Assembly: GCA_033549365.1 (NCBI GenBank) | Contig: JAWSUF010000006.1 | Coordinates: 141,472 to 205,471, forward strand | Direction of reading: 5' to 3' | DNA length: 64,000 bases | Source of the DNA: Acidobacteriota bacterium | GTDB taxonomy: Bacteria; Acidobacteriota; Aminicenantia; Aminicenantales; Saccharicenantaceae | Shown: positions 1 to 64,000 of the stretch, piece after piece | Position numbering within the stretch: position 1 is the stretch's first letter | Layout: the number at the start of each line of letters is the position of its first letter | Program-made: the position numbers and the translations under genes | The notes under the pieces: generated by a model | What the model saw: the letters and a program-made list of their open reading frames with translations, nothing else | Told to the model about the DNA's origin: nothing | The model's database searches: none

Positions 1-546
1 CAGGCTGATGGAATAGCCGTGCCGGGAGGCCCGTTTCATTTCGAGATCCATGGTTTTCTTTATGTATCCGCTGTTGAAAAGACCCGTCAAGGCGTCGAAA
101 ATCGAGGCGTTCACTTCGGCCGCCGTTTGAAAAACACGAGCGGGGGGCGGAGGCTCATGATATCCATTGGGCTTGATGAATTTCTTGACCTCTTCCAGGA
201 ACGACCGGGAGAGAATCGGCTTGGAGATGATGCCGTTGATTCCGGATTTTAAAACCCGTTCGGAGTCCGGCAAGTCCGCTTTGGCCGCATAGGCCAGGAT
301 CGGGATCTTTTCGAACGCCGGCTCTTTCCGGATCGTCTGAACCGCGGCGCAAATATCCATCGTCTTGAGATCCCGATCGATCAGCACGATATCCGGTTTA
401 TGGAGACGGAGAATCTTGAGTCCGCTTTCGAAATCCCGGGCTTCCAGAAGCTGAATTTTTTCGAATTGAAAAACCGTTTTGATGCACATCAGGTTCAGCT
501 CATTGTCGATGATGGCCAGGGCCACTTTGTACTTGGGCACCATCAT
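1..546 (-). CDS. Response regulator receiver domain fused to GGDEF (diguanylate cyclase) domain; 3' end truncated by window edge
   Basis: Minus-strand translation from ATG at 544-546: MMVPKYKVALAIIDNELNLMCIKTVFQFEKIQLLEARDFESGLKILRLHKPDIVLIDRDLKTMDICAAVQTIRKEPAFEKIPILAYAAK... (REC domain with phospho-acceptor Asp region). Followed by DALTGLFNSGYIKKTMDLEMKRASRHGYSISL, typical of the start of a GGDEF domain. No stop before position 1. Confidence 0.7.
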   Translation of the reverse strand, partial: MMVPKYKVALAIIDNELNLMCIKTVFQFEKIQLLEARDFESGLKILRLHKPDIVLIDRDLKTMDICAAVQTIRKEPAFEKIPILAYAAKADLPDSERVLKSGINGIISKPILSRSFLEEVKKFIKPNGYHEPPPPARVFQTAAEVNASIFDALTGLFNSGYIKKTMDLEMKRASRHGYSISL

Positions 547-699
547 CGGGCCCTCCGGAGCATATCGACACTCCAAAGACGAATGCGCCTACCGTGATAT
601 GACATGGTTCCCTATGGTTCCCGTTTGCCATTTTTACAAAACCGGATAAATCCGTCAATCACCATATGCGATGAACATCGGGGTGATCTCCCTGGTGCT

Positions 700-709
700 C
701 CCCCCCCCC
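700..709. repeat. Homopolymeric C10 tract in the intergenic region upstream of the GGDEF response-regulator gene
   Basis: Sequence ...ggtgctCCCCCCCCCCtgaatc at 700-709, between the membrane-protein stop (746) and the response-regulator start (546). Confidence 0.9.
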
Positions 710-745
710 TGAATCGGTTAATCGTTTATTGACCAGGCTTTTATG

Positions 746-1621
746 CTAAGTTAACCCGGCATTTTTCCTGAAAATATTCTCGAGCGGAAAGAAATAAATG
801 AACAGGGCCGCGTAGAGGACGCAGGCATGAAGGCCGCCGATACTCATGAAGGCGATGATGAAGATCATGAGATGCATCCGGATGACGTTCTTGTAGGGAA
901 TGAACATCACGTTGTCGCCGGCTCTTTTCGCCGCGGCAGGAATATTTCCGGTCTGGGACAGCGCTGTGGACAGAATGACAGGCCAATACGCCGCCGCCGA
1001 AATGCGGACGAAACGGCCGAAATTGACGAAGATTTCTTCGAAATCCCGGCCGAACCCCGCATCCTCGACCAGAGGGAAAAAACCGTTGAGGAAAAGGCTG
1101 TGGACGAAATGGAATCCGCCGAAGTGAACGGTGAAAAAAGCAAGCATGAAGAATCCGGACGGGAGATTGACGAGCACATTGCGCAGGATTCGGACAGGGC
1201 CGGCTCCGTCTTTGTGGTCACCCGGAGCAAGAAGCGCCGCTGCAGCGGCGATGGCCGTGACCAGAGCATAGACAAGCGTGATGAGAGAAAGACCGAAAAA
1301 AGCCAGGACCGGAATCAGGAAAAACAGGGCCATGACGACGGGGGCGAATCGTTCCGTCGGTCCGGGCCGGTCGGCTTTCATCCAAAAGACACGTCCGGAG
1401 ACCAACCCGCCGACGATCACAAAAAGGATCGTCAGATAACCGACCGTCAGGCTGGATATCCAGAGCGCCCACAGGAGATCCTTGGCCGTCCAGCCGAAAT
1501 ACACGGCGGCGCCGACCGTCGCTCCGAAGGACAGAAGGCTGCGGAGGACGGCTGCGCCTGTTTGACCGTCCCGAGCCGCGCGGGCCGTTTCACTTCTCTG
1601 GAGGATAGGGTTCTCCATCAT
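746..1621 (-). CDS. Hypothetical polytopic integral membrane protein
   Basis: 291-aa ORF with multiple long hydrophobic segments (e.g. LWALWISSLTVGYLTILFVIVGGLV, VVMALFFLIPVLAFFGLSLITLVYALV); no recognisable catalytic motif. Confidence 0.5.
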   Translation of the reverse strand: MMENPILQRSETARAARDGQTGAAVLRSLLSFGATVGAAVYFGWTAKDLLWALWISSLTVGYLTILFVIVGGLVSGRVFWMKADRPGPTERFAPVVMALFFLIPVLAFFGLSLITLVYALVTAIAAAAALLAPGDHKDGAGPVRILRNVLVNLPSGFFMLAFFTVHFGGFHFVHSLFLNGFFPLVEDAGFGRDFEEIFVNFGRFVRISAAAYWPVILSTALSQTGNIPAAAKRAGDNVMFIPYKNVIRMHLMIFIIAFMSIGGLHACVLYAALFIYFFPLENIFRKNAGLT

Positions 1622-1717
1622 CGTTTTCCGACGCTCAGAGTCACGTCTTTTTCAACATCGTTTGATCGGCCGCCGTTATGCGGCCGGGACGAATAAGCAT
1701 TTCCCGGGCCTTTCGGA

Positions 1718-2488
1718 TCACACCCCGAAACAGGCTACGAAAAACTCATAGGCGTAGAAGTCGGAAGACGTCCGGTGCATCTCGGGCTCTTGTGCAAGCC
1801 GGTCAAGAACGCCAAGGGCTTCGTCGTCGCCGGCATATTTGACGCGCAGTTCTTCGATGCGGATTTCCATCGGTGTGTAGAAATCGTCCCACCAGGCCTC
1901 GTCCGGCAGGGTGAAGCGTCCGAGAAGCGAAAACCCGTTCCTTCCGATGGCCGCCTCAATATCCTCCGCCCGGCCCATCGCCGGATAATCCAAATCGAAG
2001 CCCGCCTTGACCTCGGCCGGAGGATTCTCCTTCCGCCAGACGGCATCGGTGAAGGCAAGATATCCGCCGGGGCGCAGAAGGCCGCGACAGAGCCGCAAGG
2101 CGTTTTCGATGCCGATGTTGTAAAGCGCCCCTTCGGACCAAACGAGATCAAAACTTTCCGGCGGAAGCCCGGATTCGGCCATGTCGCCGACCACGGGCCG
2201 AATCCTTCCGGCAAGTCCCCGCGCTCTGACCGTCTCGCGGAGTCGCTCGATGCTCGGAGCATGGTTGTCAACGGCGACAATGGATCCTGAAGTGAGCTCG
2301 GCAAGATGCAGCGTCTGCGCGCCGACTCCGCAGCCCAGGTCGAGGATGTCCGGCGATTCCGGAAGATCCCGGCAAAGGCCGAGAGCCCTCTCGGCGCCGG
2401 CGCGGTTGCCCGGCCCCTGCCGCGGCAGGGCCTCGAAGACCTCAAAAAAGATGTCCCAGAAACGCGGACTTGGCTCTGTCATGGTCAT
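1718..2488 (-). CDS. Class I SAM-dependent methyltransferase
   Basis: 256-aa ORF with the Rossmann SAM-binding motif ILDLGCGVGAQTLHLAE and a downstream acidic-loop motif (VAVDNH). Confidence 0.7.
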   Translation of the reverse strand: MTMTEPSPRFWDIFFEVFEALPRQGPGNRAGAERALGLCRDLPESPDILDLGCGVGAQTLHLAELTSGSIVAVDNHAPSIERLRETVRARGLAGRIRPVVGDMAESGLPPESFDLVWSEGALYNIGIENALRLCRGLLRPGGYLAFTDAVWRKENPPAEVKAGFDLDYPAMGRAEDIEAAIGRNGFSLLGRFTLPDEAWWDDFYTPMEIRIEELRVKYAGDDEALGVLDRLAQEPEMHRTSSDFYAYEFFVACFGV

Positions 2489-2526
2489 GACTTCCCGTAT
2501 GCAAATCTCTTCATAGCCGTTTCCCC

Positions 2527-3762
2527 TTATTCGTTTTCACGATCCTCCCAAGCAGTCTTTCGTTTCACCCGATCCATGAGAAACCGCACACCTAGGTTGT
2601 CCGACGGGTTCAGCCAGAGCATCTTCTCAAATATGTGCGCCGCCGCGTCAAAGCGTCCAAGACGCCAGAGACACAATCCATAGCCGTGCATGCAGCGCAG
2701 AAATGGACGGTTGTCGATAAGGCCCCACGCCAGCACGCCGGAAAAACCGTCACCCAAAGACAGCTCGCCGATACGCAAACCGACTTCGTAATGGTGGACG
2801 GCATCCTGGGGATGGTGGTCAAAGACGAAATTGCCCAGATGCGAATGGGCATCGAGGCAGCGCAGGTCCGCCTGGCACAGCTGCATCAAGATCTTTTCCG
2901 CCTCATCCCGCTCGCCGGCATCTTTGAGATCATTGGACCTTGTGATGGGGTCATTGAAAGGATCATCAGGGTCCTCGCCGGGCAGTACCTGCTCCATCTC
3001 GAACATGGGGCGGGGGCCGTGGGCGATGATCGGCTTGGCCCATTCCTCGATGGGTTCGCCTTCTTCTCCCCAGTACTCTTCCTTGGGGTCCCACATGCCC
3101 ATCTCTTCGAGCTCCAGTGGTACGAGATCGAGGGCCTTCACGTCGATTCGAGTCGACTGAACCTCGCCGGCGAGATACGGATGACCGCCGTAACGCCACT
3201 GTTTTCCTGGCTTGACCGTGACGATGGCGCCAGGCACCACCTCCCAAAGGCGGCTTGCGCGCAGGGTAATGATCCGGTCGCTTTTCAACAAACGGCACCG
3301 GGCGGCTCGCCCCGTGACAGATAGGGCGACCAAATCAACGGGTTTGCTCAGGTCGATGTCATCATCTGCCGCCTTGTGCTGCCGCCCGCGTCGGGAAGTT
3401 TTCTTGTTTTCGACAGGGTAAGGATCGAGGTTGAGCCACCTGCGGTAGGCGGCGATGTAACCCGCCATTGCCGATGCCTGCGGCAACACGACCTCGGAGA
3501 GCGAAATTACATATTCCGACCCGTCCTCCCGGCGGCAATTGGCCGTCAGACCGCGCCGTTCTTTACCGTCGTAGTCCACCGCGATCACCGAAACCGGTTC
3601 CCCGATGACGAAACCGTCGGCCGGTAGCGCAACGTCATCCTCAAAGGCCTGCCGAAAAGCCCAGAGCTGTTCATCATTGCCGTATGCGTCGACGGTGATT
3701 TCCTCAATAAGTCTGTCCAAGGCTTCGAGCCTCTTACCCTCTTTGGGGTTTCGCGTGCCCAT
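2527..3762 (-). CDS. Uncharacterised protein (411 aa), last gene of the hsdMS-linked unit; acidic central region, TPR-like C-terminus
   Basis: Long ORF with a 3-nt gap to the upstream gene (3766). No motif I can assign. The C-terminal WRLGRFDAAAHIFEKMLWLNP looks TPR-like. Confidence 0.5.
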   Translation of the reverse strand: MGTRNPKEGKRLEALDRLIEEITVDAYGNDEQLWAFRQAFEDDVALPADGFVIGEPVSVIAVDYDGKERRGLTANCRREDGSEYVISLSEVVLPQASAMAGYIAAYRRWLNLDPYPVENKKTSRRGRQHKAADDDIDLSKPVDLVALSVTGRAARCRLLKSDRIITLRASRLWEVVPGAIVTVKPGKQWRYGGHPYLAGEVQSTRIDVKALDLVPLELEEMGMWDPKEEYWGEEGEPIEEWAKPIIAHGPRPMFEMEQVLPGEDPDDPFNDPITRSNDLKDAGERDEAEKILMQLCQADLRCLDAHSHLGNFVFDHHPQDAVHHYEVGLRIGELSLGDGFSGVLAWGLIDNRPFLRCMHGYGLCLWRLGRFDAAAHIFEKMLWLNPSDNLGVRFLMDRVKRKTAWEDRENE

Positions 3763-3765
3763 CTT

Positions 3766-4920
3766 TTATTGATCCTTCCAGATACCGGCCTTCACCAGCC
3801 GTTGAATCAGCGACTTACGCCGCAGGTGGCCGCCCATGAACTTTGTAAATTCTTGTTGAAATTGCTTTTTGGTCGCGAACAGTTCATGGGCTTCGGCGAT
3901 GTCAACGAGTATGCGGCAGGCTTCGTCGTACCCCTGCCCCGATCCGCGCTCGATGGGTTCTCGAACCGACGCCCAGGCTTTGGGAAAATCGTTGGACAGG
4001 TTGTCCAGATACGCCCTTCGTTTCTCGCGGTGCTTGATCTCCTGTTTCTCGCGGTCCCGTTTTTGTTTCTCCAATCTGATCTGGCAGGCTTTTTCAGCGT
4101 TCTGCCGCAATTCCCCCACCGTGCGCCGGGATGCGTCGGTATCGCCCGTCTGAAGGCTGTGCCGCCATGCCTCAAAACGATTCCTGAGGGATCGTTCGGC
4201 CTGCAACCCTTGGCCCTTCAGCAATTGCTTCAGGATCGGATTGACTTCATCCCGGGGCAGGGATTTTATCCACCTCTCCATTTCCGCTTGCGAAATTACC
4301 ACCTCTTGTGCAACCTGACTGCCCATGCCGGCGCCCGCTAGCAGGTCCGGGTCCACTTCGAGGAATTCGGCCAGTGCCCGTTGGGCTGCCGTGAGGTTTC
4401 CCAATCCGCTCACGGATACTGGCTCGGTCTCTACGTCATCCATCATCTCCCCGGCCACGGCCATCAACCATCCGACATACAGACTGCGCAAGTCCCCGCG
4501 CAGCAGTTCCTCCCGCACCGGGGCCAGACGCGCCATCCAGCCCCGGCCGTCCTCCATGCCGAAGCGGTCGTAGTTTTCCGACTCCTCCAGGCTCCAGGTA
4601 ATCATCCAATGGGTCTTGGTGGCCTTGATATCCAACAGGTAAGGCACGGCCGCAGCTTTGGCGGTCTCTCGGGTCAATGCCTCGATGGGCAGCCGCACCA
4701 TGAAAATGGCCGTCATCCAGTTGGCCACATAGACATGGGCGTCGAAATAGCGCTGCATCAACTTGTGGGGGTCGCCTTTGAAATCTCCCCAATTGTATTC
4801 GTTGGTGAAGCTGACCGGCGTGATCGTGGCCCGCATGGAAAGCGCCCGCAGCTCTTCCATTTCATCCGCTGTCAGAGGCCGGTCAATGGCCAGAAACTCG
4901 TAGTATTGGTATTCGCTCAT
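3766..4920 (-). CDS. Uncharacterised protein (384 aa) in the hsdMS-linked unit
   Basis: ORF MSEYQYYEFLAIDRPLTADEMEELRALSMR..., 21-nt gap to the upstream AlbA_2-ATPase gene. No recognisable catalytic motif. Lys/Arg/Glu-rich coiled-coil-like C-terminal half. Confidence 0.5.
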   Translation of the reverse strand: MSEYQYYEFLAIDRPLTADEMEELRALSMRATITPVSFTNEYNWGDFKGDPHKLMQRYFDAHVYVANWMTAIFMVRLPIEALTRETAKAAAVPYLLDIKATKTHWMITWSLEESENYDRFGMEDGRGWMARLAPVREELLRGDLRSLYVGWLMAVAGEMMDDVETEPVSVSGLGNLTAAQRALAEFLEVDPDLLAGAGMGSQVAQEVVISQAEMERWIKSLPRDEVNPILKQLLKGQGLQAERSLRNRFEAWRHSLQTGDTDASRRTVGELRQNAEKACQIRLEKQKRDREKQEIKHREKRRAYLDNLSNDFPKAWASVREPIERGSGQGYDEACRILVDIAEAHELFATKKQFQQEFTKFMGGHLRRKSLIQRLVKAGIWKDQ

Positions 4921-4941
4921 GGCTCTATTAGTGTGTTTTTC

Positions 4942-6336
4942 TCATTCGATCACTTCCCAGTAACCACCTTTGGCTGGACCGATGCGTCGAAGTAGGCCCT
5001 GGTCCTGCAATTTGCGGATATTTCTTTCGATGGAACGCTCGGTCACGCCAATTAAACGCGCCAGTTCCGGTATGGTTAAATTTTCCTCTTGCTTTAATAT
5101 ATCCAGAATTTTCCCCGACGTTTTCCCCGACGTTTTCCCCGACGTTTTCGGTGGTTTCGCGACCAGTGTAAGTTCTCCAACCGGTTTTCGATGCACCGTA
5201 GCGGTGAAACGGCAGCCGTCACGATCATCAGTAAAATCGATCTTCGGCCAGGCATCCAGTGCCCGTTGTATGCCCGAACCCAAACCATGATAAGGCAGCA
5301 GTCCCTTGGCCACATACGAAACCAGAATTGGATTGCGGATGTTCGAATTTCCGGCCAGTATCTTTTCCACCGTCAGATTGTCCGGCAGATGGCCGGGACT
5401 GACGATCTCGATGCGGTTGTCGAAAATAAACAGGCGAACCGATGCACTTACCAAATAGTCACGGTGTACCAAGGCGTTCACTAAAAGTTCCTCAAAAACG
5501 CTTTCCGGAATTTCGGGCAATCCGGGGGCGTTCACACCTCGGCCGGCCTGAATCTTGTGGAGATTTCGCATGACGAACGCAAGGGCATCGTCGAAAATTT
5601 TCTTGAGTGGGCCGACAAAATCTTCGGTATCCACATAGTCGGTGACATGAATCTTGTTGCCCGGATATCGGATGGCCTTGACCACGAACTGGGGTTTTAT
5701 CCATTCCGGGCGTTCGGCGAACATCAGCACCCCGGCCAGGTTCAGCATGCCCTCATCAGTTGCAAGATTCATGTTCTGCAGCAACCGTAACAACTCCGAA
5801 GGCTCCTCCGGGAATTTGCGCTTGTAGACATCGCGCAGAAAGTCTTGAAACCTAAGCTTGTCCAGAGCCTCCACCCCGGCCTTGGTGGGCAGTTCGTCGG
5901 CATGGAACTGGCCGGAGACCTGAAAAAGCCTGCGCAGTTCTTCTTTGGAATTCACCCGCCGTTTGTCCGCGCCCACCTTCAGCCAAATCACACCGTTTTT
6001 ATCGAAATAGGGCTTGTCGATCCCCTTGGGCATAGTGACCACAATCACCACTTTTCCGCGGCCCACAGAGACGTTTTCAGTTTGCGGAGAAATGGGGCTG
6101 CGCACATGTTGGCTGGCCGCGTTGCTGATCAACTGGTTTATCCGGCTGACCTCGGACCGGGAAATTCCTTCCAACTCGCCATTATCCCCAATACCGATCA
6201 GAATACGACCGCCCTCACAGTTGGCAAACGCCGCCATCTCCGCTGCAAGCGCATCCACATTGCGCACATCCGCCTTGAATTGGAGGCGGCTGTCTTCGCC
6301 ATGTGCGACAAGTTTTCGGAGGTTGGAGGTATTCAT
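4942..6336 (-). CDS. AlbA_2 (Schlafen-like) DNA-binding domain + HATPase_c_4-type ATPase + C-terminal winged-HTH protein ('divergent AAA / RecG-C-terminal-like putative regulator')
   Basis: N-terminus RLQFKADVRNVDALAAEMAAFANCEGGRILIGIGDNGELEGI is typical of the AlbA_2 (PF04326) family. The C-terminus LTIPELARLIGVTERSIERNIRKLQDQGLLRRIG is a wHTH. A (TSGK)3 linker is encoded by an in-frame 12-nt tandem repeat. Confidence 0.65.
   Translation of the reverse strand: MNTSNLRKLVAHGEDSRLQFKADVRNVDALAAEMAAFANCEGGRILIGIGDNGELEGISRSEVSRINQLISNAASQHVRSPISPQTENVSVGRGKVVIVVTMPKGIDKPYFDKNGVIWLKVGADKRRVNSKEELRRLFQVSGQFHADELPTKAGVEALDKLRFQDFLRDVYKRKFPEEPSELLRLLQNMNLATDEGMLNLAGVLMFAERPEWIKPQFVVKAIRYPGNKIHVTDYVDTEDFVGPLKKIFDDALAFVMRNLHKIQAGRGVNAPGLPEIPESVFEELLVNALVHRDYLVSASVRLFIFDNRIEIVSPGHLPDNLTVEKILAGNSNIRNPILVSYVAKGLLPYHGLGSGIQRALDAWPKIDFTDDRDGCRFTATVHRKPVGELTLVAKPPKTSGKTSGKTSGKILDILKQEENLTIPELARLIGVTERSIERNIRKLQDQGLLRRIGPAKGGYWEVIE
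5109..5144. repeat. Perfect 12-nt tandem repeat x3 (ttttccccgacg) inside the AlbA_2-ATPase CDS, encoding (SGKT)n on the minus strand
   Basis: ttttccccgacg|ttttccccgacg|ttttccccgacg followed by ttttcg. In-frame (12 nt), so copy-number change adds or removes 4 aa without a frameshift. Confidence 0.9.
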
Positions 6337-7919
6337 TAAATCGGCGCTCCAGCACCTCGCAGGATCGCGATGATTTCAGACTTTACTTTATTCGGGATCT
6401 CAGCAGCCTGAGAAATAAGCACATATTTAAATGTCGTGAGGTCAAACGGCACCGCTTCATTCCGTTTTTGCGGTTCAAAAAGAAAGATGAGCCGGTTTTT
6501 TTCGTGATGCTTGAGGGCGAAACCAGCCTCGACAAAAACATTGGGACGTTGACCGGTCAGGTCGCAAATGATGATATCGGACGATGCGATGGCTTCGTAC
6601 ATGCGGTGATGGATCGGAAACGCGCCGCCTTCTTCGGTGCCCATGTCGATCAACTCAAGATTGATTTTATGATCCCTTTCTATGGCCGACAGTGTTCCCT
6701 TGAGTTGCTGGAGGCGCAAGTTTGCCTTGTTAAAGGCGTTATGCTTTGCCTCTTGGGATGGATACCAGCGCGCGAGAAATACCCGTTTGGGTACCCGCTG
6801 TTGAGCGGCCTTGAAGGTTTCCAGAAGTTGTTTGGCTGGAGAAAGCGGATCAAGCAGGCTGGTAATTCCCTCTGCGCCAAGCCATAGGCCGATGCGATCC
6901 AACAAACCCACGGCGGCATTCACTCGTTCGTCGTGGGTATTCCCGGTGCTCTCACGCCAGACGCGGGCGGCCAATTCCAGAAAAGCGTAAGTCTGGCAGA
7001 GTGAGGGGTGCTGGAATGTTAACCGGGTCAATATGTCGGCCAGGGCCGCAAAAAGCTCATCGGCAAAGGTGGTCAGAGCTGCGCGGTTTTCTGTCATGGT
7101 CGGGTCCATTTGAACCAGATTTCGTGCCGCTTCCCATAGCGAAGTCAATGGACGAAAACCAAACCTTTGCCGGACCTGTTCAGGCAAGTTGTTCAAATGC
7201 CTGCAAAGCAGGCGGGTCAGGTGCAAGTCGGGGCTGTACGCGAACTCATTGTCCGGTGTCATGGCATGGGCCGGGTCCTGCCCCAGCAAAAGCCGCAATC
7301 CGTGTTCCGATTCAAGCGTTAGAGCGGTGCTGTTGATGGTGTGGAAGATCAACGATTCGGCGTAATCGTCAGCATCATTATCAGAGGGCCCCAACAAGAT
7401 AAGACAAAAGGGGGCTAAATACTTGGTGGGAACGATTTGATCTTCCTCAAGGGTTTCGGCCATTGCCAGCCGGTGATTGCCGTCGATACGGCGAACCATT
7501 TTTTGTTCCTTGACGGCCTCCAGATCGCTACGCTGAATCCTGATCTGTTGAACCCGTTGATGCTTGCCGGCAAATCGGCGACTGACGGCAATCAGCGCCC
7601 TCTCCCCGGTTCCAACACCGATAACTCTTTCTTGCTCGGTCACATTATTAAAAACACCACGAACGGACAGAATGATTTCCGGGATGAGCCGGTTGTCGCT
7701 TTGTTCAAGGTATTTCTTGATGTCCAGGGCATGCCTTTCGTTCAATTGGCGCTGGTGGCCGACTACCCGCCCCGCCTCGGCTCCTTCATTTAGCTCATAG
7801 GGAACCGAAATCGCCGCCAAATCCCGTAAATCGGCAAAACCTCGAATGATTTTGAATATACCCAATACCCCTTCAGCGAAGTAACCCTCGAATTCGATGG
7901 TTTGGCTGACTGTGGGCAT
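6336..7919 (-). CDS. Fusion protein: N-terminal ParB/Srx-fold (DGQHR/DndB-like; motif IDGNHRL) domain + C-terminal nucleoside 2-deoxyribosyltransferase/DNPH1-like (Ndt-like) Rossmann domain
   Basis: 527-aa ORF. Residues ~40-60 RVVGHQRQLNERHALDIKKYL and ~150 VRRIDGNHRLAMAE match the DGxHR box of ParB-like nuclease/NTPase domains (ParB DGHHR, DndB DGQHR). The C-terminal SDIIICDLTGQRPNVFVEAGFALKHHEKNRLIFL resembles the Ndt/DNPH1 catalytic-Glu segment (D.GT.FE.GyA.a.GK). Start overlaps the stop of the upstream gene by 1 nt. Confidence 0.6.
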   Translation of the reverse strand: MPTVSQTIEFEGYFAEGVLGIFKIIRGFADLRDLAAISVPYELNEGAEAGRVVGHQRQLNERHALDIKKYLEQSDNRLIPEIILSVRGVFNNVTEQERVIGVGTGERALIAVSRRFAGKHQRVQQIRIQRSDLEAVKEQKMVRRIDGNHRLAMAETLEEDQIVPTKYLAPFCLILLGPSDNDADDYAESLIFHTINSTALTLESEHGLRLLLGQDPAHAMTPDNEFAYSPDLHLTRLLCRHLNNLPEQVRQRFGFRPLTSLWEAARNLVQMDPTMTENRAALTTFADELFAALADILTRLTFQHPSLCQTYAFLELAARVWRESTGNTHDERVNAAVGLLDRIGLWLGAEGITSLLDPLSPAKQLLETFKAAQQRVPKRVFLARWYPSQEAKHNAFNKANLRLQQLKGTLSAIERDHKINLELIDMGTEEGGAFPIHHRMYEAIASSDIIICDLTGQRPNVFVEAGFALKHHEKNRLIFLFEPQKRNEAVPFDLTTFKYVLISQAAEIPNKVKSEIIAILRGAGAPI

Positions 7920-9284
7920 TTAAATATCCTCCACGGGCCGTGTACCAAGGAGCATTTGCTCGACCCCGCTCGTTGCTTTTCCCAATAGTTCTTTTGATGC
8001 AGCTCTTAGCGACGCTGCTTTCAGGCGTTCTTGCATTGTTTTTTTTATCAGTTTTTGCTGAACATTGAGATTTGGAAGTGGTAACTTAAGTGACTGGATT
8101 TCTGTGCTATTTATGTTCGCCTGACCAATGATCTGCCTACTAAGGGCATTAATCTGCAGGCGACCGATTGGACCGTTAATTGCAAAAGCAACAAAATGTG
8201 GATCAGCTTTTTCGGGATCTACTCGCAATCGAATAAGATACGAGGCGAAAATGTAGGTCTCTTTCTTGTCAAAAACAGCACATTTACCCACAAGCTCCTT
8301 GCTATTTGTCCTGTTGATAAGAATATCCCCGCTGATAAGCTTAAGACTTTCTTCGATAACTTTTGATACTTTCAGATGTTTCAAATTTGATATATCCAAA
8401 TCACCGTCAACAATGTTATTCATACGGATAACACAAACCCCTTCCCCATTTGAATTTGTTTTTTCGCTTGTCCCATATTGAACGAGATCAAGAATTGCCC
8501 CTAATTCGACAATGGGGAATTTACCTTTTGTGAGGTCCATAATTGTGCTTGCGGCTTGATTGTAGCTTACACTCCATCGATCAAAATCCTTCCATTGCCC
8601 AATAATTAATTTATCAGATTTCTGGTTTTTAGGCATAGAAAGGCCAAGTTCTTGAATGAAAATTCGCATGGATTCGTCTATGGTGGCTTTAGACTTATCT
8701 TCCAATTGGATAGCTTCTGCGACAGCCGATTCCCAATATGTCACTATCTTTTTCTGAACTGAAAGTGGTGGGATCGGTATCTTTAAGGTTTCAAGAAGCG
8801 GATAAGTCAAATTCATCCTTACAGAGCCAGCAGTTGCGGCGCGCAAGGTTTGATTAAAAAATGCAGACTTTAATATAAACCAAAAAACTTCGGGAAGAAC
8901 GACGGCCTTATCAACCGAAAAAACGACGTAAGCCGGACTTATGAATGCGCCATCATGTTCCTGTGGTACCCGACCTATTGATCCGACGTTTATACGGTAT
9001 GGGTTGTAGGCAAAGTCACCCGCACTGACCTTTTTGTAGGGTTGTTTGATGTCTTTTCCCTGTGCGTCATAAGCATGGAAAATTCCATTAGTGTTGTTCA
9101 CCCCAAGTATCTTAAAGGATTCTCGTGGTGAATCATAAGGACGTATTTTTTCGTTATGTTCAGTGACGAATTCGGCAAGAGACACCAAAGGGAACTTTGA
9201 TTTTATCTTCGTTAAAAAATATTTTACGTCCCAACGTTCTAAGTCAGTAAAGCTTATTATGCGGGGTGTGGCCATTCCCATCAC
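7920..9284 (-). CDS. hsdS: Type I restriction-modification specificity subunit HsdS (two target-recognition domains)
   Basis: 454 aa. Duplicated architecture with conserved HsdS segments (…IPIPPLSVQKKIVTYWESAV…, …LPLPNLNVQQKLIKK…, ILINRTNSKELVGKCAVFDKK). Markedly AT-rich relative to neighbours. ATGA-type overlap with hsdM. Confidence 0.85.
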   Translation of the reverse strand: MMGMATPRIISFTDLERWDVKYFLTKIKSKFPLVSLAEFVTEHNEKIRPYDSPRESFKILGVNNTNGIFHAYDAQGKDIKQPYKKVSAGDFAYNPYRINVGSIGRVPQEHDGAFISPAYVVFSVDKAVVLPEVFWFILKSAFFNQTLRAATAGSVRMNLTYPLLETLKIPIPPLSVQKKIVTYWESAVAEAIQLEDKSKATIDESMRIFIQELGLSMPKNQKSDKLIIGQWKDFDRWSVSYNQAASTIMDLTKGKFPIVELGAILDLVQYGTSEKTNSNGEGVCVIRMNNIVDGDLDISNLKHLKVSKVIEESLKLISGDILINRTNSKELVGKCAVFDKKETYIFASYLIRLRVDPEKADPHFVAFAINGPIGRLQINALSRQIIGQANINSTEIQSLKLPLPNLNVQQKLIKKTMQERLKAASLRAASKELLGKATSGVEQMLLGTRPVEDI

Positions 9285-11542
9285 TCAGATCCTCCAGCCC
9301 CGGCAAAAGCTTTGGGATCGAGCAAAAACTCCCGGAACCATTCCAGGCAGGTCTTTTCGATCCTTTTCGGTTGATTTGCATTTGGATAGAGCTCGTTCTG
9401 CCCTTCCTCACCGGTGGCGGATATACCGACCTTATCTGCCTCATACATAAAAATGGGATAATCAAAACGCTCTTTTAATAGCTGTCGAGATTCGGCGGCT
9501 TTCTTCCCCTCCATCTGCTTGAGGAAATCCTTAAGCTCCTTTTGTAGCAATTTACGGCTTTCGGCATCTTTTTTTTCCTTAGCGTTTGCAATGGCGCCCT
9601 CAAGTCGCTGGGTTTCCGCAGCGATCTCGTCAGCATATTTGGCTTCAATTTCCGCTATCGCAGCGACATAGGTCTTATCAAATCGCTCTTTTTGCTGATC
9701 TGAATATTTCTGCAAGAACAGCAGAGATGCCTTTACACTGGCTCCGGAAGAGATGAACGTCTCTTGCGGCAGACTGACCACGGCCTTAAGATAGGCTCGG
9801 TCTTCGACAAATTGCCGTACATAGGCCAGCGAAGGATTGTTATAGACCCCTTCGGGGAGAACGATGCCCATGCGTCCCCCGGGTTTGAGCAAGTCCAGGC
9901 ATCGTTCTACAAAAAGGATTTCGGTTTTTATCTTGGATTCATTACTCTTTGGCAGGTCGAACAGACTGGCAATGGGTTTATTGATGGCGGACTTTACCCG
10001 CGCCTGGGCTTCTTTATAAGGCTCGCCGAACTCACGCACATAGCGGCGCTCATCTGAATCCTTCACTGCAATGTCGGATTCAAGCACCTTGTCCGAGGGC
10101 TCCACGTTTGCGCCAAAAGGGGGATTGGTGAGGACAATATCGAAGCGGGTTTCAAAGATGCCGTTGACGTTTAGAAAGCCGTCATGATGATGGACCCCGC
10201 CATGACCATCACCGTGCATGATCATGTTCATTTTGCTGGTACGGGCCATGCGGTCGTTGGCATCCGTGCCGAAAATGCAGCGGTTGGCCAGATTCCAGAG
10301 GCGCGAGCCTTCGTTGGATTGATCTATGGTTTGCTGGATCTCATCAAATTTTTCCTGAAGCAATTTGGCCCGCTTGGTGTCTGTAAGGGACTTGTCCTTT
10401 TCAACCTTTGCCCGAAAATCGTTATACTGTCGGTCGGCATCGGCCAGGATTTTTTCACGCACGATCTCAAATACCCGAATCAGAAATCCGCCGGACCCGC
10501 TGGCCGGATCGCAGACCACCTCGCCCTCCTGGGGATCGATCATGTGCACCATGAACTCCACGATGGTTCGAGGAGTAAAAAACTGACCGATTTCTCCGCG
10601 AAAGGTACGCCCCAGAAAGCGTTCAAAAGCCACACCTTTGATATCCTCGCTGGTATCGGAAAGGTTGTATTTTTCAAGTTTGCGAACAATCTCTTCGCCC
10701 GTGGCCGGTTTCAGGTTGATCCGTTCATCATCGTCGAAGATTTTATCCGCGGAATAGGATTTCTTGGTTTCCTGGAATAACGTGTCCAACGGGTTTTCGG
10801 CAATCTGCCGATTGAGCACATCAACGGTAAAGAGGTTTTCCTTACTGCGGCGGGTAAGTAGTTTACGTTCCACATATACTTTTACGAAAAGGATCTTGGC
10901 GATTTCATCAAAGGCGGCGGCCGGGTCTTTTTTTTCCCGGTTGCGGATCACGTTGTGGCATTGGTGCAGCAAGTCGGCAAACTCTTTCTCTTTGAACACG
11001 CGCAATTTCGAGAACAACTCCTCGATTTCCTTGTCCGTGGCATCGACATGGGGGATGTTCTCGATTTCTTCTATGTAGCCGGGCATCCGGTCTTTCTTGA
11101 CACGCCAGTATTTGGTTTCCCGGGAATTGTGGGTGACGAAAAAAGGCGCATCGGTCATACGGGCATAGTGTTCTCCCTGAGAATAGTCCTGGGCCTTAAT
11201 GGTCACATTGTCCGATTTGCACTCTATAATGATAAACGGGGCTTTTTGAGCGGTTTTGTCCTGGGGGCTGCGCCATATCACAAAATCCGCCCGTGCCTGG
11301 GCGCTGCCGCGACCGGAGACATCCATCTCCTCTGAGATCTGGTCCAGGATGTAACCATATTCCTCGGTCAAAACGAGCAAGTATTCCTGACGAACGCGTT
11401 CTTCAGGGGTGAGCGGCAGCCATTTTCGTCGCACCGGGCTGAAGATCTGGCTGCCTTTGACTTGGATTTCATCCGCTTTTACATAATTTTTTTTGGCCAC
11501 GCATCGCTCCCCATATCGATCATAATTTGTCATTTTCGGCAT
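9281..11542 (-). CDS. hsdM: Type I RM N6-adenine DNA methyltransferase HsdM with N-terminal PD-(D/E)xK HSDR_N-type domain (753 aa)
   Basis: MTase motif I (VCDPASGSGGFLI) and motif IV (LTNPPFG). N-terminal ~170 aa (EERVRQEYLLVL…ADFVIWRS…APFIIIECK) matches the HsdR N-terminal PD-(D/E)xK nuclease-like domain with a D…E-x-K arrangement. Confidence 0.85.
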   Translation of the reverse strand: MPKMTNYDRYGERCVAKKNYVKADEIQVKGSQIFSPVRRKWLPLTPEERVRQEYLLVLTEEYGYILDQISEEMDVSGRGSAQARADFVIWRSPQDKTAQKAPFIIIECKSDNVTIKAQDYSQGEHYARMTDAPFFVTHNSRETKYWRVKKDRMPGYIEEIENIPHVDATDKEIEELFSKLRVFKEKEFADLLHQCHNVIRNREKKDPAAAFDEIAKILFVKVYVERKLLTRRSKENLFTVDVLNRQIAENPLDTLFQETKKSYSADKIFDDDERINLKPATGEEIVRKLEKYNLSDTSEDIKGVAFERFLGRTFRGEIGQFFTPRTIVEFMVHMIDPQEGEVVCDPASGSGGFLIRVFEIVREKILADADRQYNDFRAKVEKDKSLTDTKRAKLLQEKFDEIQQTIDQSNEGSRLWNLANRCIFGTDANDRMARTSKMNMIMHGDGHGGVHHHDGFLNVNGIFETRFDIVLTNPPFGANVEPSDKVLESDIAVKDSDERRYVREFGEPYKEAQARVKSAINKPIASLFDLPKSNESKIKTEILFVERCLDLLKPGGRMGIVLPEGVYNNPSLAYVRQFVEDRAYLKAVVSLPQETFISSGASVKASLLFLQKYSDQQKERFDKTYVAAIAEIEAKYADEIAAETQRLEGAIANAKEKKDAESRKLLQKELKDFLKQMEGKKAAESRQLLKERFDYPIFMYEADKVGISATGEEGQNELYPNANQPKRIEKTCLEWFREFLLDPKAFAGAGGSE

Positions 11543-12242
11543 AACTGAAATAGCTGGTTCCGCCGCCGATGATAATGTGATCCTGGAACACCAAATCCAA
11601 AAGCCCGGCGGCTTGCTTCAATTCCTGGGTCGTCTTGTCATCGGCGGGGGAAGGGCTCGGATGCCCAGAAGGATGGTTGTGCGCCACGACGAAGGCGCTG
11701 GCTGACACACGCAAGGCTTCTTCCATCACACGCCTTACATAGACAGTGGCTTGCGTTGGGATGCCCTCCGTAATGAGCCTTTCAGCAAGCATGCAATTCT
11801 GGCCATCCAGGAGGATGGATAGAAAGCATTCCTGGCGCTGACCTTCAAATCGTGGGCGAATGTAATCAACCACCGCCGCAGCATTGGTGAAATCCTTGGG
11901 TCGGGTTGATTGTCTTCGGACTCTTTTGCCAATTTCAATGGCGGCTTTCATTTGCGCCACCTTGGCGATACCCATTCCCGGGATGGCGAGAAGCTCCTCT
12001 ATGTGAGCGCGGTCGATACCGCTTATACCGTTAAACATAGACATCAACCGGCGGGCCAGATCTTCTGCCGATTGTCCCGCTTTACCAATGCGAAGCAAAA
12101 TCGCTAGAAGTTCCCCATCTGAGAGGCCTTCAGCACCTGAATGGAGGAGTTTCTCTCGTGGGCGTTCGGTCACAGGCCAATCCTTGATAGCTTGGCGTTT
12201 AGATTTATGTACCCCGTTTGATGTAGTTTGGCCCTTAACCAT
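11520..12242 (-). CDS. radC: RadC-like JAB/MPN (JAMM) domain protein
   Basis: 240 aa with an HhH-like N-terminus and the JAMM motif AFVVAHNHPSGHPSPSPADD. Overlaps the hsdM start by 23 nt. Confidence 0.8.
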   Translation of the reverse strand: MVKGQTTSNGVHKSKRQAIKDWPVTERPREKLLHSGAEGLSDGELLAILLRIGKAGQSAEDLARRLMSMFNGISGIDRAHIEELLAIPGMGIAKVAQMKAAIEIGKRVRRQSTRPKDFTNAAAVVDYIRPRFEGQRQECFLSILLDGQNCMLAERLITEGIPTQATVYVRRVMEEALRVSASAFVVAHNHPSGHPSPSPADDKTTQELKQAAGLLDLVFQDHIIIGGGTSYFSYAENDKL

Positions 12243-12465
12243 TTTCGCTCCCCGAAAGATCCAACGCTCCGTCCGTCTTCATTCTTTCACAGAACGCATC
12301 CAACTGCGCCTGGGCCAGTTTAGACGGCTTGGCCTGACCATTTTCCCAGCGATTAACCGTGGCATAGCTCACACCCAACTCGCGAGCCAAATCCTCCTGG
12401 CTAATGGCAAGCTGTCGGCGAACCTCCTTAACTAATGCCGGGTAATCCGGATGGATTGGTTTCAT
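12235..12465 (-). CDS. XRE-family helix-turn-helix transcriptional regulator
   Basis: LVKEVRRQLAISQEDLARELGVSYATVNRWENGQAKPS is a classic XRE HTH. ATG at 12463-12465 is preceded by AAGGA. The ORF-track TTG start at 12492 is less likely. 8-nt overlap with radC. Confidence 0.65.
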   Translation of the reverse strand: MKPIHPDYPALVKEVRRQLAISQEDLARELGVSYATVNRWENGQAKPSKLAQAQLDAFCERMKTDGALDLSGSENG

Positions 12466-12504
12466 CACATCATCCTTTAGAGCGATATCCAACGGTAATA
12501 ATGA

Positions 12505-12560
12505 ACTTGATTACAGATGTTATATCATCCGGTAAAATATTCGCAACCTCTTTTTGTTTG
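12505..12560 (-). promoter_or_regulatory. Candidate sigma70-type promoter region for the HTH-radC-hsdMS-… unit (AT-rich)
   Basis: Minus strand shows TTTACA-N17-AATATT and an overlapping TTGCGA-N16-TATAAC upstream of the HTH gene. Weak -10 elements, and I cannot choose between the two. Confidence 0.25.
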
Positions 12561-12853
12561 TAAAGATAAATTCGGGCACCCAGATGCAACCGGGCTGTTA
12601 AACAAGACGACTCGAAAAACGGAGAACAGGAGAATTCAGCGTTCGTTTCAGGGTCCAAAAGCCGTCTTCGAACTCAAAAGGCCTCGACGTACATGAAAAA
12701 CCAGGCTTTCAGGAGAATGGAGAAGATGGCAGGGAATATCTACGAAGCTGCAACCCTTTGAAAATACAGATCATAGAACAACGAAGCCCCACATCATGGA
12801 TACAGGGCTTTATTCGTTAAGCAACCGGTTAGGAAATGGGTTGCATTCGTGGT

Positions 12854-13181
12854 TGGCTCCCCGGGCAGGACTCGAACCTGCAACCTATTGGTTACAAGGG
12901 CCCCGGAGTTTCCTCCGGGCTTGGACTATCTCTTCACCCGTCCCGCGTCGCCGCGGGCGAGGGTGTCGGGCGCTTCCCCCGGGTCGAAACCCGGAGTACG
13001 AGCCGAAGCTCTAGTCTCTGCACCTTCCCCGTCCCGAAGGGACGAGGCTTGGCTCAGGGTTGCCGTTCTCCGCACCCGGCGGAGGGCAGGGTTCCCTGAA
13101 TTCACCCGATTTTCCATCCGCGGTTTCCCGCGGACGCTGCCTTTTGACAGCCAACCGCTCTACCGATTGAGCTACCGGGGA
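12854..13181 (-). tRNA. tRNA-Asn (anticodon GUU) interrupted by a group I intron between nt 35 and 36
   Basis: Exon 1 (13181-13147): UCCCCGG-UA-GCUC-AAUCGGUA-GAGC-G-GUUGG-CUGU. Exon 2 (12894-12854): UAA-CCAAU-AGGUU-GCAGG-UUCGAGU-CCUGC-CCGGGGA-G-CCA. Spliced product has loop CUGUUAA (anticodon GUU), U1-A72 and G73 as in E. coli tRNA-Asn. Exon lengths 35+41=76. Confidence 0.8.
12895..13146 (-). ncRNA. Group I self-splicing intron (~252 nt) in the tRNA-Asn anticodon loop
   Basis: P1: exon GCUGU pairs with intron GCAGC, with a U·G wobble at the 5' splice site. Intron ends in G (omega-G) before UAACC. The core GAGCCAAGC…GAAGGUGCAGAGACUAGAGC closely resembles the Azoarcus tRNA-Ile intron (GAGCCAAGC…GAAGGUGUAGAGACUAGACGG). 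Confidence 0.75.
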
Positions 13182-13194
13182 GCAAGGGACAGGA

Positions 13195-13223
13195 AATATA
13201 ACATGAGTCGAGGCGATTTTCAA
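13195..13223 (-). promoter_or_regulatory. sigma70-type promoter for the intron-containing tRNA-Asn (TTGAAA-N17-TATATT)
   Basis: Minus strand: TTGAAA (rc of 13218-13223), 17-nt spacer, TATATT (rc of 13195-13200). -10 ends 13 nt upstream of tRNA position 1. Confidence 0.45.
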
Positions 13224-13336
13224 CAACGAAATGCGATGCGGTGAAGAAGTTCTCGGAGGCGGAAATTGCGAGGCGGTCATCGAAAAGTCAGCAGACAAAA
13301 AAACAGCAAGGCGTTTTCGACGTCGGCGGGAATGCC

Positions 13337-14098
13337 CTAAAAACGGTATCCGGCCTGCTTGACCGTCTTGCGGTAGTCGTCGCCGTCCATCGCGACGACT
13401 TTGCACATCTCATAAATCCGCGACCGGAGACGGACGCCGATCCGGTCGACGAGAGAGTCTCCGCCTTTCTTGTACATGGTGTCCCGGGGGTCTTCCTCGG
13501 ATTCGGTGTCGGGGTAATTGGTCGTGAAGAGAGTCATTTTCTTGTTGTTATAACGGTGGTTGATGATATAGAAAACGGTCTCTTCGACCCAGGCCGTCGT
13601 CCGTTTGGCACCCAGCTCGTCCAGGACCAGGACCTCGCACTGGAAAACGGGGGCCAGAACGTCGGACTCCGAGATGACGGAATCCGGGGAAAACGTGGAT
13701 TGGATCTCGCGGATAAGATCCCGGAAATCCGTGAATACGCAGAAGACGTTTTTCTTGAGGACGAGTTCCTGAAGAACGGCGGCGGCGAGGTGGGTCTTCC
13801 CCACTCCGCAGGGTCCGATGAACAGCAGGCCGACGTCGGGCGCCGGGAAGTCCTTGACGAATTTGCGGGCAATCTTAAGGGCGTGGCGGAGCGAGTCGTT
13901 GAGGGCATCGAAATTGGCCAGCGTGCAGTTTCGGTAGCGGCGCGGGATTCGGGCCCGGTCGAGAAGGTTCTGTCTGCGGAGATCGAGAAGGCAGTGGCAG
14001 CGCCGGGCCACCCGGCCGCCGGAGGCATCATCCAGAATCCAGCCCGTCCCCTGGCATGCCGAGCAGCCGCCGCCCGCCGGTTCCGGTGTCGCCGTCAA
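13337..14098 (-). CDS. DnaC/DnaI/IstB-family AAA+ ATPase (helicase-loader-like) with N-terminal Cys zinc-finger-like motif
   Basis: Walker A GPCGVGKTHLAAAV, Walker B VLVLDELG, N-terminal CSACQGTGW…RCHC. 4-nt overlap with the upstream sigma-factor gene. Confidence 0.65.
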   Translation of the reverse strand: MTATPEPAGGGCSACQGTGWILDDASGGRVARRCHCLLDLRRQNLLDRARIPRRYRNCTLANFDALNDSLRHALKIARKFVKDFPAPDVGLLFIGPCGVGKTHLAAAVLQELVLKKNVFCVFTDFRDLIREIQSTFSPDSVISESDVLAPVFQCEVLVLDELGAKRTTAWVEETVFYIINHRYNNKKMTLFTTNYPDTESEEDPRDTMYKKGGDSLVDRIGVRLRSRIYEMCKVVAMDGDDYRKTVKQAGYRF

Positions 14099-14937
14099 TT
14101 CAGGTATCCTCTCAACTGCTGAAGACGATGGGAACGCCCCAATTTTCTCATCGCTCTCTGCTCGATCTGGCGGATCCTCTCCCGGGTCAGTCCCAAGGTC
14201 TCTCCGATGTCCTGAAGCGTTCTGGGTTGATCGTCATCCATCCCAAAACGCCATTTTATCACAAGGGCTTCCTTGTCATCCAGCTCGTCAAGGACTTCGC
14301 GGATCTGCCCCTCGATGGACGACTTGATGATCTGGTATTCGACGGAGGGAGACATCTCGTCGCCGATTTTGTCGCCGACTTCGAGATCCTCATTCCGGAG
14401 CTTGTCGCTCAGCGAGACTCCCCGGTTGTCGAGAGTCTCCAGATCCTCGATGTCCTCGACACCGAGTCCCATGCGTTCGGCGATCTCGTCCCGGGTCGGC
14501 TCCCGCCCTTTTTCCGCCTTGAGCGCCGCAGCGTGTTTTTTCATCTGGGAAATCTGGTCGCTCATTTTCTGAGGTACGTGGTAGGCCCGGACCGACCGGG
14601 ACAGCGCGTGCAGGATGGACTGGCGGATCCACCAAACGGCATAGGAGATGAAGCGCACGTTGCGGTCGGGATCGAACCGCCGGGCCGCCTCGATGAGCCC
14701 GATGTTGCCCTCGTTGATCATGTCGAGCAGCGACATCCCCATGCCGCGGTATTTCTTGACGTAGGACACCACGAATTTGAGGTTGGATTCGATGAGCCGC
14801 TGCTGGGCTTCGCGGTCCCCTTTTCGGGCCCGTTCTCCAAGCCTCTTTTCCTCTTCGTCCGTCAGCGTCGGGAATTGCCCGATCTGTTCAAGGTAAAGCT
14901 TGAGATTCTTCGAATCCAGAAAATCCCGGAAAGTCAT
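14095..14937 (-). CDS. RNA polymerase sigma factor, sigma-70 family (regions 2-4; RpoD/RpoS-like region 2.4)
   Basis: 280 aa. Region 2 GNIGLIEAARRFDPDRNVRFISYAVWWIRQSILHAL. Region 4 HTH LQDIGETLGLTRERIRQIEQRAMRKL. Overlaps hspR stop by 4 nt. Confidence 0.8.
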   Translation of the reverse strand: MTFRDFLDSKNLKLYLEQIGQFPTLTDEEEKRLGERARKGDREAQQRLIESNLKFVVSYVKKYRGMGMSLLDMINEGNIGLIEAARRFDPDRNVRFISYAVWWIRQSILHALSRSVRAYHVPQKMSDQISQMKKHAAALKAEKGREPTRDEIAERMGLGVEDIEDLETLDNRGVSLSDKLRNEDLEVGDKIGDEMSPSVEYQIIKSSIEGQIREVLDELDDKEALVIKWRFGMDDDQPRTLQDIGETLGLTRERIRQIEQRAMRKLGRSHRLQQLRGYLN

Positions 14938-15350
14938 GCGCTCTCGTCTTCGTCCTTGATCTTGACAAGACCGGCCTTGCGGACGAGAACCAGGGCCTTC
15001 TTCCCGGCCTCGAACTCATCCTCGCGATCCTTGGCAAACTCCTCTCGGACATAGTCGAGGAAGCTGTTGATCTCGCTTTCGATCTGCTCCATCCGCTCCC
15101 TCATGTTCAGGATGACTTCGACACCGGCCAGATTCACGCCGAGGTCGCGGACGAGGTTGAGAATGATTTCAAGACGCTTCAAATCCTCCGGCGCATAGAG
15201 ACGGGTGTTGCCTTCGCTTCGGGACGGCTTGAGCAGGCCCTCCCTCTCATAAATGCGAAGCGTCTGGGGATGGATGTTGTACATCCGGGCGACACTGCTG
15301 ATGTGGTGGTACTTGCGGGGTTCCTCCCGTTTGTTGTCCCGCGCCGTCAT
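14934..15350 (-). CDS. hspR: MerR-family heat-shock repressor HspR
   Basis: N-terminal MerR HTH (YHISSVARMYNIHPQTLRIYEREGLL). Positioned immediately downstream of dnaK-dnaJ, as in hspR operons. Confidence 0.75.
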   Translation of the reverse strand: MTARDNKREEPRKYHHISSVARMYNIHPQTLRIYEREGLLKPSRSEGNTRLYAPEDLKRLEIILNLVRDLGVNLAGVEVILNMRERMEQIESEINSFLDYVREEFAKDREDEFEAGKKALVLVRKAGLVKIKDEDESA

Positions 15351-15351
15351 G

Positions 15352-16488
15352 TCACATCTTCCCCATGGCGTCCCGTGGATTCGGACCGGATATTTTCTCC
15401 AGTTCCTTCATGAGCTCGCGGACACGCTGGTCTTCGAACGGCGGCGGAACGATGACGACCTCGACGAAAGCGTCGCCGCGCACCTTTTTTCCGGGAAGCG
15501 AGACCCCCTTGTTCCGAAGCCGAAATTTCTGCCCGGACCGGGTTCCCGGCGGAATTCGGATGGTTTCGGGTCCGTGGATGGTCGGCACCTCGATTTTGGA
15601 CCCCAGTGTGGCTTCGGGGACCGTGATCGGAACCCGGGCATGGATATGAGGGCCTTCGCGCCGAAAATAGGCATGGGGTGCGACCTCGATGGAAATATAG
15701 AGATCGCCCGCCGTTCCGCCCGAACCCGGTGCGGCATTCCCCTTTCCGGCGATTCGGACCCTTGATCCGGTATCGACGCCGGCCGGAATGCGGACGGTGA
15801 TATTTTCGGTTTTCTGATAAAGGGCGCGTCCGCCGCAGGAGGAACAAACCTCGCCCGCATCTCCGCCGCTCCCCCCACACTCCCGGCAGGGCGAGGAGAA
15901 TTTCATGAAGCCTTTCTGATGAACCGTGCGTCCCGATCCGCCGCAGGAGGAACAGGACGAATGCCGGCCTTTTCCCGCGACGCGTCCGGCACCGCCGCAG
16001 TCGGCACAGGCGGCCAGACGGGTGATCCGGATCCGGGTCTGGAGTCCGTGAATGGCATCTTCGAAGCCGACCTTCATCGCATACTGGAGATCTTCGCCCC
16101 GGACCGGACCGGGTGCGGTGCGTCCGAATCCCGCTCCACCTCCTGCGCCGCCGAAAAGGTTTTCGAAGATATCCCGCATGGAGGAGGACCCGTAATTCGA
16201 AAATTCGAAACCGTCAAAACCCGGAGCGCCTCCTCCCGAGGAGGCCCACTCCCCGGCTCCGGGCGGCGAGTCTCCGACCGTCCCGAACTGGTCGTACTGG
16301 GCCCTCTTTTTCTCGTCGCTCAAGACGGCGTAGGCTTCCTGGATGTCTTTGAATCGGGCCTCGGCGGCTTTATCCCCCGGATTGAGGTCGGGGTGATGTT
16401 TGCGGGCCAGCTTCCTGTAAGCCTTCTTGATCTCGGCCGCGGAGGCGCCGCGTTCGATGCCGAGGGTTTCGTAATAATCTTTCTTCAT
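15352..16488 (-). CDS. dnaJ: Molecular chaperone DnaJ
   Basis: J-domain ([36 protein letters not shown]), G/F-rich region, four CxxCxGxG zinc-finger repeats ([30 protein letters not shown]). Confidence 0.9.
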
Positions 16489-16561
16489 GGCCCGACCCGC
16501 ATTCCGGATTTCGACCGGAAATGAGTCCGGGACGGCGGCGTCCCGGACTCATTCCAGGATA

Positions 16562-18490
16562 TCAGTTCTTCGACTCGTCGTCGACCACTTCGGCGTCGAT
16601 GACATCGTCGTCGCCTCCCCCGGGCGGCGGGGTGTCGCCTCCGGGCCGGGCACCGGGTCCGCCCGCCTGAGGGCCGGCCTGTTGCTGGGCGGAGGCCTGC
16701 TGGTACATCATCTCGGTCAGTTTGTGCGAAGCCTTCTGCAGCGATTCCGTGGCGGCCTTGATCTTGTCCAGGTCTTCGGATTCGACGGCCTTTTTGGTTT
16801 TTTCAATTTCAGCCTCAAGATTGCGGGCCTCTTCCTCGGGAATCTTGTCGCGGTTTTCGCGGAGCAGTTTTTCGAGACCGTAGACAAGCTGGTCGGCCTG
16901 ATTGCGGGCGTCGATGACCTCGCGGCGTTTCTTGTCCTCGACGGCATGGGACTCGGCGTCCTTGACCATCCGGTCGATTTCGCCTTCTTCGAGACCGCTG
17001 TGTCCGGTGATGGTGATGGCCTGCTGTTTGCCCGTGCCCTGGTCCTTGGCCGAGACGTGGAGAATGCCGTTGGCGTCGATATCGAACGTGACCTCGATTT
17101 TGGGAACGCCCCGCGGCGCAGGCGGAATGCCGTCGAGGTGGAATCGGCCAAGGGTCCGGTTGTAGGAGGCCATTTCGCGCTCGCCCTGCAAAACGTGAAT
17201 TTCGACGCTGGGCTGGCTGTCCGAGGCCGTGGAGTAGATCTCGGTTTTCTTGGTCGGGATGGTCGTGTTGCGCGGAATCATTTTTGTAAACACGCCGCCC
17301 AAGGTTTCAATCCCCAGGGTGAGCGGGGTGACATCGAGAAGCAGGACATCCTTGACGTCGCCCGAAAGGACGGCGCCCTGGATGGCCGCGCCGACGGCCA
17401 CGACCTCGTCGGGATTGACACCCTTGTGAGGTTCCCGGCCGAAGATCTCCTTGACGATCTGCTGTATGCGGGGCGCCCGGGTTTGACCGCCGACGAGGAT
17501 GACCTCATGAATGTCTTCGGCCTTGAGGCCGGCATCGGCCAGAGCCTGACGGCAGGGAGCCACGGATTTCTGAACGATGGGCTCCATGAGATCCTCGAGT
17601 TTGGCCCGGGTCAGTTTCATCAACAGGTGCTTGGGACCGGAGGCATCGGCCGTGATGAAAGGCAGGTTGACCTCGGTCTCCATAAGGGATGAGAGTTCGG
17701 TCTTGGCCTTCTCGGCCGCCTCTTTGAGTCTCTGCAGGGCCATTTTGTCTTTGGTCAGGTCGATGCCCGATTCCTTGCGGAACTCGTTGACCAGCCAGTC
17801 CTGAACGACCTGGTCGATATCGTCGCCGCCGAGGTGAGTATCGCCGTTCGTCGATTTGACTTCGACCACACCTTCCCCGACTTCCAGGATGGAAATGTCG
17901 AAAGTGCCGCCGCCGAAATCATAGACGGCGATGATCTGATCCTTCTTCTTGTCCATGCCGTAGGCCAGAGCCGCGGCCGTGGGTTCGTTGATGATCCGAA
18001 CGACATCGAGGCCGGCGATCTTCCCGGCGTCTTTCGTGGCCTTGCGCTGACTGTCGTTGAAATAGGCCGGAACGGTAATGACGGCTTTTTCGATTTTTTC
18101 TCCGAGATACTCCTCAGCCGCCTTTTTCAGCTTCTGCAAAATGTAAGCGGAAATCTCCGGCGGGGCGTATTTCTTGCCGAGGGCCTCGACACGGACATCG
18201 TCGTTTTCGGCCGCGCCGACCTTAAACGGAACCTGGCTCTTTTCCTTGGATACTTCTTCATAGCGCCGCCCCATGAACCTCTTGATGGAATAAATGGTGT
18301 TTTCGGGGTTGGTGACCCGTTGTCTTTTGGCCACCTGTCCGACAAGGATTTCTCCTTTTTGGGTGAAGGCCACGACGGACGGCGTCGTCCGCCCGCCCTC
18401 TTCGTTCGGAATAACCGTGCCCTTGTCTCCTTCCATGATGGATACGACGGAGTTTGTCGTTCCCAAATCGATACCAATTATCTTTGTCAT
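16562..18490 (-). CDS. dnaK: Molecular chaperone DnaK (Hsp70)
   Basis: [15 protein letters not shown]…, DLGGGTFD, full Hsp70 architecture. Start taken at the second ATG (18488-18490), which is preceded by AGGAGG. Confidence 0.95.
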
Positions 18491-18516
18491 GATGCCTCCT
18501 AATTTAGTCAAATGAT

Positions 18517-18546
18517 AATATATAACCTGAGCACGCCTTTGTCAAG
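18517..18546 (-). promoter_or_regulatory. dnaK promoter: consensus-like sigma70 TTGACA-N17-TATATT with overlapping degenerate HAIR-like inverted repeat (CTTGACA-N7-GCTCAGG)
   Basis: Minus strand reads gaaaCTTGACAaaggcgtgctcaggttaTATATTatcatttgactaaattAGGAGGcatcATG. The HAIR consensus CTTGAGT-N7-ACTCAAG is matched 5/7 + 5/7. Confidence 0.5.
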
Positions 18547-18746
18547 TTTCTGCTATTTTTTTATTTTGTTTATTATCTTATTTTTACGAGTTTTATTCGT
18601 TTCTCTTTCTTTATTTGAGGATCTTAAACGTCTTTTGCGACACCCACTCGCCCTTATACACTTCGAAAAATTGTGGGGCCAATTGACCATGTCATAATTT
18701 GACTTTTCCTATTATTTCTATTATTTCTACAGATAAGGATGTCATC

Positions 18747-21700
18747 ATGATCAATTCGATCATCAGGTTTTTTCTCGAAAACAAGTTGGTCGCAGCCTTG
18801 TTGTTTATTATTTTAGCGGCCTGGGGCCTTGCCGTCGCTCCCTTCGACTGGAACATCCCCCTTCTTTCCCGCAATCCCGTCCCTGTCGACGCCATTCCGG
18901 ATATCGGAGAAAACCAACAGATCGTCTTCACGGAATGGATGGGGCGCAGTCCCCAGGATATCGAAGATCAGATCACTTATCCGCTGACGGCGTCTCTTTT
19001 AGGTCTTCCCGGCGTGACCAGCATCCGCAGCACATCCATGTTCGGCTTCTCCAGCGTAACGATCATTTTTCACGAGCGCATCGAGTATTACTGGAGCCGC
19101 TCGCGTGTTCTTGAAAAGCTCAACACACTTCCCCGCGATCTTTTGCCCCCGGGTGTCAACCCCGTTCTCGGGCCCGACGCCACGGCTCTCGGCCAAATTT
19201 TCTGGTACACACTTGAAGGCCGGGACGGCGACGGACTTCCGGCGGGAGGATGGGATCTTCACGAACTGCGCGCCATTCAGGATTTCCACGTTCGTCCGGC
19301 CCTCTCCTCGGCGGAAGGCGTCTCCGAAGTGGCCTCGGTCGGCGGCTTCGTGAAGGAATACCAGGTCGATCTCGACCCGGAGGCCATGCAGGCTCACGGC
19401 GTCGGCCTGATGGAGATCACCGAGGCTTTGCGCATGAGCAACCGGGATGTCGGCGCCCAAACCATCGAATTCAACCTTGTCGAGTATTATGTCCGCGGCC
19501 TCGGCACGATCAAAAGCCCTGACGACATCGAACAGGCTGTTGTCCGCGTCTCCGGGAACATTCCCTTGCGGATCCGGGATATCGCCCGCGTAACGATCGG
19601 GCCTGCACCTCGCGGCCACGGCGGGATTCTCGACAAGGGAGGAAGCGAAGCCGTCGGCGGCGTCGTCGTGGCCCGTTTCGGTGAAAATCCCCTTGAAGTC
19701 ATTCGCAACGTCAAGACCTTGATCGGGCAAACCGCGCCGGGACTTCCGTCAAGGACACTCGAAGACGGCAGAGTCTCCCGTGTCACCATTGTTCCTTTTT
19801 ACGACCGGACTCAGCTCATCTATGAAACACTGGGCACGCTTCGCGATGCCATCAGCCTGCAGATCCTCATCACCATGATCGTTATCGTCGTGATGGTCTT
19901 TCATCTTCGGGCCTCTCTCATGATCTCGGCGCTTCTTCCTCTCGCCGTCCTCATGTGTTTCGTCATGATGAAGCAGTTTCGTGTCGATGCCAACATCGTG
20001 GCTCTTTCCGGTATCGCCATCGCCATCGGAACCATGGTCGATCTTGGGATCATTCTGAGTGAAAACATCCTCCGTCATCAAAAGGAGGCGCCTCCGGGCC
20101 GTCCCCTCATCGAAACGGTTTTCAATGCATCCGCGGAGGTGTCCTCGGCCATCCTGACGGCCGTTTCCACAACAATTGTCAGTTTCCTCCCCGTATTCAC
20201 GCTTCAAGCCGCTGAAGGAAAACTTTTCAGGCCTCTGGCTTTCACCAAGACCTTCGCTCTCATCGCGGCTCTGGTCATCACGCTCCTGATGATCCCGGCA
20301 CTGGCTCACGGCCTGCTTTCCCTGAAGACGAAAGGCAAGACACGGCGGCTTTTCTGGAACGGAATCCTTTTCGCGGCCGGACTTGCCTCCCTGTTCTTTC
20401 TCCCCTGGGCCGGGCTGATTCTGGTCGCTCTCGGCGCCAACAATCTTTTGGCTCTTTCGGGCCGCGTTCCGGAACGGCTTCAATGGATTTCCCGGAATTC
20501 CCAAACCGTCAACATCCTCATCGTCACCCTGGGCATCGGAGGCCTTCTGGCATCCGCATGGCGTCCCCTGGGCGTCCACAACAGCCTGGGCGTTAATCTT
20601 CTATTCGTTCTTCTCGTCATCGGGCTCGTCCTCGGAACCTTCAAAATCTTCATCCGCCTCTATCCCCGCATTCTCAAGGGGTGCCTGTCTCATAAGACCG
20701 CTTTTCTGTTGATTCCGGCTCTTATCATCCTGGCCGGAATCTTCATCTGGCGCGGAATGGGCCGGGAATTCATGCCCTCCCTGGACGAAGGCGCTTTTCT
20801 TTTGATGCCGACATCCATGCCCCACTCCGGCATGGAAGCCAACATCCGCACCCTTTCCGAGCTTGACAGGCGCGTCGAAGCCATTCCGGAAGTGGAAACC
20901 GTCGTCGGCAAAGCCGGACGGGCGGAAAGCTCTCTGGATCCCGCTCCCATGTCCATGTTCGAAAATGTCATCCTCTACAAAAGCGAGTACAAGACGGGTC
21001 CCGACGGCCGCCCGATCCGATTTCAAGTCGATGCCGAGGGTGTTTTTGTCAGGAACGGCGACGGCCGTCTTGTTCCCGACCGCCGGGGACGGTATTTCCG
21101 CCAGTGGCGCGACCACATCCGCTCTCCCGACGACATCTGGAGCGAAATCGTCCGGGTCACCCGATCCCTCCCCGGAGTCACTTCGGCACCCAAGCTCCAA
21201 CCCATTGAAACACGGCTGGTGATGCTCCAGACAGGCCTGCGGGCGCCCATGGGTCTTAAGGTTTTCGGCCCCGATCTGGAGACGATCGAGACCTTCAGCC
21301 TGACTTTGGAACACCTTCTCAAGGACGTGCCCTCCGTCAAGCCGGAATCCGTTTTCGCCGACCGGAGCCTGGGGAAACCTTACCTGGAAATCGAGCTCAA
21401 CCGGCGAGCCATGGGCCGCTACGGCTTGAACGTGGAGGACGTCCAGCACGTGATCGAAACAGCCGTCGGCGGCATGACCCTGACAATGACCGTCGAGGGC
21501 CGCGAGCGGTTCGCCGTGCGGGCCCGCTTCGCCCGCGAGTGGCGCGACGATCCCGAGATGCTGAAACGGGTTCCCGTTTCGACACCCGCCGGCCCTTTCG
21601 TTCATCTCGGCGAAATCGCCGAAATCGTCTATCGTCCGGGACCGATGATGATCCGCGGTGAAAACGCCTTTCTCGTGGGTTATGTTCTTTTCGACAGAAA

Positions 21701-22442
21701 AAGCGGCGTTGCGGAAGTCACGGCCGTCGAGGACGCCCGACGAATTCTTGACGACAAGATCGCCGACGGCGAACTGTCCGTTCCCGCCGGCGTCCGCTTT
21801 CAGTTCTCCGGAAATTACGAAAACCAGGTGAGAGCGTCGCAACGCCTGGCCGTCGTCATCCCCCTGGTCCTGGCCGTCATTTTCCTCATTCTTTACTTCC
21901 AGTTCCGGTCCGCAGCGGTCTCCCTGATGATCTTTTCCGCCGTGGCCCTGGCCTTCGCGGGCGGTTTCATCATGCTCTGGCTCTACGGTCAGGACTGGTT
22001 CCTGAACGTCTCGCTTTTCGGAGTGTCTCTCAGGGAACTCTTCAACATGACGAACGTGAATCTCAGCGTGGCGGTTTGGGTGGGTTTCATCGCCCTGTTC
22101 GGGATCGCCACCGACGACGGCGTGGTCATGGCCACTTACCTGAAACAAAGCTTCCGGAAACACCGGCCGGCGGATCGGACGGCCATCCGGCAGGCCGTGC
22201 TTGAGGCGGGACTCCGAAGAGTCCGGCCTTGTTTAATGACCACGGCAACCACCCTTCTGGCCCTGCTTCCCGTTTTGACCTCGAGCGGGCGGGGGGCCGA
22301 CATCATGATTCCGATGGCCATCCCCGCTTTCGGCGGGATGACGGTTGCGTTGATCACGCTTTTCGTCGTTCCGGTTCTTTACGCAGCCCGGGAGGAATTC
22401 CTAATCCGGGGAAAACCGGAGAGATTCCAGAAAGACGAGTGA
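18747..22442 (+). CDS. czcA: Heavy-metal efflux RND transporter permease (CzcA/CusA family), enlarged (~1231 aa)
   Basis: MINSIIRFFLENKLVAALLFIILAAWG… is typical of the HME-RND N-terminus, with 12 TM segments and large periplasmic loops. Start set at ATG 18747; the track's TTG at 18699 is less likely. Confidence 0.85.
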   Translation: MINSIIRFFLENKLVAALLFIILAAWGLAVAPFDWNIPLLSRNPVPVDAIPDIGENQQIVFTEWMGRSPQDIEDQITYPLTASLLGLPGVTSIRSTSMFGFSSVTIIFHERIEYYWSRSRVLEKLNTLPRDLLPPGVNPVLGPDATALGQIFWYTLEGRDGDGLPAGGWDLHELRAIQDFHVRPALSSAEGVSEVASVGGFVKEYQVDLDPEAMQAHGVGLMEITEALRMSNRDVGAQTIEFNLVEYYVRGLGTIKSPDDIEQAVVRVSGNIPLRIRDIARVTIGPAPRGHGGILDKGGSEAVGGVVVARFGENPLEVIRNVKTLIGQTAPGLPSRTLEDGRVSRVTIVPFYDRTQLIYETLGTLRDAISLQILITMIVIVVMVFHLRASLMISALLPLAVLMCFVMMKQFRVDANIVALSGIAIAIGTMVDLGIILSENILRHQKEAPPGRPLIETVFNASAEVSSAILTAVSTTIVSFLPVFTLQAAEGKLFRPLAFTKTFALIAALVITLLMIPALAHGLLSLKTKGKTRRLFWNGILFAAGLASLFFLPWAGLILVALGANNLLALSGRVPERLQWISRNSQTVNILIVTLGIGGLLASAWRPLGVHNSLGVNLLFVLLVIGLVLGTFKIFIRLYPRILKGCLSHKTAFLLIPALIILAGIFIWRGMGREFMPSLDEGAFLLMPTSMPHSGMEANIRTLSELDRRVEAIPEVETVVGKAGRAESSLDPAPMSMFENVILYKSEYKTGPDGRPIRFQVDAEGVFVRNGDGRLVPDRRGRYFRQWRDHIRSPDDIWSEIVRVTRSLPGVTSAPKLQPIETRLVMLQTGLRAPMGLKVFGPDLETIETFSLTLEHLLKDVPSVKPESVFADRSLGKPYLEIELNRRAMGRYGLNVEDVQHVIETAVGGMTLTMTVEGRERFAVRARFAREWRDDPEMLKRVPVSTPAGPFVHLGEIAEIVYRPGPMMIRGENAFLVGYVLFDRKSGVAEVTAVEDARRILDDKIADGELSVPAGVRFQFSGNYENQVRASQRLAVVIPLVLAVIFLILYFQFRSAAVSLMIFSAVALAFAGGFIMLWLYGQDWFLNVSLFGVSLRELFNMTNVNLSVAVWVGFIALFGIATDDGVVMATYLKQSFRKHRPADRTAIRQAVLEAGLRRVRPCLMTTATTLLALLPVLTSSGRGADIMIPMAIPAFGGMTVALITLFVVPVLYAAREEFLIRGKPERFQKDE

Positions 22443-22447
22443 AACCC

Positions 22448-23884
22448 ATGACCCTAAAAACACGCTTCATCGGACCGGTCCTTGCGCTCGCCGTCGTCTT
22501 CTTCAGCTTCTCGCCGGCGTCGGGCGCGGGTCAAACTCTGGAAGATATCCTGCGCATGGTTGAGTCGGAAAATCCCGAACTGAAGGCCCTGACCAGCGAA
22601 TACCTGGCCTCTGTCGAGAAAATCGCCCAGGCCCGGGGACTCCCGGACCCGCAACTTTCGGCCGGAATCTTTCTTCGGCCGATGGAACGCTATATGGGCG
22701 ACCAGACCGCCGGTTTTCAGGCCATGCAGATGTTCCCCTGGCCCGGAACGCTCGGCGATGCCGGCCGGGAAGCGGCCGCCATGGCCCAAGCCCGCTTCGA
22801 AGCCTGGCGGGAAGCCCGAAGCCGTCTGCTCTTCGATGCCAAAGCGGCCTGGTACGCATTCTACATCCTCGACAGAGAACTCTCCATAACCCGGGAAACT
22901 CTGATTCTCCTTCACAGCCTGGAAGATATCGCCCGGACGAAATTCTCCGTCGGTGAATCAGGAACAATGCCGGGCAAGCCGTCGAAACCTGGAATCCCCG
23001 GAAAAATCATGTCCGGGGCGGGATCGGGCGGCGGCATGGAGCGCATGGCCGGTATGCCAGGAAGCGATGCGCCCAAGTCCGCCGGCACGGCATCATCCGC
23101 CATGCGGGGAGCCATGCCGATGATGGCCGGGTCCGGCGCCGGCCTGGCGGATCTTCTGCTGATCCGCATGGAAATCCTGGAAATTGAAAACCGGCTTGAG
23201 TTTCTCGACGACGACCGGGCCGTCGCTGCCGCGCGGCTCAACGGTTTCATGGACCGCAATCCACGGGAACCCGTCGAACTTCCGGAAGCGCTGCCAACCG
23301 CGGAAATGCCCTTATCTCCGGAGAATGCGAACGAAAAGATCGGCCGCAACAACCCGATGCTGAAAATGCTGGAATCCGAGGGCCTGGCCCTCAGCGCCAA
23401 AGAGTCCATGAATCGCAAAATGGGCCGGCCGATGTTCGGACTGGGGTTGCAATACGAAACATTCAGGCCGAGGCGGGATCAGGAAGGCCATGACCGGAAA
23501 ATGAGCATGCTGATGCCGATGGTGACGGTCAGCATCCCTCTGTGGAGAAAGAAATATGCGGCCGCGATCGGAGAAACCCGGCTGCAATTGAAGGCCCTCG
23601 AGGACAAGGAGCGGGACGCACGCAACTGGTTGACCGTCGGATATCAAGAGGCCCTGGCCCGATTCAGGGACGCCGAAAGACGGATCGCTCTATCCGGTGA
23701 ACTCGCCGGGCTGGCCCGGCAGGCGCTGGATATCATGACGGCCGGATATTCCACGGGCGGGAGCGATTTCGAGGAGATTCTCCGGTTGCAGCGCCGGCTG
23801 CTGGACCTGCGGCTGAAACTCATCGAGGCCGAAGCCGACCGGAACATCGCCGTGGCCCTGGTCGAAAGATTGATGGGAGAGTGA
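22448..23884 (+). CDS. Outer-membrane efflux factor (TolC/CzcC/CusC-like)
   Basis: ATG at 22448 directly after the czcA stop. Signal peptide MTLKTRFIGPVLALAVVFFSFSPASGA. OMF-type duplicated helical/β segments, with a Gly/Met/Ala-rich insertion. Confidence 0.75.
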   Translation: MTLKTRFIGPVLALAVVFFSFSPASGAGQTLEDILRMVESENPELKALTSEYLASVEKIAQARGLPDPQLSAGIFLRPMERYMGDQTAGFQAMQMFPWPGTLGDAGREAAAMAQARFEAWREARSRLLFDAKAAWYAFYILDRELSITRETLILLHSLEDIARTKFSVGESGTMPGKPSKPGIPGKIMSGAGSGGGMERMAGMPGSDAPKSAGTASSAMRGAMPMMAGSGAGLADLLLIRMEILEIENRLEFLDDDRAVAAARLNGFMDRNPREPVELPEALPTAEMPLSPENANEKIGRNNPMLKMLESEGLALSAKESMNRKMGRPMFGLGLQYETFRPRRDQEGHDRKMSMLMPMVTVSIPLWRKKYAAAIGETRLQLKALEDKERDARNWLTVGYQEALARFRDAERRIALSGELAGLARQALDIMTAGYSTGGSDFEEILRLQRRLLDLRLKLIEAEADRNIAVALVERLMGE

Positions 23885-23888
23885 TGCT

Positions 23889-25664
<1,776 letters not shown>

Positions 25665-25701
25665 GACGGATTCGCGGAAGGCCATCGCATCCAATCGTCT
25701 T

Positions 25702-25730
25702 AAAAAAAAGGGGGAGCTCGCGCTCCCCCC
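25702..25730 (-). terminator. Rho-independent terminator for the malic-enzyme gene (also at the czc operon end)
   Basis: Perfect 8-bp GC stem gggggagc-tcgc-gctccccc flanked by A8 on the plus strand, i.e. U8 after the hairpin on the minus-strand transcript. Confidence 0.6.
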
Positions 25731-25769
25731 TGGGAATTCCTGTGGGCTGCGGTCTTAGCCGCGTCCTGT

Positions 25770-27119
25770 TTACTTGTCCGGATCGATGATGAAGCCTTCC
25801 TTCATCAGAAGCTGAACGTGCTCACGGGCTTCCTTGATGGTTCTTTCGGCCATCTTGTAGCGTTCCTCGGCCGGGAGGTTGATCCGGGCCACGCCCTGCT
25901 CGATGGCCTTGCTGCCGACGGCCACGGCCTCGCGGGGAAAGACTTCCCATTCATCCATGGTGGGGATAATGTAATCTTCCCGGAGACCCTTGTCCTCGGC
26001 CACCTTGGCCAGCTCGGTCGCTGCGGCGATGCACATTTCGTCGGTAATCGTCTTGGCCCGAACGTCGAGAGCCCCGCGGAAGATGCCGGGAAAGCCGAGA
26101 GAATTGTTGACCTGGTTTTCGAAGTCGGAGCGGCCCGTGGCCACGATGCGGGCGCCCGCTTCCTTGGCTTCCCAAGGCCAGATCTCGGGGATGGGGTTGG
26201 CCGCCGCAATAACGACGGCATTCGGAGCCATCGTCTTGATCCATTCCTTCTTGATGGTTCCCGGTCCGGGCGTGGAAACGGAGACCAGGACATCCGCGTT
26301 CTTGATGGCGTCGGGAATGTCGCCTTTGATCATCTTTTCATTGGTTTTGAGGCAGATGTCCCATTTTTCCTTGAACTTCGTCTGGAGGATGTCCTTGTCG
26401 CTGCGGTCTTTATGCAGGATGCCCTTGGAGTCGACGGACAGCATGTTGCCAGGAGTGACTCCGGCCGTCATCATCAGACGGGCGATGGCGACGCCGGAGG
26501 CGCCGGCGCCGACGATGGTCACATGGACGTCGGACATTTTCTTGCCGACGATTTTGAGGGCGTTGATGATGCCGGCTACGGTCACGCAGGCCGTTCCCTG
26601 CTGGTCGTCATGCCAGACGGGGATTTCGCATTCGGCACGCAGAGTGTCCAGGATGTGGAAGCACTTGGGATGGGAGATATCCTCGAGGTTGAAACCGCCG
26701 AAGGTGGGCTGAAGGGCCTTGCAGATATCGATGATCTTGTCCGGATCCTTTTCTTTGAGGCAGATCGGGAAAGCGTCCACGCCGCCCAGGTACTTGTAGA
26801 GGAGCCCCTTGCCTTCCATGACCGGCAGGCCGGCTTCGGGCCCGATATCACCGAGTCCGAGGACGCGCGATCCGTCGGAAATGACGGCCACGAAATTTCC
26901 CTTGTTGGTGTGATCGTAAACCTTTTCCGGATTCTGCTGGATGTCCTTGCAGGGCGCGGCCACCCCCGGCGTATACCAGATCGCGAAATCGTCCATATCG
27001 CGGACTCGGCATTTCAAGGTGACCTGGATTTTGCCGCGGTAGTACGGGTGAAGACGCATGGCGTCTTTTGAAGGCTGGTGGGCTTTCGCCAACAGTTCTT
27101 CAACGGTTTTTGTGCTCAT
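25770..27119 (-). CDS. maeB: NAD(P)-dependent malic enzyme (malate dehydrogenase, decarboxylating)
   Basis: 449 aa. …WYTPGVAAPCKDI…, VISDGSRVLGLGDIGPEAGLPVMEGKGLLYKYLGGVDAFPI, GAGASGVAIARLM. Confidence 0.85.
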   Translation of the reverse strand: MSTKTVEELLAKAHQPSKDAMRLHPYYRGKIQVTLKCRVRDMDDFAIWYTPGVAAPCKDIQQNPEKVYDHTNKGNFVAVISDGSRVLGLGDIGPEAGLPVMEGKGLLYKYLGGVDAFPICLKEKDPDKIIDICKALQPTFGGFNLEDISHPKCFHILDTLRAECEIPVWHDDQQGTACVTVAGIINALKIVGKKMSDVHVTIVGAGASGVAIARLMMTAGVTPGNMLSVDSKGILHKDRSDKDILQTKFKEKWDICLKTNEKMIKGDIPDAIKNADVLVSVSTPGPGTIKKEWIKTMAPNAVVIAAANPIPEIWPWEAKEAGARIVATGRSDFENQVNNSLGFPGIFRGALDVRAKTITDEMCIAAATELAKVAEDKGLREDYIIPTMDEWEVFPREAVAVGSKAIEQGVARINLPAEERYKMAERTIKEAREHVQLLMKEGFIIDPDK

Positions 27120-27224
27120 GAATCAGTCCTCCTGATATGTGAAAATGAGAAGCTTTATTTTATTCCGATTCCTTCACCAAAGTCAATCAAAACCGGACGG
27201 AAAGCTTCCGGCTCCGGCGGTCCG

Positions 27225-30200
27225 TCAGCAGACGGCGGATCCCCCCAGAGGAAGTTCCCGGGCCGGGTCGGACGTTCCTTGAATTTTTGCGGCAAACTCG
27301 TTCTTTCCTGAAGCCAGGTCCTCGTCATTGAGGATGTGAACATCGAGCAGGCCTTCGGAGCGAAACCCGGTCCTGTAGGCGTTGGCTTCGGCCAGGGACT
27401 GGCTCCAACCCTGAAGCCACGACTCCAGCGCCTGTCTCCGGCGGGCATCGCCCTGAAATCGAACAATGAGGTTGATATCGCTGTTGGGACCGGCCGTGCC
27501 GTTGCACGTGCTTCCAAAAACATATAACGCCTTGATCCCCATGGCTTCAGCGTCCGCCCGCCGGGCCATCTCCTCGGCCATGTGCATCCGCCATCGGGAA
27601 TGCTCCTTTCTTTCCTCGATGACGGACGTTCCCGCCCCGGCCAGCATCCGCCGCGGGCAGGTCGGGTCGACAAACATGCCGACAGCCTGCTCCCGTTCGG
27701 CGTTCATCAGCACCCGAAGCACCCGGCCCTCCTCGGAAGCCGGAACATCAATGACCCGGAGGGTATCGGACAGCGCCGCGAATTCCGGCAGAATCTCCTC
27801 GAGGATATTGGCCGACCCCAGAAGGAAGGTTTCATTGAAACGCACGCCGTCGTCATCGGGGTAGAGCGGGAGATAGCGGATTCCCGATTCGACGAGGTCC
27901 TGGAAGAAATGCGTTCCGAAAGAGACATCGGGGACGTAGTTGCCTTTTTTTCGCGCCACCTCGACCAGCAGGGCCGTGTTGCTGATATCGGAATAGGTCA
28001 CCCGTACGCCCAGCTTGACATCGCCGCGGCTGCCCCACCGTCCCGGCCCCATCAGGATGAACTTCTTCCGCGGGAGAAGCTTGTTGAGCTTGCCGACGGC
28101 CTGTCCGACAGCCAGCAGGTCGGAAAAGGCGCCGATGTCGCCGTATTTTCCGGGATCGACATAGACGATGTGGGTGATGTCGGGGACGCTTCCGTTGGAG
28201 ACGAATTTTCCGGCCGTGAAAAGAACGCTTTCGTCGGGAATATGGGCCGGAATGTCCATGGCCGCATCGTCGGACGAAAAGCTCTGGGGCCGGCATTGCA
28301 GCAGGTAAAAATTGTCCCCGTCGGAGGCGAATTCAATATCCACGGGGACTCCCAGAGCCGCCTCCAGAGTTTTAAGGATGGCGTCGACCTTGGAGACAAA
28401 GGGCGTTCCCGCAATCAACCCGTCGAACGTGGCCACGGCGTCTCCGGCCCCGAGATTCGTGGCCAGACCCATGGGCTTCTGAAGAATGCCGTCACGATGG
28501 ATCGAAAAGACACGCGAGGCTGCCGGAAAGGCGTGGCCCACTTCCTTGAGCAGGGTTTTGATGTCGAGCGTGACAAAGGCGTTATTTTCCAAATCGATGA
28601 CGTCGATCCGCCGGGGCGAATAACGGAGGACGTCCTCGATCGAAACATTGACTTTCAGGTTGGGCTTGCTCGGCGCGATCAACACCGGGTAATCGTCGCT
28701 CACCCGGTCCACCGCCCGCGTGCCCAGGCCCGGAACGATGCGCAACAGCCCGTCCTCCCGGCCGATGCGCGGCGACCAGCGGAACTCGTTGCGGCTGAAA
28801 GCCACGCCGGCGAAGGCCGGGAAAAAATACCGGCCCACGCGACGGCCGACGACCTCCTGGATCATGATGCCCATCTCTTCGTAGAAATCGAGAAGGCCGC
28901 GCTCGGCCCGATAGGCGATCGGATCGGGATTGAAAATCGAGGCATAGACCTCGGCAACGGCGTCGAGAAGCGCCTCGAGGCGCTTCTCCTTGTCACCCTG
29001 ATTGGCCAGGAAGAGGCTTTTGTACTTTCCGGCGAAAGCCGTCCCCAGACGGTCCTCGAGCAGGCTCGAGCTCCGGACGATGAGCGGGACATCTCCGAAA
29101 TCGTCGAGAGCGACGGACAGGCCCTTGACGATTTCCTGGGGGAAGGTCGAGTTTTTGAACAATTGGACGATATGGGGGTATTCCTGGCGGATGATATCGA
29201 TGTCCTTGTACTTCTGTTCGGAGACTTCCTCGAGGTTGTTGTAGTGCTGGAAATAAATGATCCCGTCTGATGTGATGTACCAGGTTTTGGGCGTCTTGAT
29301 CTCTCCGACGGCCTTGACCCGGCGCGCGGACTGGCGAAGAATCCTTGAAGCCAGAAACAGTCCGGCGCTTTTCCCGCCGAGTTTGCCGTGGCTTCCCGGC
29401 GGATAGATCAGGCGTTCGGTGAGCCCGAAGAAATCCTCGATCGACAGGTATTTCTTGGCGATGTTGATGTACTCGAGCTGCTCGTTGAAAAACCGGCGGA
29501 TCAGGGAAACACGGACGCTGTTGGTCTTCGATCTCGGCAGAACCACCCCCCGGGGCATCAAACGCTGGCAATGCTGCATGGACTCGATGACTTCGCTCAG
29601 GGTCGCGTAGACGTTCTCCATGGACTTAACGGCGCTGTAGGAGCGTTCTTCGCCGATCCACTTCTGGATGCGGTCGAAGATTTCCTCCTCCGTCAGGTTG
29701 GCTGCGGCGATGCGGAACGTCTCCTCGCTCAACTCGAAAAACCGGCCGAGCGAATCCCGCCTCTGCGGCAGGTTGGATTCGCTGAAAACGCCGGTGCTCT
29801 CGCGGTCTTCGCCGAAACGCTGGAGAAGATTTTTGGCTGCGGGGACGCCCCGCCAGGCCAGGTAGTTCATCATCTTGCGCGAAACGCGGATGAAAAGCTT
29901 CGGATCTGTATTGCGCAGGAGATCGAGAGCCAGATTCCAGCCGGGTTTCTCCTCCCCCGGCTCCTGCCGCTCCTCGAACATGTGTCTGAGCCTCTGATGG
30001 AGGATGAAATGGCCGATGCGTTCGGCGATCGTATGAAGAAGCTTCGTTTCTCCCTTGAGAAACGGACCGTCATCGGCCTCGGGGACAGGCTCCCGGTAGG
30101 AAACGCAGAGCCGCCCGACAGGGGCATCCTGGACGCGGATCTCCGCGCACTGCGAATAGAGCGTTTCCACATAATCTTGAGACTCGAAGACTTCCGTTCC

Positions 30201-30425
30201 GTGAATGATCTGGGCCTGGACGTATTCCGGATACTGCCAGCCCGTCGGGACGGCCGCGATGACGTAGCGGAACACTTCCTCAAGGGGCAGGTCGTAATGA
30301 CTGAGAATCTCCTCGATCCGATAGAGGCAGCTCAGCTCCTTGGCCCTCTCGTGGAGAGTGGAAAAGAGCGTTTGGGCCTTTCCGCCGCCGTCCTGTTCTT
30401 TCATGGCGTTCGATCCTTTCCCCAA
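27225..30425 (-). CDS. Large (1066 aa) PEP-utilising/pyruvate-phosphate-dikinase N-terminal (PPDK_N, ATP-grasp) domain protein with C-terminal minimal nucleotidyltransferase domain
   Basis: Central region with PEP synthase/PPDK nucleotide-binding motifs (LIVRSSSLLEDRLGTAFAGKYKSLF…, MIQEVV). C-terminal GSTCNGTAGPNSDINLIV is the Pol-beta-like NTase signature (GS…D.D). Confidence 0.6.
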   Translation of the reverse strand: MGKGSNAMKEQDGGGKAQTLFSTLHERAKELSCLYRIEEILSHYDLPLEEVFRYVIAAVPTGWQYPEYVQAQIIHGTEVFESQDYVETLYSQCAEIRVQDAPVGRLCVSYREPVPEADDGPFLKGETKLLHTIAERIGHFILHQRLRHMFEERQEPGEEKPGWNLALDLLRNTDPKLFIRVSRKMMNYLAWRGVPAAKNLLQRFGEDRESTGVFSESNLPQRRDSLGRFFELSEETFRIAAANLTEEEIFDRIQKWIGEERSYSAVKSMENVYATLSEVIESMQHCQRLMPRGVVLPRSKTNSVRVSLIRRFFNEQLEYINIAKKYLSIEDFFGLTERLIYPPGSHGKLGGKSAGLFLASRILRQSARRVKAVGEIKTPKTWYITSDGIIYFQHYNNLEEVSEQKYKDIDIIRQEYPHIVQLFKNSTFPQEIVKGLSVALDDFGDVPLIVRSSSLLEDRLGTAFAGKYKSLFLANQGDKEKRLEALLDAVAEVYASIFNPDPIAYRAERGLLDFYEEMGIMIQEVVGRRVGRYFFPAFAGVAFSRNEFRWSPRIGREDGLLRIVPGLGTRAVDRVSDDYPVLIAPSKPNLKVNVSIEDVLRYSPRRIDVIDLENNAFVTLDIKTLLKEVGHAFPAASRVFSIHRDGILQKPMGLATNLGAGDAVATFDGLIAGTPFVSKVDAILKTLEAALGVPVDIEFASDGDNFYLLQCRPQSFSSDDAAMDIPAHIPDESVLFTAGKFVSNGSVPDITHIVYVDPGKYGDIGAFSDLLAVGQAVGKLNKLLPRKKFILMGPGRWGSRGDVKLGVRVTYSDISNTALLVEVARKKGNYVPDVSFGTHFFQDLVESGIRYLPLYPDDDGVRFNETFLLGSANILEEILPEFAALSDTLRVIDVPASEEGRVLRVLMNAEREQAVGMFVDPTCPRRMLAGAGTSVIEERKEHSRWRMHMAEEMARRADAEAMGIKALYVFGSTCNGTAGPNSDINLIVRFQGDARRRQALESWLQGWSQSLAEANAYRTGFRSEGLLDVHILNDEDLASGKNEFAAKIQGTSDPARELPLGGSAVC

Positions 30426-30523
30426 ATGAGGCGCCGGTCGTCCGGTTCAACCGGCGTCTTTCATCCGTCCCGTCGAACGCCGCAGGGCTGGAACCGCCCG
30501 ATCCTCCGAAAGGAGGCGGCGGA

Positions 30524-31810
30524 TCAGATCCAGCCCCGGTCCTTGCAGGCGTTGGCCACCCGGCTGACCGAAATGACGTAAGCGGCGTCGCGCATGAAAA
30601 TCTTCCGCGTGCGGGCCAGCTCGGAAACGCCGTGGAAGGCCTCGGTCATCTTCTGGTCGAGCTTGGCCAAAACTTCGTCCTTGGGCCAGAAATAATTCTG
30701 GTTGCACTGGACCTGCTCAAAATAGCTGCAGGTCACACCGCCGGCATTGGCCAGGAAGTCCGGAATGACAAAGATGCCGCGTTGTTTCAGAACGGCGTCG
30801 GCTTCCGGCGTTGTCGGACCGTTGGCGCCTTCGGCGATGACCTTGACCTTGGAGTGGATTTTCTTCACGGTCTGGGCGTTGATCTGGTTTTCCAGGGCGG
30901 CGGGAATCAGAATGTCCGCTTCCTGTTCGATCCAGGCTTCGCCCGGAAGACGCTCATAACCGAGCGATTCGGCTTTGGCTTTGTCGATCCCGCCGAAGCG
31001 GTCGGTGACGGTCAGCAGTTCCTCGAGCTGGATGCCGGATTTCCGGCGATAGGTGTAGGCCGCCTGGTCTTCCTGATCCCAGCAGGACACACAAATGACC
31101 TTGCTCCCGAGCTTGTTCAGCAATTGGATGGCGTATTGGGCCACATTGCCGAAACCCTGGACGGCGGTCAAGGTATCCTCAACGGCAATGCCCAATTCCC
31201 GCAGGGCTTCCCGGATCGTGTAGACGACACCGTATCCCGTGGCCTCCGTCCGGCCCAGGGAGCCGCCCATTCCGACCGGCTTGCCGGTGATGAATCCGGG
31301 ATATTTGGCGCCGGCAATGGCTTCGTATTCGTCAAGCATCCAGAGCATGTGTTGGGGGTTGGTCATCACGTCGGGCGCCGGAACATCGGTCAAGGGCCCG
31401 ACATTCTTGGCGACCTGGCGGACCCAGCCGCGGCAGAGCAGTTCCTGCTCTCTCTGGCTGAGATCGTGGGGGTCGCAGACGACACCGCCCTTGCCGCCGC
31501 CGAGAGGAATGTCCACAACCGCGCATTTCCAGGTCATCCACATGGAGAGGGCCCGGACGGTGTCGATGGTCTCCTGGGGATGGAAGCGGATGCCGCCCTT
31601 GCACGGCCCGCGGGCGTCGTTGTGCTGGCAGCGATAGCCGCGGAAGACGCGCGTACTGCCGTCGTCCATGCGCACCGGGATGCTGAAATGGTATTCGCGC
31701 AGCGGCCAGCTCAACAGGTCGCGGGCGGCTTGATCGAGTTCGAGAAGGTCGGCCACGGCGAAGAATTGCTTCTGCGCCATCTCGAACGGATTGAAGGACT
31801 TATCGGCCAT
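30524..31810 (-). CDS. gdhA: Glutamate dehydrogenase (Glu/Leu/Phe/Val dehydrogenase family)
   Basis: KGGIRFHPQ…, IPLGGGKGG, GFGNVAQYA. Start trimmed to ATG 31808-31810 (MADKSFNPF…), which is preceded by AAGGGAG. The ORF-track N-terminal extension is unlikely. Confidence 0.9.
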   Translation of the reverse strand: MADKSFNPFEMAQKQFFAVADLLELDQAARDLLSWPLREYHFSIPVRMDDGSTRVFRGYRCQHNDARGPCKGGIRFHPQETIDTVRALSMWMTWKCAVVDIPLGGGKGGVVCDPHDLSQREQELLCRGWVRQVAKNVGPLTDVPAPDVMTNPQHMLWMLDEYEAIAGAKYPGFITGKPVGMGGSLGRTEATGYGVVYTIREALRELGIAVEDTLTAVQGFGNVAQYAIQLLNKLGSKVICVSCWDQEDQAAYTYRRKSGIQLEELLTVTDRFGGIDKAKAESLGYERLPGEAWIEQEADILIPAALENQINAQTVKKIHSKVKVIAEGANGPTTPEADAVLKQRGIFVIPDFLANAGGVTCSYFEQVQCNQNYFWPKDEVLAKLDQKMTEAFHGVSELARTRKIFMRDAAYVISVSRVANACKDRGWI

Positions 31811-32021
31811 GAGAACACTCCCTTTCGCCGGCCGGACCGGATAGCCCGACGGTTTTCGATTCGTCTCTTTCCGATCGTTCCGGCTTCTTATGATATGTTG
31901 GAAAGAGAATGATAATGGATGTGGGATTCCGGAGTCAAGTTCGTCCGCGGTTCGGATTTTTTGACACGCCGGACAAGTTCGTTCATAATGATTTTCCCGA
32001 TATTTTTTCCCGAGGTAAACC

Positions 32022-33656
32022 GTGACGAACATGAAAGACCCGGAGCCGTTTTTCAGCCGGATGCGTCCGGCGATCTTTCTCGGCGCTTTGTGCTGCCTTT
32101 TTCTGTGGGGCTGCAAGATCGGAAAAAAGCCCGAGAACTTCCTGCTCATCACTCTGGACACGCAACGGGCCGATACGATCGGCGCCTACAATCCGGGATC
32201 CGCGCACACCCCGGCCCTCGACGGTCTGGCCGCCGAAGGGATGCTTTTCGAGGACTGCTGGAGTCTCATCCCCATCACACTTCCCTCCCATGCGTCCCTC
32301 TTTTTCTCCGAGCCTCCCCACAAGGTCAAAAACTACAACAACGGCCAGGTGATCCGAAAACACCGCTCCAGGCCTTCGGTCGTCAATCTATTCCGTAAAA
32401 ACGGTCTGTTGACGGCCGGTTTCGTTTCTTTGGGCGTCATGGGCCGCCAGTTCGGTCTCGACGAGGGTTTCGATGTCTATGAGGATCAGTTTCCCCAAGG
32501 GCGCTGGTACCTGACGGCCGGAGAAGTGAACGAGCGCGTCATCCCCTGGCTTCGCGAAAACGGCCGGCGCAATTTCTTCCTGTGGGTGCACTATTCCGAT
32601 CCCCACGATCCCTACGCTCCTCCCGATACCCCTGACGATCTGAGGGTTTTCCTGAACGGCGAACCTGTCGGGTCCTACTGTCTCAGCAAATACATCACCT
32701 ATGATCTCGATCTCCCTTTGCGGAAAGGCCGGAATGAAATCATTTTCGAAGTTGACAATCCCTGGGAACCGAATCCCGACAGGTTTTCCGCCCGGCTGGA
32801 CAGGATGCTCTTCGATCCCGATCCCGAGAGCGGAGAGATCGCTCTGGATTACTTCCGCGGCTGGTTCATCCGCCGCGATGAGGGGGTCTTTTTCTTCAAG
32901 GACCGCTCCGTCCTGTTCGTCGACTCCGCGGACAAACCCCGCGACATGACGCTCACGATCCGGGGCAAGCTCCTGTTACCCATCGAAGGCGTCCGCGATC
33001 TTTACCGAAGGGAAGTCGAATACATGGACAGCGAAATCGGCCGCCTTTTCGATACCCTGGAGGATCTCGGGCTTAAGGAAAAAACCGCCGTTCTTGTTGT
33101 CGGCGATCACGGCGAAGGACTCGGTGAACGCCACAACACTTTCGGAGATCCTCATATCGGGCATATCCATTATCTCAATCCAATTTACCAGAAAGTCCCC
33201 CTCATTCTGCGCGTGCCCGGATCATCGAAACGCGGCGTCCACATCGCGGAGACGGTCACCCTGCTGGATGTGGCCCCGACCATGGCCGCCATGATGGGAT
33301 ATAAAGGGCTGCCTCATTTCATGGGCCGGAATCTTCTCGATCTGAAGCCCGGCCGGCCGACCGATGTCTTTCTCGAAACCTACAAACCGGAAGCCGTTGC
33401 GGACAGGTTTTCGCTTTATCGATTTCCCTGGCAACTCATTTATGCACCCGAACCGAATACTTATGAGCTCTACAATATTCTGGAGGATCCCGACCAGCGT
33501 CTGAACCGTTTCGGCGACGCCGATGTGCCCGACGACATCCGCGCTCTGACGGATGTTCTCAATGCGGCGGTCCGGGATATCCTCAGACACAAAGAAGACA
33601 TTCCCGTCGATTCCAAGGAAGAAGAGATGTTGAGGGCACTCGGCTATATCCGCTGA
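32022..33656 (+). CDS. Sulfatase-like hydrolase/transferase (alkaline-phosphatase superfamily), lipoprotein
   Basis: Signal + lipobox (LFLWGCK). LLITLDTQRADTIGAYNPGSAHTPALD and LVVGDHGEGLGE are typical of the sulfatase family. GTG at 32022 or ATG at 32031. Confidence 0.75.
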   Translation: MTNMKDPEPFFSRMRPAIFLGALCCLFLWGCKIGKKPENFLLITLDTQRADTIGAYNPGSAHTPALDGLAAEGMLFEDCWSLIPITLPSHASLFFSEPPHKVKNYNNGQVIRKHRSRPSVVNLFRKNGLLTAGFVSLGVMGRQFGLDEGFDVYEDQFPQGRWYLTAGEVNERVIPWLRENGRRNFFLWVHYSDPHDPYAPPDTPDDLRVFLNGEPVGSYCLSKYITYDLDLPLRKGRNEIIFEVDNPWEPNPDRFSARLDRMLFDPDPESGEIALDYFRGWFIRRDEGVFFFKDRSVLFVDSADKPRDMTLTIRGKLLLPIEGVRDLYRREVEYMDSEIGRLFDTLEDLGLKEKTAVLVVGDHGEGLGERHNTFGDPHIGHIHYLNPIYQKVPLILRVPGSSKRGVHIAETVTLLDVAPTMAAMMGYKGLPHFMGRNLLDLKPGRPTDVFLETYKPEAVADRFSLYRFPWQLIYAPEPNTYELYNILEDPDQRLNRFGDADVPDDIRALTDVLNAAVRDILRHKEDIPVDSKEEEMLRALGYIR

Positions 33657-33663
33657 GCGCAGA

Positions 33664-34047
33664 TCAGCGCCCGCGTTCGCGGCGGACGGCCAGATAGAGG
33701 CGTTTCGGCAGACCGAAAAGCATGCGATTGATCATCCGGATGACAGCCGGACGGTTGGGAAGAAAGGGCGAAGGCTCCCCTTCCCTGCGTTTTTTTTCCA
33801 GAATTCTCTGCACGATCGGACACCCCAGGCTCTCCAGGCAATAGGGGCTGAGTTCTCCACGGGCCAGGTAAGCCCGGATCTCCTGCAATCGGCTCGAATT
33901 CCAGGATTCCGCATAGTCCGACATCGGAGCCAGGATGGGATTTCCGTAACAACAGGGCAAAATGCCCCGACGCAGAATGTAATAACTCTCCCAGGGTTCA
34001 CGGCAGAGAGGGAATTTCGAAGCGCCGAGATCGTCCGGTCGATTCAT
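33664..34047 (-). CDS. Small (127 aa) Cys-rich protein with SPASM/twitch-like motifs, ATGA-coupled to the upstream radical SAM gene
   Basis: ATG (rc of 34045-34047) overlaps the TGA stop of the radical SAM gene (ATGA). Contains PLCREPW…PCCYGNP…YCLESLGCP. The longer 199-aa track ORF is an out-of-frame read-through artefact. Confidence 0.4.
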   Translation of the reverse strand: MNRPDDLGASKFPLCREPWESYYILRRGILPCCYGNPILAPMSDYAESWNSSRLQEIRAYLARGELSPYCLESLGCPIVQRILEKKRREGEPSPFLPNRPAVIRMINRMLFGLPKRLYLAVRRERGR

Positions 34048-35696
34048 TTTTCGATCTTTCCAAAATTGAACTGATTGGCCACGGGAACGCCGTACTTCCG
34101 CGAGAAGGCCTCGCAATCCCGGAAGACGTCTTCGAGATCTTCTCGGCCGAGAAGCTCGTCGGCGTAGTTGAAATGATAGCCTCCCCTGTCGGCCTGAATG
34201 TCGGGATTGACAAGATACAGCAGCGGCCGCAGGACGAGAGCGTCGGCATCGATGCGGCGGCACAAACGGAAGTACGCCTCGAGATCGCCCCGGTTGACGC
34301 GCATGGGCATGAAGACCATATAAATCTTCGGCAGATTCCCGGCCTTTTTTCTGGCTTCATTCAAACGAATGAGATGGGGCAGAACCCGGTCCCATCGGTC
34401 ATTGCGGATCTTGGCGTAGGTCTCGGCGGTGGCCGCATCGAGCGAGACGTAGAGAAACACCGGTTTGCCCGCCAGGGCGGCGATGGTTCTTTCGGTGAAG
34501 GCCTGTCCATTCGTCGACAACTCGACGATTTTCCGGTTCCTCCCGCAGAATTCCAGGATATCGCCGATTCCGGGATGAAGCAGGGGCTCGCCGAAGGAAC
34601 AGTTGACAAGCGTCCGGGCCGCCCGGAAAAACGGGCCGTAACCCTCCAGAGCCGCCTTGTCGACCACGGCGTCGATATCGGCACCCTCGAGAACCTTCAT
34701 TTTGTCCCAAAGGCAATAGACGCAGGGCGGATGGATGTTGCATTTGGCATAGAGATCGATGCCCAGGGTGAGCGGAAAGGATCGCAACTCGGTTCGGCCT
34801 TCGATCATTTCCCGGTAATTGAGGAGGGCGTTGCCGTGGAAAAAACGGAACGTTTCATGCCAGGCGGCATCGTCGTGCAGGACGATCGGTCCGATCCGGG
34901 CTCCGATTTCCCGGCCGGTTTCCCCGTGATGCCCGGGAGGCAAAACCTTGGAGAGAGTCAAGACGAGCTCTCGGGGATGGTCTCCCGGGCCGGTTCCGGC
35001 GTCGCCGGACACAGCCGTCTCGTCCGGCCATGTCGCGATATAAGGCGGTTCCCCCGGATCCAACGAAAAAGAATAATAGTTCCATTTGTTGAGGAGCGCC
35101 GCCCGGCCCAGAAGACGCCCTCCGAGCCGAAGTTCCAGGTTTTGGCTGAGATCGAGGTATTCCGAAAACACCGACAGCGAAAGAAGAGACGGCACACCCG
35201 GTTTATGGGGAGGAAGGATCACCCGGGCTTCGTGAGTCATCCATCGGAACGGCAGAAATTCATCGACTTCAAGGTCGTGCCAGCCTTCGCCGTAAAAGAC
35301 CTCGTCCAGCTCGTCGGGAACGAGAAGACAAGGGTCGCTGATCATGACCCCCAGCCGCCGGGTATCGCCGTCGATGAGACGGTCTCCGTCAAGTTCGAAA
35401 ACGATGGAGCTGTCCGGCCTGATATCGACGGGGATGACATAGCGCCTGAAAGCACCCTCGATATTTCGTGCTCCGGCTTTTCGGTCGTCGACACGGATTT
35501 CAAGTTCAGGCCGGGGCGGCTCGGCAAAGGGGTGCCCGGCTTCCATGAGCAGAAAAGCCCGGCCGGCAGGAAGATCCGCATCCATCCGGCATTCCGCCCG
35601 GCGGGTCATCCAGCGGAACGGACGCACCCCGTCATGCTCTTCGCCGTGCCAGCCGGCGCCGCATGTCAAGGGGTGATTCCGCACAACCGAACTCAT
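34044..35696 (-). CDS. Radical SAM domain protein with duplicated N-terminal domain
   Basis: Cys cluster YAKCNIHPPCVYCLWDK (Cx5Cx2C) followed by SFGEPLLHP (GGE-like SAM motif). N-terminal repeats GWHGEEHDGVRPFRWMTRRAECRMD and GWHDLEVDEFLPFRWMTHEARVILP. Confidence 0.65.
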   Translation of the reverse strand: MSSVVRNHPLTCGAGWHGEEHDGVRPFRWMTRRAECRMDADLPAGRAFLLMEAGHPFAEPPRPELEIRVDDRKAGARNIEGAFRRYVIPVDIRPDSSIVFELDGDRLIDGDTRRLGVMISDPCLLVPDELDEVFYGEGWHDLEVDEFLPFRWMTHEARVILPPHKPGVPSLLSLSVFSEYLDLSQNLELRLGGRLLGRAALLNKWNYYSFSLDPGEPPYIATWPDETAVSGDAGTGPGDHPRELVLTLSKVLPPGHHGETGREIGARIGPIVLHDDAAWHETFRFFHGNALLNYREMIEGRTELRSFPLTLGIDLYAKCNIHPPCVYCLWDKMKVLEGADIDAVVDKAALEGYGPFFRAARTLVNCSFGEPLLHPGIGDILEFCGRNRKIVELSTNGQAFTERTIAALAGKPVFLYVSLDAATAETYAKIRNDRWDRVLPHLIRLNEARKKAGNLPKIYMVFMPMRVNRGDLEAYFRLCRRIDADALVLRPLLYLVNPDIQADRGGYHFNYADELLGREDLEDVFRDCEAFSRKYGVPVANQFNFGKIEK

Positions 35697-37096
35697 GTGT
35701 TGAGGATGTGGAGGGCCTCGCCCTTAGCTTTGAGAGCGGCCTCGCCGAGGCATTCGGATATCGTCGGATGGATATAGATGAGGTCGGCCAGATCGTGGAT
35801 TTTCAAGCCCCGGGCGACCGCCAGGGTTAAAACCGGAATCATTTCTCCGGCCGCAGAGGCAATGACATGGCCGCCCAGAACGCGGTCCTCGCCGTCGGCC
35901 ACGATTTTGATCATCCCGTCGGTCCCATCCATGGTCATGGCCCTTCCGGAAGCCTGCAGAGGAAAGATCCCGGTTTGCGTTTTGACGCCCTTTTCGTCCG
36001 ACTCTTCCGAAGTCATCCCGACCGAGGCGAATTCGGGTTCGGTGAAAACAGCCATGGGGAGCGCGGTATAATCCGTCCGGCGGGCCGCCCCGAAGGCGTT
36101 GTCCACGGCGACCAGCGCATCGTGATAGGCTTTGTGGGCCAGGAGCTTGCCGCCGATGAGATCCCCGATGGCGTAGACGCCCGGGACGCCCGTTTCGAGG
36201 CCGGACCCGACCCGGACGGCACCGGCGCGATCCGTCTCGATTCCGAGGGCGGCATCGGCCAAGCCGTCCGAGTTCGGCTTCCGGCCGGCGGCCAGAAGAA
36301 TTTTTTCCGCTTCCATCTCGAAGGCCGCACCGGTTTCCATGTTGACGCCCTTGACAACCGCCTTGCCGCCGGCGACATCGGCCTGTTCGATCTTCATTTG
36401 GGTCATGATTTTCAAACCCTGTTTTTTCAGAATGCGTTCGAGACGGCGGGCCGATTCCCTGTCGGCACCCGGCATGATGTCGGGCAGGATTTCGAGAACC
36501 GTGACTTCGGCGCCGGCCCTCCGATAGATTGATCCCATCTCGAGTCCGATGGCGCCCGCGCCGACGACGATGAGGGATTTCGGGATGTCCTCGAACTCCA
36601 ACGCTTCGCGGCTTGTGACGGCGGTTTTCCCGTCGGCGGAGAGAAACGGCAGATCGGCCGCCCGTCCGCCGGCGGCCAGAATGATCTTTTCGGCTTGATA
36701 AGTCTTTTCTCCGTCCGGGCTTTGGACGAGGATCGTCCGGTCCCCTTTTATAACGGCTCGGGCCCGGACGATCTCGACCTTGCCTTTTTTCAGAAGAAAC
36801 TCAAGACCGGCGACGAGACGGTCGACGACCGTCCGGCGGCCTTTCATGACCTCCGGCCAGTTGAGGCCGATGTCCGCGGTCGGACCCGAAAGGCGCGGAT
36901 TGTTCCGCACGTCCTTGAGGATTTTCGTCTGGTGAAGAAGAAATTTTGTCGGAATGCACCCCCAATTGATGCAGGTGCCTCCAACGCGATCCTCCTCGAA
37001 CAGCACGACGGATCGGCCGAGCTGGGCGCCCCTCAAGGCGGCGAGATATCCTCCAGGCCCGCCGCCGATAATGGCCAGGTCTCTTGTTTCGGTCAT
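35693..37096 (-). CDS. lpdA: Dihydrolipoyl dehydrogenase
   Basis: FAD motif AIIGGGPGGYLAALRGAQLG, redox-active GGTCINWGCIPTK, NAD motif VVGAGAIGLE. Start trimmed to ATG 37094-37096, which is preceded by AGGAGC. Confidence 0.9.
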   Translation of the reverse strand: MTETRDLAIIGGGPGGYLAALRGAQLGRSVVLFEEDRVGGTCINWGCIPTKFLLHQTKILKDVRNNPRLSGPTADIGLNWPEVMKGRRTVVDRLVAGLEFLLKKGKVEIVRARAVIKGDRTILVQSPDGEKTYQAEKIILAAGGRAADLPFLSADGKTAVTSREALEFEDIPKSLIVVGAGAIGLEMGSIYRRAGAEVTVLEILPDIMPGADRESARRLERILKKQGLKIMTQMKIEQADVAGGKAVVKGVNMETGAAFEMEAEKILLAAGRKPNSDGLADAALGIETDRAGAVRVGSGLETGVPGVYAIGDLIGGKLLAHKAYHDALVAVDNAFGAARRTDYTALPMAVFTEPEFASVGMTSEESDEKGVKTQTGIFPLQASGRAMTMDGTDGMIKIVADGEDRVLGGHVIASAAGEMIPVLTLAVARGLKIHDLADLIYIHPTISECLGEAALKAKGEALHILNT

Positions 37097-37147
37097 AATA
37101 CGCTCCTTGACGGACCCGATTATAACCTGAATGAACCACGAGTCAAA

Positions 37148-37181
37148 CCCGCGCTCAGTCTCGGCACCTCGACTGTGCGTG
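37148..37181. repeat. 34-bp imperfect direct repeat copy 1 (internal imperfect palindrome CGCTCAG-N14-CTGTGCG)
   Basis: cccgcgctcagtctcggcacctcgactgtgcgtg. Matches copy 2 at 30/34 positions. Confidence 0.8.
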
Positions 37182-37483
37182 AAAACGCCCGCATTTCTTT
37201 TTTCTCCCAAATTGGGCGTTTTCACTCTTCGGGCGTGCCGATCTCACCATTCCGGCTGCATTGCTCCTTAATCTGGCCCGCAAGGAGGCTGCCGCGGGGC
37301 GCAGGGGGGATCCCGGAGCAAGCCGTCGGAGGGTCGAGCGGGCACGGATCCGAGGCTGCAAGCCGAGGAGAGCGAGACCCGGAGCCGGAGTGGACGGAAC
37401 TCGCCGGGGACCGGACACGTCTTGTGAAGGGATTCCCCCGAGCCCGAAAAGCGGAAGCCGACGCAGCGTACGGCAATCTCGAC

Positions 37484-37517
37484 CCGCGCACAGTCTCGGC
37501 TCCTCGATTGTGCGTGG
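37484..37517. repeat. 34-bp imperfect direct repeat copy 2 (CGCACAG-N15-TTGTGCG)
   Basis: cccgcgcacagtctcggctcctcgattgtgcgtg, ~75 bp upstream of the TonB-dependent-like receptor start. Adjacent tandem ggttaaga x2 at 37550-37567. Confidence 0.8.
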
Positions 37518-37591
37518 GAACAAGGCCGTTGACAGGAGTGGATCAAAAAGGTTAAGAAGGTTAAGACTTTTTGCGGAGAATGGTTCTACCT

Positions 37592-40366
37592 ATGAGGAAA
37601 ATACATCTTATGATCGTCCCGGCTTTGATCGCCGCCACCTTGGCGGCTTTCCCGTGCGTCGCGGCCGCTCAGGAAACCGGGCTTCTCCGGGGACGCGTTC
37701 TGGATGCCGCGGACCGGCCGGCGGCCGGCTTGACGGTCATTCTTGCCTCCCGAACTCACATCTTGCGTTTTCAGACGGAGAGCGATCCCTCCGGCCGTTT
37801 CACCTGGGCCGGACTTCCCTCGGGAGCCTATCACATCTCCGTCCAAACACCCGGCGGAACTTTGACGGCGGCCCAACCGCTGGATATCGAAGCTCCCGAA
37901 GCCGTTTTCGCCGTTTTACGCCTGTCTCCGGATGCGGACAACCCGACCGCAGCCGCTCTCGAACCCGCTTTTCCCGGATTCTCCGATTTTTCGTCCGCCA
38001 CGTTCACTCATGCTTCACAAATTCACAACCTCCCGACGGGCAACACCGTTTGGAATATCATCGAAAATCAGGATTTTTCGGCCACGACGAACAGAATCGA
38101 TGTCGGCGGACTGTGGAATACGACACCGGCCGTGTTCAGTCCGCGCGGCGCCGTCTCCTGGACCCAGGTCGCCTACCGGTTGAACGGGATGGATGTCACC
38201 GACCCCTATTTCGGCGGGATGCCGCTCTTTCATCCCGATGTGTGGAGTCTGTCCTCCATGCGACTCGAAAACGGCGCTTTTCCGGCCGGATCGTTCTCGC
38301 CCGGCGGTTCACTGGACATCGCCACCTTCGAAGGCTCGGACGATTTCCGGGGCGGAGTCACATCCTTCTATCTGGACCGCAGCTATACAACGACCAACAT
38401 CACTCCGGCTCTTCAGGAGGAAGGTCTCTTCGCCACCCATGCCTTTCGCGGCCTTTTTGAGGGCAATCTCCGCCTGTCCGGTCCCCTGGTTCCCGGAAAA
38501 GTTCACTTCGCCTCGTCTTTTTCGGCCCGCCGCATCGCCCGGAATACCGCCGAATTCGAAGGCGACGAAGAGGACCGCGTGCTGTCCGGGCTGACGTCGA
38601 TCTCCTGGCTCCGGGATCGAAGCCGTTGGAAGTTTCTCTGGACCGGCCAGACCGTCGACCGCTCGGCTTTCGGCGCCGGCCGGCGGATTCCCTCGACCTC
38701 GACTCTGGACAGAAAAGATTATCACAATATTTTTCAAATCCTGGGGACTCTGCAGCTCGAAGACAACCATGTGCTCAAGGCGGGTCTGAGTTATGCCCGA
38801 ACCGATATTCACGCCGGATTTCAGGAGGGCGCAGAGGGACCTCACGGACTCGAGATATTCCGAACTCCCCTGTTCGGACCGGCGGCCCGTTCTTACCGGG
38901 ACGGGCGCGACAACCTCTCTTTTCTCCTTAAGGGGGAATGGGCTTCGGCCGGCGGCGACAACAGTTTGAACAGATTGATTTACGGCGTCCGTTTCCGTGC
39001 CGCAGCCTCTTCGTCCCGGAAGGACATCCGCGAAAACCATCATCTCCGGTTTTTTGAGGGCCGCCCCCTCGAAGTCGCTTTCTTCGACGGTCCCTTCAAT
39101 CACCGGGAGTCCTCGTTGGAAACCGGGGTTTTCGCCTCAAACACTTGGACGCTCGACCGGTTTCTGTCCCTGCATGCCGCCTTCCACCTGGATTGGACAC
39201 AGGGCCGGATCCCCGGATCCTCGGGGGATGCCCCGAGCATCGACTGGATTCATCTCTCCTCCCGACTGGGCGCCAGTCTGCCCTTATCCGCAAACGGCCG
39301 GTCTCAGCTCAGGATCCACCTCGGACGATATTTTTATTCCCTTCCGCTTTCCTTTCTCACCTGGGGAAATCCCGGGGCGCCCGGAAGCCGGATTTATGCC
39401 TGGAACGACTCCGACGGCGACGGTCGCTTCAGTGCCGGAGAGTCCGGAACTCTTCTCAGGCGCGAAGGCCCGCTCTTCGCCGCCATCGACCCGGAACTCA
39501 AGCGTCCCCGCGTCGACGAACTGTCCATCGGCTTCATGCGCAGGAGTCTCACCGGCTGGCATATCAGCGTTACGGGTTTTCTCCGGGAAACAAGAAATCT
39601 CCCGGCCGCTTTGAACATCGGCGTCCCCTTTTCCGCCTATGACCCGCACACCCTCTATGACATCGGCGACGACAGGATTCCGGGATCTCATGACGATCTG
39701 ATTTTCACGGTTTATGAGAGGCGGCCGGAATACCTGGGACGCGATTTCTTCCTGCTGACCGCGAACCTTCCGGACAAACGGGGTTCGAGCTACCAGGGTC
39801 TGGACGTCGCCTTTTATAAAAGAACCAGCGACAAATTGTTCATTTATATGACTTTTACGGCCACCCAAGCAGCCGGAGAATCCAACCCGGGGAACACCGA
39901 GTGGGAAAACGACGACGGGATCGCCGGCACCCTCTACTCCGATCCCAACTCCCTGATCAACGCCAGGGGACGACTGCGGTTCGACCGCGCCTATACGGCC
40001 CGGATCGGTTTTCAGCTTGACCTCCCCTGGAACATCCGCCTGGGCTCGGTGACCAAATATTATGACGGTCAGCCCTTCGCCCGCTGGATCGTGGTTTCCG
40101 GCATGAATCAGGGTCCGTACATCATTCAGGCTCATCCGCGCGGAAAAGCCCGCTATGAGTTCAACATGAACGTCGACCTTCGTCTGGAGAAAATCTTCGA
40201 TCTCGGCGGCTCCCGACTCCGCATCATCCTCGACGGGTTCAACCTGACCAATTTCAACCTGGCCACGGAGGAAAGCCCGTGGACGGGTGACGCCTTCCCT
40301 CTCCGTTACGCAACGGAAATCCAGCCGCCGCGGGTCGTCCGCCTGGGGTTGTCCTATGAATTTTAA
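37592..40366 (+). CDS. TonB-dependent-receptor-like outer-membrane β-barrel protein with N-terminal carboxypeptidase-regulatory-like domain
   Basis: Signal peptide MRKIHLMIVPALIAATLAAFPCVAAAQE. GLLRGRVLDAADRPAAGLTVIL… (CarbopepD_reg-like). C-terminal …RVVRLGLSYEF (aromatic terminal residue). Start chosen at ATG 37592 rather than the track's TTG at 37571. Confidence 0.65.
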   Translation: MRKIHLMIVPALIAATLAAFPCVAAAQETGLLRGRVLDAADRPAAGLTVILASRTHILRFQTESDPSGRFTWAGLPSGAYHISVQTPGGTLTAAQPLDIEAPEAVFAVLRLSPDADNPTAAALEPAFPGFSDFSSATFTHASQIHNLPTGNTVWNIIENQDFSATTNRIDVGGLWNTTPAVFSPRGAVSWTQVAYRLNGMDVTDPYFGGMPLFHPDVWSLSSMRLENGAFPAGSFSPGGSLDIATFEGSDDFRGGVTSFYLDRSYTTTNITPALQEEGLFATHAFRGLFEGNLRLSGPLVPGKVHFASSFSARRIARNTAEFEGDEEDRVLSGLTSISWLRDRSRWKFLWTGQTVDRSAFGAGRRIPSTSTLDRKDYHNIFQILGTLQLEDNHVLKAGLSYARTDIHAGFQEGAEGPHGLEIFRTPLFGPAARSYRDGRDNLSFLLKGEWASAGGDNSLNRLIYGVRFRAAASSSRKDIRENHHLRFFEGRPLEVAFFDGPFNHRESSLETGVFASNTWTLDRFLSLHAAFHLDWTQGRIPGSSGDAPSIDWIHLSSRLGASLPLSANGRSQLRIHLGRYFYSLPLSFLTWGNPGAPGSRIYAWNDSDGDGRFSAGESGTLLRREGPLFAAIDPELKRPRVDELSIGFMRRSLTGWHISVTGFLRETRNLPAALNIGVPFSAYDPHTLYDIGDDRIPGSHDDLIFTVYERRPEYLGRDFFLLTANLPDKRGSSYQGLDVAFYKRTSDKLFIYMTFTATQAAGESNPGNTEWENDDGIAGTLYSDPNSLINARGRLRFDRAYTARIGFQLDLPWNIRLGSVTKYYDGQPFARWIVVSGMNQGPYIIQAHPRGKARYEFNMNVDLRLEKIFDLGGSRLRIILDGFNLTNFNLATEESPWTGDAFPLRYATEIQPPRVVRLGLSYEF

Positions 40367-41174
40367 AAAAAGAACGGCCGTTTTCGTGTTCGCGGCGGTC
40401 GCCGCCGCAACCCTGACACCCGGCCTCTCGGCCTATCAGATGTTCATCTTCCGGCCGGCCGGCCTGGACTTGCCGTCCGCTCGTCCCGGCGGCATCGCCG
40501 TGCACGGCGAGTTTTTCGGCTGGCGTCTCGAACCCTCCACGTTTCCCAGCTACAACGACCACAGAGGACCCGTCGACCGCTGGAATTTCGGTTTTCAAAA
40601 CCGCGTCCGCCTGACCCCGACCACGGTCGTCTTCGCCCAACTCCTGACCCACGACGACGGCGAGCGAAGGACCAAGTTCGATTGGCACTTCCATCTGCGC
40701 CAGCAGATCATCGACAACGTCGTCGTCATCATCGGCCACGACAGCGACCATGACTCCGACAACCTGAGCCGCCTCAACGGAAAATCCTTTTTCACGAACA
40801 GGAATTATGTCGGCGTCGGATTTCCCGTCGAAGGCGAGACATATTATTTTGAACCCTTTACCTGGTTCTTCCATCACACGAACCAGAGAGCCCACCTGGA
40901 CCTGTCCGGTGAAATCCTCAAGCAGGAATTCGGCCTCCGCTTCGGGGCCGTCATCCGGAGCGCTCTGAGCGTGCACATTCAGGTTTTTACGCAGACCGAC
41001 ACGCTTTTCAATATCGGGCAGGCCTGGATCGGCGATACCATCGTCCGCTTCGCGCTTGCGCCCTGGCTTGAATTATCGGCCGGTTTCGGCTTCTGGAAAG
41101 ACATCGTCGATTCCCCCGCAGGAACCCGGCAGAGCTTCCACAAGCTTCACTGGGGAATCGCCGTACCTTTTTAG
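40356..41174 (+). CDS. Hypothetical secreted/outer-membrane protein (272 aa)
   Basis: ATG 40356 overlaps the end of the upstream OMP gene. Signal peptide MNFKKRTAVFVFAAVAAATLTPGLSA. Ends …HWGIAVPF. Confidence 0.45.
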   Translation: MNFKKRTAVFVFAAVAAATLTPGLSAYQMFIFRPAGLDLPSARPGGIAVHGEFFGWRLEPSTFPSYNDHRGPVDRWNFGFQNRVRLTPTTVVFAQLLTHDDGERRTKFDWHFHLRQQIIDNVVVIIGHDSDHDSDNLSRLNGKSFFTNRNYVGVGFPVEGETYYFEPFTWFFHHTNQRAHLDLSGEILKQEFGLRFGAVIRSALSVHIQVFTQTDTLFNIGQAWIGDTIVRFALAPWLELSAGFGFWKDIVDSPAGTRQSFHKLHWGIAVPF

Positions 41175-41187
41175 GCCGGGCATTCCA

Positions 41188-42726
41188 TCATTTTCCCGGC
41201 CGAAAATCGAGCTCGGGCCGGGCGGCCATATCCATGACGGCCATGAACAGGAGTCGGGCGATGTCCTCCATGATTTCAGGCGTGACCAAGTCGATCGTGT
41301 CCTTGGTGTTGTGATAGGTGGGATATGGAGTGGGTTTGCCGTAGGCGCCGAATGTCAGTGAGGGAACGCCTTTCCAGAAAAACCAGGCCGAATCCTGGCG
41401 GGGCCGGCCGGGATAGGCCGCCGGCCGCGTCGACAGGGTTCGATGGATATATTTCGCATTGGCTTTTTCGATAAAGGCCCAGAAATCGGGATACGTCGTT
41501 CCTCCCGAGGCGGAAATCTTGTCTCCGACGCCGGGGCCTTCCATATTGATGAACACCAGAGTCTTTTCCAGAGGATAGATGGGATTTTCCGTATAGAATT
41601 TGGACCCGGCCACACCTTGTTCCTCGCTTCCGAAAAAGTTGAACAGGATGGTCCGCTTGGGCTTGATTTCACATTTCATCATGGCTTCGGCGATGCCCAG
41701 ACCGACGGCCACCGCCGTAGCGTTGTCATTGGCGCCGGGCATGAGCTCCCACATCCGCCCGAGATGGTCGAGATGTCCGCCGATCAGAATGACCTCGTCC
41801 TTGAGTGCGGGATCGCTGCCCGGAATGACGCCGACGACGTTGACGCCGACACCGTCGGGGTGGTGCTCCGTCACGTTTTTCAAGGTCATGATTTTTCCCG
41901 TGGCGAAGGAACGCGGCTTGAGCTCCCTGCGGATGTCCGCAAGAATCTCCTTATGGGTCCGGCCCGTTCCGGCGAAAATGTCCGCAACGACCACCGCCCC
42001 GACATGATGGTAGATGAAATCCTTGTTGTAGGCGTTGTTGGGATTGCCGATGGGGCCGTAGTTGTAAATCATCCCCCGGGCCCCATGGGACACGGCGTTT
42101 TCCAATTTATACTGGTGGAAGGAATAGGGGCGCCACTTCAGGAACAGGTCCATGGTTTTGCCCGTCGGCGGCACCGGGACCTCGGGTTCCATGAGAACGA
42201 TTTTCCCGCGGACATCGACTCCGGCATAATCGTCGTATCCCAACTCAGGCGCCGTGATTCCGTAACCGACGTAGATGACCTCGGCCGTAATCTCCCCCGA
42301 ACCGGACGTTCCCCCGGGAATGAATTCCTCGTCAAAAGAATAGGATTTCCGGATCACATCACCGTTCGCCGGAAGATGCAGGACACATTCCCCGCCCGGA
42401 AAAACGAGCGTGTAGGGATTGGGGAAGGATTGTAGATATGTGCCGTTGTCGCCGGCGGGTTGAACGCCCCAGGATTCGAGAAGAGAGACGACCCATTCGA
42501 CACTGGCCGTGTATTCGGGAGTTCCGGTCAGGCGGCCGCCGAATTTCTCCGATGTCAACTCTTTGACATAATCATAAAGGACGTTGCTGGAGATAAGATG
42601 CATGGCCTCGACGAGTTTCTGCTCGTCGGTCCGCTGGGGTGCGGCCGGCTGTTGGGCGGAAACGGGGAAGACAAGCGTTCCGATCAGAAGACAGAGGAAA
42701 AACGTTTTCTTGAAGTGCGTCATCAT
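41188..42726 (-). CDS. M28-family aminopeptidase with PA domain, secreted
   Basis: Signal peptide. Metal-ligand motifs HLDHLG, GANDNATAVAV, NFFGSEEQG are typical of M28 peptidases. Confidence 0.8.
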   Translation of the reverse strand: MMTHFKKTFFLCLLIGTLVFPVSAQQPAAPQRTDEQKLVEAMHLISSNVLYDYVKELTSEKFGGRLTGTPEYTASVEWVVSLLESWGVQPAGDNGTYLQSFPNPYTLVFPGGECVLHLPANGDVIRKSYSFDEEFIPGGTSGSGEITAEVIYVGYGITAPELGYDDYAGVDVRGKIVLMEPEVPVPPTGKTMDLFLKWRPYSFHQYKLENAVSHGARGMIYNYGPIGNPNNAYNKDFIYHHVGAVVVADIFAGTGRTHKEILADIRRELKPRSFATGKIMTLKNVTEHHPDGVGVNVVGVIPGSDPALKDEVILIGGHLDHLGRMWELMPGANDNATAVAVGLGIAEAMMKCEIKPKRTILFNFFGSEEQGVAGSKFYTENPIYPLEKTLVFINMEGPGVGDKISASGGTTYPDFWAFIEKANAKYIHRTLSTRPAAYPGRPRQDSAWFFWKGVPSLTFGAYGKPTPYPTYHNTKDTIDLVTPEIMEDIARLLFMAVMDMAARPELDFRPGK

Positions 42727-42781
42727 GACCTCCTGTGACGGAATAAGCCTATTATTGCGAAACCCGGGCGGAAGGCAAGCC

Positions 42782-43810
42782 CTAATTCAGGATATCCCGG
42801 AACGCTTCGAGCGCCCGGTCGACATCGGCGTCGCCGACATCCTTGTGGGTGACGAAACGGACACCGGCGAAGACGGCCAGCGCCAAAACGCCCCGTTCCT
42901 TCAATTTTTCGAGAAACGCCGGCGCGGAAAGCCGGGGATGGCTGAAGCGGAAGAGGACGATATTTGTTTGAACGGACTCGGGATCGAGCTCGATGCCCGG
43001 AAGCCCGGCGATCCCATGGGCCAGCCGGGAAGCCCGGGCATGGTCCTCGGCCAACCGGGCCGGCATCTCCTCGAGCGCGATGATGGCCGGGGCGGCCAGG
43101 ACACCGACCTGTCTCATCCCGCCGCCGAGGGCCTTTCGCAACCTCCGGCCGTATTCGATTGAGCTTCGGTCGGCCACAAGCAGCGATCCGACCGGCGCCG
43201 AAAGTCCTTTCGACAGGCAGAAAATCAAGGAATCCACGCGCGCGGCATAGTCTTTGACGGGAACGCCGGATGCCTGAGAGGCGTTGAAAATCCTGGCGCC
43301 GTCCATATGGACCTTCAGACCGTGCTCGTCGGCCAGGCCGCGCAAGGCCTCCAGATTTTCCAGGGGAAGAACAGCGCCGCCCCAACTGTTGTGAGTGTTC
43401 TCCACACAGATAAGCGATGTCCGCGGGATATGAACGGACGGCTTCCGGATATTGTTTCGCACGTCGCCGGGATCCATGACACCGCGGTTTGAGCGAAGGG
43501 GCCGGGGCGTGACCCTGGAGATCAGCGTCATATGGGTCGATTCCATGTTGTAGATATGGGACTTTTCCTCGACGATGACCTCGTCCAGCTCCTGTGTCCA
43601 CATCTTGACGGCGATGGAATTTCCCATGGTTCCCGAGGGGACGTAGAGAGCGGCGTCTTTGCCCATGATCCGGGCCGCCCGGGCCTCGAGATCCTGAACC
43701 GTCGGGTCGTCGCCGAGAACATCGTCGCCGACCACGGCTTCGGCCATGGCCCGGCGCATCGCGTCCGAAGGCCGGGTGACGGTATCGCTGCGGAAATCCG
43801 AAAAAGTCAT
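42782..43810 (-). CDS. ltaE: Low-specificity L-threonine aldolase
   Basis: MTFSDFRSDTVTRPSDAMRRAMAEA…GDDVLGDDPTV…SGTMGNSIAV…CLSKGL (PLP-Lys). Start trimmed to ATG 43808-43810. Confidence 0.8.
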   Translation of the reverse strand: MTFSDFRSDTVTRPSDAMRRAMAEAVVGDDVLGDDPTVQDLEARAARIMGKDAALYVPSGTMGNSIAVKMWTQELDEVIVEEKSHIYNMESTHMTLISRVTPRPLRSNRGVMDPGDVRNNIRKPSVHIPRTSLICVENTHNSWGGAVLPLENLEALRGLADEHGLKVHMDGARIFNASQASGVPVKDYAARVDSLIFCLSKGLSAPVGSLLVADRSSIEYGRRLRKALGGGMRQVGVLAAPAIIALEEMPARLAEDHARASRLAHGIAGLPGIELDPESVQTNIVLFRFSHPRLSAPAFLEKLKERGVLALAVFAGVRFVTHKDVGDADVDRALEAFRDILN

Positions 43811-43953
43811 GATAAGTCCTCCTGATAAATCTGAACGACCCTCATTATAGGCGGCGCTCCATCGGGTGACAAGGGGCGATGCCCGGCAACGCCCGGGCTG
43901 TTTACAGAGTTCGGAATATATGTTAGTAATGAACAAGGCGCGTGCGCGCGAAG

Positions 43954-44676
43954 ATGCCCATGATCAAAAAGAGACTGATTGACGTATGCCTCGGGGCCCT
44001 CGTCTTTTTCAATATTTTTTTTCTGAGCGCCGTGATCTTTTCCCAGGTTATCCTTACGGGAGAAAGTGTTTCTCTCCCCGACCTGAGCGGAAAAACCGTG
44101 GACGAGGCCCGGACCGAGCTTGCCAGAAAAGACCTTGTCGTTATTCAGAAAGGCTGGGTCTTCCACGATCTCTATGACCGCGGCCGGATCGTCCAACAGG
44201 ATCCGGCGCCGGGATCCAAGCTTCAAGTGACAAAAACCGTTCAGGTTCTGGTCAGCGCCGGAAGCGAGCTTGTCTCTGTTCCCGCATTCGAGGGACGGAG
44301 CCTTGAGGCCGTCACGCCGGCCATCCGCCAGTCCGGTCTCGTCCGAGGACCCCTGTCGCAAATTCACACGCCCCGCTATCCGGCCGGACGCATCATCGCC
44401 CAATCGCCGCCGCCGGGGACGACCATCGATCGCAACAGCGCCGTCGGTTTTCTCATCAGCCAGGGCGAACGTGAACAGCGCTTTCTGATGCCGGATCTCA
44501 TCGGCCGCAAGGCCGACCGCGTCATCGAGCGTCTCCGAAGGTTGGATTTCAAGGTCGGTGATATCCGGTATTCCTATTATCCGGGCCGGGAAGCCGGCGT
44601 GATCATCGGACAATATCCGCCGCACGGATTTCGAATCCAGAAAAGAAATCTGATCACTCTGGAGGTCAGCCGCTGA
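43954..44676 (+). CDS. Membrane-anchored PASTA-domain protein (three PASTA repeats)
   Basis: N-terminal TM helix, then repeated …LPDLSGKTVDEARTELARKDL…, …VPAFEGRSLEAV…, …MPDLIGRKADRVIERLRRLDFKVG… modules. Start could be GTG 43942 or ATG 43954/43960. Confidence 0.7.
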   Translation: MPMIKKRLIDVCLGALVFFNIFFLSAVIFSQVILTGESVSLPDLSGKTVDEARTELARKDLVVIQKGWVFHDLYDRGRIVQQDPAPGSKLQVTKTVQVLVSAGSELVSVPAFEGRSLEAVTPAIRQSGLVRGPLSQIHTPRYPAGRIIAQSPPPGTTIDRNSAVGFLISQGEREQRFLMPDLIGRKADRVIERLRRLDFKVGDIRYSYYPGREAGVIIGQYPPHGFRIQKRNLITLEVSR

Positions 44677-45353
44677 TGGTTCACATTGCTCCTTCCCTTC
44701 TTTCCGCAAATTTCGCCCGATTGGGCGAAGCCGTCCGCATGGCCGAAGACGGCGGCGCCGACGTCATCCACTTCGATGTCATGGACGGCCGCTTCGTCCC
44801 GAACATCACCTTCGGACCGCTGGTCGTTGAAGCGCTCCGGCCCCTGACCTCGCTTCCGTTTTATGTTCATCTCATGATCGAGAACCCCGGAAAATTCATC
44901 CCCGCCTTTCGCCAGGCCGGCGCCGATTGGATTTCGTTTCACATCGAGGCCTCGACCCATCTCCACAAGGATATCTCCCTGATCCGCGAATCCAGCGCCC
45001 AACCCGGTCTCTCTCTCAATCCGGCCACCCCTCTGCATCTTCTCGAAGAGATCCTGCCCGAACTCCACCATGTCCTTCTGATGTCGGTGAATCCCGGTTG
45101 GGGCGGCCAGACGTTCATTCCATCATCCCGGGCCAAGATCCGGAAGCTCCGGGAGTGGATTCGGCGCGAAGGTCTGTCAACCCTCATCGCCGCGGACGGA
45201 GGGATCGACCATCAAAACGCCGAGTCTCTTGTTCAGGACGGACTGGACATCGTCATCGCCGGATCGGCCGTCTACGGCGACCCCGACCCGGTTGCGGCAA
45301 CGGCCCGCCTGAAACAAATGGCCGAGCGCATCAACGCCGAGGGCCGGTCATGA
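44676..45353 (+). CDS. rpe: Ribulose-phosphate 3-epimerase
   Basis: IAPSLLSANFARLGE…HFDVMDGRFVPNITFGP…SVNPGWGGQ…ADGG. Confidence 0.9.
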   Translation: MVHIAPSLLSANFARLGEAVRMAEDGGADVIHFDVMDGRFVPNITFGPLVVEALRPLTSLPFYVHLMIENPGKFIPAFRQAGADWISFHIEASTHLHKDISLIRESSAQPGLSLNPATPLHLLEEILPELHHVLLMSVNPGWGGQTFIPSSRAKIRKLREWIRREGLSTLIAADGGIDHQNAESLVQDGLDIVIAGSAVYGDPDPVAATARLKQMAERINAEGRS

Positions 45354-46297
45354 AAAGCCTGGTCACAGGGGTGGCGGGTTTCATCGGATCCCATGTCGCC
45401 TCCCGGCTCCTGGACCTGGGTCACGAGGTCACGGGTGTCGATATTTTCACCGATACCTATCCCCGATGGATCAAGGAAAGAAACCTGGCCCGCCTGTCGG
45501 GCCGGCCCGGCTTTCATTTTCTCGAGACCGACTTGGAGACCCCGGCTCTCCCCGAAATCCTTCGCGGGGTCGAGACTGTGTTTCATCTGGCGGCCCAGGC
45601 CGGCGTGCGGGCCAGTTGGGGGCGGAGTTTTTCGGAATATATCAAGAACAACATCCAGGCAACGCAAAACCTTCTCGAAACCTGCCTCGGGCTTCCGGAT
45701 CTCCGGCGTTTCGTCTACGCCTCGTCCTCATCGGTCTACGGGCTCACATCCGATCTGCCCATGAAGGAAACGAGCCCCGTGCGGCCCCTGTCCCCCTACG
45801 GCGTAACCAAGCTTTCGGCCGAACAGCTCTGTTTCCTGTATTTTAAAAACTATGGAGTTCCGACCGTATCCCTGCGCTTTTTCACGGTGTACGGCCCCGG
45901 CCAAAGACCCGACATGGCGTTTCACAAATTTTTCAAGGCCCTGGGCCGGGAAGAAGCCATTCCGGTTTTCGGCGACGGGCGGCAGACCCGGGACTTCACC
46001 TTCATCGACGACATTGTCGCCGCCAACCTGGCCGCCGTCGAGCGCGGACGCCCGGGAGAAACCTACAATATCGGCGGCGGACATCGGGAAACCCTGGCCG
46101 ATGTCATCGCTCTTCTGGAAGACGTTTGCGGAAAAAACGCCCGTCTGGACAGTCAACCGGTTCAGAAAGGAGACGTCCCCGACACCTGGGCTGACATCGA
46201 CAAGGCCGGGCGGGACCTGGGATACGCCCCGGCGACCGACCTCCGCCTGGGACTCGAACAAGAATGGAAATGGATTCGGGGGCTCTACGCTTTTTAA
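45350..46297 (+). CDS. NAD-dependent epimerase/dehydratase (UDP-sugar 4-epimerase-like)
   Basis: ATG 45350 overlaps the rpe stop. MKSLVTGVAGFIGSHV…, YASSSSVYG, Y…K catalytic pair region (PYGVTK). Confidence 0.85.
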   Translation: MKSLVTGVAGFIGSHVASRLLDLGHEVTGVDIFTDTYPRWIKERNLARLSGRPGFHFLETDLETPALPEILRGVETVFHLAAQAGVRASWGRSFSEYIKNNIQATQNLLETCLGLPDLRRFVYASSSSVYGLTSDLPMKETSPVRPLSPYGVTKLSAEQLCFLYFKNYGVPTVSLRFFTVYGPGQRPDMAFHKFFKALGREEAIPVFGDGRQTRDFTFIDDIVAANLAAVERGRPGETYNIGGGHRETLADVIALLEDVCGKNARLDSQPVQKGDVPDTWADIDKAGRDLGYAPATDLRLGLEQEWKWIRGLYAF

Positions 46298-46321
46298 CAT
46301 CCCCCGATCCGGAAAAAGGAC

Positions 46322-47125
46322 ATGCTCATGCCGAAAACGCAACGATTCAAGGCCGGCGCGGCCATGCTCGCCGTCATGCTGATCGCCTGCGCCGCCGCCG
46401 GCTGCAAAAAAACCACGGTCGAAATCACCCCGGAGGTGGCCTCTTCGGACGAAGCCCTTTTCAAGATGGGAGAATCCTTCATCAAGAAAGATCCGGAAAA
46501 AGGGCTCATTTATCTCCGCCAGGTCATCGATTCCTTTCCGAAAAGCTTCTACGCCCAGAGAGCCAAGCTCCTGATCGCGGATTCCTACTTCGACAAAGGC
46601 GACGAGGGCAGCATGATTCTGGCCGCGGCGGAATACCGGGAATTCATCAATCTCTATCCCTACAGTCCCTCAGCGGCCTATTGTCAATACCGTATCGCCA
46701 TGACGTTCTACGCCAAGGCGCTGAAACCCGGACGCGACCCAACCCGCACCCGGCAGGCGCTGGCCGAATTCCGCAGGGTCGTCGCCAATTACCCGTTGAG
46801 CGAATATGCCGCCCAGGCCGAGGAAAAGATCCGGGATTGCGAGGAGCGGCTGGCCGAACACACCATGACCATCGCCCGGCATTATCACCGGGCCCGCGCC
46901 TACCGGGCGGCCACTAGCCGCCTGACCGAGCTTCTCACCGCCTATCCGATGTATTCCAAAATGGACGAGGTCTATTTTCTTCTCGGCGATTCCTTTTTTC
47001 TCTGGGGTCAGATGGATCAGGCTCAACCCTTCCTGACAAAACTCCTGACGGACTTTCCGGAAAGTTCCTATGCCTCCCGGGCCGAGTCCCGGCTCAGGGA
47101 AATCGAAAACAGGGCCAAGAACTGA
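46322..47125 (+). CDS. bamD: Outer membrane protein assembly factor BamD (TPR lipoprotein)
   Basis: Lipobox …LIACAAAGCKK. TPR-like helices with a BamD-like pattern (YLRQVIDSFPKSFYAQRAKLLIADSYF…). Confidence 0.75.
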   Translation: MLMPKTQRFKAGAAMLAVMLIACAAAGCKKTTVEITPEVASSDEALFKMGESFIKKDPEKGLIYLRQVIDSFPKSFYAQRAKLLIADSYFDKGDEGSMILAAAEYREFINLYPYSPSAAYCQYRIAMTFYAKALKPGRDPTRTRQALAEFRRVVANYPLSEYAAQAEEKIRDCEERLAEHTMTIARHYHRARAYRAATSRLTELLTAYPMYSKMDEVYFLLGDSFFLWGQMDQAQPFLTKLLTDFPESSYASRAESRLREIENRAKN

Positions 47126-47136
47126 GAGACACCACC

Positions 47137-47919
47137 ATGAAAACACGACTCCCTTTTCTGGTTGCAGCCGTCCTGGGCGTAATCCTCGTCCCCGCCTCGG
47201 CGGACGGGGCGGACATGACCTGGGGTCCGGCCTCAGGAGAGAGTTTCCGCATCGGTCCGGGCTTGGGGGTGATATCACGGGTGATTTCCTGGGATGACGG
47301 CACGGAGTTATCCAACCTGACCGCAACCTCTTTCTCCCTCAATGCCGAATTCGATCTGAAATGGGGCCTCAGTCTCGGCATCCGGGCGGGTTTTTCGTTG
47401 TCGGACTATGCCGGAATGTTTTTCAGAAATCTCCCCTTTTCCCTGGAATACGCCTCGGGAGGCGCCGAGGGGGTGTTCGGAGGCGTTTCACTGAAAAAAA
47501 ATTTATTTTCCGCCGGAGATTTCGAGATTGGCATGCGGGGTGAATTCGTCTATAACATCGGGCTCAAGAAAACCTGGGCTCTCGAAGGACTCGCGGTTGA
47601 AGGGCAAGCCGTCGGTGAACCCCGTTGGATGGCGGGATGGGCGGGTCCGACCGTGATGTACAGGGGATTCGAGAAATTCGTCCCTCGCCTCACCGTTGCC
47701 GCCGAATGGTTTTCCGGGGAGTTTCTTGTGCAGCAGACCGTGGGCGACTTGAAAAGGAGCGAGACCAAGGAATTTCAAGGCGCCGGTTTGATCCGCGTGC
47801 TTCTGGGCGCCGATTATCGGATCGGCCCCAGGTTAACCTTGACCGGAGAAGCCCTGATGATCCCCTGCAAAGATGGGATTTCGACCGGAGCATCCGCCGG
47901 ACTTCTCATTCACTTCTAG
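47137..47919 (+). CDS. Hypothetical outer-membrane β-barrel protein
   Basis: Signal peptide MKTRLPFLVAAVLGVILVPASA. Alternating amphipathic β-strands. C-terminal …AGLLIHF. Confidence 0.45.
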   Translation: MKTRLPFLVAAVLGVILVPASADGADMTWGPASGESFRIGPGLGVISRVISWDDGTELSNLTATSFSLNAEFDLKWGLSLGIRAGFSLSDYAGMFFRNLPFSLEYASGGAEGVFGGVSLKKNLFSAGDFEIGMRGEFVYNIGLKKTWALEGLAVEGQAVGEPRWMAGWAGPTVMYRGFEKFVPRLTVAAEWFSGEFLVQQTVGDLKRSETKEFQGAGLIRVLLGADYRIGPRLTLTGEALMIPCKDGISTGASAGLLIHF

Positions 47920-47943
47920 CCCACCGATGCCGAGGAGGATTCG

Positions 47944-49326
47944 ATGATGATGACGACAAAACGCGGCAAAACGGCCGGCCGCATTTCGATCTTCGGCGCC
48001 GTCCTGGCCGCCGCCGCGCTGGCTTCGGCCGCCCTCTCCGTTGAAACCGATCGCCGTATCCGCCGCAATCTCTCGGGAGAGGCTCCGGTCATCCAAACAA
48101 GCCCTGAAGTCCGGGACCGATCCGGCGACGGAGCCCGTTATGCGGAGAACCGGGTTCTCATCCGTTTCAAGCCCGGCATCACCATCCAGGGCGCGCAGGC
48201 GCTTCTGAAAGCCTACGGAACGGCTCCTTTGGAAAGGATCCCCCACGTCGGCGTTCACATTGTCCCGATCCCGGACGGCGTTTCCGTCAAGGAATTCCTT
48301 GGCGCACTGAAAAGGAATCCCGATGTTCTCTATGCCGAGCCCGATTTCTCGACCCGGCTGGCCCTCACACCGAACGACGAATTTTTCTGGCGCCAGTACG
48401 CCCTGTCCAATACCGGGAATAATCTTCGTGGTGTCCCCGGCGCCCCCACCGGAAAGAGAAGCGCCGACATCAAGGCGACGGCCGCTTGGGAAGAAACCCA
48501 GGGCGACCCCGATGTCATCATCGCCGTCCTGGACACCGGCGTGGACATGAATCATCCGGATCTCATCAACAAACTCGTATCCCGCGGACGGGATTTCGTC
48601 AATGACGACAATGACGCCTCCGACGACCATTGGCACGGCACCCATGTCGCCGGAATCGCCGGAGCCGAAACCAACAACACCCAGGGCATCGCCGGCGTGG
48701 CCTGGAAATGTCCCATTCTTCCCGTGAAGGTTGTGGACAATAAGGGAGTCGGCTATTACAGTTGGCTGATCCAGGGCATCATCTATGCCGTACAGAACGG
48801 CGCCCAGGTGATCAACATCAGCCTGGGAGGCGATGACGTATCGGATTCCCTGCGTGACACGCTGAAGTTCGCCTACGAAGAGAACATCGTCATTGTCGCC
48901 GCAGCCGGAAACGAAGCCGGGCCCGTTCTCTATCCTGCGGCCTATACGGACTATGCCCTGGCCGTCGCGGCCACGGATTCCGAAGATCAACGGACCGCCT
49001 GGTCGAATACCGGCGCCGAAGTGGACGTGGCCGCCCCGGGCGACCTGATTCTCAGTCTTGTCCCGACGTGGTATTTCGGCCCGCAGTTTCCCCCCTACGC
49101 CTATGCCTCGGGGACGTCCATGGCCGCTCCGCATGTCGCGGGGATGGCCGCGCTTGTCCGGAGTCTCAAACCCTGGTTGAAAGCCGGAGACGTCATGAAC
49201 ATCATCCGGTACTCGGCCGAAGACGTCAACGCGGATGAACACCCCGGACGCGACGATCACATCGGATACGGACGCATCAACATGGAAAAGGCCATCGTTC
49301 CGCTCAAGCTCAAAACAAAATTCTGA
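47944..49326 (+). CDS. S8-family subtilisin-like serine peptidase, secreted
   Basis: Catalytic triad motifs VAVLDTGVD, HGTHVAGIAGA, GTSMAAPHVAGMAAL. Confidence 0.85.
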   Translation: MMMTTKRGKTAGRISIFGAVLAAAALASAALSVETDRRIRRNLSGEAPVIQTSPEVRDRSGDGARYAENRVLIRFKPGITIQGAQALLKAYGTAPLERIPHVGVHIVPIPDGVSVKEFLGALKRNPDVLYAEPDFSTRLALTPNDEFFWRQYALSNTGNNLRGVPGAPTGKRSADIKATAAWEETQGDPDVIIAVLDTGVDMNHPDLINKLVSRGRDFVNDDNDASDDHWHGTHVAGIAGAETNNTQGIAGVAWKCPILPVKVVDNKGVGYYSWLIQGIIYAVQNGAQVINISLGGDDVSDSLRDTLKFAYEENIVIVAAAGNEAGPVLYPAAYTDYALAVAATDSEDQRTAWSNTGAEVDVAAPGDLILSLVPTWYFGPQFPPYAYASGTSMAAPHVAGMAALVRSLKPWLKAGDVMNIIRYSAEDVNADEHPGRDDHIGYGRINMEKAIVPLKLKTKF

Positions 49327-49332
49327 GGGACG

Positions 49333-51030
49333 ATGCTCAAGTCTCTCCGCATCCGGAACCTGGCCACCATCGAGGACCTCCAGCTCGACTTCGAAGCCGG
49401 CTTCACCGTCATGACCGGGGAAACCGGGGCCGGAAAATCCGTCATCATTGATTCCATCCGCCTGATTCTGGGTGAGAAAGCCTCTTCCGACATGGTTCGG
49501 ACCGGGAAAGCGGAGGCGGCCGTGGAGGCCGTCTTCGAACCCCTCTCTCCTCCTCCGCCCGGCCTGGAAGATCTCGCCGCCGGAGACGAGGATCTTCTTA
49601 TCCAGAGAACGATCGCCGAACAGGGATCGGGCAAATGCTACATCAACGGCGTGCTCGTTCCCCTGCGCAAGCTGCGCGAAATCGCCCCCCGTCTTGTGGA
49701 CATCTACGGCCAAAACGACCATGTGTTTTTGCTCGAGCTGCAGAATCATCTTCTCTATCTGGACGCGTTTCTGGACGCCTCCGAACTCAAGGACAAGACC
49801 GCCGCCGCCGCCGCCCGCATCAAGGAACTTCTCCGCCGAAAAAAAGAACTTGAAGAAAAAAAAGCAGGACGCGAGGCGCGCCTGGACATTCTTGATTATC
49901 AAATCCGCGAGATCGAAGCCGTGCGCCCGGATCCCGGAGAAGAGGCGGCCCTGCTCCAGGAAAGGGACATTCTCAAAAACGCCGAAAAGATCGCCGTGGC
50001 CGTCGATTCGGCCCTGAACCTGGCTTATGAAAACGAGAATGCCCTCCTGTCCGCATTGGAAAAGCTGCTGGCCGATCTCCGCGATCTCAGGCCCTTTCTT
50101 CCCGCCCTCAGGGACTTCGAAAAACCCCTGGAGGACTTCGGGATTCAGCTTCGGGAACTCGCGGACACGCTGATTCGATTCCGTGACGGACAACCTTCCC
50201 CGGAAAACCTGGAGGCCGTCGAGGAAAGACTGGATCTTCTGGAAAAACTCAAAAGAAAATACGGCGGATCCATCGCCGCCGTCTGCGATTACGCCGACAG
50301 GGCCCGGGAGGAATACCGGGACCTGCTCGAAAACCGGGAGACCCTTGAGGATATTGCATCTTCCCTGGCCGGCGCTTTCGAGGATTATATCCGGACGGCC
50401 GGGGAACTCAGCCGCCGCAGATCCCAAGCGGCCGAAGAACTCGGCGGAATCATCGAAAGGGAAATCGCTCTTCTGGGCATGAAAAAGGCACGATTCGAAC
50501 CCCGTCTTTCGTCCCGGGCCCCCGACCTCGCCGATCCCTCAACCTTGAGGGAGAGCGGAACGGACGACGTGGAATTTCTCATTTCTCCGAATCCCGGTGA
50601 GGAACTTCGCCCGTTGAGACGGATTGCATCCGGCGGCGAGCTGTCCCGGATCATGCTGGCCCTGAAATCGGCCGGCCGGGAATCCGAAGAGATCAAAACC
50701 CTGATTTTCGACGAGATCGATTCCGGAATCGGCGGCCGGACGGCCGAGTTTATCGCCGAAAAGCTTCGGACGCTGGCCTCGCGACACCAGGTTCTCTGCA
50801 TCACGCATTTGCCGAAAATCGCCTCTTCGGCGGCCCGCCATGTCCGCATCGAAAAAAAGGTGGCCGAAGAGAGAACCTTCACCTCGGCTTTCGCCGTCAA
50901 CGGCGAGGATCGCGTCATGGAAATTGCGCGACTGGTCGCCGGGAGCCGCATCTCCGAAGCCTCGCTCGAGACCGCACGGGAGATGCTTGGCATCGGAGCG
51001 GGGATCCGACCTGAAAAGGAGAGAACATGA
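49333..51030 (+). CDS. recN: DNA repair protein RecN
   Basis: MLKSLRIRNLATIEDLQLDFEAGFTVMTGETGAGKS (Walker A), coiled-coil middle, C-terminal ASGGELSRIMLAL signature, LIFDEIDSGIGG (Walker B/D-loop). Confidence 0.9.
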   Translation: MLKSLRIRNLATIEDLQLDFEAGFTVMTGETGAGKSVIIDSIRLILGEKASSDMVRTGKAEAAVEAVFEPLSPPPPGLEDLAAGDEDLLIQRTIAEQGSGKCYINGVLVPLRKLREIAPRLVDIYGQNDHVFLLELQNHLLYLDAFLDASELKDKTAAAAARIKELLRRKKELEEKKAGREARLDILDYQIREIEAVRPDPGEEAALLQERDILKNAEKIAVAVDSALNLAYENENALLSALEKLLADLRDLRPFLPALRDFEKPLEDFGIQLRELADTLIRFRDGQPSPENLEAVEERLDLLEKLKRKYGGSIAAVCDYADRAREEYRDLLENRETLEDIASSLAGAFEDYIRTAGELSRRRSQAAEELGGIIEREIALLGMKKARFEPRLSSRAPDLADPSTLRESGTDDVEFLISPNPGEELRPLRRIASGGELSRIMLALKSAGRESEEIKTLIFDEIDSGIGGRTAEFIAEKLRTLASRHQVLCITHLPKIASSAARHVRIEKKVAEERTFTSAFAVNGEDRVMEIARLVAGSRISEASLETAREMLGIGAGIRPEKERT

Positions 51031-51491
51031 TGACAAGGATTGATGCCGCCGTTGAGGATTTCCGAAAGGGTTTCAGCTGTTCGCAGGCCGTTTTGGCGGC
51101 CTTTGGACCGGATTTCGGTCTGGACCGGGAGACGGCGTTAAAGATCTCCCAGGTTTTCGGCGGCGGCCTGGCCCGTTCGGCGGGAACCTGCGGCGCCGCG
51201 GCCGGGGCCCTTCTCGTCATCAGCCTGAAACACGGCCGGACACGCCCGGAGGATACGGCCGCGCGCGAAACGACCTATGCCCTGACCCGGGAATTTTTGC
51301 ACACATTCCGGAAGCGGCACGATAAGCTGGACTGCCGGGACCTTCTCGGCTGCGACATCAGCACCGCGGACGGGTCACAAAAAGCCTCCGAATTGAAACT
51401 TCACGAAACCTTATGTCCGGAATTCATCAGGACAGCGGTCGAAATCCTGGAAGAGCTTCTCGATCAGCCTCCGGCGCAGCCGGAAGCTTAA
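51027..51491 (+). CDS. C_GCAxxG_C_C-family protein (putative redox-active Cys protein)
   Basis: CSQAV…GTCGAAAGALLV…CRDLLGC pattern. ATGA overlap with the recN stop. Confidence 0.7.
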   Translation: MMTRIDAAVEDFRKGFSCSQAVLAAFGPDFGLDRETALKISQVFGGGLARSAGTCGAAAGALLVISLKHGRTRPEDTAARETTYALTREFLHTFRKRHDKLDCRDLLGCDISTADGSQKASELKLHETLCPEFIRTAVEILEELLDQPPAQPEA

Positions 51492-51518
51492 GCGGAACAC
51501 GGAGGAACGGAGACGGGC

Positions 51519-52856
51519 ATGGCCGGCGGACTTCAAGGGCGGCGCTTCCACATCCGGACTTTCGGCTGTCAAATGAACGTCAGCGATTCCGAGCATATGG
51601 CCGGACATCTTGTCCGTGAGGGAGCGCTGCCGGCCCCCGTGCCGGAATCCTGCGATATTCTGATCGTCAACACCTGCGCCGTCCGGGCCAAGTCCGAGGA
51701 GAAACTCCTATCCTTTCTCGGCCGAATGGCCAAAATCAAAGCCGCGCGCGGAATGACCATCATCGTGGCCGGATGCGTGGCCGAGATCCGGAGTTCGGAG
51801 ATGCGGACCTCCCGGCCCTTCATCGACGGTTTTCTCGGTCCCGGACGCATCCATGAGCTGCCCGATCTCCTGAGGGATGTCGCTTTCTCTCCAGGCATCA
51901 GGACGGGAACGCCGGCGGAATGGATCGAACCCCCCGAAAGCCCGGTCCTCCGCGAGAGCCCGTTCTCGGCCTTTGTCACCGTCATGGAGGGCTGCGACAA
52001 CTTCTGCGCCTATTGCATCGTCCCCTTCAGCCGGGGACGGGAACGTTTTCGACCCATGTCATCCATTCTTCACGAAGTCGAGGCCTTGGGAAGGGAGCGG
52101 TTGGCGGAGATTCAGCTTCTCGGGCAAAACGTCAACTCCTATCGCGATCCCGAAACGCGGATCGGGTTTTCCGGACTTCTCCGGGCCGTCGCCGGATCTG
52201 CGGACATCCCCTGGATCCGATTTCTCACCTCTCATCCGAAAAACTTCACCCGCGACATTGCGGAAACCATGGCCGCGGAGCCCCGGATCTGCCGCCACAT
52301 CCATCTTCCTCTCCAGTCGGGCTCGACCCCCGTCCTGAAACGCATGAAACGGGGATACACCCGCGAGGATTTTCTATCTCTCGCGGCCCTTCTTCGCGAC
52401 CTCATGCCCGGACTGGAATTGAGCACCGACATCATTGTCGGTTTTCCCGAAGAAAGCGATGCCGAGTTCTCCGAAACCCTGGATGTCATCCGCGATCTCC
52501 GCTTTGTCAATATCTTTTCCTTCCGATATTCACCGCGACCCGGAACCGCAGCCGCCCGATTGAAGGACGATGTGCCCGCCGAAGTCAAAAAGAACCGGCT
52601 TCTCGAGCTCCAGGCCGAACAAAAGCGGATTCAACTCGAAAAAAATGCAGGATTGGTCGGACGGACCGTCCGGGTCCTGGTCGAAGGCCCGAGTCGACGC
52701 GGCCCGCACGATGTCTCCGGCCGGACGGAAGCTCATCAGGTCGTCAATTTCCCCGCCGGAAAAACCACGGCCGGACGGTTCGTCAACATCGCCGTCACGT
52801 CGGCCGGACCCTACAGCCTCCGCGGCAAGATCGTCGGCCCACCCGCCGGGTCTTAA
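51519..52856 (+). CDS. miaB: tRNA-i6A37 methylthiotransferase MiaB (radical SAM MTTase with TRAM domain)
   Basis: MTTase N-domain Cys (FGCQMN…NTCAV…), radical SAM CAYCIVP, C-terminal TRAM-like segment. Confidence 0.85.
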
Positions 52857-52863
52857 CACCAAA

Positions 52864-52892
52864 CGCACAACCCCGGCTGAAGGGGTTGTGCG
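52864..52892 (+). terminator. Perfect 11-bp GC-rich stem-loop downstream of miaB (terminator-like, no U-tract)
   Basis: cgcacaacccc-ggctgaa-ggggttgtgcg. A degenerate second copy lies at ~53049-53079. Confidence 0.4.
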
Positions 52893-52900
52893 CGGGTCGA

Positions 52901-53048
52901 GATTGCTGTTCCAACAAGGCAGCGGCTCACGAAGGCGTAGTCAGTCTACGTCGAGTGAGCTGCAACGCAGTTGGAATAGTGAGATCGGCACGCCCGTAGG
53001 GTTAAAAGAGCCGGAAATAAGAGAGAAAGATAATCCCCCGGCTCTTTT
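52901..53048 (+). other. Structured intergenic element between miaB and nusA: long imperfect inverted repeat with nested hairpin, followed by an 11-bp stem hairpin with 23-nt loop and T-tract
   Basis: Arms ctgttccaacaaggcagcggctcac / gtgagctgcaacgcagttggaatag (18/25 complementary) around cgtag-tcagt-ctacg. Then aaaagagccgg-N23-ccggctctttt (53004-53048). Confidence 0.3.
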
Positions 53049-53073
53049 AGCGCACAACCTCAGCTGAAGGGCG

Positions 53074-53102
53074 TTGCACATTGGTGAGGTTTCGGCTATA
53101 AT
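53074..53102 (+). promoter_or_regulatory. sigma70 promoter for nusA-infB operon (TTGCAC-N17-TATAAT)
   Basis: ttgcac (53074-53079), 17-nt spacer, tataat (53097-53102), 32 nt upstream of the nusA ATG (53135). Confidence 0.5.
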
Positions 53103-53134
53103 CATCAGCTAACGAATCCACGAAATCACCAAAA

Positions 53135-54178
53135 ATGAAAGTCAACGTCTGGAATACGATTCTTCAGCTCAGCAAGGAGCGTGATGTCGAACCCCGCATC
53201 ATCATCCAGGCCATCGAGGAATCGCTCAAGGTTGCCGCAGCCCAGCATTTCACATCCCAAGAAGACATCCAAGTGCTTTTCCGGCCCGAAAAAGGCGAGC
53301 TCCGCGTTTTCGTAGAAAAAACCGTCGTCCCCGGGAAACCCGTCGACGAAAGCCGGGAAATCTCGCTGGAAGCGGCTCGAACCGGCCATCCCGAAGCGCG
53401 GACGGGCTCAACCATCGAAATTGACCTTCCCTCCGAAACATTGGGGCGGATCGCCGCCCAGGCCGCAAAGCAGGTCATCTTTCAAAAAGTCCGAAACGCG
53501 GAACAGGAAAAGATCTACGGCCAGTACGCCCATCGCATGGGGGAAATCGTCAGTGGAATCGTCCGAAGATCGGAACCTCACGGAACCATCCTTGAAGTCA
53601 GTCGAACCGAAGCCCTCCTTCCCCATAGGGACAAACTCCCTCAGGATGCCTTCAAAAGAGGCGAACATATCAAGGCCATCATCATCCAGGTCCTCAAGGG
53701 TTCCGCAAAAGGATCCCAGATCGTCGTCTCCCGGACGAACTCCCATTTTCTGGCCCGTCTTCTTGAGCTCGAAATCCCCGAGATCGCCAACCGGACCATA
53801 GAAATCATGGATGTCGTGAGGCAGCCCGGAGAAAGAGCCAAGGTCGCCGTCCGCACCCACGAGCGGGATATCGATCCCATCGGCGCCTGCATCGGCGTCA
53901 AGGGCAACCGGATCCTGGCCATTTCCAAGGAACTCGGAGGAGAAAAGATCGACATCATTTCTTGGTCTCCCAATCCCGCCTCTTATGCCAAGGCGGCCCT
54001 CAGCCCGGCCAAAGTCGACAAACTTGTCATCACCAGCAAGGCCGACAAGGAAATCCGGGCCCTTGTTCAGCCCGGGCAGTTGTCTTTGGCCATAGGCAAA
54101 AAGGGAATCAATGTCAAACTCGCTTCCAGACTCGTGGGCTGGAAAATCTCCATCCAAGAAGAACAAACCGATGACTAA
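53135..54178 (+). CDS. nusA: Transcription termination/antitermination factor NusA
   Basis: N-terminal domain, S1 and two KH domains (…IDPIGACIGVKGNRI…), no C-terminal AR repeats (347 aa). Confidence 0.95.
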   Translation: MKVNVWNTILQLSKERDVEPRIIIQAIEESLKVAAAQHFTSQEDIQVLFRPEKGELRVFVEKTVVPGKPVDESREISLEAARTGHPEARTGSTIEIDLPSETLGRIAAQAAKQVIFQKVRNAEQEKIYGQYAHRMGEIVSGIVRRSEPHGTILEVSRTEALLPHRDKLPQDAFKRGEHIKAIIIQVLKGSAKGSQIVVSRTNSHFLARLLELEIPEIANRTIEIMDVVRQPGERAKVAVRTHERDIDPIGACIGVKGNRILAISKELGGEKIDIISWSPNPASYAKAALSPAKVDKLVITSKADKEIRALVQPGQLSLAIGKKGINVKLASRLVGWKISIQEEQTDD

Positions 54179-55991
54179 GCCAACACCCAAGAAAACCGCT
54201 CCCAAGAAACCCGTCAAAGACGCCGCGGCGGCGGCTCCGCCGAAACCCCTGCCCAAGCTTATCCTGAGCGAAGGCATGACGATCAAGGACGCCGCCGACG
54301 CCGCAGGAATCAAGCCCAAGCCTCTTCTTGACAGAATGTCCTCGGCCGGACTGGAGATGGGGACAAACGATCTTCTCGATGAATCCTCGATTGCGTCTTT
54401 CGCCAAGGCTGCGAAACGCGAAGTCGAATACATCAAATTGGAACAGGCCGTCCGCAATCTCGCCGAAAGCGATGAGAAGGCTCTGATCACCCGTCCTCCC
54501 GTGGTGACCATCATGGGCCACGTCGATCACGGCAAAACAACGCTGCTGGACAACATTCGATCATCCCGTCTCGTCGACAAGGAATTCGGCGGCATCACCC
54601 AGCACATCGGCGCCTACCGCGTGCGCCATAAAAACCGGAACATCACGTTCATCGACACTCCGGGTCACGAGGCCTTCACCCAATTGCGGGCCCGGGGCGC
54701 CGGAGTCACCGATATCGTCGTCCTGGTGGTCGCCGCCGACGACGGCATCATGCCTCAGACAAAAGAAGCCATCAATCATGCCCGGGCGGCGGATGTGCCG
54801 ATCATTGTCGCCATCAACAAAATCGACAAGCCCGAGGCCAATGTCGACCGCGTCAAGCAGCAGCTGTCCAAAGAGGATCTCCTCGTCGAAGACTGGGGCG
54901 GAAAGACCATTTCCGTCGAGATCTCGGCCACGGAAGGGAAAAACATCGAGGATCTTCTGGAAATGATCCTGCTTTTGGGCGACATTCAGGACTTGAAAAC
55001 CAACCCCAAGGTGCCCGCTCAAGGCGTCGTCCTCGAATCCAAAATGGATCCCAAGAAGGGACCCGTCGGATCGGTTTTGATTCGTCACGGCATTCTGGAG
55101 CAGGGACAGGCCTTCCTGTCGGGAACGTCTTTCGGCCGGGCTCGGGCCTTGTTCGATGAGAAGGGCCAGTCCATGAAGGCCGCGGCGGCCGGTGTTCCGG
55201 TCGAGGTCATGGGATTCCAGACCGTCCCCCAGGCCGGAGACCTGTTTCAGGTCGTATCCGACCTCCCCACCGCCAAGAAGATCGCCGAACATCGCGTTCT
55301 TCAGGATCGCAAACCGGAACCGGTCGTTCAGGAACGGGCGACCCTGGATGAACTCTTCAAGAAAATCGAGGACGGTCAGCCCAAAGAACTCAACCTGATC
55401 GTGAAAGCGGACGTTCATGGATCCGTTGAGGTTCTGGCCGATCTTCTGCCCTCTCTGGCCACTGAGAAAGTCCTGATCAAGGTCGTTCATGCGGCGACCG
55501 GTCCCATATCCGAAGCCGACGTTCTCCTGGCTTCCGCATCCCGGGCGGTCATCATCGGGTACAATGCCCGCGTGCTGCCGAAGATCGCGGATCTGGCCGC
55601 CCGCGAGAATGTCGAAATCCGCCTTTATACGATCATCTACCAGCTCACCGACGATATCAAGAAAGCGGTCATCGGACTTCTCGACCCCGTCATCCGGGAG
55701 ACCGTCATCGGCCACGCCGAAATCCGGAAGGTCTTTCAGATCCCCAAGATCGGCCTCGTGGCCGGCTGCTACGTGACCGACGGCCGGATCGCCCGAAATG
55801 CGGAAATCCGGATTTTGCGCAACCGCGAAATCATTCATCAGGGACGGATTTCCTCTCTCAAGCACGTCAAGGAAAACGTCAACGAGGTCAAAAAAGACTA
55901 TGAATGCGGGATCGGCCTGGACCGGTTCAAGGACATCCAGCCTCGCGATGTCATCGAGGCCTTCATCCGGGAGAAGGTTCGGCCCGCATAG
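54171..55991 (+). CDS. infB: Translation initiation factor IF-2
   Basis: Lys/Pro-rich N-terminus, then G-domain GHVDHGKTTLLD, DTPGHEAF, NKID. ATG 54171 overlaps the nusA stop. Confidence 0.95.
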   Translation: MTKPTPKKTAPKKPVKDAAAAAPPKPLPKLILSEGMTIKDAADAAGIKPKPLLDRMSSAGLEMGTNDLLDESSIASFAKAAKREVEYIKLEQAVRNLAESDEKALITRPPVVTIMGHVDHGKTTLLDNIRSSRLVDKEFGGITQHIGAYRVRHKNRNITFIDTPGHEAFTQLRARGAGVTDIVVLVVAADDGIMPQTKEAINHARAADVPIIVAINKIDKPEANVDRVKQQLSKEDLLVEDWGGKTISVEISATEGKNIEDLLEMILLLGDIQDLKTNPKVPAQGVVLESKMDPKKGPVGSVLIRHGILEQGQAFLSGTSFGRARALFDEKGQSMKAAAAGVPVEVMGFQTVPQAGDLFQVVSDLPTAKKIAEHRVLQDRKPEPVVQERATLDELFKKIEDGQPKELNLIVKADVHGSVEVLADLLPSLATEKVLIKVVHAATGPISEADVLLASASRAVIIGYNARVLPKIADLAARENVEIRLYTIIYQLTDDIKKAVIGLLDPVIRETVIGHAEIRKVFQIPKIGLVAGCYVTDGRIARNAEIRILRNREIIHQGRISSLKHVKENVNEVKKDYECGIGLDRFKDIQPRDVIEAFIREKVRPA

Positions 55992-56006
55992 ACCCTCGGA
56001 GGCCGC

Positions 56007-56288
56007 ATGATCATCGGCGTCCTGCTTTTGGAGGTCCATTTTCCCGGCGCCCGATCTCTCAAGGACAAGCGCAAGTCGCTCAGCGGATTTCGCGACAGGG
56101 TGCGGGGACGGCATAACGCCGCCGTGGCGGAGCTCGACTTTCAGGATAAATGGCAGAGGGCCCGGATCGGCGTCGTCACAATCAATTCCAACCGTTGTGT
56201 GGTGGAAAATGTTTTGGCCCGGGTCCTGTCCGAGGCCGACATGTTCCTGGACGGAGAGGTCGTCGGGCATGAGGTTCAGGTCTTCTGA
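56007..56288 (+). CDS. DUF503-family protein (YlxP-like)
   Basis: 93 aa between infB and rbfA. MIIGVLLLEVHFPGARSLKDKRKSL… fits the DUF503 pattern. Confidence 0.7.
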   Translation: MIIGVLLLEVHFPGARSLKDKRKSLSGFRDRVRGRHNAAVAELDFQDKWQRARIGVVTINSNRCVVENVLARVLSEADMFLDGEVVGHEVQVF

Positions 56289-56303
56289 CATCGAGGAGGG
56301 ATC

Positions 56304-56663
56304 ATGGCACGAAACCCGGGAAACCGCAGCCGGAGAATTTCGGAACTGATCCGGGAAGCCCTCAGCCGAATCCTGATTGAAAACGTCCAGAATCCGGAAA
56401 CCGGACTGCTGACGGTGACCCGCGTCGAGATGAGCGCCGATCTTCTCACGGCCCGGATCCACATCCGTTCCATCGGGCAGACGGTCTCCGGCCCGGACAT
56501 CGCGGAGATTCTCGATGCTCGGAAAGACCACATCCGCCGCCGTCTTGCCTCCCGCCTGAATTTGAAGTATAATCCGCAACTTGTTTTTGCCTGGGACCCG
56601 AGCCCTGAACTCGAGGAAAAGATTGACGCCATTATGGATGCAGAGAAAATCGATGACGACTGA
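56304..56663 (+). CDS. rbfA: Ribosome-binding factor A
   Basis: 119 aa, RISELIREALSRIL…LTVTRVEMSADLLTARIHI (KH-like RbfA fold motifs). Confidence 0.9.
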   Translation: MARNPGNRSRRISELIREALSRILIENVQNPETGLLTVTRVEMSADLLTARIHIRSIGQTVSGPDIAEILDARKDHIRRRLASRLNLKYNPQLVFAWDPSPELEEKIDAIMDAEKIDDD

Positions 56664-57645
56664 TTCCCCTCCCGACCTGATCGCCGCAAAAATCCGCGAA
56701 TCGCGGCGAATCGCCGTGACCTCCCATCTCCGGCCGGATGGGGATTCGATCTGCACGTCTTTGGCTCTGACTCTCATGGGCGAGGCTCTCGGCAAAACGG
56801 TCGATATCGTCAACACGGACAAAACGCCCTTCCCTTTCTGCCACTTGGCCGACGCCGCCCGCATCCGCACGGGGCCCATCGATCCCTCCCTGTATGACGC
56901 CATCATTTTCCTGGAATGCGCCGACGTCTCCCGGTCCGGGCATACCGGCCTCGACGACGGATTCAAAATCAATATCGACCACCACTATTCGAATTTTTTT
57001 TACGGGGCGATCAATTGGGTCGAACCCAAGGCCCCGGCCGTCGGAGAGATGGTCTTCCGGCTGGCCGGACATCTCGGTGTGACTCTTCCCCCGAAGGCCG
57101 CCGAACATCTCTATTGCGCCATTGTATCCGACACGGGATCCTTTCAGTTTTCAAACACGACCACCTGCGCTTTCGAGGCCTGCGCCCGGCTGACCGAACT
57201 CGGGGCCAGTCCCATCCGTGTCTCCGAATTTCTTTTCAACAATACCATCCCGGAAAAAGTCATTCTGCTCGGCCGGGTCCTGTCCCGGCTGCGTTTGAAT
57301 TCCCGGGGCAACATCGCGACGATCAGCATGTTCCGAAGCGACCTGGATAGCCTCAATCTCAGGGAAATCGACGTCGAGGACATCACAACCGTAGCCCGTT
57401 CCATCCGGAACCTCGAAATGGTCATGTTCTTCAAGGAAATCGCGCCGGAGACGTTCCGGGTCAGCCTAAGATCCAAAGGGGGAGCCAACGCGGCGCTTGC
57501 GGCCGAGCATTTCGGAGGCGGAGGACACGTCCACGCCTCGGGATTCACGGCTCATGGTCCCCACGACGAACTGATCCGAACCATTCCGGCCGCCATCGAA
57601 AAACTGCTCGATGAGGCGCGTTCCGGAAGCCGGCCGGCAACCTGA
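56653..57645 (+). CDS. nrnA: Bifunctional oligoribonuclease/pAp phosphatase NrnA (DHH/DHHA1 family)
   Basis: RIAVTSHLRPDGDSICTSLAL (DHH motif I), …DHHYSN… (DHH), C-terminal GGGH (DHHA1). Start ATG 56653 (alternative 56638). Confidence 0.75.
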   Translation: MTTDSPPDLIAAKIRESRRIAVTSHLRPDGDSICTSLALTLMGEALGKTVDIVNTDKTPFPFCHLADAARIRTGPIDPSLYDAIIFLECADVSRSGHTGLDDGFKINIDHHYSNFFYGAINWVEPKAPAVGEMVFRLAGHLGVTLPPKAAEHLYCAIVSDTGSFQFSNTTTCAFEACARLTELGASPIRVSEFLFNNTIPEKVILLGRVLSRLRLNSRGNIATISMFRSDLDSLNLREIDVEDITTVARSIRNLEMVMFFKEIAPETFRVSLRSKGGANAALAAEHFGGGGHVHASGFTAHGPHDELIRTIPAAIEKLLDEARSGSRPAT

Positions 57646-57666
57646 GCCCCGAGGTCACCCGGCGCC

Positions 57667-58584
57667 ATGGACGGGCTGATCGCCATCGACAAACATCGGG
57701 GGCCGACATCCCATGATATCGTCGCCGCCGTTCGAAAGCTGCTCCACATCCGAAAAGCGGGCCACTGCGGCACCCTCGACCCCGATGCCTCCGGCGTGCT
57801 TCTTGTCGCCCTCGGCCGGGCCACACGCCTGTCTTCATTTCTCACAGGTCACGAGAAGTCTTACACCGGAACGATCCGGCTCGGCTTTTCCACGGATACC
57901 TATGACGCTTCGGGGCGGCCGACGTCCGATCCGTGCCGAACCCTTCCGGACCGTCAGGACATCGAGCGGGCCATGCGGAAGGTTGAGGGTGAAATACTGC
58001 AGGCCCCTCCGCCCTTTTCGGCGAAAAAAGTCGCCGGCATTCGTCTTTACAAACTCGCCCGAGCCGGACATCGTGTCGATCCGAAGCCCTCGACCGTCAC
58101 CGTCGCGGTCTTCCGCCTTCTCGATGACTCCCCTCCTTTGATCCGTTTTGAAACCCGGTGTTCGGCGGGAACCTTTGTGAGGTCGCTGGCTCACGATCTC
58201 GGCATCCGGCTCGGCTGCGGCGCGCATCTCACCGAGCTCACCCGGACCGTCTCGGGACCCTTCATCCTGTCCGAATGCGTCTCCCTGGACCGGCTTCGGG
58301 AAGCAACGGAGAGCGGGAAGGCCGAAAGTCTTCTCATCCCCATCGAAGATCTGCTTCCCGAATTCCCGGCCGTGTCTCTCCATGCGGAAGAGGCCGCCAG
58401 AGTCGCCCACGGTGCAGGGATTCCCCTTCCCGGAGACGCCGGGGTCTCCGAATCCGGTCCGGACGTGCCCCTGAAGCTGATCGGTCCGGACGGTCTTCTG
58501 ATCGCCCTGGCCCGCCGTACGGCGGACGGCGGCTCTCTTCAGCCTTTTCTGGTCCTCCGTCCTCATTCGCGGACAATTTCTTGA
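57667..58584 (+). CDS. truB: tRNA pseudouridine(55) synthase TruB
   Basis: GLIAIDKHRGPTSHDIV…GHCGTLDPDASGVLLVALGRATRL (catalytic Asp motif), PUA-like C-terminus. Confidence 0.9.
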   Translation: MDGLIAIDKHRGPTSHDIVAAVRKLLHIRKAGHCGTLDPDASGVLLVALGRATRLSSFLTGHEKSYTGTIRLGFSTDTYDASGRPTSDPCRTLPDRQDIERAMRKVEGEILQAPPPFSAKKVAGIRLYKLARAGHRVDPKPSTVTVAVFRLLDDSPPLIRFETRCSAGTFVRSLAHDLGIRLGCGAHLTELTRTVSGPFILSECVSLDRLREATESGKAESLLIPIEDLLPEFPAVSLHAEEAARVAHGAGIPLPGDAGVSESGPDVPLKLIGPDGLLIALARRTADGGSLQPFLVLRPHSRTIS

Positions 58585-58588
58585 ATTT

Positions 58589-58897
58589 TTGGCGGATCTA
58601 TTGTATGGTATTGGGATTATGAGGCTGAATAAGAACCAGATCGAACACTTGGCGTCGATGATACTCCGCGGCCTGACCCGTGAAGAAAAGATCATCGTGG
58701 AGGATAAATCCGTCCTTTTGGAAAACATCACCCAACTCATCTTTGAGGAATTTCATAAAGAAGATCAGCTCGACCAGGAAGTCCGGGAAATCCTGAGCCA
58801 ACACATGGAAAAAATCCGCAAGGACAATATCGAATATCAGACCATGTTCCGCATGATCAAGACAAAAATCGCCAGGGAAAGGAATATCGTGCTGTGA
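58589..58897 (+). CDS. DUF507-family protein (paralog 1)
   Basis: 102 aa, MRLNKNQIEHLASMILRGL… is a typical DUF507 N-terminus. Confidence 0.6.
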   Translation: MADLLYGIGIMRLNKNQIEHLASMILRGLTREEKIIVEDKSVLLENITQLIFEEFHKEDQLDQEVREILSQHMEKIRKDNIEYQTMFRMIKTKIARERNIVL

Positions 58898-59184
58898 GCA
58901 ACCGCCTGTCACGGGAAAAGATCAACTTCCTGTCGCGCCAGATCCTCAACCTTCTGGCCAAAGACGACAAGGTGGAATTCCTTGACGATCCCAATGAAAT
59001 CCGCCTGGTCATCGTCAAATCGATCGAACAGGAGATGAAGCTCTACGAATCCCTGGACCGCAAAGCCATCGACAAAATCCAGTCCCAGAAAAAATCGATC
59101 GAAGAAGGCAGCCGGGAGTGGGAAATCCTCTATCGCAAGTATTACAACGACGAGCTCAACAAGCTCGGCAAACTCAGCGAATAA
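58894..59184 (+). CDS. DUF507-family protein (paralog 2)
   Basis: 96 aa, NRLSREKINFLSRQILNLL…, overlapping paralog 1 by 4 nt. Confidence 0.6.
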   Translation: MSNRLSREKINFLSRQILNLLAKDDKVEFLDDPNEIRLVIVKSIEQEMKLYESLDRKAIDKIQSQKKSIEEGSREWEILYRKYYNDELNKLGKLSE

Positions 59185-60037
59185 CCCTTTTCAGTTTCAG
59201 ATACTGATTCAGGGCGTCATTCCAAAGGGACATTTTCGCCAAGCCGGATTTTTCAGCCCGGCCGGCATCCAGAATCGAATAGCCGGGCCGCAGGGCCGGC
59301 GCCGCCAGTTCCTGGGTCGTGATGGGGACCAGGTCGGGCTTCCGTCCCAGGGCATCAAATATGGCTCGGGCAAACTCATACCACGTGCATTGCCCGCGGC
59401 TGGTCAGATGGTAGAGGCCATAGCCGTCGGTATCGAGAAGAGCGGACGTCCGGTCGGCAAGCTCAAGAGTCGATGTCGGAGCGACGGTCTGATCGTCGAC
59501 GACCCGGATGGGCTTCCCCGAATCCGCCAGGGCGATCATGGATTCGACGAAATTGCGGCCTTTTTCCCGGCATCCGGCCCGGCCGAACAGGCCGCATGTC
59601 CTGATGACGAAATGACGCGGGGCGATGTTTCGGACGAAATATTCCCCCGCCAGCTTGGACACCGCATAGACGCTCTGGGGATTCGGAGGATCGTCTTCGG
59701 TATAGGGAGTCTTTTTCCGGCCGTCAAAGACGTAATCGGTGCTGAAGTGAACCAGCACGGCCTCGATGTCCCGGCACACCCGGGCGAGATCCCGGACGGC
59801 AAAGGCGTTGACGCGAAATGCCTCCAGAGGCCGGGATTCGCATTCATCAACACGGTGAAAGGCGGACGTGTTGATGACGATTCCGGGAGAGATCTCACGG
59901 AGAACCCGGCCCGATTCTTCCGGATGCGTGACATCGAATTCCGGGTAATAAAGCGGGTGAACATCCTCTCCCGAGAGGGTTTCAAGCAGGTCGGAACCCA
60001 GCTGTCCGTCCGCACCGATCAGGGCGATTCTCTTCAT
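59174..60037 (-). CDS. rfbD: dTDP-4-dehydrorhamnose reductase
   Basis: MKRIALIGADGQLGSDL…, STDYVFDG, Y..K pair (YAVSKLAGE). Confidence 0.8.
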   Translation of the reverse strand: MKRIALIGADGQLGSDLLETLSGEDVHPLYYPEFDVTHPEESGRVLREISPGIVINTSAFHRVDECESRPLEAFRVNAFAVRDLARVCRDIEAVLVHFSTDYVFDGRKKTPYTEDDPPNPQSVYAVSKLAGEYFVRNIAPRHFVIRTCGLFGRAGCREKGRNFVESMIALADSGKPIRVVDDQTVAPTSTLELADRTSALLDTDGYGLYHLTSRGQCTWYEFARAIFDALGRKPDLVPITTQELAAPALRPGYSILDAGRAEKSGLAKMSLWNDALNQYLKLKRVIR

Positions 60038-60061
60038 CAGCCGTGTTTTTCAGGTTGAATG

Positions 60062-60094
60062 AAAGAGGCCGAAGGCGATGCCTTCGGCCTCTTT
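60062..60094 (-). terminator. Symmetric 15-bp-stem hairpin (possible bidirectional terminator) after the OMP gene
   Basis: aaagaggccgaaggc-gat-gccttcggcctcttt, with A/T tracts on both sides. Confidence 0.5.
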
Positions 60095-60113
60095 GTTGAA
60101 TGTCGGATGGTTA

Positions 60114-61622
60114 TCAGAATACAAGCCTGAAACCCAGAGCAAATTTGTGATGGGTATCGAAGGCCCGGTCGCCGCCCAGCGGGGAGCGGAATTCAAAGAA
60201 CAGCGAACCCACGCTGGTGTAGCGATTGAAGAGTTCGACGCCCACGTTGCCGACGGCGTCAAGACCCGACTTGTGATCGTAATACAGGTTCCCGTCCGCA
60301 TCCAGCCTGGTGGCATCGTAATCCTGGGCCTTGGTGCTGTAGCCCAATCCGGCGCCGAAATACACCGGTCCGGCGTGGACGTTGGCCAGGGCATTGGCCA
60401 GGAACATGAATTTCCAGGGCGACCCCACGCTGGGAATCGCGCCTCCGGCTGAAAGAACGACACTGAACTGATCGGGACTCAACCAGGCAAAGAGACCGCC
60501 TCTCAGGAATCCGTAAGTCGTATAGGTCCCTTTCGCCAGGAGCGGCCCGGCCTCGACCAGCCAGAAGAGTTTCTTCCGGGTCACACGGAACGACGTCCGG
60601 CATGTTTCGGAAGGAGCGGAAGCGGCGCCGTCATTGTCGAAAACGGTGACATCGATCGTGTAATTGCCTTCCCTTGTAAAGACCCGTTCCCAGATGAACG
60701 GAGGCTGGGAGGCGACATAACTGTCAACCACGGTCCCCGAGGCATCCAGAAGCTCAAAGGAGGCCCGGACGACGGTTCCATCGGGATCCGTCGATCTCGA
60801 GGCGTCAAATAGGATCGGACGGCCGACGTAATCCTCGCAGACCTGACACGTCATGTCCAAAACACAGATCGGCGGGGCGTTGACATAGACCTTGGCTTCA
60901 CAGGGATTGGTTGAAACCACTCCGGCGGCGTTGGTCGCGCTGCCCTTGAATTCATATTCGCCCGGCTTGTCGAACGTCGTCTGCCATTTGGCGTTCGCCG
61001 GCGTCAGTTTCTGGGAAGCGACCTTGTTTCCCTGAGCGTCGAAGATATCCACGGTCATGGATTGGGCATGTTGCGTGGCGCTCATGTCGACGGTGACCGG
61101 ATCGCCGATATTGACCCGGTTCGGAGAAACGGCCAAAGCGCAAACCGGCGGGGGGACCGCGTCCGTAATCTTTCTCAGGGCAATGTTGCCGCAAGGTTTT
61201 GGGATGACAAACTCGTAGGTTTTGTAATCCTTGTCGACCTTGATGGCGAAGACCTCAAGGGGTGCGCGGCCGGCCCACTCGATATTCCGGGCCACTTTGA
61301 CCTTGCCCTGGGATCGGAAAAGCATCCAGGGCATGACATCGCCCACGGGAACGGCGGTGTCTTCGAATCGGGTTTTTTGGAGCTGTTCCATAAAGGGCAC
61401 ATAGAGTTCACCGTATCCGGCCAGATCGAATCCAACCTTGATGTCCCCGGCATAACGATCGACCAGGGTTTTCATGACTTCGGCCGTGGGGATATCCCCG
61501 CGAACTCTGGCGAATGTGTAGACGCCGATTCTCTGAAGTTTTGTCGTCTGGGCCAAAGCCCCGGCGGCCAACAAGAAAAGGAGCGCAATTGTCAGAATGG
61601 GAAGGGTGCTTTTTTTAATCAT
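60114..61622 (-). CDS. Hypothetical secreted/outer-membrane protein with Ig/PKD-like middle and C-terminal β-barrel-like region
   Basis: Start trimmed to ATG 61620-61622, preceded by AAGGAGG. Signal peptide MIKKSTLPILTIALLFLLAAGALA. Ends …GFRLVF. Confidence 0.5.
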   Translation of the reverse strand: MIKKSTLPILTIALLFLLAAGALAQTTKLQRIGVYTFARVRGDIPTAEVMKTLVDRYAGDIKVGFDLAGYGELYVPFMEQLQKTRFEDTAVPVGDVMPWMLFRSQGKVKVARNIEWAGRAPLEVFAIKVDKDYKTYEFVIPKPCGNIALRKITDAVPPPVCALAVSPNRVNIGDPVTVDMSATQHAQSMTVDIFDAQGNKVASQKLTPANAKWQTTFDKPGEYEFKGSATNAAGVVSTNPCEAKVYVNAPPICVLDMTCQVCEDYVGRPILFDASRSTDPDGTVVRASFELLDASGTVVDSYVASQPPFIWERVFTREGNYTIDVTVFDNDGAASAPSETCRTSFRVTRKKLFWLVEAGPLLAKGTYTTYGFLRGGLFAWLSPDQFSVVLSAGGAIPSVGSPWKFMFLANALANVHAGPVYFGAGLGYSTKAQDYDATRLDADGNLYYDHKSGLDAVGNVGVELFNRYTSVGSLFFEFRSPLGGDRAFDTHHKFALGFRLVF

Positions 61623-61696
61623 ACCATCCTCCTTGCAGGAAATTTTAAAATAATTTCCTTTTAATGACTTATTTAATCCACAATCGCCGCAATTTG

Positions 61697-62413
61697 TCAA
61701 GAGAAATCCATAGCCGCTGCAGATTTTTCGGCCTTTAAAAAGTCCGCGACGATGCGTGCGGCCAGTCCGGAATCCCGGGACTCGCTCTTCAGGGCCTCCG
61801 CCATCCGGTCGGCGCCCGCAAAGCCCTTGCGGATCAGGTCAGCCAACAATCGGCGTCCTTGCCGGGGATTGATTTCCGGGTGGATTTGAAGGCCCAGGAT
61901 TCGTCCATCCCGCGATTGAAACGCCTGAATCCGGCAAAAATCGGTCTCGGCCAGAACTTCAAATCGCGAGTCCATCTCCACCGCCTCATCGAAATGAAGG
62001 CTGAAGGAATAAGCCGGCCCCGGATCGCCGAGCGGACCTCCCGGCGCGACGACCCGGATCGGAATCCAGCCGATCTCCGGACGGGCGCATCGGCGGACAT
62101 GATCGGGCCCGGACAGGACATAGGCCAGGAGCTGATGGCCCCAACAGCTTCCCAGAAAGGCCAATCCCCTGTCCAGGCCTTTCCGAATCCATTCGGCTTC
62201 CTCCAGAGCCCAGGGATCCATCTCCAGAATCGAGGCCTCCGACCCCGTCAGAATCACATGCGTAAACCCGTCGGTCCATCGGGGAAATTTGTGATCCCGG
62301 GCCGTAAAAGATTCCCAGACACAGTTCAGGAAAGGGCTCCAGTGTTCAACGGGCCGGTAAACGTCAGGATCAATCGAATTGTCGATCAGCGCAACTTTGG
62401 CGGTTTTGCTCAT
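61697..62413 (-). CDS. Class I glutamine amidotransferase-like protein
   Basis: GSCWGHQLL (nucleophile Cys elbow), LQIHPE (His). Start trimmed to ATG 62411-62413 (MSKTAKVALIDNS…). Confidence 0.7.
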   Translation of the reverse strand: MSKTAKVALIDNSIDPDVYRPVEHWSPFLNCVWESFTARDHKFPRWTDGFTHVILTGSEASILEMDPWALEEAEWIRKGLDRGLAFLGSCWGHQLLAYVLSGPDHVRRCARPEIGWIPIRVVAPGGPLGDPGPAYSFSLHFDEAVEMDSRFEVLAETDFCRIQAFQSRDGRILGLQIHPEINPRQGRRLLADLIRKGFAGADRMAEALKSESRDSGLAARIVADFLKAEKSAAAMDFS

Positions 62414-62525
62414 GCGATGTATTATATCCGCTCCGCTCTTCCGGATAAAGAGTAGCATCGGACCGCGGCTTTTTGATATAATGCCTTGCTTATTGCCAGG
62501 ACATATAAGGAAGAAGGAGAGTTCC

Positions 62526-62921
62526 GTGCATACCGTTAATGTGGAAACCGAACTCCATGTCACGACTCCCGATGAGCCCGGGATTTATGGCCGGGTACTG
62601 GGAACTCTGGCCAATGCGGGCATCAACCTCAGGGCATTGAACGTCGCCTCCGTCGGCGATGAGGGGCACTTCCGGCTCATCACTTCCGACAACGCCAAGG
62701 CTCAGAAAGCCCTCAAATCCCTGGGATACAAAGTCAAGACCCACAAAGTCGTTACGGTCCTGATCAGCGACCGCATCGGCGCCGGGTCCGAAATCGGAGC
62801 CCTTCTGGGCAACGCCGTCATCCATATCAGTTCCTCGTACGGGACCTCGGCGGGCGCCGGCAAAACCCTGCTCGTTTTCCAGACCAACCATAACACCAAG
62901 GCCGTCAAGACCTTGAAATGA
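62526..62921 (+). CDS. ACT-domain-containing protein (two ACT-like halves)
   Basis: TPDEPGIYGRVLGTLANAGINLRAL… and …SDRIGAGSEIGALLGNAVIHI…. GTG 62526 preceded by GGAG. A TATAAT-like box at 62476-62481 argues against the upstream ATG 62481. Confidence 0.55.
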   Translation: MHTVNVETELHVTTPDEPGIYGRVLGTLANAGINLRALNVASVGDEGHFRLITSDNAKAQKALKSLGYKVKTHKVVTVLISDRIGAGSEIGALLGNAVIHISSSYGTSAGAGKTLLVFQTNHNTKAVKTLK

Positions 62922-62922
62922 C

Positions 62923-63984
62923 ATGCCCTCCGCCTTGAAACGCGTCCTCGTCGTCACGTCCGACGTCCCCTTTGTCACGGGCGGGCACTTGGTGATCGCC
63001 CGCAGCACCGTGAGGGCCCTCCGGGAGTGCGGCCACGAAGCCGACCTTGTTCTGACCCCGCAGAACAGATTCGGCCGTCAATTCAGCGCCTATCTGGCCA
63101 ATCGTTTCACGGATGTCGGTATGGACGGTCTGGGCCGGACGATCGACCACGTCATTTCATTCCGTTTTCCGAGTTTCGCCGTCCGCCACCCCAGCCATGT
63201 CTGCTGGCTGAACCACAGGCTTCGCGAATACTATGACTTGTGGCCCATGCTCCGCGATCAACTGGGTTTCCGAGGCAAAGTGAAGGAGGAAATCCGGCGG
63301 CGCATTCTTCGGATCGTCGACACGCACCTCCTCAAAAGGAGTGTCAGGAAAGTCTATGCCCAGTCGGGTACCATTCAGGCCCGTCTTCAGAAATGGGGAA
63401 GCATTCCCTCGGAAATCCTCTATCCTCCCCCGCCTCAGCGACGTTACCGGACCGAAAGTTACGGGAATTTCATCCTGGCCGTTTCCCGGCTTCAGAAACT
63501 CAAGAGAATCGATCTTCTTGTGGACGCCTTCCGGTTCGTCGACAATACCGGTCTGCGCGCCGTCATTGTCGGAGACGGTCCGGAACGGACCGCGCTTGAG
63601 ATCCGAGTCCGGGAGGCCGGTTTGGAACACCGCATCGACTTTCCGGGGGAACTTGATGATGAGGGGATTCTCGATCTATACGCGCGATGCCGAGCGGTTT
63701 TTTTCTGCCCCTATAACGAGGACTACGGCCTAGTGACCCCCGAAGCCTTCGCTTCACGCAAGGCTGTCGTCACGGCGACGGACAGCGGAGGCCCCGCCGA
63801 ACTCGTCCGCGACGGGATCAACGGATTCGTCACCGACCCCAACCCGAAGGACATCGCCCGCCGCCTGAACGAGCTGGGCGGAGACACGGCCCTCGCGGAA
63901 CGCCTGGGCGACCGGGCCGCCGAAACCGTCTCCGATATGACATGGGAAAAGGCCGTCTCCCGCCTCCTTCTTCTCCCCGGCTGA
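62923..63984 (+). CDS. Glycosyltransferase family 4 (GT-B, RfaG-like)
   Basis: VLVVTSDVPFVTGGHLV…, C-terminal E-x7-E-like region (…PYNEDYGLVTPEAFASRKAVVTATDSGGPAELV). Confidence 0.8.
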   Translation: MPSALKRVLVVTSDVPFVTGGHLVIARSTVRALRECGHEADLVLTPQNRFGRQFSAYLANRFTDVGMDGLGRTIDHVISFRFPSFAVRHPSHVCWLNHRLREYYDLWPMLRDQLGFRGKVKEEIRRRILRIVDTHLLKRSVRKVYAQSGTIQARLQKWGSIPSEILYPPPPQRRYRTESYGNFILAVSRLQKLKRIDLLVDAFRFVDNTGLRAVIVGDGPERTALEIRVREAGLEHRIDFPGELDDEGILDLYARCRAVFFCPYNEDYGLVTPEAFASRKAVVTATDSGGPAELVRDGINGFVTDPNPKDIARRLNELGGDTALAERLGDRAAETVSDMTWEKAVSRLLLLPG

Positions 63985-64000
63985 TCCTTCAAAGCCGCAA

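Follow-up and report, generated by a model that had tools for sequence, protein, structure and literature searches.

The window analysed here, a 64,000-nt stretch from an Acidobacteriota bacterium (Saccharicenantaceae; GCA_033549365.1, contig JAWSUF010000006.1, positions 141,472-205,471, forward strand), carries a run of eight closely packed minus-strand genes between 2527 and 12492, and every open reading frame (ORF) that the first-pass annotation had called in this run was found in its place. In the order of the minus strand these encode an Xre-type HTH protein (12235-12492, 85 aa), a RadC-like JAB protein (11520-12242, 240 aa), a long HsdM (9281-11542, 753 aa as called), an HsdS (7920-9284, 454 aa), a 527-aa protein that appears to fuse a DGQHR/ParB-like to an NDT-like domain (6336-7919), an AlbA_2 protein (4942-6336, 464 aa), and two proteins of 384 aa (3766-4920) and 411 aa (2527-3762) whose function was unassigned by profiles. 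As read from the sequence, hsdM and hsdS meet in a GTGA-type overlap, hsdS and the 527-aa gene in TAAATG (gap 0 nt), and the 527-aa and AlbA_2 genes in TAATG (1-nt overlap), while gaps of 21 nt and 3 nt separate the AlbA_2 from the 384-aa gene and the 384-aa from the 411-aa gene, respectively. Profile searches identified housekeeping genes on both sides of the run; one flank carries a SAM-methyltransferase and a DUF6498 protein, and the other encodes a sigma-70 factor, DnaJ, DnaK and an RND efflux system. GC3 ranges from 0.38 to 0.61 across the HTH-to-AlbA_2 block, hsdS being the island minimum in GC (0.41), and reaches a host-like 0.69-0.72 in the 384- and 411-aa genes. The whole run is a composite, patchwork defence island between housekeeping genes, and its core is apparently an undescribed, widespread three-gene unit formed by the long HsdM, HsdS and the 527-aa protein.

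The long HsdM joins an HSDR_N_2 domain (Pfam, 1.8e-23) to an N6_Mtase domain (7.8e-36) and matches the PADLOC profile MTase_I PDLC03018 over its full length (775 bits); its best PDB sequence match is the Type IIB enzyme RM.BsaXI (4.7e-27). The methyltransferase carries the motifs GSGGFL and NPPF and belongs to the gamma class of N6-adenine enzymes. The N-terminal PD-(D/E)xK residues are E47/E48, D86 and E107-C-K109, and the nuclease motif is retained by 118 of 119 database homologues. Across 49 homologues the conservation of D86, E107 and K109 is at least 95%. Judged from these motifs, the long HsdM would in effect be a restriction-modification (R-M) fusion, with the N-terminal PD-(D/E)xK domain as its nuclease. 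Judging from homologues, its true start is probably the GTG at 11500 rather than 11542, giving 739 aa; this codon has a GGGGAG Shine-Dalgarno sequence and lies 19 nt after the RadC stop.

HsdS contains two Methylase_S stretches, corresponding to two target-recognition domains (TRDs), matches PADLOC Specificity_I PDLC03148 over residues 9-446 (374 bits), and is translationally coupled both to M and to the 527-aa gene. It is hypervariable between loci, with a median identity of 30%. The two-TRD HsdS and the N6-adenine HsdM of classical Type I R-M systems are thus both represented by full-length PADLOC matches, but no ORF with the SF2 DEAD/ResIII translocase and PD-(D/E)xK nuclease of HsdR occurs among the large ORFs of the 64-kb window, as the first-pass annotation had reported for the unit and its flanks. 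Near main-clade trios elsewhere, none of the large ORFs inspected within 10 kb is a full-length HsdR (those of 600-850 aa were Pfam-checked in part), and the sole HsdR match is a 353-aa truncated fragment upstream of M at one locus (L042). This absence is no anomaly and is less striking than was supposed at first pass: an intact nuclease motif sits on M itself, as in Type IIB enzymes, Zymomonas HsdMSc and MAD2 of the MADS system, and fusions of HsdR_N to HsdM have been reported before as restriction systems that work independently of HsdR (PMC8432527).

The 527-aa protein is laid out as an N-terminal DGQHR/DndB/DUF262 (ParB/Srx) domain, a helical middle and a C-terminal N-glycosidase-like domain (residues ~377-527), assignments that draw on sub-threshold profile matches, on motif conservation and on an AF2 model whose confidence is moderate (pLDDT 75, pTM 0.48). 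All three motifs defining the DGQHR/ParB superfamily (QR, DGQHR and FxxxN; PMC4619093) are present, as QR56-57, D146-G-N-H-R150 and F192-H-T-I-N196, each with at least 95% conservation across 64 sequences; the DGQHR pentapeptide reads DGNHR (N replaces Q). Profile matches include TIGR03187 (2e-8, 34 bits, under its 58.85 cut-off) and a weak hit of DpdB to the N-terminal domain (E = 6e-3), and Foldseek returned weak matches of the N-terminal region, where AF2 confidence is mixed, to DndB-like, ParB and DUF262 viral models. Conspicuous C-terminal residues are FLARWYP381-387, D453, N460 and E464, the last three invariant in the 64 sequences, and the domain shares with NDT, DNPH1 and MilB a predicted flavodoxin-like fold and a Glu within a D...(N/D)xxxExGxA motif. 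We consider it a putative N-glycosidase fold of the NDT/DNPH1/MilB/TIR-like kind, whose substrate could be NAD+, nucleotides or DNA. The HTH, RadC, HsdM-borne HSDR_N-type, two-TRD HsdS and AlbA_2-ATPase-wHTH assignments of the first-pass annotation were all reproduced by profile searches, as was its ParB-like/Ndt-like fusion in the 527-aa protein, here through DGQHR/DpdB-like N-terminal and TIR/NDT-like C-terminal matches that are weak and under curated cut-offs. No counterpart of this fusion was matched in the profile libraries or literature searched.

Among the genes of the island, only the long HsdM, HsdS and the 527-aa protein travel together, in ~60 non-redundant loci from more than 10 phyla and with a patchy, horizontal phylum distribution. 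Of 59 non-redundant loci whose upstream DNA is long enough, 46 have the long M and S directly upstream of the 527-aa homologue; a canonical M-S-R takes this position in seven, and the remaining six are decayed fragments. In our survey, which relied on exact peptide patterns and may miss divergent relatives in other contexts, 527-aa homologues always follow M-S or, in some Clostridia, canonical M-S-R. Within the main clade M is 55-94% identical, the 527-aa protein is ~65% identical between phyla, and the identities of M and of the 527-aa protein vary together across loci (Spearman 0.95). In Clostridia the trio is kept at identities down to 27-31%, with HSDR_N_2 still present in its M protein. 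Two M-S loci that lack the 527-aa gene were seen (L169 and L171; M identity 78%), in both of which M keeps the nuclease motif; one of them is on a mobile element, where loss of the gene could be secondary.

The genes around the trio are less constant. The RadC-like protein (Pfam RadC 8.9e-36 plus UPF0758_N; NCBIfam RadC 2.1e-60) is a frequent but optional upstream companion, its gene immediately preceding that of M in 13 distinct related loci of ~47. In a minority of loci a homologue of the HTH protein (HTH_3, 4.6e-12) is encoded upstream of RadC, and this Xre-type protein is possibly an operon controller or regulator that is optional in relatives. Downstream of the trio, the relatives carry variable cargo that includes a dGTPase-like HD protein, a DUF4062-NACHT protein, ABC/OLD-type ATPases and DUF5655. 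In the window this slot holds the AlbA_2 (Schlafen-like) protein with its HATPase_c_4 and winged-HTH domains (Pfam), which is defence-island cargo outside the conserved core; among 80 metagenome loci, 18 likewise have an AlbA-like gene upstream of the 384-aa homologue. The 384-aa protein, a member of a family with more than 4300 homologues, has no family match in Pfam, NCBIfam, PADLOC or PHROGs, and the 411-aa protein has a faint TPR match only in the same libraries. A 411-aa homologue sits directly downstream of the 384-aa homologue in 34 of 61 metagenome loci, and in Desulfosarcina ovata (L084) the pair adjoins AbiEi/AbiEii and an integrase. An HsdM-like match near 384-aa homologues appeared in 1 of 80 metagenome loci and was weak (22% identity over a partial stretch), and the 384/411-aa pair is a separate two-gene module unlinked to hsdMS.

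These neighbourhoods bear directly on the model proposed at first pass, in which all eight genes form one system and the AlbA_2, 384- and 411-aa proteins are extra HsdMS effectors. The contiguity of the window genes on one strand with gaps of at most 21 nt speaks for such a system, as do the overlap of the AlbA_2 gene with the 527-aa stop codon and the 444-aa AlbA_2 relative encoded two genes downstream in the closest relative (L083). However, co-conservation with hsdMS fails for these three genes, homologues of which are absent from all 72 genome loci; moreover, the slot downstream of the 527-aa gene varies between loci, the 384/411-aa pair is found independently of hsdMS, and its GC3 is unlike that of the HTH-to-AlbA_2 block. 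Of the eight-gene proposal there stands the conserved, translationally coupled, HsdR-less hsdM-hsdS-527-aa unit, and the neighbourhood check suggested at first pass separates the 527-aa gene, which co-occurs with hsdMS, from the 464-, 384- and 411-aa genes, which do not. The single-system model is largely refuted by the synteny survey, and we regard it as very improbable.

Among known systems, the Type IIB enzymes BcgI and BsaXI likewise combine a nuclease and a gamma-class N6-adenine methyltransferase on one polypeptide with a separate two-TRD S and no SF2 motor, and the window has the corresponding fusion of HSDR_N_2 (D86/E107/K109) to N6_Mtase plus HsdS. It differs in that its N-terminal nuclease is of the HSDR_N_2 type and in that M-S is accompanied by a conserved third gene, the DGQHR-NDT fusion; to our knowledge no such gene occurs in Type IIB systems. 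HsdMSc of Zymomonas mobilis ZM4 (ZMO1934/ZMO1933) also pairs an HsdR_N-bearing HsdM with HsdS and has no HsdR; this pair methylates and restricts conjugated plasmids independently of the HsdR of another system (PMC8432527). The MADS system (mad1-mad8), a methylation-based defence, shares the Xre HTH (mad1), the HSDR_N_2-N6_Mtase protein (mad2), S (mad5) and the lack of HsdR. However, the partner protein differs, the window's M scores 305 bits against NCBIfam MAD2 (equivalog cut-off 720) and its S 40 bits against MAD5 (cut-off 400), and none of the ten proteins of the run and its neighbours matched MAD3, MAD4 or the three components that the published model makes mandatory (MAD6, MAD7 and MAD8).

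The 527-aa protein has its own parallels. In PrrC, RloC and RloF an NTPase and a toxic effector are encoded beside hsdS or hsdR and depend on the R-M complex, a dependence that we infer for the 527-aa protein; a DUF262/ParB-like gene within a Type I locus is a known theme, with RloF (PMC4619093), which resembles the 527-aa N-terminal domain, and COG1479 (PMC3632139) as examples. In contrast to these proteins, the 527-aa effector would be an NDT-like N-glycosidase and not an anticodon nuclease or HNH nuclease, its putative NTPase is of the DGQHR type (DGNHR) and not ABC-type, and its usual partner is an HsdR-less M-S. No ABC ATPase N-domain with anticodon-nuclease C-domain of the PrrC/RloC type was detected with Pfam, PADLOC or NCBIfam, and the likeness to PrrC/RloC is an analogy of function and position only. 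The QR, DGQ(H/Q)R and FxxxN motifs and a coupled DNA-modification module recur in SspE, GmrSD and BrxU (DUF262 NTPase plus DUF1524 nuclease) and in DndB and DpdB, but the first three carry a nuclease where the 527-aa protein has a glycosidase fold, and in place of phosphorothioation or 7-deazaguanine the modification in the window would be m6A, set by a Type I-like M-S. Finally, the flavodoxin-like N-glycosidase fold with catalytic Glu is shared with NDT/TIR-like defence effectors, namely the retron Ec86/Eco1 NDT effector and the TIR and DUF4062 NADases; in the 527-aa protein this fold is fused to a ParB-like domain and tied to R-M instead of a retron, CBASS or Thoeris sensor.

We propose, with a probability of roughly 0.5, that the trio is an HsdR-less R-M module in which the 527-aa protein serves as an accessory effector in the manner of PrrC or RloF. 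The two TRDs of HsdS would set a bipartite target, M2S would methylate host sites, and M's own nuclease would restrict unmodified DNA. Like PrrC and RloF in Type I loci, the 527-aa protein would depend on the M-S(-R) complex, and its ParB-like NTPase domain would gate the C-terminal glycosidase until that complex encounters unmodified DNA or a phage anti-restriction factor disables it. Once triggered, the glycosidase may cleave N-glycosidic bonds of NAD+ or nucleotides, giving a second-line or abortive-infection response. As general background, the NDT-like effector of retron Ec86/Eco1 hydrolyses NAD+. Papers on this retron report a defence effector that is nucleoside-deoxyribosyltransferase-like. 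We favour accessory status for the 527-aa protein because M-S also occurs without its gene (L169 and L171) and because distant homologues directly follow a complete canonical Type I M-S-R.

The very high conservation of the 527-aa protein and its strict coupling would be just as expected of an obligate core subunit. The protein might then be the restriction arm of a methylation-based system of MADS or BREX type, with M2S only marking self and reading unmodified sites, the ParB-like NTPase being loaded on foreign DNA, or sliding along it, as a substitute for the HsdR motor, and the M nuclease and/or the glycosidase domain executing interference. ParB proteins are NTP-gated DNA clamps, M-S precedes every full-length homologue with tight translational coupling and a co-variation of 0.95, ~65% identity between phyla is what a subunit of a fixed complex would show, and MADS provides a case in which defence by HSDR_N-M plus S can rely on further proteins. 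Against this, M-S pairs whose nuclease motif is intact occur without the gene, the distant homologues accompany an M-S-R that already owns a restriction arm, and Zymomonas HsdMSc restricts with no partner gene mentioned in the portion of the report consulted (PMC8432527). An obligate arm is a tentative second possibility, to be set behind the accessory effector.

It is unlikely that the 527-aa protein acts on DNA itself, its NTPase helping the NDT domain to excise or exchange bases at or near M2S sites and so either adding a further modification or leaving unmodified DNA with abasic lesions, much as DpdB assists the DNA transglycosylase DpdA. The invariant Glu464 matches the catalytic Glu of NDT-family enzymes, which form a covalent deoxyribosyl-Glu intermediate, the N-terminal domain has its weak DpdB match, and the protein is strictly associated with a complex that recognises specific DNA sequences; yet that match has E = 6e-3, no additional DNA-binding domain was detected in the protein, and the characterised structural neighbours (NDT, DNPH1, MilB and TIR) all use free nucleosides, nucleotides or NAD+ and not DNA. 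Quite unlikely, too, is a locus without defensive function, with M-S as an epigenetic or orphan methyltransferase tuned by the 527-aa protein as a DndB-like regulator or nucleotide-salvage enzyme, even though DndB is reported to regulate its own modification operon negatively (PMC10853773) and a Type I methyltransferase of Pseudomonas aeruginosa PAO1 (HsdMSR system) is regulatory, with incomplete methylation (PMC5358918). The PD-(D/E)xK catalytic residues of M are conserved, HsdS shows the hypervariability typical of an arms race, the locus has an island-like low GC3 and its relatives are spread patchily and horizontally across phyla, their adjacent slot being filled by defence genes.

In the window, eight contiguous minus-strand genes run from 12492 down to 2527 at exactly the coordinates that the first-pass annotation had assigned, as returned by the ORF table: an HTH protein (12235–12492), RadC (11520–12242), a long HsdM (M, 9281–11542), HsdS (S, 7920–9284), a 527-aa protein (6336–7919), an AlbA_2 ATPase (4942–6336) and two proteins of 384 aa (3766–4920) and 411 aa (2527–3762). 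Profile searches reproduced all of its domain calls, namely HTH (of the Xre type), RadC/JAB, HSDR_N_2–HsdM, a two-TRD HsdS and the AlbA_2 protein (AlbA_2–HATPase_c_4–wHTH), and returned weak DGQHR/DpdB N-terminal and TIR/NDT-like C-terminal matches in keeping with its ParB-like/Ndt-like call for the 527-aa protein; the 384- and 411-aa proteins had no family match in these searches. As read from the sequence, M and S overlap in GTGA, S meets the 527-aa gene at TAAATG and the latter meets AlbA at TAATG, with gaps of 21 nt between AlbA and the 384-aa gene and 3 nt between the 384- and 411-aa genes, so that the coupling of these genes is real. Alignment with homologues points to the GTG at 11500 (739 aa), rather than 11542, as the probable start of HsdM.

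Housekeeping genes border the run: to its left lie those for a SAM-methyltransferase and DUF6498, to its right those for a sigma-70 factor, DnaJ and DnaK. GC3 is 0.38–0.61 from the HTH gene through AlbA and 0.69–0.75 in both the flanking genes and the 384/411 pair. Promoter and terminator scans performed no better than on shuffled sequence, and a repeat search gave no convincing repeats at the island boundaries. A 20-nt direct repeat (2095–2114 and 13306–13325, 18/20 identical, 11.2 kb apart) does flank the entire island, but is probably due to chance as its left copy falls within the SAM-methyltransferase gene.

Three of these genes, M, S and the 527-aa gene, form a unit that recurs widely. 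Close homologues of the 527-aa protein number more than 600 (64–98% identical), from Desulfobacterota, Pseudomonas, Zhongshania, Geobacteraceae, Dehalococcoidia and the Firmicute Metallumcola, and in all of the contexts retrieved for them the gene directly follows hsdS and a gene for an HSDR_N_2–N6_Mtase protein of about 735 aa. Scanning for peptide patterns, with each GTDB species represented by one genome, yielded 72 loci from more than 10 phyla, 59 of which form a non-redundant set with at least 3.8 kb of upstream sequence: long M and S lie directly upstream of the 527-aa homologue in 46 of these 59, canonical HsdR does so in seven, and six are truncated or rearranged copies. Even in a Clostridial clade at 27–29% identity an HSDR_N_2-type M is still found upstream. 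Identity to the window's proteins co-varies between M and the 527-aa protein (Spearman 0.95), and HsdS is hypervariable (median identity 30%). RadC precedes the trio in 13 loci and the HTH gene in fewer. The trio has a defence-island context, and the gene that follows it differs almost everywhere, the recognisable defence cargo in this position including a dGTPase-like HD protein, a DUF4062–NACHT protein, an AAA_21/AAA_15 ATPase and DUF5655. Viral contig scans gave only four distant matches to the 527-aa protein (23–27% identity), and the trio is not obviously phage-borne. In a Caulobacteraceae MAG, M and S are fused in one ORF of about 965 aa (locus L026, 7082–9976), and a database protein of 967 aa (P0342) is likewise a single-ORF M–S fusion.

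The genes downstream of the trio behave differently. The first-pass annotation had proposed all eight genes as one HsdR-less, Type I-derived defence system, of which the M–S–527 unit stands as conserved, but homologues of the AlbA_2, 384-aa and 411-aa proteins are absent at all 72 genome loci. The 384-aa family is very large in its own right (more than 4300 matches, 78–85% identity across Desulfobacterota), and the 384/411 locus of Desulfosarcina ovata lacks hsdMS and has AbiEi/AbiEii and an integrase as neighbours. Among 80 metagenome loci, 61 have space for the 411-aa gene and 34 of these carry it directly downstream of the 384-aa homologue; the upstream gene is variable (AlbA-like in 18 of the 80) and an HsdM-like match occurs near one of the 80 only, as a weak, partial stretch at 22% identity. 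Given the variable upstream genes and the near-absence of HsdM, the 384/411 pair is an independent module and AlbA_2 a common kind of island cargo. Deletion derivatives occur at several metagenome loci (L136, 489–2724; L097, 1284–4066; L137; L147). In L136, for example, the HTH gene and the first 80 RadC codons are joined to the final approximately 95 codons of the 527-aa gene; AlbA comes next and the 384-aa gene lies further on. Such scar junctions show that this island also exists in a form from which the trio has been excised. Half of the proposed eight-gene system is therefore unrelated cargo, and tight gene packing in one window had overstated the size of the system. The domain content of the trio with its conserved catalytic-type residues, its synteny and co-variation, and its independence of the downstream genes, are features that we state with high confidence.

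The 384/411 pair, which has no family match in any library, may itself constitute a defence or mobile-element module; the scan of viral contigs found nothing for the 384-aa protein, and its AF2 model (pLDDT 50) was too poor for a fold search. The sole 100% database match to any window protein is to the 384-aa protein (P0121, from a MAG annotated as Acidobacteriota that is probably the source genome itself), and the island genes have nearly all of their close relatives in Desulfobacterota; the taxonomy assigned to the source bin may merit a check. Within the AlbA_2 gene, a perfect 12-nt tandem repeat (5109–5149; three overlapping 17-nt copies) encodes the KTSGKTSGKTSGK linker preceding the winged HTH; the tract may be prone to slippage.

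HsdR-less 'Type I' M–S pairs are usually dismissed as orphan methylases. No HsdR-like SF2 protein is encoded in the whole 64-kb window, as had been noted at first pass for the run and its flanks, and a check of large ORFs within 10 kb of main-clade trios turned up no full-length HsdR. The sole HsdR match among these ORFs is one of 353 aa that immediately precedes the long M in a Nitrospiraceae MAG (L042, 5241–6302); it covers only residues 8–366 of Type I HsdR and is a truncated remnant. The absence of HsdR is no anomaly and is already explained, as M carries its own conserved nuclease and motor-less HsdR_N–HsdM enzymes are known. In the N-terminal domain of M, PEE46-48, D86 and E107-C-K109 are kept in at least 95% of 49 locus homologues, the nuclease motif is retained in 118 of 119 database homologues, and the nearest relative of solved structure is the Type IIB enzyme RM.BsaXI. 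As described in PMC8432527, the HsdR_N–HsdM fusion enzyme HsdMSc of Zymomonas ZM4 methylates its target and restricts plasmids approximately 5-fold per site, independently of the plasmid-encoded HsdR, and such fusions are already regarded as restriction enzymes without a motor. What emerges is a large family of HsdR-less M–S pairs shown to carry a conserved nuclease of their own.

The dependence between this M–S pair and the 527-aa protein runs one way. A reverse survey seeded from M homologues returned three contexts, one of which is RadC–M–S–527 (L170). The other two lack the 527-aa gene, each with an M that is 78% identical to the window's and has intact nuclease motifs: L169 (7001–10569) carries M–S only, and its contig resembles a mobile element, with Bro-N, two AcrVA2-like genes and a Dam-type methylase; in L171 (7001–15913), M–S precedes DUF4238 and then Gabija (GajA/GajB). 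Conversely, in Clostridia/Bacillota a divergent subclade of 527-aa homologues (approximately 28% identity in the N-terminal half, 41–44% in the C-terminal third) comes straight after complete canonical Type I operons that encode HsdM_N-type M, S and EcoR124-type HsdR (L065, L070, L073, L076 and L078–L080, at approximately 4000–11450, and L058). As M–S occurs without the 527-aa gene, and the latter only after M–S(–R), the 527-aa protein depends on a Type I-like methyltransferase complex that is itself independent of it, which is the same one-way pattern seen for PrrC, RloC and RloF in Type I loci. The main rival to an accessory role, that the 527-aa protein is an obligate restriction arm, has to be read beside both these M–S-only loci and the tight co-variation with M, and we consider it unlikely.

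The 527-aa protein itself offers clues to what such an accessory might do. In a 64-sequence alignment that includes the 27%-identity clades, QR56-57, D146-G-N-H-R150 and F192xxxN196 are invariant; QR, DGQHR and FxxxN are the three motifs by which PMC4619093 defines the DGQHR/DndB/DUF262 ParB-superfamily domain. FLARWYP, D453, N460, E464, G466 and A468 are likewise invariant in the C-terminal third, which in an AF2 model (pLDDT 75) superposes best on nucleoside 2-deoxyribosyltransferases and DNPH1, and motif and fold together suggest E464 as the counterpart of the NDT-family catalytic Glu. We propose that the methylase–specificity complex (M2S) would methylate self DNA and cut unmodified DNA with M's own nuclease, while the ParB-like NTPase domain would couple the 527-aa protein to M2S or to DNA and would gate a putative N-glycosidase, depleting NAD+ or nucleotides in a second-line or abortive response. 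To this accessory-effector mechanism we assign a probability of about 0.4–0.5. If true, it would add a new case in which metabolite-depleting abortive infection backs up restriction, through a new sensor–effector fusion with clear catalytic residues for mutation. The same two domains could instead serve a DNA-directed base-excision or base-exchange role, making the protein a fused analogue of DpdA/DpdB, although we think this quite improbable; in a specific version, to which we would give similarly long odds, an NTP-gated ParB-type clamp loaded by M2S at unmethylated sites would replace the HsdR motor and the NDT-type glycosidase would remove or swap bases in foreign DNA. If true, this would be restriction by deglycosylation, a new restriction chemistry.

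An HsdR-less M–S pair is already known, and ParB-superfamily genes within Type I loci are likewise a known theme. Classical Type I membership was rejected, as there is no HsdR. MADS similarly combines an HSDR_N_2 methylase (mad2) with an S subunit (mad5) and no HsdR, but the window's M and S score far below the MAD2 and MAD5 cut-offs, and membership was rejected as mandatory genes are absent, with no MAD3, MAD4 or MAD6–8 found among the island proteins. No description of the M–S–(DGQHR–NDT) trio was found in the searchable literature or profile libraries, and the strongly conserved trio appears undescribed in these sources; P. aeruginosa PAO1 PA2735–PA2732 or Zymomonas ZMO1932 could conceivably represent it. 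It ties a nuclease-bearing M–S, across approximately 50 loci and more than 10 phyla, to a DGQHR/ParB–NDT-like glycosidase family for which Pfam, NCBIfam, PADLOC and PHROGs hold no model matching above threshold. Profile and sequence searches of PDB sequences with this family gave marginal DNPH1 matches only, and 1.84 billion cluster representatives, searched exhaustively, contained only 518 relatives, 68 of them with E < 1e-30. Elsewhere in the window, a 1066-aa minus-strand ORF (27225–30425) joins PPDK_N (PEP-utilising, ATP-binding) to a C-terminal Pol-beta-type nucleotidyltransferase, an unusual fusion.

Follow-up and report, generated by a model that had tools for sequence, protein, structure and literature searches.

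A ParB/Srx-Ndt/TIR-like fusion protein encoded beside Type I-like methyltransferase and specificity genes

Genes at the locus

In the window, by which we mean the whole 64-kb stretch of acidobacterial DNA that was analyzed, the protein designated X is encoded on the minus strand at positions 6336 to 7919 by an open reading frame (ORF) that starts with ATG and specifies 527 amino acids. Its assignment as a ParB(DndB-type)-helical-Ndt/TIR-like protein draws on the ORF and its translation, a family of homologues, and a three-domain AF2 model. The sequence-only reading with which this work began had given the same coordinates and had quoted strings that all occur in the translation; the strand, which it left out, is the sole correction. 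Because homologue searches recovered 614 relatives at an E value of ≤1e-3 (word-indexed search), 1367 in an exhaustive 50%-representative search, and relatives in 369 genomes in a scan of GTDB species representatives, X is a genuine gene rather than a chance reading frame.

Upstream of X on the same strand is the gene for S (7920 to 9284), a Type I specificity subunit with two target recognition domains (Pfam Methylase_S; PADLOC Specificity_I, 374 bits) and a low GC content (0.40 to 0.45). No nucleotide separates the TAA stop codon of S from the start codon (ATG) of X, and a ribosome-binding site inside hsdS, GGAGGA, lies just upstream; X is translationally coupled to hsdS. The next gene, M (9281 to 11542, minus strand), encodes a fusion of a PD-(D/E)xK (HSDR_N_2) nuclease and an N6-adenine DNA methyltransferase (Pfam HSDR_N_2 and N6_Mtase; PADLOC MTase_I, 775 bits) and is a MAD2-like paralogue. 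Its RAD(F) (11282 to 11293) and (I)ECK (11216 to 11227) motifs, methyltransferase motif I (10484 to 10510), and NPPF motif (10112 to 10129) were located, and the PD-ExK and methyltransferase motifs are at least 90% conserved in 73 homologues. A RadC-like JAB protein (11520 to 12242, minus strand; NCBIfam RadC, 204 bits) shares 23 nt with the start of M.

On the other side of X lies a minus-strand gene for a protein with Schlafen AlbA_2, HATPase_c_4, and wHTH domains (4942 to 6336; Pfam), the ATG of which overlaps the TAA of X (junction TAATG). Homologues of this protein occur near X in only two of the 80 loci surveyed (L070 and L079), and the gene is an accessory particular to this window, outside the conserved core. 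Neither an HsdR homologue nor a tRNA gene was found within the 64-kb window, and no convincing att-like direct repeats flank the lower-GC island.

Domain architecture of X

The N-terminal part of X (residues ~1 to 215; 7275 to 7919, minus strand) is a DndB/DUF262-type domain of the ParB/Srx fold into which a beta-rich segment is inserted at residues ~88 to 130. It contains a GHQR motif (residues 54 to 57; 7749 to 7760), in which Q56 and R57 are invariant in three alignments, and a DGNHR box (residues 146 to 150; 7470 to 7484, within VRRIDGNHRLAMAE), the counterpart of ParB Box II and of DGQHR, all five residues of which are invariant in 52 sequences. The NCBIfam DGQHR model (TIGR03187) matches residues 30 to 228 of the window protein at an E value of 2e-8, but its score of 34.3 bits falls short of the cutoff (58.85), as does that of Pfam DndB (PF14072; 15.2 bits, cutoff 29.1). 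Across the family, matches to Pfam DndB were obtained for 27 of the 30 close members and 24 of the 52 diverse ones (best E value, 7e-7). The fold and a Box II-type arginine motif (GxxR/DGxxR) place the domain in the ParB/Srx superfamily. With scores below cutoff and a box that is invariably DGNHR, it is a sister family related to DGQHR/DndB rather than a member.

The middle domain (residues ~216 to 375; 6795 to 7274, minus strand) is all helical in the AF2 secondary structure, with an invariant W346, and has no Pfam or NCBIfam match and no recognizable family.

The C-terminal domain (residues 376 to 527; 6339 to 6794, minus strand) is flavodoxin-like, resembling Ndt, DNPH1, and MilB, and is TIR related. 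The folds nearest to this segment of ~150 amino acids are the N-glycosidases MilB, DNPH1, and Ndt, with the CAP12/Pycsar TIR domain a weaker match. In the AF2 model the NVFVEAG motif (residues 460 to 466; 6522 to 6542, minus strand, within SDIIICDLTGQRPNVFVEAGFAL), in which N460, V461, E464, and G466 are invariant, sits in the helix following beta-3, and Glu464 (codon 6528 to 6530) is predicted to be the catalytic nucleophile or acid. Pfam PF05014 (Nuc_deoxyrib_tr) matches 27 of the 52 diverse members (best E value, 7e-9), and one of them, P0256, scores above the gathering cutoff (35.4 versus 28.8 bits). TIR-like models also match: the PADLOC TIR effector model at 4.4e-9, and PF10137 in 24 of 30 close and 16 of 52 diverse members, where the scores seen individually all fall below the 24.7-bit cutoff (20.3 bits for P0139). 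The domain thus appears equally akin to the TIR-like CAP12/Pycsar domain, and because of these matches we consider NAD+ at least as likely a substrate of X as dNMPs. The window protein itself has no PF05014 or PF10137 match at an E value of <0.1 and scores below every curated family cutoff tested; therefore, the domain calls rest on family-wide and structural evidence.

Across 52 sequences with identities down to 21%, the QR, PE, and DGNHR motifs and the Glu of NV..E.G are invariant (Q56, R57, E81, D146 to R150, N460, V461, E464, and G466), and D453 is kept in at least 90%. Given this invariance, both terminal domains look active. The sequence-only reading had proposed a ParB/Srx domain followed by an Ndt/DNPH1 domain, singling out the Arg of DGNHR and the Glu of VEAG. 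The first call is supported by the TIGR03187 and DndB matches and by the fold, the second is borne out by the PF05014 matches, the flavodoxin-like fold, and the position of the Glu after beta-3, and both singled-out residues are among the invariant ones.

That reading had also recognized this architecture from no named defense system, and profile and literature searches are in accord. The PADLOC and NCBIfam defense models gave no match to X beyond weak domain hits, and literature searches returned no description of a ParB-Ndt/TIR fusion or of the M-S-X triad. A PDB sequence search with the family profile gave no match even at an E value of ≤10. Protein searches found one weak partial match in a plasmid collection and none in a phage collection, and a scan of IMG/VR found only 8 weak relatives (23 to 30% identity). 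Overall, X is a widely conserved, uncharacterized protein in which a ParB/DndB-type nucleotide-switch domain is combined with a predicted DNPH1/Ndt/TIR-like N-glycosidase domain.

Conservation of the cassette and relation to known systems

The surroundings of X were surveyed in the best 80 of the 369 genomes with X relatives, 67 of which had enough upstream sequence. In 63 of these 67 loci M lies upstream of X on the same strand, with S between them, and the gap to X is usually −4 to +14 nt. The linkage holds in many bacterial phyla and in one methanogen, over X identities between 85% and 27%. X is therefore almost always the third gene of a conserved (radC)-M-S-X cassette. The RadC-like gene often, though not always, comes first in the cassette, being found directly upstream of M in roughly one-quarter to one-third of the 80 loci by tblastn and in 16 of 67 by a stricter ORF-based count. 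DUF5655 and HEPN_LA2681 were considered as core components and set aside, each being present in <10% of loci. The neighbors are those typical of defense islands (integrases, ThsB TIR, SIR2-STAND, GmrSD, HEPN, and HipA). Searches with homologous cassettes against complete Escherichia coli genomes (megablast and blastn) gave no match. The place of X in the M-S-X cassette went unmentioned in the sequence-only reading.

Only 2 of the 80 loci yielded a full-length HsdR, with one further partial match, and most loci have no HsdR-sized helicase gene nearby. M and S are components of Type I restriction-modification (R-M), and a canonical Type I system in which X would be inserted, in the manner of rlo genes, between hsdS and hsdR was rejected for the window because HsdR is absent from its 64 kb. 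Two loci have a bona fide HsdR gene immediately before X, an arrangement that fits an accessory or backup role of X better than replacement of HsdR. X can also be compared with PrrC and RloC, Abi effectors encoded beside hsdS in Type I R-M loci that are regulated by an NTPase (for X, NTP regulation is proposed) and may back up restriction. Their folds, an ABC-type ATPase and an anticodon nuclease, are unrelated to those of X, however, and PrrC loci keep HsdR.

The cassette shares with MADS a Type I-like methylation module without HsdR: M is a MAD2-like HSDR_N_2-N6-methyltransferase fusion and S is MAD5-like. However, both score far below the NCBIfam equivalog cutoffs (M, 305 bits for MAD2 versus 720; S, 40 versus 400), and X has no counterpart in the MADS models. 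MADS requires MAD6, MAD7, and MAD8 (bioRxiv 10.1101/2023.03.30.534895). A MADS subtype was rejected, as MAD6 to MAD8 are absent and mad1, mad3, mad4, and mad6 to mad8 are unmatched by PADLOC and NCBIfam models in eight neighboring proteins.

In its own layout X resembles GmrSD, BrxU, and SspE, which join a DUF262 ParB-like NTPase to a DUF1524 HNH nuclease. They share with X the N-terminal DndB/DUF262-type ParB/Srx domain, the motifs QR, DGxxR, and F..IN, and a common logic in which an NTP/DNA-sensing domain precedes a C-terminal effector beside DNA modification systems. In contrast, the effector of X is Ndt/TIR-like (a predicted N-glycosidase), with no HNH or DUF1524 match that would assign it to Type IV systems of the GmrSD/SspE type; its box is DGNHR rather than DGQQR or DGQHR; and it is tied to an N6-adenine M-S module. 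The best sequence-profile matches are to DndB/DGQHR proteins (TIGR03187 and PF14072) and DpdB, over residues 30 to 228. X differs from these in its sub-cutoff scores, in having N invariably in place of the Q of DGQHR, and in the extra Ndt-like domain, and assignment to Dnd or Dpd was rejected, with no dndACDE, dpdA (TGT), or dpdC among the window neighbors or in six annotated homologous loci.

For the C-terminal domain, the closest folds belong to the nucleoside 2-deoxyribosyltransferase superfamily (Ndt, DNPH1/Rcl, and MilB), in which the Glu likewise lies in the helix after beta-3; an Ndt-like antiphage effector has a precedent in retron Ec86. Unlike these, X has a ParB domain fused to it. 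None of the proteins encoded on either side of X in the window and in loci L001 to L006 had a reverse transcriptase domain, which sets X apart from type II-A retrons. X differs from the CAP12/Pycsar TIR-like proteins (PF10137) and TIR NADases in its sub-cutoff scores, in having no STING, SAVED, or cyclic-nucleotide sensor domain, and, with respect to CAP12/Pycsar, in having no cyclase gene nearby.

Possible functions of X

The M-S-X trio is, in our view, a good candidate for a phage defense system based on methylation that has yet to be described. For X itself we tentatively favor, at somewhat less than even odds, the role of effector or regulatory third subunit in a compact Type I-like, methylation-based, HsdR-less (RadC)-M-S-X system for self/non-self discrimination. 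The domain identities, motif conservation, and gene linkage behind this proposal are data presented here. From them we infer the physical association of X with M-S, the gating by NTP, the substrate, and the defense phenotype. M and S would together form a sequence-specific N6-adenine methyltransferase in which M also carries an intact PD-(D/E)xK nuclease domain, like MADS MAD2 and Type IIB enzymes. X has the sensor-plus-effector layout of GmrSD and SspE: the ParB/Srx domain would bind NTP and DNA and serve as a switch, the helical domain would probably dock X on M-S or mediate oligomerization, and an N-glycosidase with the invariant Glu464 would stand in place of the HNH nuclease. An encounter of the M-S module, of the ParB domain, or of both with unmethylated or otherwise foreign DNA would trip the switch and free the glycosidase to cleave N-glycosidic bonds of small nucleotides, NAD+ or (d)NMPs, and the resulting depletion of pools needed by the phage would arrest the infected cell. 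Restriction may not need X, because M has its own conserved nuclease motif.

The scheme has several precedents. In MADS, a MAD2/MAD5 methylation module operates with non-HsdR effectors (bioRxiv 10.1101/2023.03.30.534895), and in retron Ec86 defense comes about through depletion of adenine nucleotides by the NDT-like effector (bioRxiv 10.1101/2023.08.16.553469). DndB-like ParB proteins bind ATP/GTP via the Box II arginine (bioRxiv 10.1101/2025.10.10.680097), and effector-fused, R-M-linked ParB-like COG1479 proteins have been proposed to be cell death modules (PMC3632139).

If defensive, the cassette would be a compact three-gene system present in hundreds of species of many phyla, uniting Type I-like M-S epigenetic self/non-self discrimination with nucleotide or NAD+ destruction by an Ndt/TIR-fold enzyme, subjects so far studied apart. 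The favored role would also imply that the GmrSD/SspE sensor architecture (ParB/DUF262) can drive a non-nuclease effector and would make it easier to study, in a tractable model, the way in which M-S modules without HsdR, MADS among them, convert recognition of an unmethylated site into immunity. The C-terminal domain could be a source of new nucleotide N-glycosidases, and the invariant R150 and E464 offer ready-made mutants.

It is unlikely, if worth weighing, that X is instead a second line of defense against phages with hypermodified DNA, with the ParB domain sensing modified DNA as in GmrSD and the MilB/DNPH1-like domain hydrolyzing modified precursors, for example hm-dCMP or hm-dUMP, to starve just those phages that escape methylation-based M-S restriction. 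However, fold similarity does not establish substrate, the matches to TIR-like profiles indicate NAD+ just as much, and the near-universal, tight operon coupling to one M family exceeds what an independent Type IV-like add-on would show.

We think it quite unlikely that X is a regulator and no effector, its DndB-like domain tuning methylation or restriction by M-S through DNA/NTP binding while the Ndt-like domain senses nucleotides. Among named families the N-terminal domain is nearest to DndB, which is reported to be a regulator modulated by ATP (PMC10853773), and conserved motifs for both nuclease and methyltransferase are already present in M. X has no HTH domain, however, and the invariance or near invariance of Glu464, N460, and D453 at 21% identity is a pattern typical of catalytic residues.

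Action on DNA itself, with the ParB domain working like DpdB and the Ndt-like domain cleaving or exchanging bases at or near M-S sites as base excision restriction or a second modification, is in our judgment improbable. In its favor, Ndt enzymes exchange bases on deoxyribose via a covalent Glu intermediate; X matches DpdB and DndB profiles weakly, is fused to no other nuclease, and adjoins a DNA sequence-specific module. However, we know of no Ndt- or TIR-fold enzyme established as a sequence-specific DNA glycosylase, the close structural relatives all act on free nucleosides or nucleotides, and no base precursor biosynthesis genes are linked to X in the window or the annotated loci. The precedent is DpdB, a ParB-like ATPase needed for base exchange in DNA by DpdA (summarized in PMC12839542). 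A long shot of the same kind is that M-S-X forms a new restriction class in which the "R" component spares the DNA backbone and the M-S-guided, NTP-gated ParB module brings the Ndt-fold enzyme onto foreign DNA that lacks methylation, where it excises or exchanges bases; no enzyme of the Ndt/TIR fold would have been seen before to act as a sequence-directed DNA N-glycosylase or transglycosylase.

Finally, it is most improbable that X is a passenger with no functional tie to M-S: R-M loci are hotspots for embedded genes, such as the Campylobacter jejuni rlo genes (PMC3632139), and the window cassette includes the variable AlbA_2 gene, but the order and strand of M-S-X, with stop codons that overlap or adjoin the next start codon, persist across phyla in those 63 of 67 loci, even where X identity has fallen to 27%.

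A conserved cassette around X

The conserved and widespread (RadC)-M-S-X cassette, which lacks HsdR in nearly all loci, is a result of greater importance than X itself, the 527-aa protein under study. In the window, a RadC-like JAB protein (11520-12242, minus strand) is encoded directly upstream of M (9281-11542, minus strand), in which an N-terminal HSDR_N_2 nuclease domain is fused to a C-terminal N6_Mtase domain, with a 23-nt overlap. M overlaps the hsdS specificity subunit, S (7920-9284, minus strand), by 4 nt, and the ATG of X (6336-7919, minus strand) comes directly after the S stop codon TAA, with GGAGGA just upstream in the junction sequence. The X stop overlaps the start of a gene for a Schlafen AlbA_2/HATPase_c_4/wHTH protein (4942-6336, minus strand) as TAATG, and the two are translationally coupled. 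This gene row is context beyond what the sequence-only reading had described. M scores 775 bits against PADLOC MTase_I and 305 bits against NCBIfam MAD2 (a component of the methylation-associated defense system, MADS), under the cutoff of 720 for the latter. The GC content of S is 0.40 to 0.45, versus 0.50 to 0.54 or so in the rest of the RadC-to-AlbA_2 row and 0.58 to 0.62 in the flanks, as would fit target-recognition domains that were shuffled or recently acquired.

X relatives occur in 369 genomes (from a scan in which each GTDB species was represented by one genome), the best 80 of which were used for locus analysis. These 80 belong to the Desulfobacterota, Pseudomonadota, Nitrospirota, Acidobacteriota, Verrucomicrobiota, Planctomycetota, Bacteroidota, Gemmatimonadota, Cyanobacteria, and Bacillota, plus one Methanomicrobiales archaeon. 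Among the 67 loci with at least 4.2 kb upstream of X, an M homologue lies upstream on the same strand in 63, and S is detectable by BLAST in 53. The ORF upstream of X usually ends -4 to +14 nt from the X start, and the linkage persists at X identities from 85% to 27%. Three long contigs, from Pseudomonas, Metallumcola, and Zhongshania, all carry M (HSDR_N_2 plus N6_Mtase)-S-X as the only conserved element, and helicase genes are absent within 10 kb. Genetic coupling of X to a nuclease-methyltransferase and a specificity subunit is established. In one clade M remains about 65% identical while X falls to about 30%, which suggests that X variants are exchanged on a conserved M-S chassis. Nuclease (RAD ... 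ECK) and methyltransferase (I, DP..GSGGFL; IV, LTNPPFG) motifs are at least 90% conserved in 73 M homologues; thus, M is probably both enzymes.

Four loci (L050, L043, L075, and L084) appeared to lack M upstream of X. L050 proved to be an ORF-calling artifact, and L043 is rearranged. In the Bacillota-type loci L075 and L084, the gene immediately before X encodes a bona fide EcoR124-type HsdR (4781-7960 and 4758-7961, respectively; HSDR_N, ResIII/SWI2_SNF2, T1R_D3, and EcoR124_C), and X therefore also seems able to accompany an HsdR-containing Type I operon. In L084, HsdR comes directly after two ORFs with the sizes of HsdM and HsdS, and from these sizes we infer a complete hsdM-hsdS-hsdR operon. 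Elsewhere in the 80 loci the only HsdR homologue is a partial match in L035, and there is none in the 64-kb window.

The two domains of X

Homologue searches show that the 527-codon, ATG-initiated X ORF is a real gene, and its interpretation in the sequence-only reading, as a fusion of ParB/DGQHR-like and Ndt/DNPH1-like domains, is supported. All strings quoted in that reading are found in the translation, including the GHQR motif (residues 54-57), the DGNHR box (residues 146-150; 7470-7484, minus strand), and NVFVEAG (residues 460-466; 6522-6542, minus strand). A word-indexed protein search gave 614 homologues, most of them 527 to 545 aa long, with identity still near 65% in Pseudomonas, Zhongshania, Metallumcola (Bacillota), Dehalococcoidia, and Geobacteraceae. 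An exhaustive search of 50%-identity representatives gave 1367 clusters at E<=1e-3 and 101 at E<=1e-30. Source labels are hypothetical, "DGQHR domain-containing," or "DUF4071 domain-containing."

The N-terminal domain of the window protein falls under every curated cutoff in Pfam, NCBIfam, and PADLOC. Residues 30-228 match TIGR03187 (DGQHR) at E 2e-8 and 34 bits (cutoff, 58.85); Pfam DndB and PADLOC DpdB match at E 0.011 and 0.006. Across the family, as judged from profiles, the DndB-type signal is consistent, with Pfam DndB matching 27 of 30 close members and 24 of 52 diverse ones (best E, 7e-7) and GmrSD_N matching two of the diverse set. A model of residues 1-232, built from a 35-sequence alignment, has a pLDDT of 86 and a pTM of 0.81. 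The residues invariant in 52 full-length relatives, with identities as low as 21%, are R26, G27, S38, Q56, R57, E81, D146, G147, N148, H149, R150, and F192; they include the DGNHR arginine that had been singled out for checking. The motif series QR ... PE..L ... DGNHR ... FH.IN has its counterpart in DndB and DUF262 proteins. In the X family, N invariably takes the place of the Q in DGQHR, which makes it a sister of TIGR03187 rather than a member.

In the full-length model, of medium confidence (pLDDT 72), a five-stranded flavodoxin-like domain starts at residue 376, and Glu464 lies in the helix after strand 3, the position occupied by the catalytic Glu in Ndt and TIR enzymes. MilB is the sole Foldseek match at E<=0.001 (7.8e-4), and DNPH1/Rcl and Ndt structures make up most of the next fifty (target TM-scores, 0.5 to 0.63); Foldseek takes both sequence and structure into account. 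PF05014 (Nuc_deoxyrib_tr) matches 27 of the 52 diverse members (best E, 7e-9), and the relative P0256, at 35.4 bits, exceeds the gathering cutoff of 28.8. In the close clade, 24 of 30 members instead match PF10137, the CAP12/Pycsar TIR domain, and a PADLOC TIR effector model matches at E 4.4e-9. In the same 52 relatives, N460, V461, G466, and E464, the Glu of VEAG, show no variation, and D453 is conserved in at least 90%. The Ndt/DNPH1-like assignment thus holds, with the caveat that the domain is equally TIR-like. On this profile, fold, and conservation evidence, both domain calls withstand the refutation tests proposed with them. The joining of a ParB/DndB-type to an Ndt/TIR-type domain is established, as is, from the alignments, strong purifying selection on the signature residues of both.

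The relative P0203 (598 aa) has an N-terminal HARE-HTH followed by ParB-like and helical parts; its last ~190 residues lie outside the X family profile match and have no Pfam match. It may be an effector-swapped variant.

Proposed mechanism and relation to known systems

In GmrSD, BrxU, and SspE, the C-terminal nuclease is under the control of a DUF262 ParB-like NTPase that senses the status of DNA (Makarova et al. 2013, PMC3632139), and DndB-like ParB proteins bind ATP/GTP via the Box II arginine (bioRxiv 10.1101/2025.10.10.680097). A MAD2/MAD5-type methylation module in MADS can drive immunity without HsdR (bioRxiv 10.1101/2023.03.30.534895). Antiphage effectors that act by destroying adenine nucleotides or NAD+ are well established among Ndt-like and TIR-like domains (e.g., retron Ec86 [bioRxiv 10.1101/2023.08.16.553469], DUF4062 TIR-like NADases, and, per its Pfam family name, CAP12/Pycsar). 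From these precedents we tentatively propose, at a little under even confidence, that M-S would mark self DNA and that X would be an NTP-gated effector whose glycosidase, released upon meeting unmethylated or foreign DNA, would deplete NAD+ or (d)NMPs.

The MilB and DNPH1 structural matches would also suit an enzyme that hydrolyzes hydroxymethylated dNMPs and serves as a backup to restriction when phages are hypermodified, which we consider unlikely; the TIR-like profile matches point equally to NAD+. Slightly less probable is a DndB-like regulator whose sensor domain is non-catalytic, in line with the family-wide DndB signal. We give a shade less credence to a glycosylase or base-exchange enzyme directed at DNA, comparable to a fused DpdB-DpdA pair. 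It is very improbable, beside so persistent a linkage, that X is an unrelated passenger gene.

The proposed NTP-gated effector resembles GmrSD/SspE in layout but lacks their HNH domain, is like Ndt/TIR effectors in predicted chemistry, and stands to its M-S module as PrrC and the MADS effectors do to theirs. It fails the curated cutoffs of the DGQHR and DndB families and belongs to neither, nor does it belong to the GmrSD/SspE, PrrC, or MADS groups. The cassette in the window differs from Type I R-M in lacking HsdR, and the X locus differs from MADS in lacking MAD6-8, from Dnd/Dpd systems in lacking dnd and dpd genes, and from retrons in lacking a reverse transcriptase. There is no model for X in PADLOC-DB v2 or NCBIfam r20. 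Full-text searches of openly accessible literature returned no description of a ParB plus Ndt/TIR fusion or an M-S-X triad, and the main text of a 2025 survey of ParB-fold fusions (bioRxiv 10.1101/2025.10.10.680097) mentions neither TIR nor deoxyribosyltransferase. The cassette is best classed as not categorically new, apparently drawing on known kinds: the ParB-NTPase sensor-effector, the R-M-linked effector, and the Ndt/TIR nucleotide-depleting effector.

Accessory genes and surroundings

Between about a quarter and a third of related loci, in several phyla, have RadC as the first cassette gene by tblastn (directly upstream of M in L007, L008, L010, L014, L015, L017, L018, L024, L025, L028, L049, L052-L054, L056-L058, L060, L062, and L063). 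Given this recurrent placement, it may be an optional first gene of a mobile cassette and not a housekeeping radC. DUF5655, HEPN_LA2681, and HNH genes are occasional accessories. The DUF5655 gene follows X in Pseudomonas (L001:11629-12555) and precedes M in Bacillota (L065, L067, L071, L078, and L086); its products are 49 to 51% identical between the two, whereas X and M of these Bacillota loci are only 27 to 31% identical to those of the window, which suggests an independently mobile accessory. A 513-aa HEPN_LA2681 protein is encoded directly after X in four Bacillota loci (L065:7227-8768, L069:9464-11011, L078:9492-11033, and L086:9449-10990), and in L067 an HNH protein gene is inserted between S and X. 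Flanking genes include integrases, IS elements, ThsB TIR, SIR2-STAND, DUF4062-NACHT, GmrSD, and HipA, which are typical of defense islands.

In the window, the AlbA_2 gene carries a perfect 12-nt tandem repeat in three copies (5109-5149) encoding TSGKTSGKTSGK; homologues of its product occur near X only in L070 and L079. Downstream of the cassette (2527-4920, minus strand) are two ORFs of 384 and 411 aa, without family assignment or homologues in the 80 related loci; the 411-aa product has a weak C-terminal TPR match. An ORF at 16487-17692 (plus strand), antisense to dnaK (16562-18511, minus strand), matches Pfam NAD-GH at E 2e-81; it is most likely not a real gene but a non-coding frame opposite HSP70. 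The sole plasmid match, to the DGNHR region at 39% identity, is on Leisingera thetidis NZ_CP109788.1 (329125-329373); the gene annotation at this position is "N-6 DNA methylase," a hint of a ParB-methyltransferase fusion.

Follow-up and report, generated by a model that had tools for sequence, protein, structure and literature searches.

Intron-split tRNA genes of bacteria were surveyed by Williams with tFind (bioRxiv 10.1101/2020.01.27.920355), and the number of bacterial tRNA kinds found to be split by introns was raised from 4 to 21. The seed alignment of this survey (bioRxiv 10.1101/2020.01.27.920355) contains Pam37.Asn.4Ug, in which position 4 corresponds to the 35/36 site of the tRNA; the class is named 'Asn.4Ug'. 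Nakagawa et al. (mSystems 2026) surveyed 4,934 complete genomes and recorded 28 introns at 35/36: 19 in Patescibacteria, three in Cyanobacteriota, three in Nitrospirota and a single intron in each of Bacillota_A, Bipolaricaulota and Pseudomonadota. Self-splicing at 35/36 was shown in vitro for the Patescibacteria introns, and changing the terminal G to C abolished exon ligation (Nakagawa et al., mSystems 2026). Table S5 of the same work lists 35/36 introns of tRNA-Asn(GTT) in a Bipolaricaulota genome (GCA_004102645.1) and a Nitrospirota genome (GCA_951812745.1). Neither Acidobacteriota nor Aminicenantes is named among the phyla with 35/36 insertions in this complete-genome survey, and the Acidobacteriota entries in the portion of Table S5 available to us are an Ile2 intron at 33/34 and a Leu intron at 34/35, both assigned to IC3 (Nakagawa et al. 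2026).

We analyzed a split tRNA gene in a 64-kb stretch of DNA, which is referred to as the window. We are highly confident that this gene encodes tRNA-Asn(GUU) and that a self-splicing group I intron of 252 nt, without a protein gene, interrupts it between U35 and U36. Judged by its sequence, the intron is a member of the published and widespread 'Asn.4Ug' class (tRNA-Asn, 35/36): the host tRNA reads GUU, the insertion lies at 35/36 with U at position −1 and a terminal G, and the homology extends over the full length. A preliminary description of the window had proposed that the host tRNA or the insertion site might be new. This proposal has to be withdrawn, since the Asn 35/36 class was published in 2020, splicing at 35/36 was shown in 2026 and our own scan found at least 55 further Asn 35/36 introns in public genomes. 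Two aspects may be slightly new, the Aminicenantes-like host lineage and the two hairpins that make up the insertion between P7 and P3′; both are modest.

The split tRNA-Asn gene and its predicted splicing

The whole split gene comprises 328 nt on the minus strand (13181..12854). The exons, the intron and the candidate flanking signals are as follows.

13195..13223, minus strand: promoter-like site (TTGAAA, 17 nt, TG-TATATT), ending 14 nt upstream of tRNA position 1; a consensus match only, 10/12
13147..13181, minus strand: tRNA-Asn 5′ exon, positions 1–35, 35 nt, ending in ...GGCUGU with U35 at −1; from ARAGORN on the joined exons and the enumeration of splice positions
12895..13146, minus strand: group I intron of 252 nt, lacking an ORF and a homing endonuclease gene; from Rfam RF00028, helices, fold and covariation
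12854..12894, minus strand: tRNA-Asn 3′ exon, positions 36–76, 41 nt, with CCA encoded; from ARAGORN on the joined exons
12784..12810, minus strand: terminator-like hairpin with a T-rich tail, 44 nt past CCA; a consensus match only

The 5′ exon (UCCCCGGUAGCUCAAUCGGUAGAGCGGUUGGCUGU) and the 3′ exon (UAACCAAUAGGUUGCAGGUUCGAGUCCUGCCCGGGGAGCCA), when joined, are called by ARAGORN as tRNA-Asn(gtt) of 76 nt with a full cloverleaf and CCA. The joined tRNA shows the U1–A72 pair, G73 and the anticodon loop CUGUUAA. The U1–A72 pair and G73 presumably suit tRNA-Asn, as in E. coli tRNA-Asn. With the tRNA-Asn of the two published relatives, the spliced tRNA shares 90% (Nitrospirota) and 81% (Bipolaricaulota) identity. 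The preliminary description had read the locus as exons of 35 and 41 nt that form a canonical tRNA-Asn(GUU), with a U·G wobble in P1 at the 5′ splice site, a terminal omega-G and a group I intron at 35/36, and this reading is borne out in each part. Eight cut positions in the anticodon loop were listed, and 35/36 is the sole register that combines U at −1 with a terminal G. U35 lies opposite G in the P1 helix GCUGU/GCAGC, and the terminal G is found at 12895. The intron scores 75 bits with RF00028, for which the gathering score is 50 (E=3.3e-17, model positions 1–253), and this is the sole Rfam match within the 64-kb window. With regard to the flanking signals, one terminator-like hairpin was found and 1.7 are expected in shuffles, a count no higher than that of shuffled sequence.

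A splicing pathway can be proposed for this gene. The precursor would probably be transcribed from its own promoter-like site, and the intron would fold into P1 to P9, with the extra helices P7.1 and P7.2 between P7 and P3′. Pairing of the guide sequence GCAGC with exon G31–U35 would give P1, in which the U35·G wobble lies at the 5′ splice site. Free guanosine, held in P7, would then attack after U35, and P9.0 (AAG/CUU) would position the terminal G (12895) in the P7 site that had bound the guanosine. In the last step, the 3′-OH of U35 would attack after the terminal G, whereby U35 and U36 would be ligated and the anticodon GUU restored within CUGUUAA. We infer catalysis by the window RNA from conservation and from the published in vitro splicing of Patescibacteria 35/36 introns; by our analysis, the intron is almost certainly functional and self-splicing.

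Relatives and genomic context

One genome per bacterial or archaeal species was scanned with the pattern GGGTGAATTCRRGRRA-N60-90-GYAGAGACTA, which gave at least 120 loci. The listed loci were then classed by the intron mode of ARAGORN together with a test for U at −1 and a terminal G. Among the 120 loci listed, at least 55 are tRNA-Asn(GUU) introns at 35/36, of which 32 are unambiguous and 23 also fit Thr 33/34. About 22 of the 120 are tRNA-Phe introns at 33/34, and Met, Leu, Tyr and other host tRNAs are represented by a few each. Among these listed loci, the hosts of Asn introns, as judged from the titles of their records, include Cyanobacteria (Microcoleus, Tychonema and Phormidium), Nitrospira and Nitrospirales, Aminicenantes, Candidatus Saccharicenans, Pyrinomonadaceae, Binatia and Rokubacteria. 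Planctomycetes, Omnitrophota, Ignavibacteriota, Bacteroidota, Elusimicrobia, Margulisiibacteriota, Berkelbacteria and several proteobacterial groups are also included. The closest of the loci listed (L066) is 82.7% identical to the window gene over all 328 nt, followed by an Aminicenantes locus (L074) with 82.4% and a Candidatus Saccharicenans locus (L115) with 81.3%.

On the strand of the tRNA, the window carries dnaK and dnaJ, then genes for a MerR-family regulator, a sigma-70-family factor and an AAA ATPase, and finally the tRNA gene itself. An identical gene order flanks the intron in L013, L074, L027, L115 and several other loci, and the DnaK identity to the loci sharing this order is 85–86%. 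The order dnaK–dnaJ–merR–sigma factor–AAA ATPase–split tRNA-Asn recurs in metagenome-assembled Aminicenantes genomes. Because this order is common to the Aminicenantes loci, the window is assigned to an Aminicenantes-like organism, and the split tRNA-Asn gene looks vertically inherited in the Aminicenantes lineage. Downstream of the tRNA, the relatives have no genes in common with the window. An island integrated at the tRNA was also considered and is unsupported: no repeat of the tRNA 3′ end was found in the window with up to three mismatches.

Intron fold, covariation and alternative readings

The helices of the intron were drawn by hand with Williams' seed alignment as the guide, and two alignments were used to evaluate them. 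Alignment A1 consists of 46 non-redundant Asn introns (the window intron and 45 others) onto which the window structure was projected, and alignment A2 consists of the 14 sequences of the window's own subtype. The elements are listed here in the order of transcription.

13136..13151, minus strand: P1, formed by exon GCUGU (13151–13147), loop CAAAAG and guide GCAGC (13140–13136), with U35·G at the splice site; U·G in 46/46 homologues
13116..13135, minus strand: P2 hairpin with a GAAA loop; 8/8 pairs changed on both sides in A1
13103..13109, minus strand: P3 5′ strand UCGGGUG, partner 12972–12966; 100% of cells paired, 2 compensatory pairs
13054..13099, minus strand: P4-P5-P5a, with P4 at 13099–13094/13059–13054, P5 at 13088–13085/13064–13061 and P5a at 13084–13079/13073–13068; from drawing, alignment and fold
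13022..13053, minus strand: P6 (GCC/GGU) and P6a (CCUCGUCCC/GGGACGGGG); P6 C-G replaced with G-C in 20/46, P6a compensatory in 9/9 pairs
13012..13018, minus strand: P7 5′ strand G-A-GACUA with a bulged A, partner 12928–12923, the guanosine-binding helix; 6/6 pairs unchanged in 46/46
13000..13011, minus strand: P7.1 hairpin GAGC-UUCG-GCUC; 100% paired, 3/4 compensatory in the 14-sequence subtype alignment
12977..12996, minus strand: P7.2 hairpin CUCCGGGU-UUCG-ACCCGGGG; 96% paired, 4/6 compensatory in the 14-sequence subtype alignment
12966..12972, minus strand: P3 3′ strand CGCCCGA; from the alignment of 46
12935..12965, minus strand: P8 and P8a; P8 97.8% paired, 4/5 compensatory
12923..12928, minus strand: P7 3′ strand UAGUCC; from the alignment of 46
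12920..12922, minus strand: J7/9 AAG, the 5′ strand of P9.0, with partner CUU (12898–12896) adjoining the terminal G; first two pairs in 46/46
12902..12919, minus strand: P9 hairpin with a GAAA loop; 94% paired, 7/7 compensatory
12895, minus strand: terminal G (omega-G), the last nucleotide of the intron; from the enumeration of splice positions and P9.0

An unguided fold recovers P2, P3, P4, P5, P6a, P7.1, P7.2, P8 and P9. The minimum energy is −132.6 kcal/mol, compared with −108.3 ± 5.1 for shuffles (z=−4.78), and none of 200 shuffles folds as well as the intron. The projected structure is also retained across the homologues. In A1, standard pairs occupy 82.3% of the cells, compared with 36–43% when the partners are slid by 1–3 columns and 67.9% after shuffling of the partners. 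Both sides have changed in 59 of the 84 pairs, and the observed value is reached by 0 of 500 shuffles on any of five measures. Covariation is heavy in P2, P6a, P8 and P9 and lesser in P3, P4 and P6. P1 including its U·G, all six pairs of P7 and the bulged A of P7 are invariant in A1; thus, covariation neither supports nor contradicts the structure of these two helices. The guide sequence GCAGC occurs in every A1 sequence.

The insertion between P7 and P3′ takes two forms. In most members it is one hairpin with a conserved UGAGGA...CCAAUAA motif, and in the window and 13 of the 46 aligned sequences it consists of two short hairpins joined by GUAC. In A2, 92.6% of the cells are paired, and P7.1 is formed by GAGC/GCUC, UUCC/GGAA, GACC/GGUC, GGGC/GCCC or UCCC/GGGA. 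At the 5′ side of the intron, P1 of the window has only 5 bp, as G30 faces G after the guide sequence, whereas it can be extended to 6 bp in most relatives. The P1 loop CAAAAG gives at most one P10 pair with the 3′ exon UAAC of the window, and no convincing conserved pairing of the P1 loop with the 3′ exon was found across the Asn 35/36 relatives. Relatives such as L074 and L050 begin with GUUA, which could pair with the 3′ exon as P10.

The splice sites might lie elsewhere in the loop, in which case the product would be tRNA-Thr(UGU) with an intron at 33/34 or tRNA-Asp(GUC) with an intron at 37/38. Automated calls point in this direction: ARAGORN in intron mode calls the window locus tRNA-Asp(gtc) i(38,237), Thr 33/34 is a frequent tFind or ARAGORN call for the relatives, 23 of 55 members give U at −1 and a terminal G in both the Thr 33/34 and the Asn 35/36 register, and Nakagawa et al. 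(mSystems 2026) record such tRNA miscalls too. In the window, however, an intron at 33/34 would end in U, and at 37/38 A stands at both positions. The P1 wobble sits on U35 in 46/46 sequences, and the tRNA-Asn with which the spliced product shares 90% identity was named by Nakagawa et al. via BLAST against intron-less genes. P9.0 bears on the other splice site. Its first two pairs hold in all 46 sequences and covary, the first as AU in 35, GC in 10 and GU in 1, and the second as AU in 21, CG in 14, GC in 9, UA in 1 and UG in 1. Since P9.0 ends directly before the terminal G (12895) and covaries among the relatives, the 3′ splice site is fixed on structural grounds, and P9.0 settles the 23 members that fit both registers as Asn 35/36 and not Thr 33/34. 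We give next to no weight to a shifted register in the window. A decayed, non-splicing relic in a tRNA-Asn pseudogene, with another intron-less copy serving translation, would be compatible with the 5-bp P1 and the near absence of P10 in the window, and decay does occur among Asn 35/36 introns, as one of them (L104) is without the P3′/P8 segment. This explanation is nevertheless very improbable. All columns without variation in the 46 sequences, among them the U·G, the whole of P7 and the terminal G, are kept in the window intron; its differences from the 81–83% identical relatives are compensatory in the helices and not disruptive; several Aminicenantes genomes have the locus in an unchanged genomic position; and the exons form a perfect cloverleaf with CCA.

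For the functional tRNA-Asn intron at 35/36, which we prefer, the subgroup has to be considered separately. The preliminary description had noted an Azoarcus-like core and called the intron IC3-type. GNRA loops cap P2 and P9 of the Azoarcus intron, like those of the window intron. A profile of 11 IC3-type seeds scores 61 bits on the window (nhmmer), and the core was correctly recognized: GAGCCAAGC and GAAGGUGCAGAGACUAGA are one base off the Azoarcus row (Aol6.Ile2.5Ug) of Williams' seed alignment. These near-identical core stretches would be expected if the intron were a true IC3 intron, a near kin of the Azoarcus tRNA-Ile intron that had moved to a new tRNA, but we consider this unlikely. Instead of being directly followed by P3′, as in IC3, P7 of the window intron is followed by two covarying hairpins (13011–13000 and 12996–12977; an insert of ~40 nt), and the IC3 seeds have nothing there. 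Extra helices P7.1 and P7.2 between P7 and P3′, such as the window intron possesses, reportedly mark subgroup IA in the scheme of Michel and Westhof. In general terms, P2, P7.1 and P7.2 are named among the elements by which the classes are defined (PMC3984707). P3 and J3/4 (UCGGGUG-AAU) also fit the insertion-bearing seeds (Asn.4Ug, Phe.2Ug and Lys.2Ug) and not IC3 (GUC-AAA). The profile of insertion-bearing seeds scores 82 bits with Asn sequences and 25 without them, compared with the 61 of the IC3-seed profile (nhmmer), so that the two labels are not distinguished by sequence profiles alone. The window intron has 69% identity to the Bipolaricaulota relative and 62% to the Nitrospirota relative, both assigned to IA1 by the best-scoring subgroup covariance model (Nakagawa et al. 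2026), versus 56% to the Azoarcus intron, and 25 of the 28 introns at 35/36 were classed as IA (Nakagawa et al. 2026). The label 'IC3-type' is doubtful and only partly right: the core and the GNRA loops are Azoarcus-like, and the presence of P7.1/P7.2 and the IA1 class of the published relatives speak against it. It is conceivable, although we lean towards the contrary, that the two-hairpin (GUAC) form represents an undescribed Asn 35/36 subtype, which would combine an IC3-like core and GNRA loops with IA-style P7.1/P7.2, be inherited vertically at a fixed Aminicenantes locus and perhaps interrupt the sole tRNA-Asn gene. If the sole tRNA-Asn gene were interrupted, self-splicing would be essential for the cell.

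Annotation and comparison with described introns

With default settings, ARAGORN found no tRNA anywhere in the 64-kb window, and its intron mode called the window gene tRNA-Asp with wrong boundaries. Rfam places the 5′ end of the intron 85 nt, and its 3′ end 7 nt, away from the positions determined here. The value of the present result lies in annotation: the gene escapes default tRNA finders or is misnamed by them, and the Rfam boundaries are wrong. A genome annotated by such tools would appear to be without tRNA-Asn, and its completeness estimate would be lowered. The covariation of P9.0 provides a structure-based rule to separate Asn 35/36 from Thr 33/34, which published tools often misread. 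The window intron itself would add one more host lineage (Aminicenantes-like) to an already widespread class and raises no new question.

The class representative Pam37.Asn.4Ug resembles the window intron in many features. Both interrupt tRNA-Asn GUU at loop position 4 (35/36) with U at −1 and a terminal G. The guide GCAGC and the P3/J3/4/P4 motif GGGUGAAUUCARGGAA are common to the two introns, and each has an insertion between P7 and P3′. In Pam37, however, the insertion is one long hairpin (UGAGGA...CCAAUAA), whereas the window intron has two short hairpins joined by GUAC, and the identity between the two introns is 53%. The Bipolaricaulota intron (GCA_004102645.1; 258 nt) and the Nitrospirota intron (GCA_951812745.1; 283 nt) also lie at 35/36 of tRNA-Asn and are close in length to the 252 nt of the window intron, with identities of 69% and 62%, respectively; unlike the window intron, both have a single-hairpin insertion, and they come from another phylum. 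The Azoarcus tRNA-Ile(CAU) intron is also small and without an ORF, has GAAA loops on P2 and P9 and shares a near-identical P6/J6/7/P7 core (GAGCCAAGC ... GAAGGUGyAGAGACUAGA). In contrast to the window intron, it interrupts tRNA-Ile at 36/37, does not possess P7.1/P7.2 and has another P3 and J3/4, with an identity of 56%. [quoted passage not shown] They belong to another phylum, and some carry homing endonuclease genes, which the window intron does not. Precise excision was observed experimentally for these Patescibacteria introns (Nakagawa et al. 2026), while that of the window intron is predicted from its sequence.

Splice register and automated calls

The splice register was examined in A1, an alignment of 46 non-redundant tRNA-Asn introns inserted at position 35/36, that of the window included. 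P9.0, the pairing of nucleotides after P7 with those just before the terminal G, lies in the window and in the alignment as follows.

12922-12921 with 12897-12896, minus strand: P9.0 (A1 columns 472-473 with 499-500)

Its two base pairs are kept in all 46 aligned sequences, where five pair types occur, and this conservation provides a structural rule that favours Asn 35/36 over Thr 33/34. Published tools often mistake the choice between these two registers.

The intron boundaries and the tRNA identity were also compared with automated calls. Rfam gives the following match.

12902-13231, minus strand: covariance-model match to group I intron (Rfam RF00028)

This match misplaces both intron limits relative to the true start (13146) and the terminal G (12895). 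The 5′ end overshoots the start by 85 nt, reaching the 5′ exon and also the promoter-like region (13195..13223, minus strand), since the P1 of the model was set there, and the 3′ end falls 7 nt short of the terminal G. With default settings, ARAGORN called no tRNA gene across window positions 1-64000; in intron mode, it called the gene within 12800-13250 (minus strand) a tRNA-Asp(gtc) with a 237-nt intron at position 38, a call that is wrong in both identity and boundaries.

Variant members and doubtful record labels

Two relatives depart from the common structure. In the Margulisiibacteriota tRNA-Asn (L035:7154-7411, plus strand), the A at position 31 faces an invariant C in the guide sequence, the sole P1 mismatch among the 46 sequences. 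The tRNA-Asn intron of a metagenome-assembled Bacteroidetes genome (L104:1907-2167, minus strand) lacks the entire segment from P3′ to P8, which reflects either decay of the intron or faulty assembly.

The labels of other relatives call for care. A 35/36 intron of the Nitrospira-like type (L095:315-596, minus strand) lies in a tRNA-Asn on a contig titled as a Klebsiella pneumoniae metagenome-assembled genome, and this contig was probably binned into the wrong genome. The 'uncultured Eubacteriales' labels of L003, L020, L050, L066 and L097 look unreliable, because these records carry the window gene order (dnaK-dnaJ-merR-sigma factor-AAA ATPase-tRNA-Asn) that also occurs in Aminicenantes genomes.

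Genes flanking the tRNA

On the dnaK side, a plus-strand ORF (16487-17692) matches Pfam NAD-GH (PF10712, E = 2e-81); dnaK (16562-18511, minus strand; HSP70, E = 3e-264) occupies the other strand there, and the ORF is most likely a spurious antisense one. The opposite flank carries the following stretch.

4942-12492, minus strand: run of defence-type genes immediately downstream of the tRNA 3′ end

The run comprises an HTH protein, RadC, a fusion of an N6-methylase with an HsdR N-terminal domain, an HsdS-like specificity subunit, an unknown 527-aa protein and a Schlafen/AlbA_2 protein with an HTH domain. None of the genes common to the window and its relatives falls in this stretch, and the GC content dips to 0.43 at 8-10 kb, compared with about 0.59 elsewhere. 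The stretch may be an island adjoining the tRNA, although a search allowing up to 3 mismatches gave no repeat of the tRNA 3′ end in the window.
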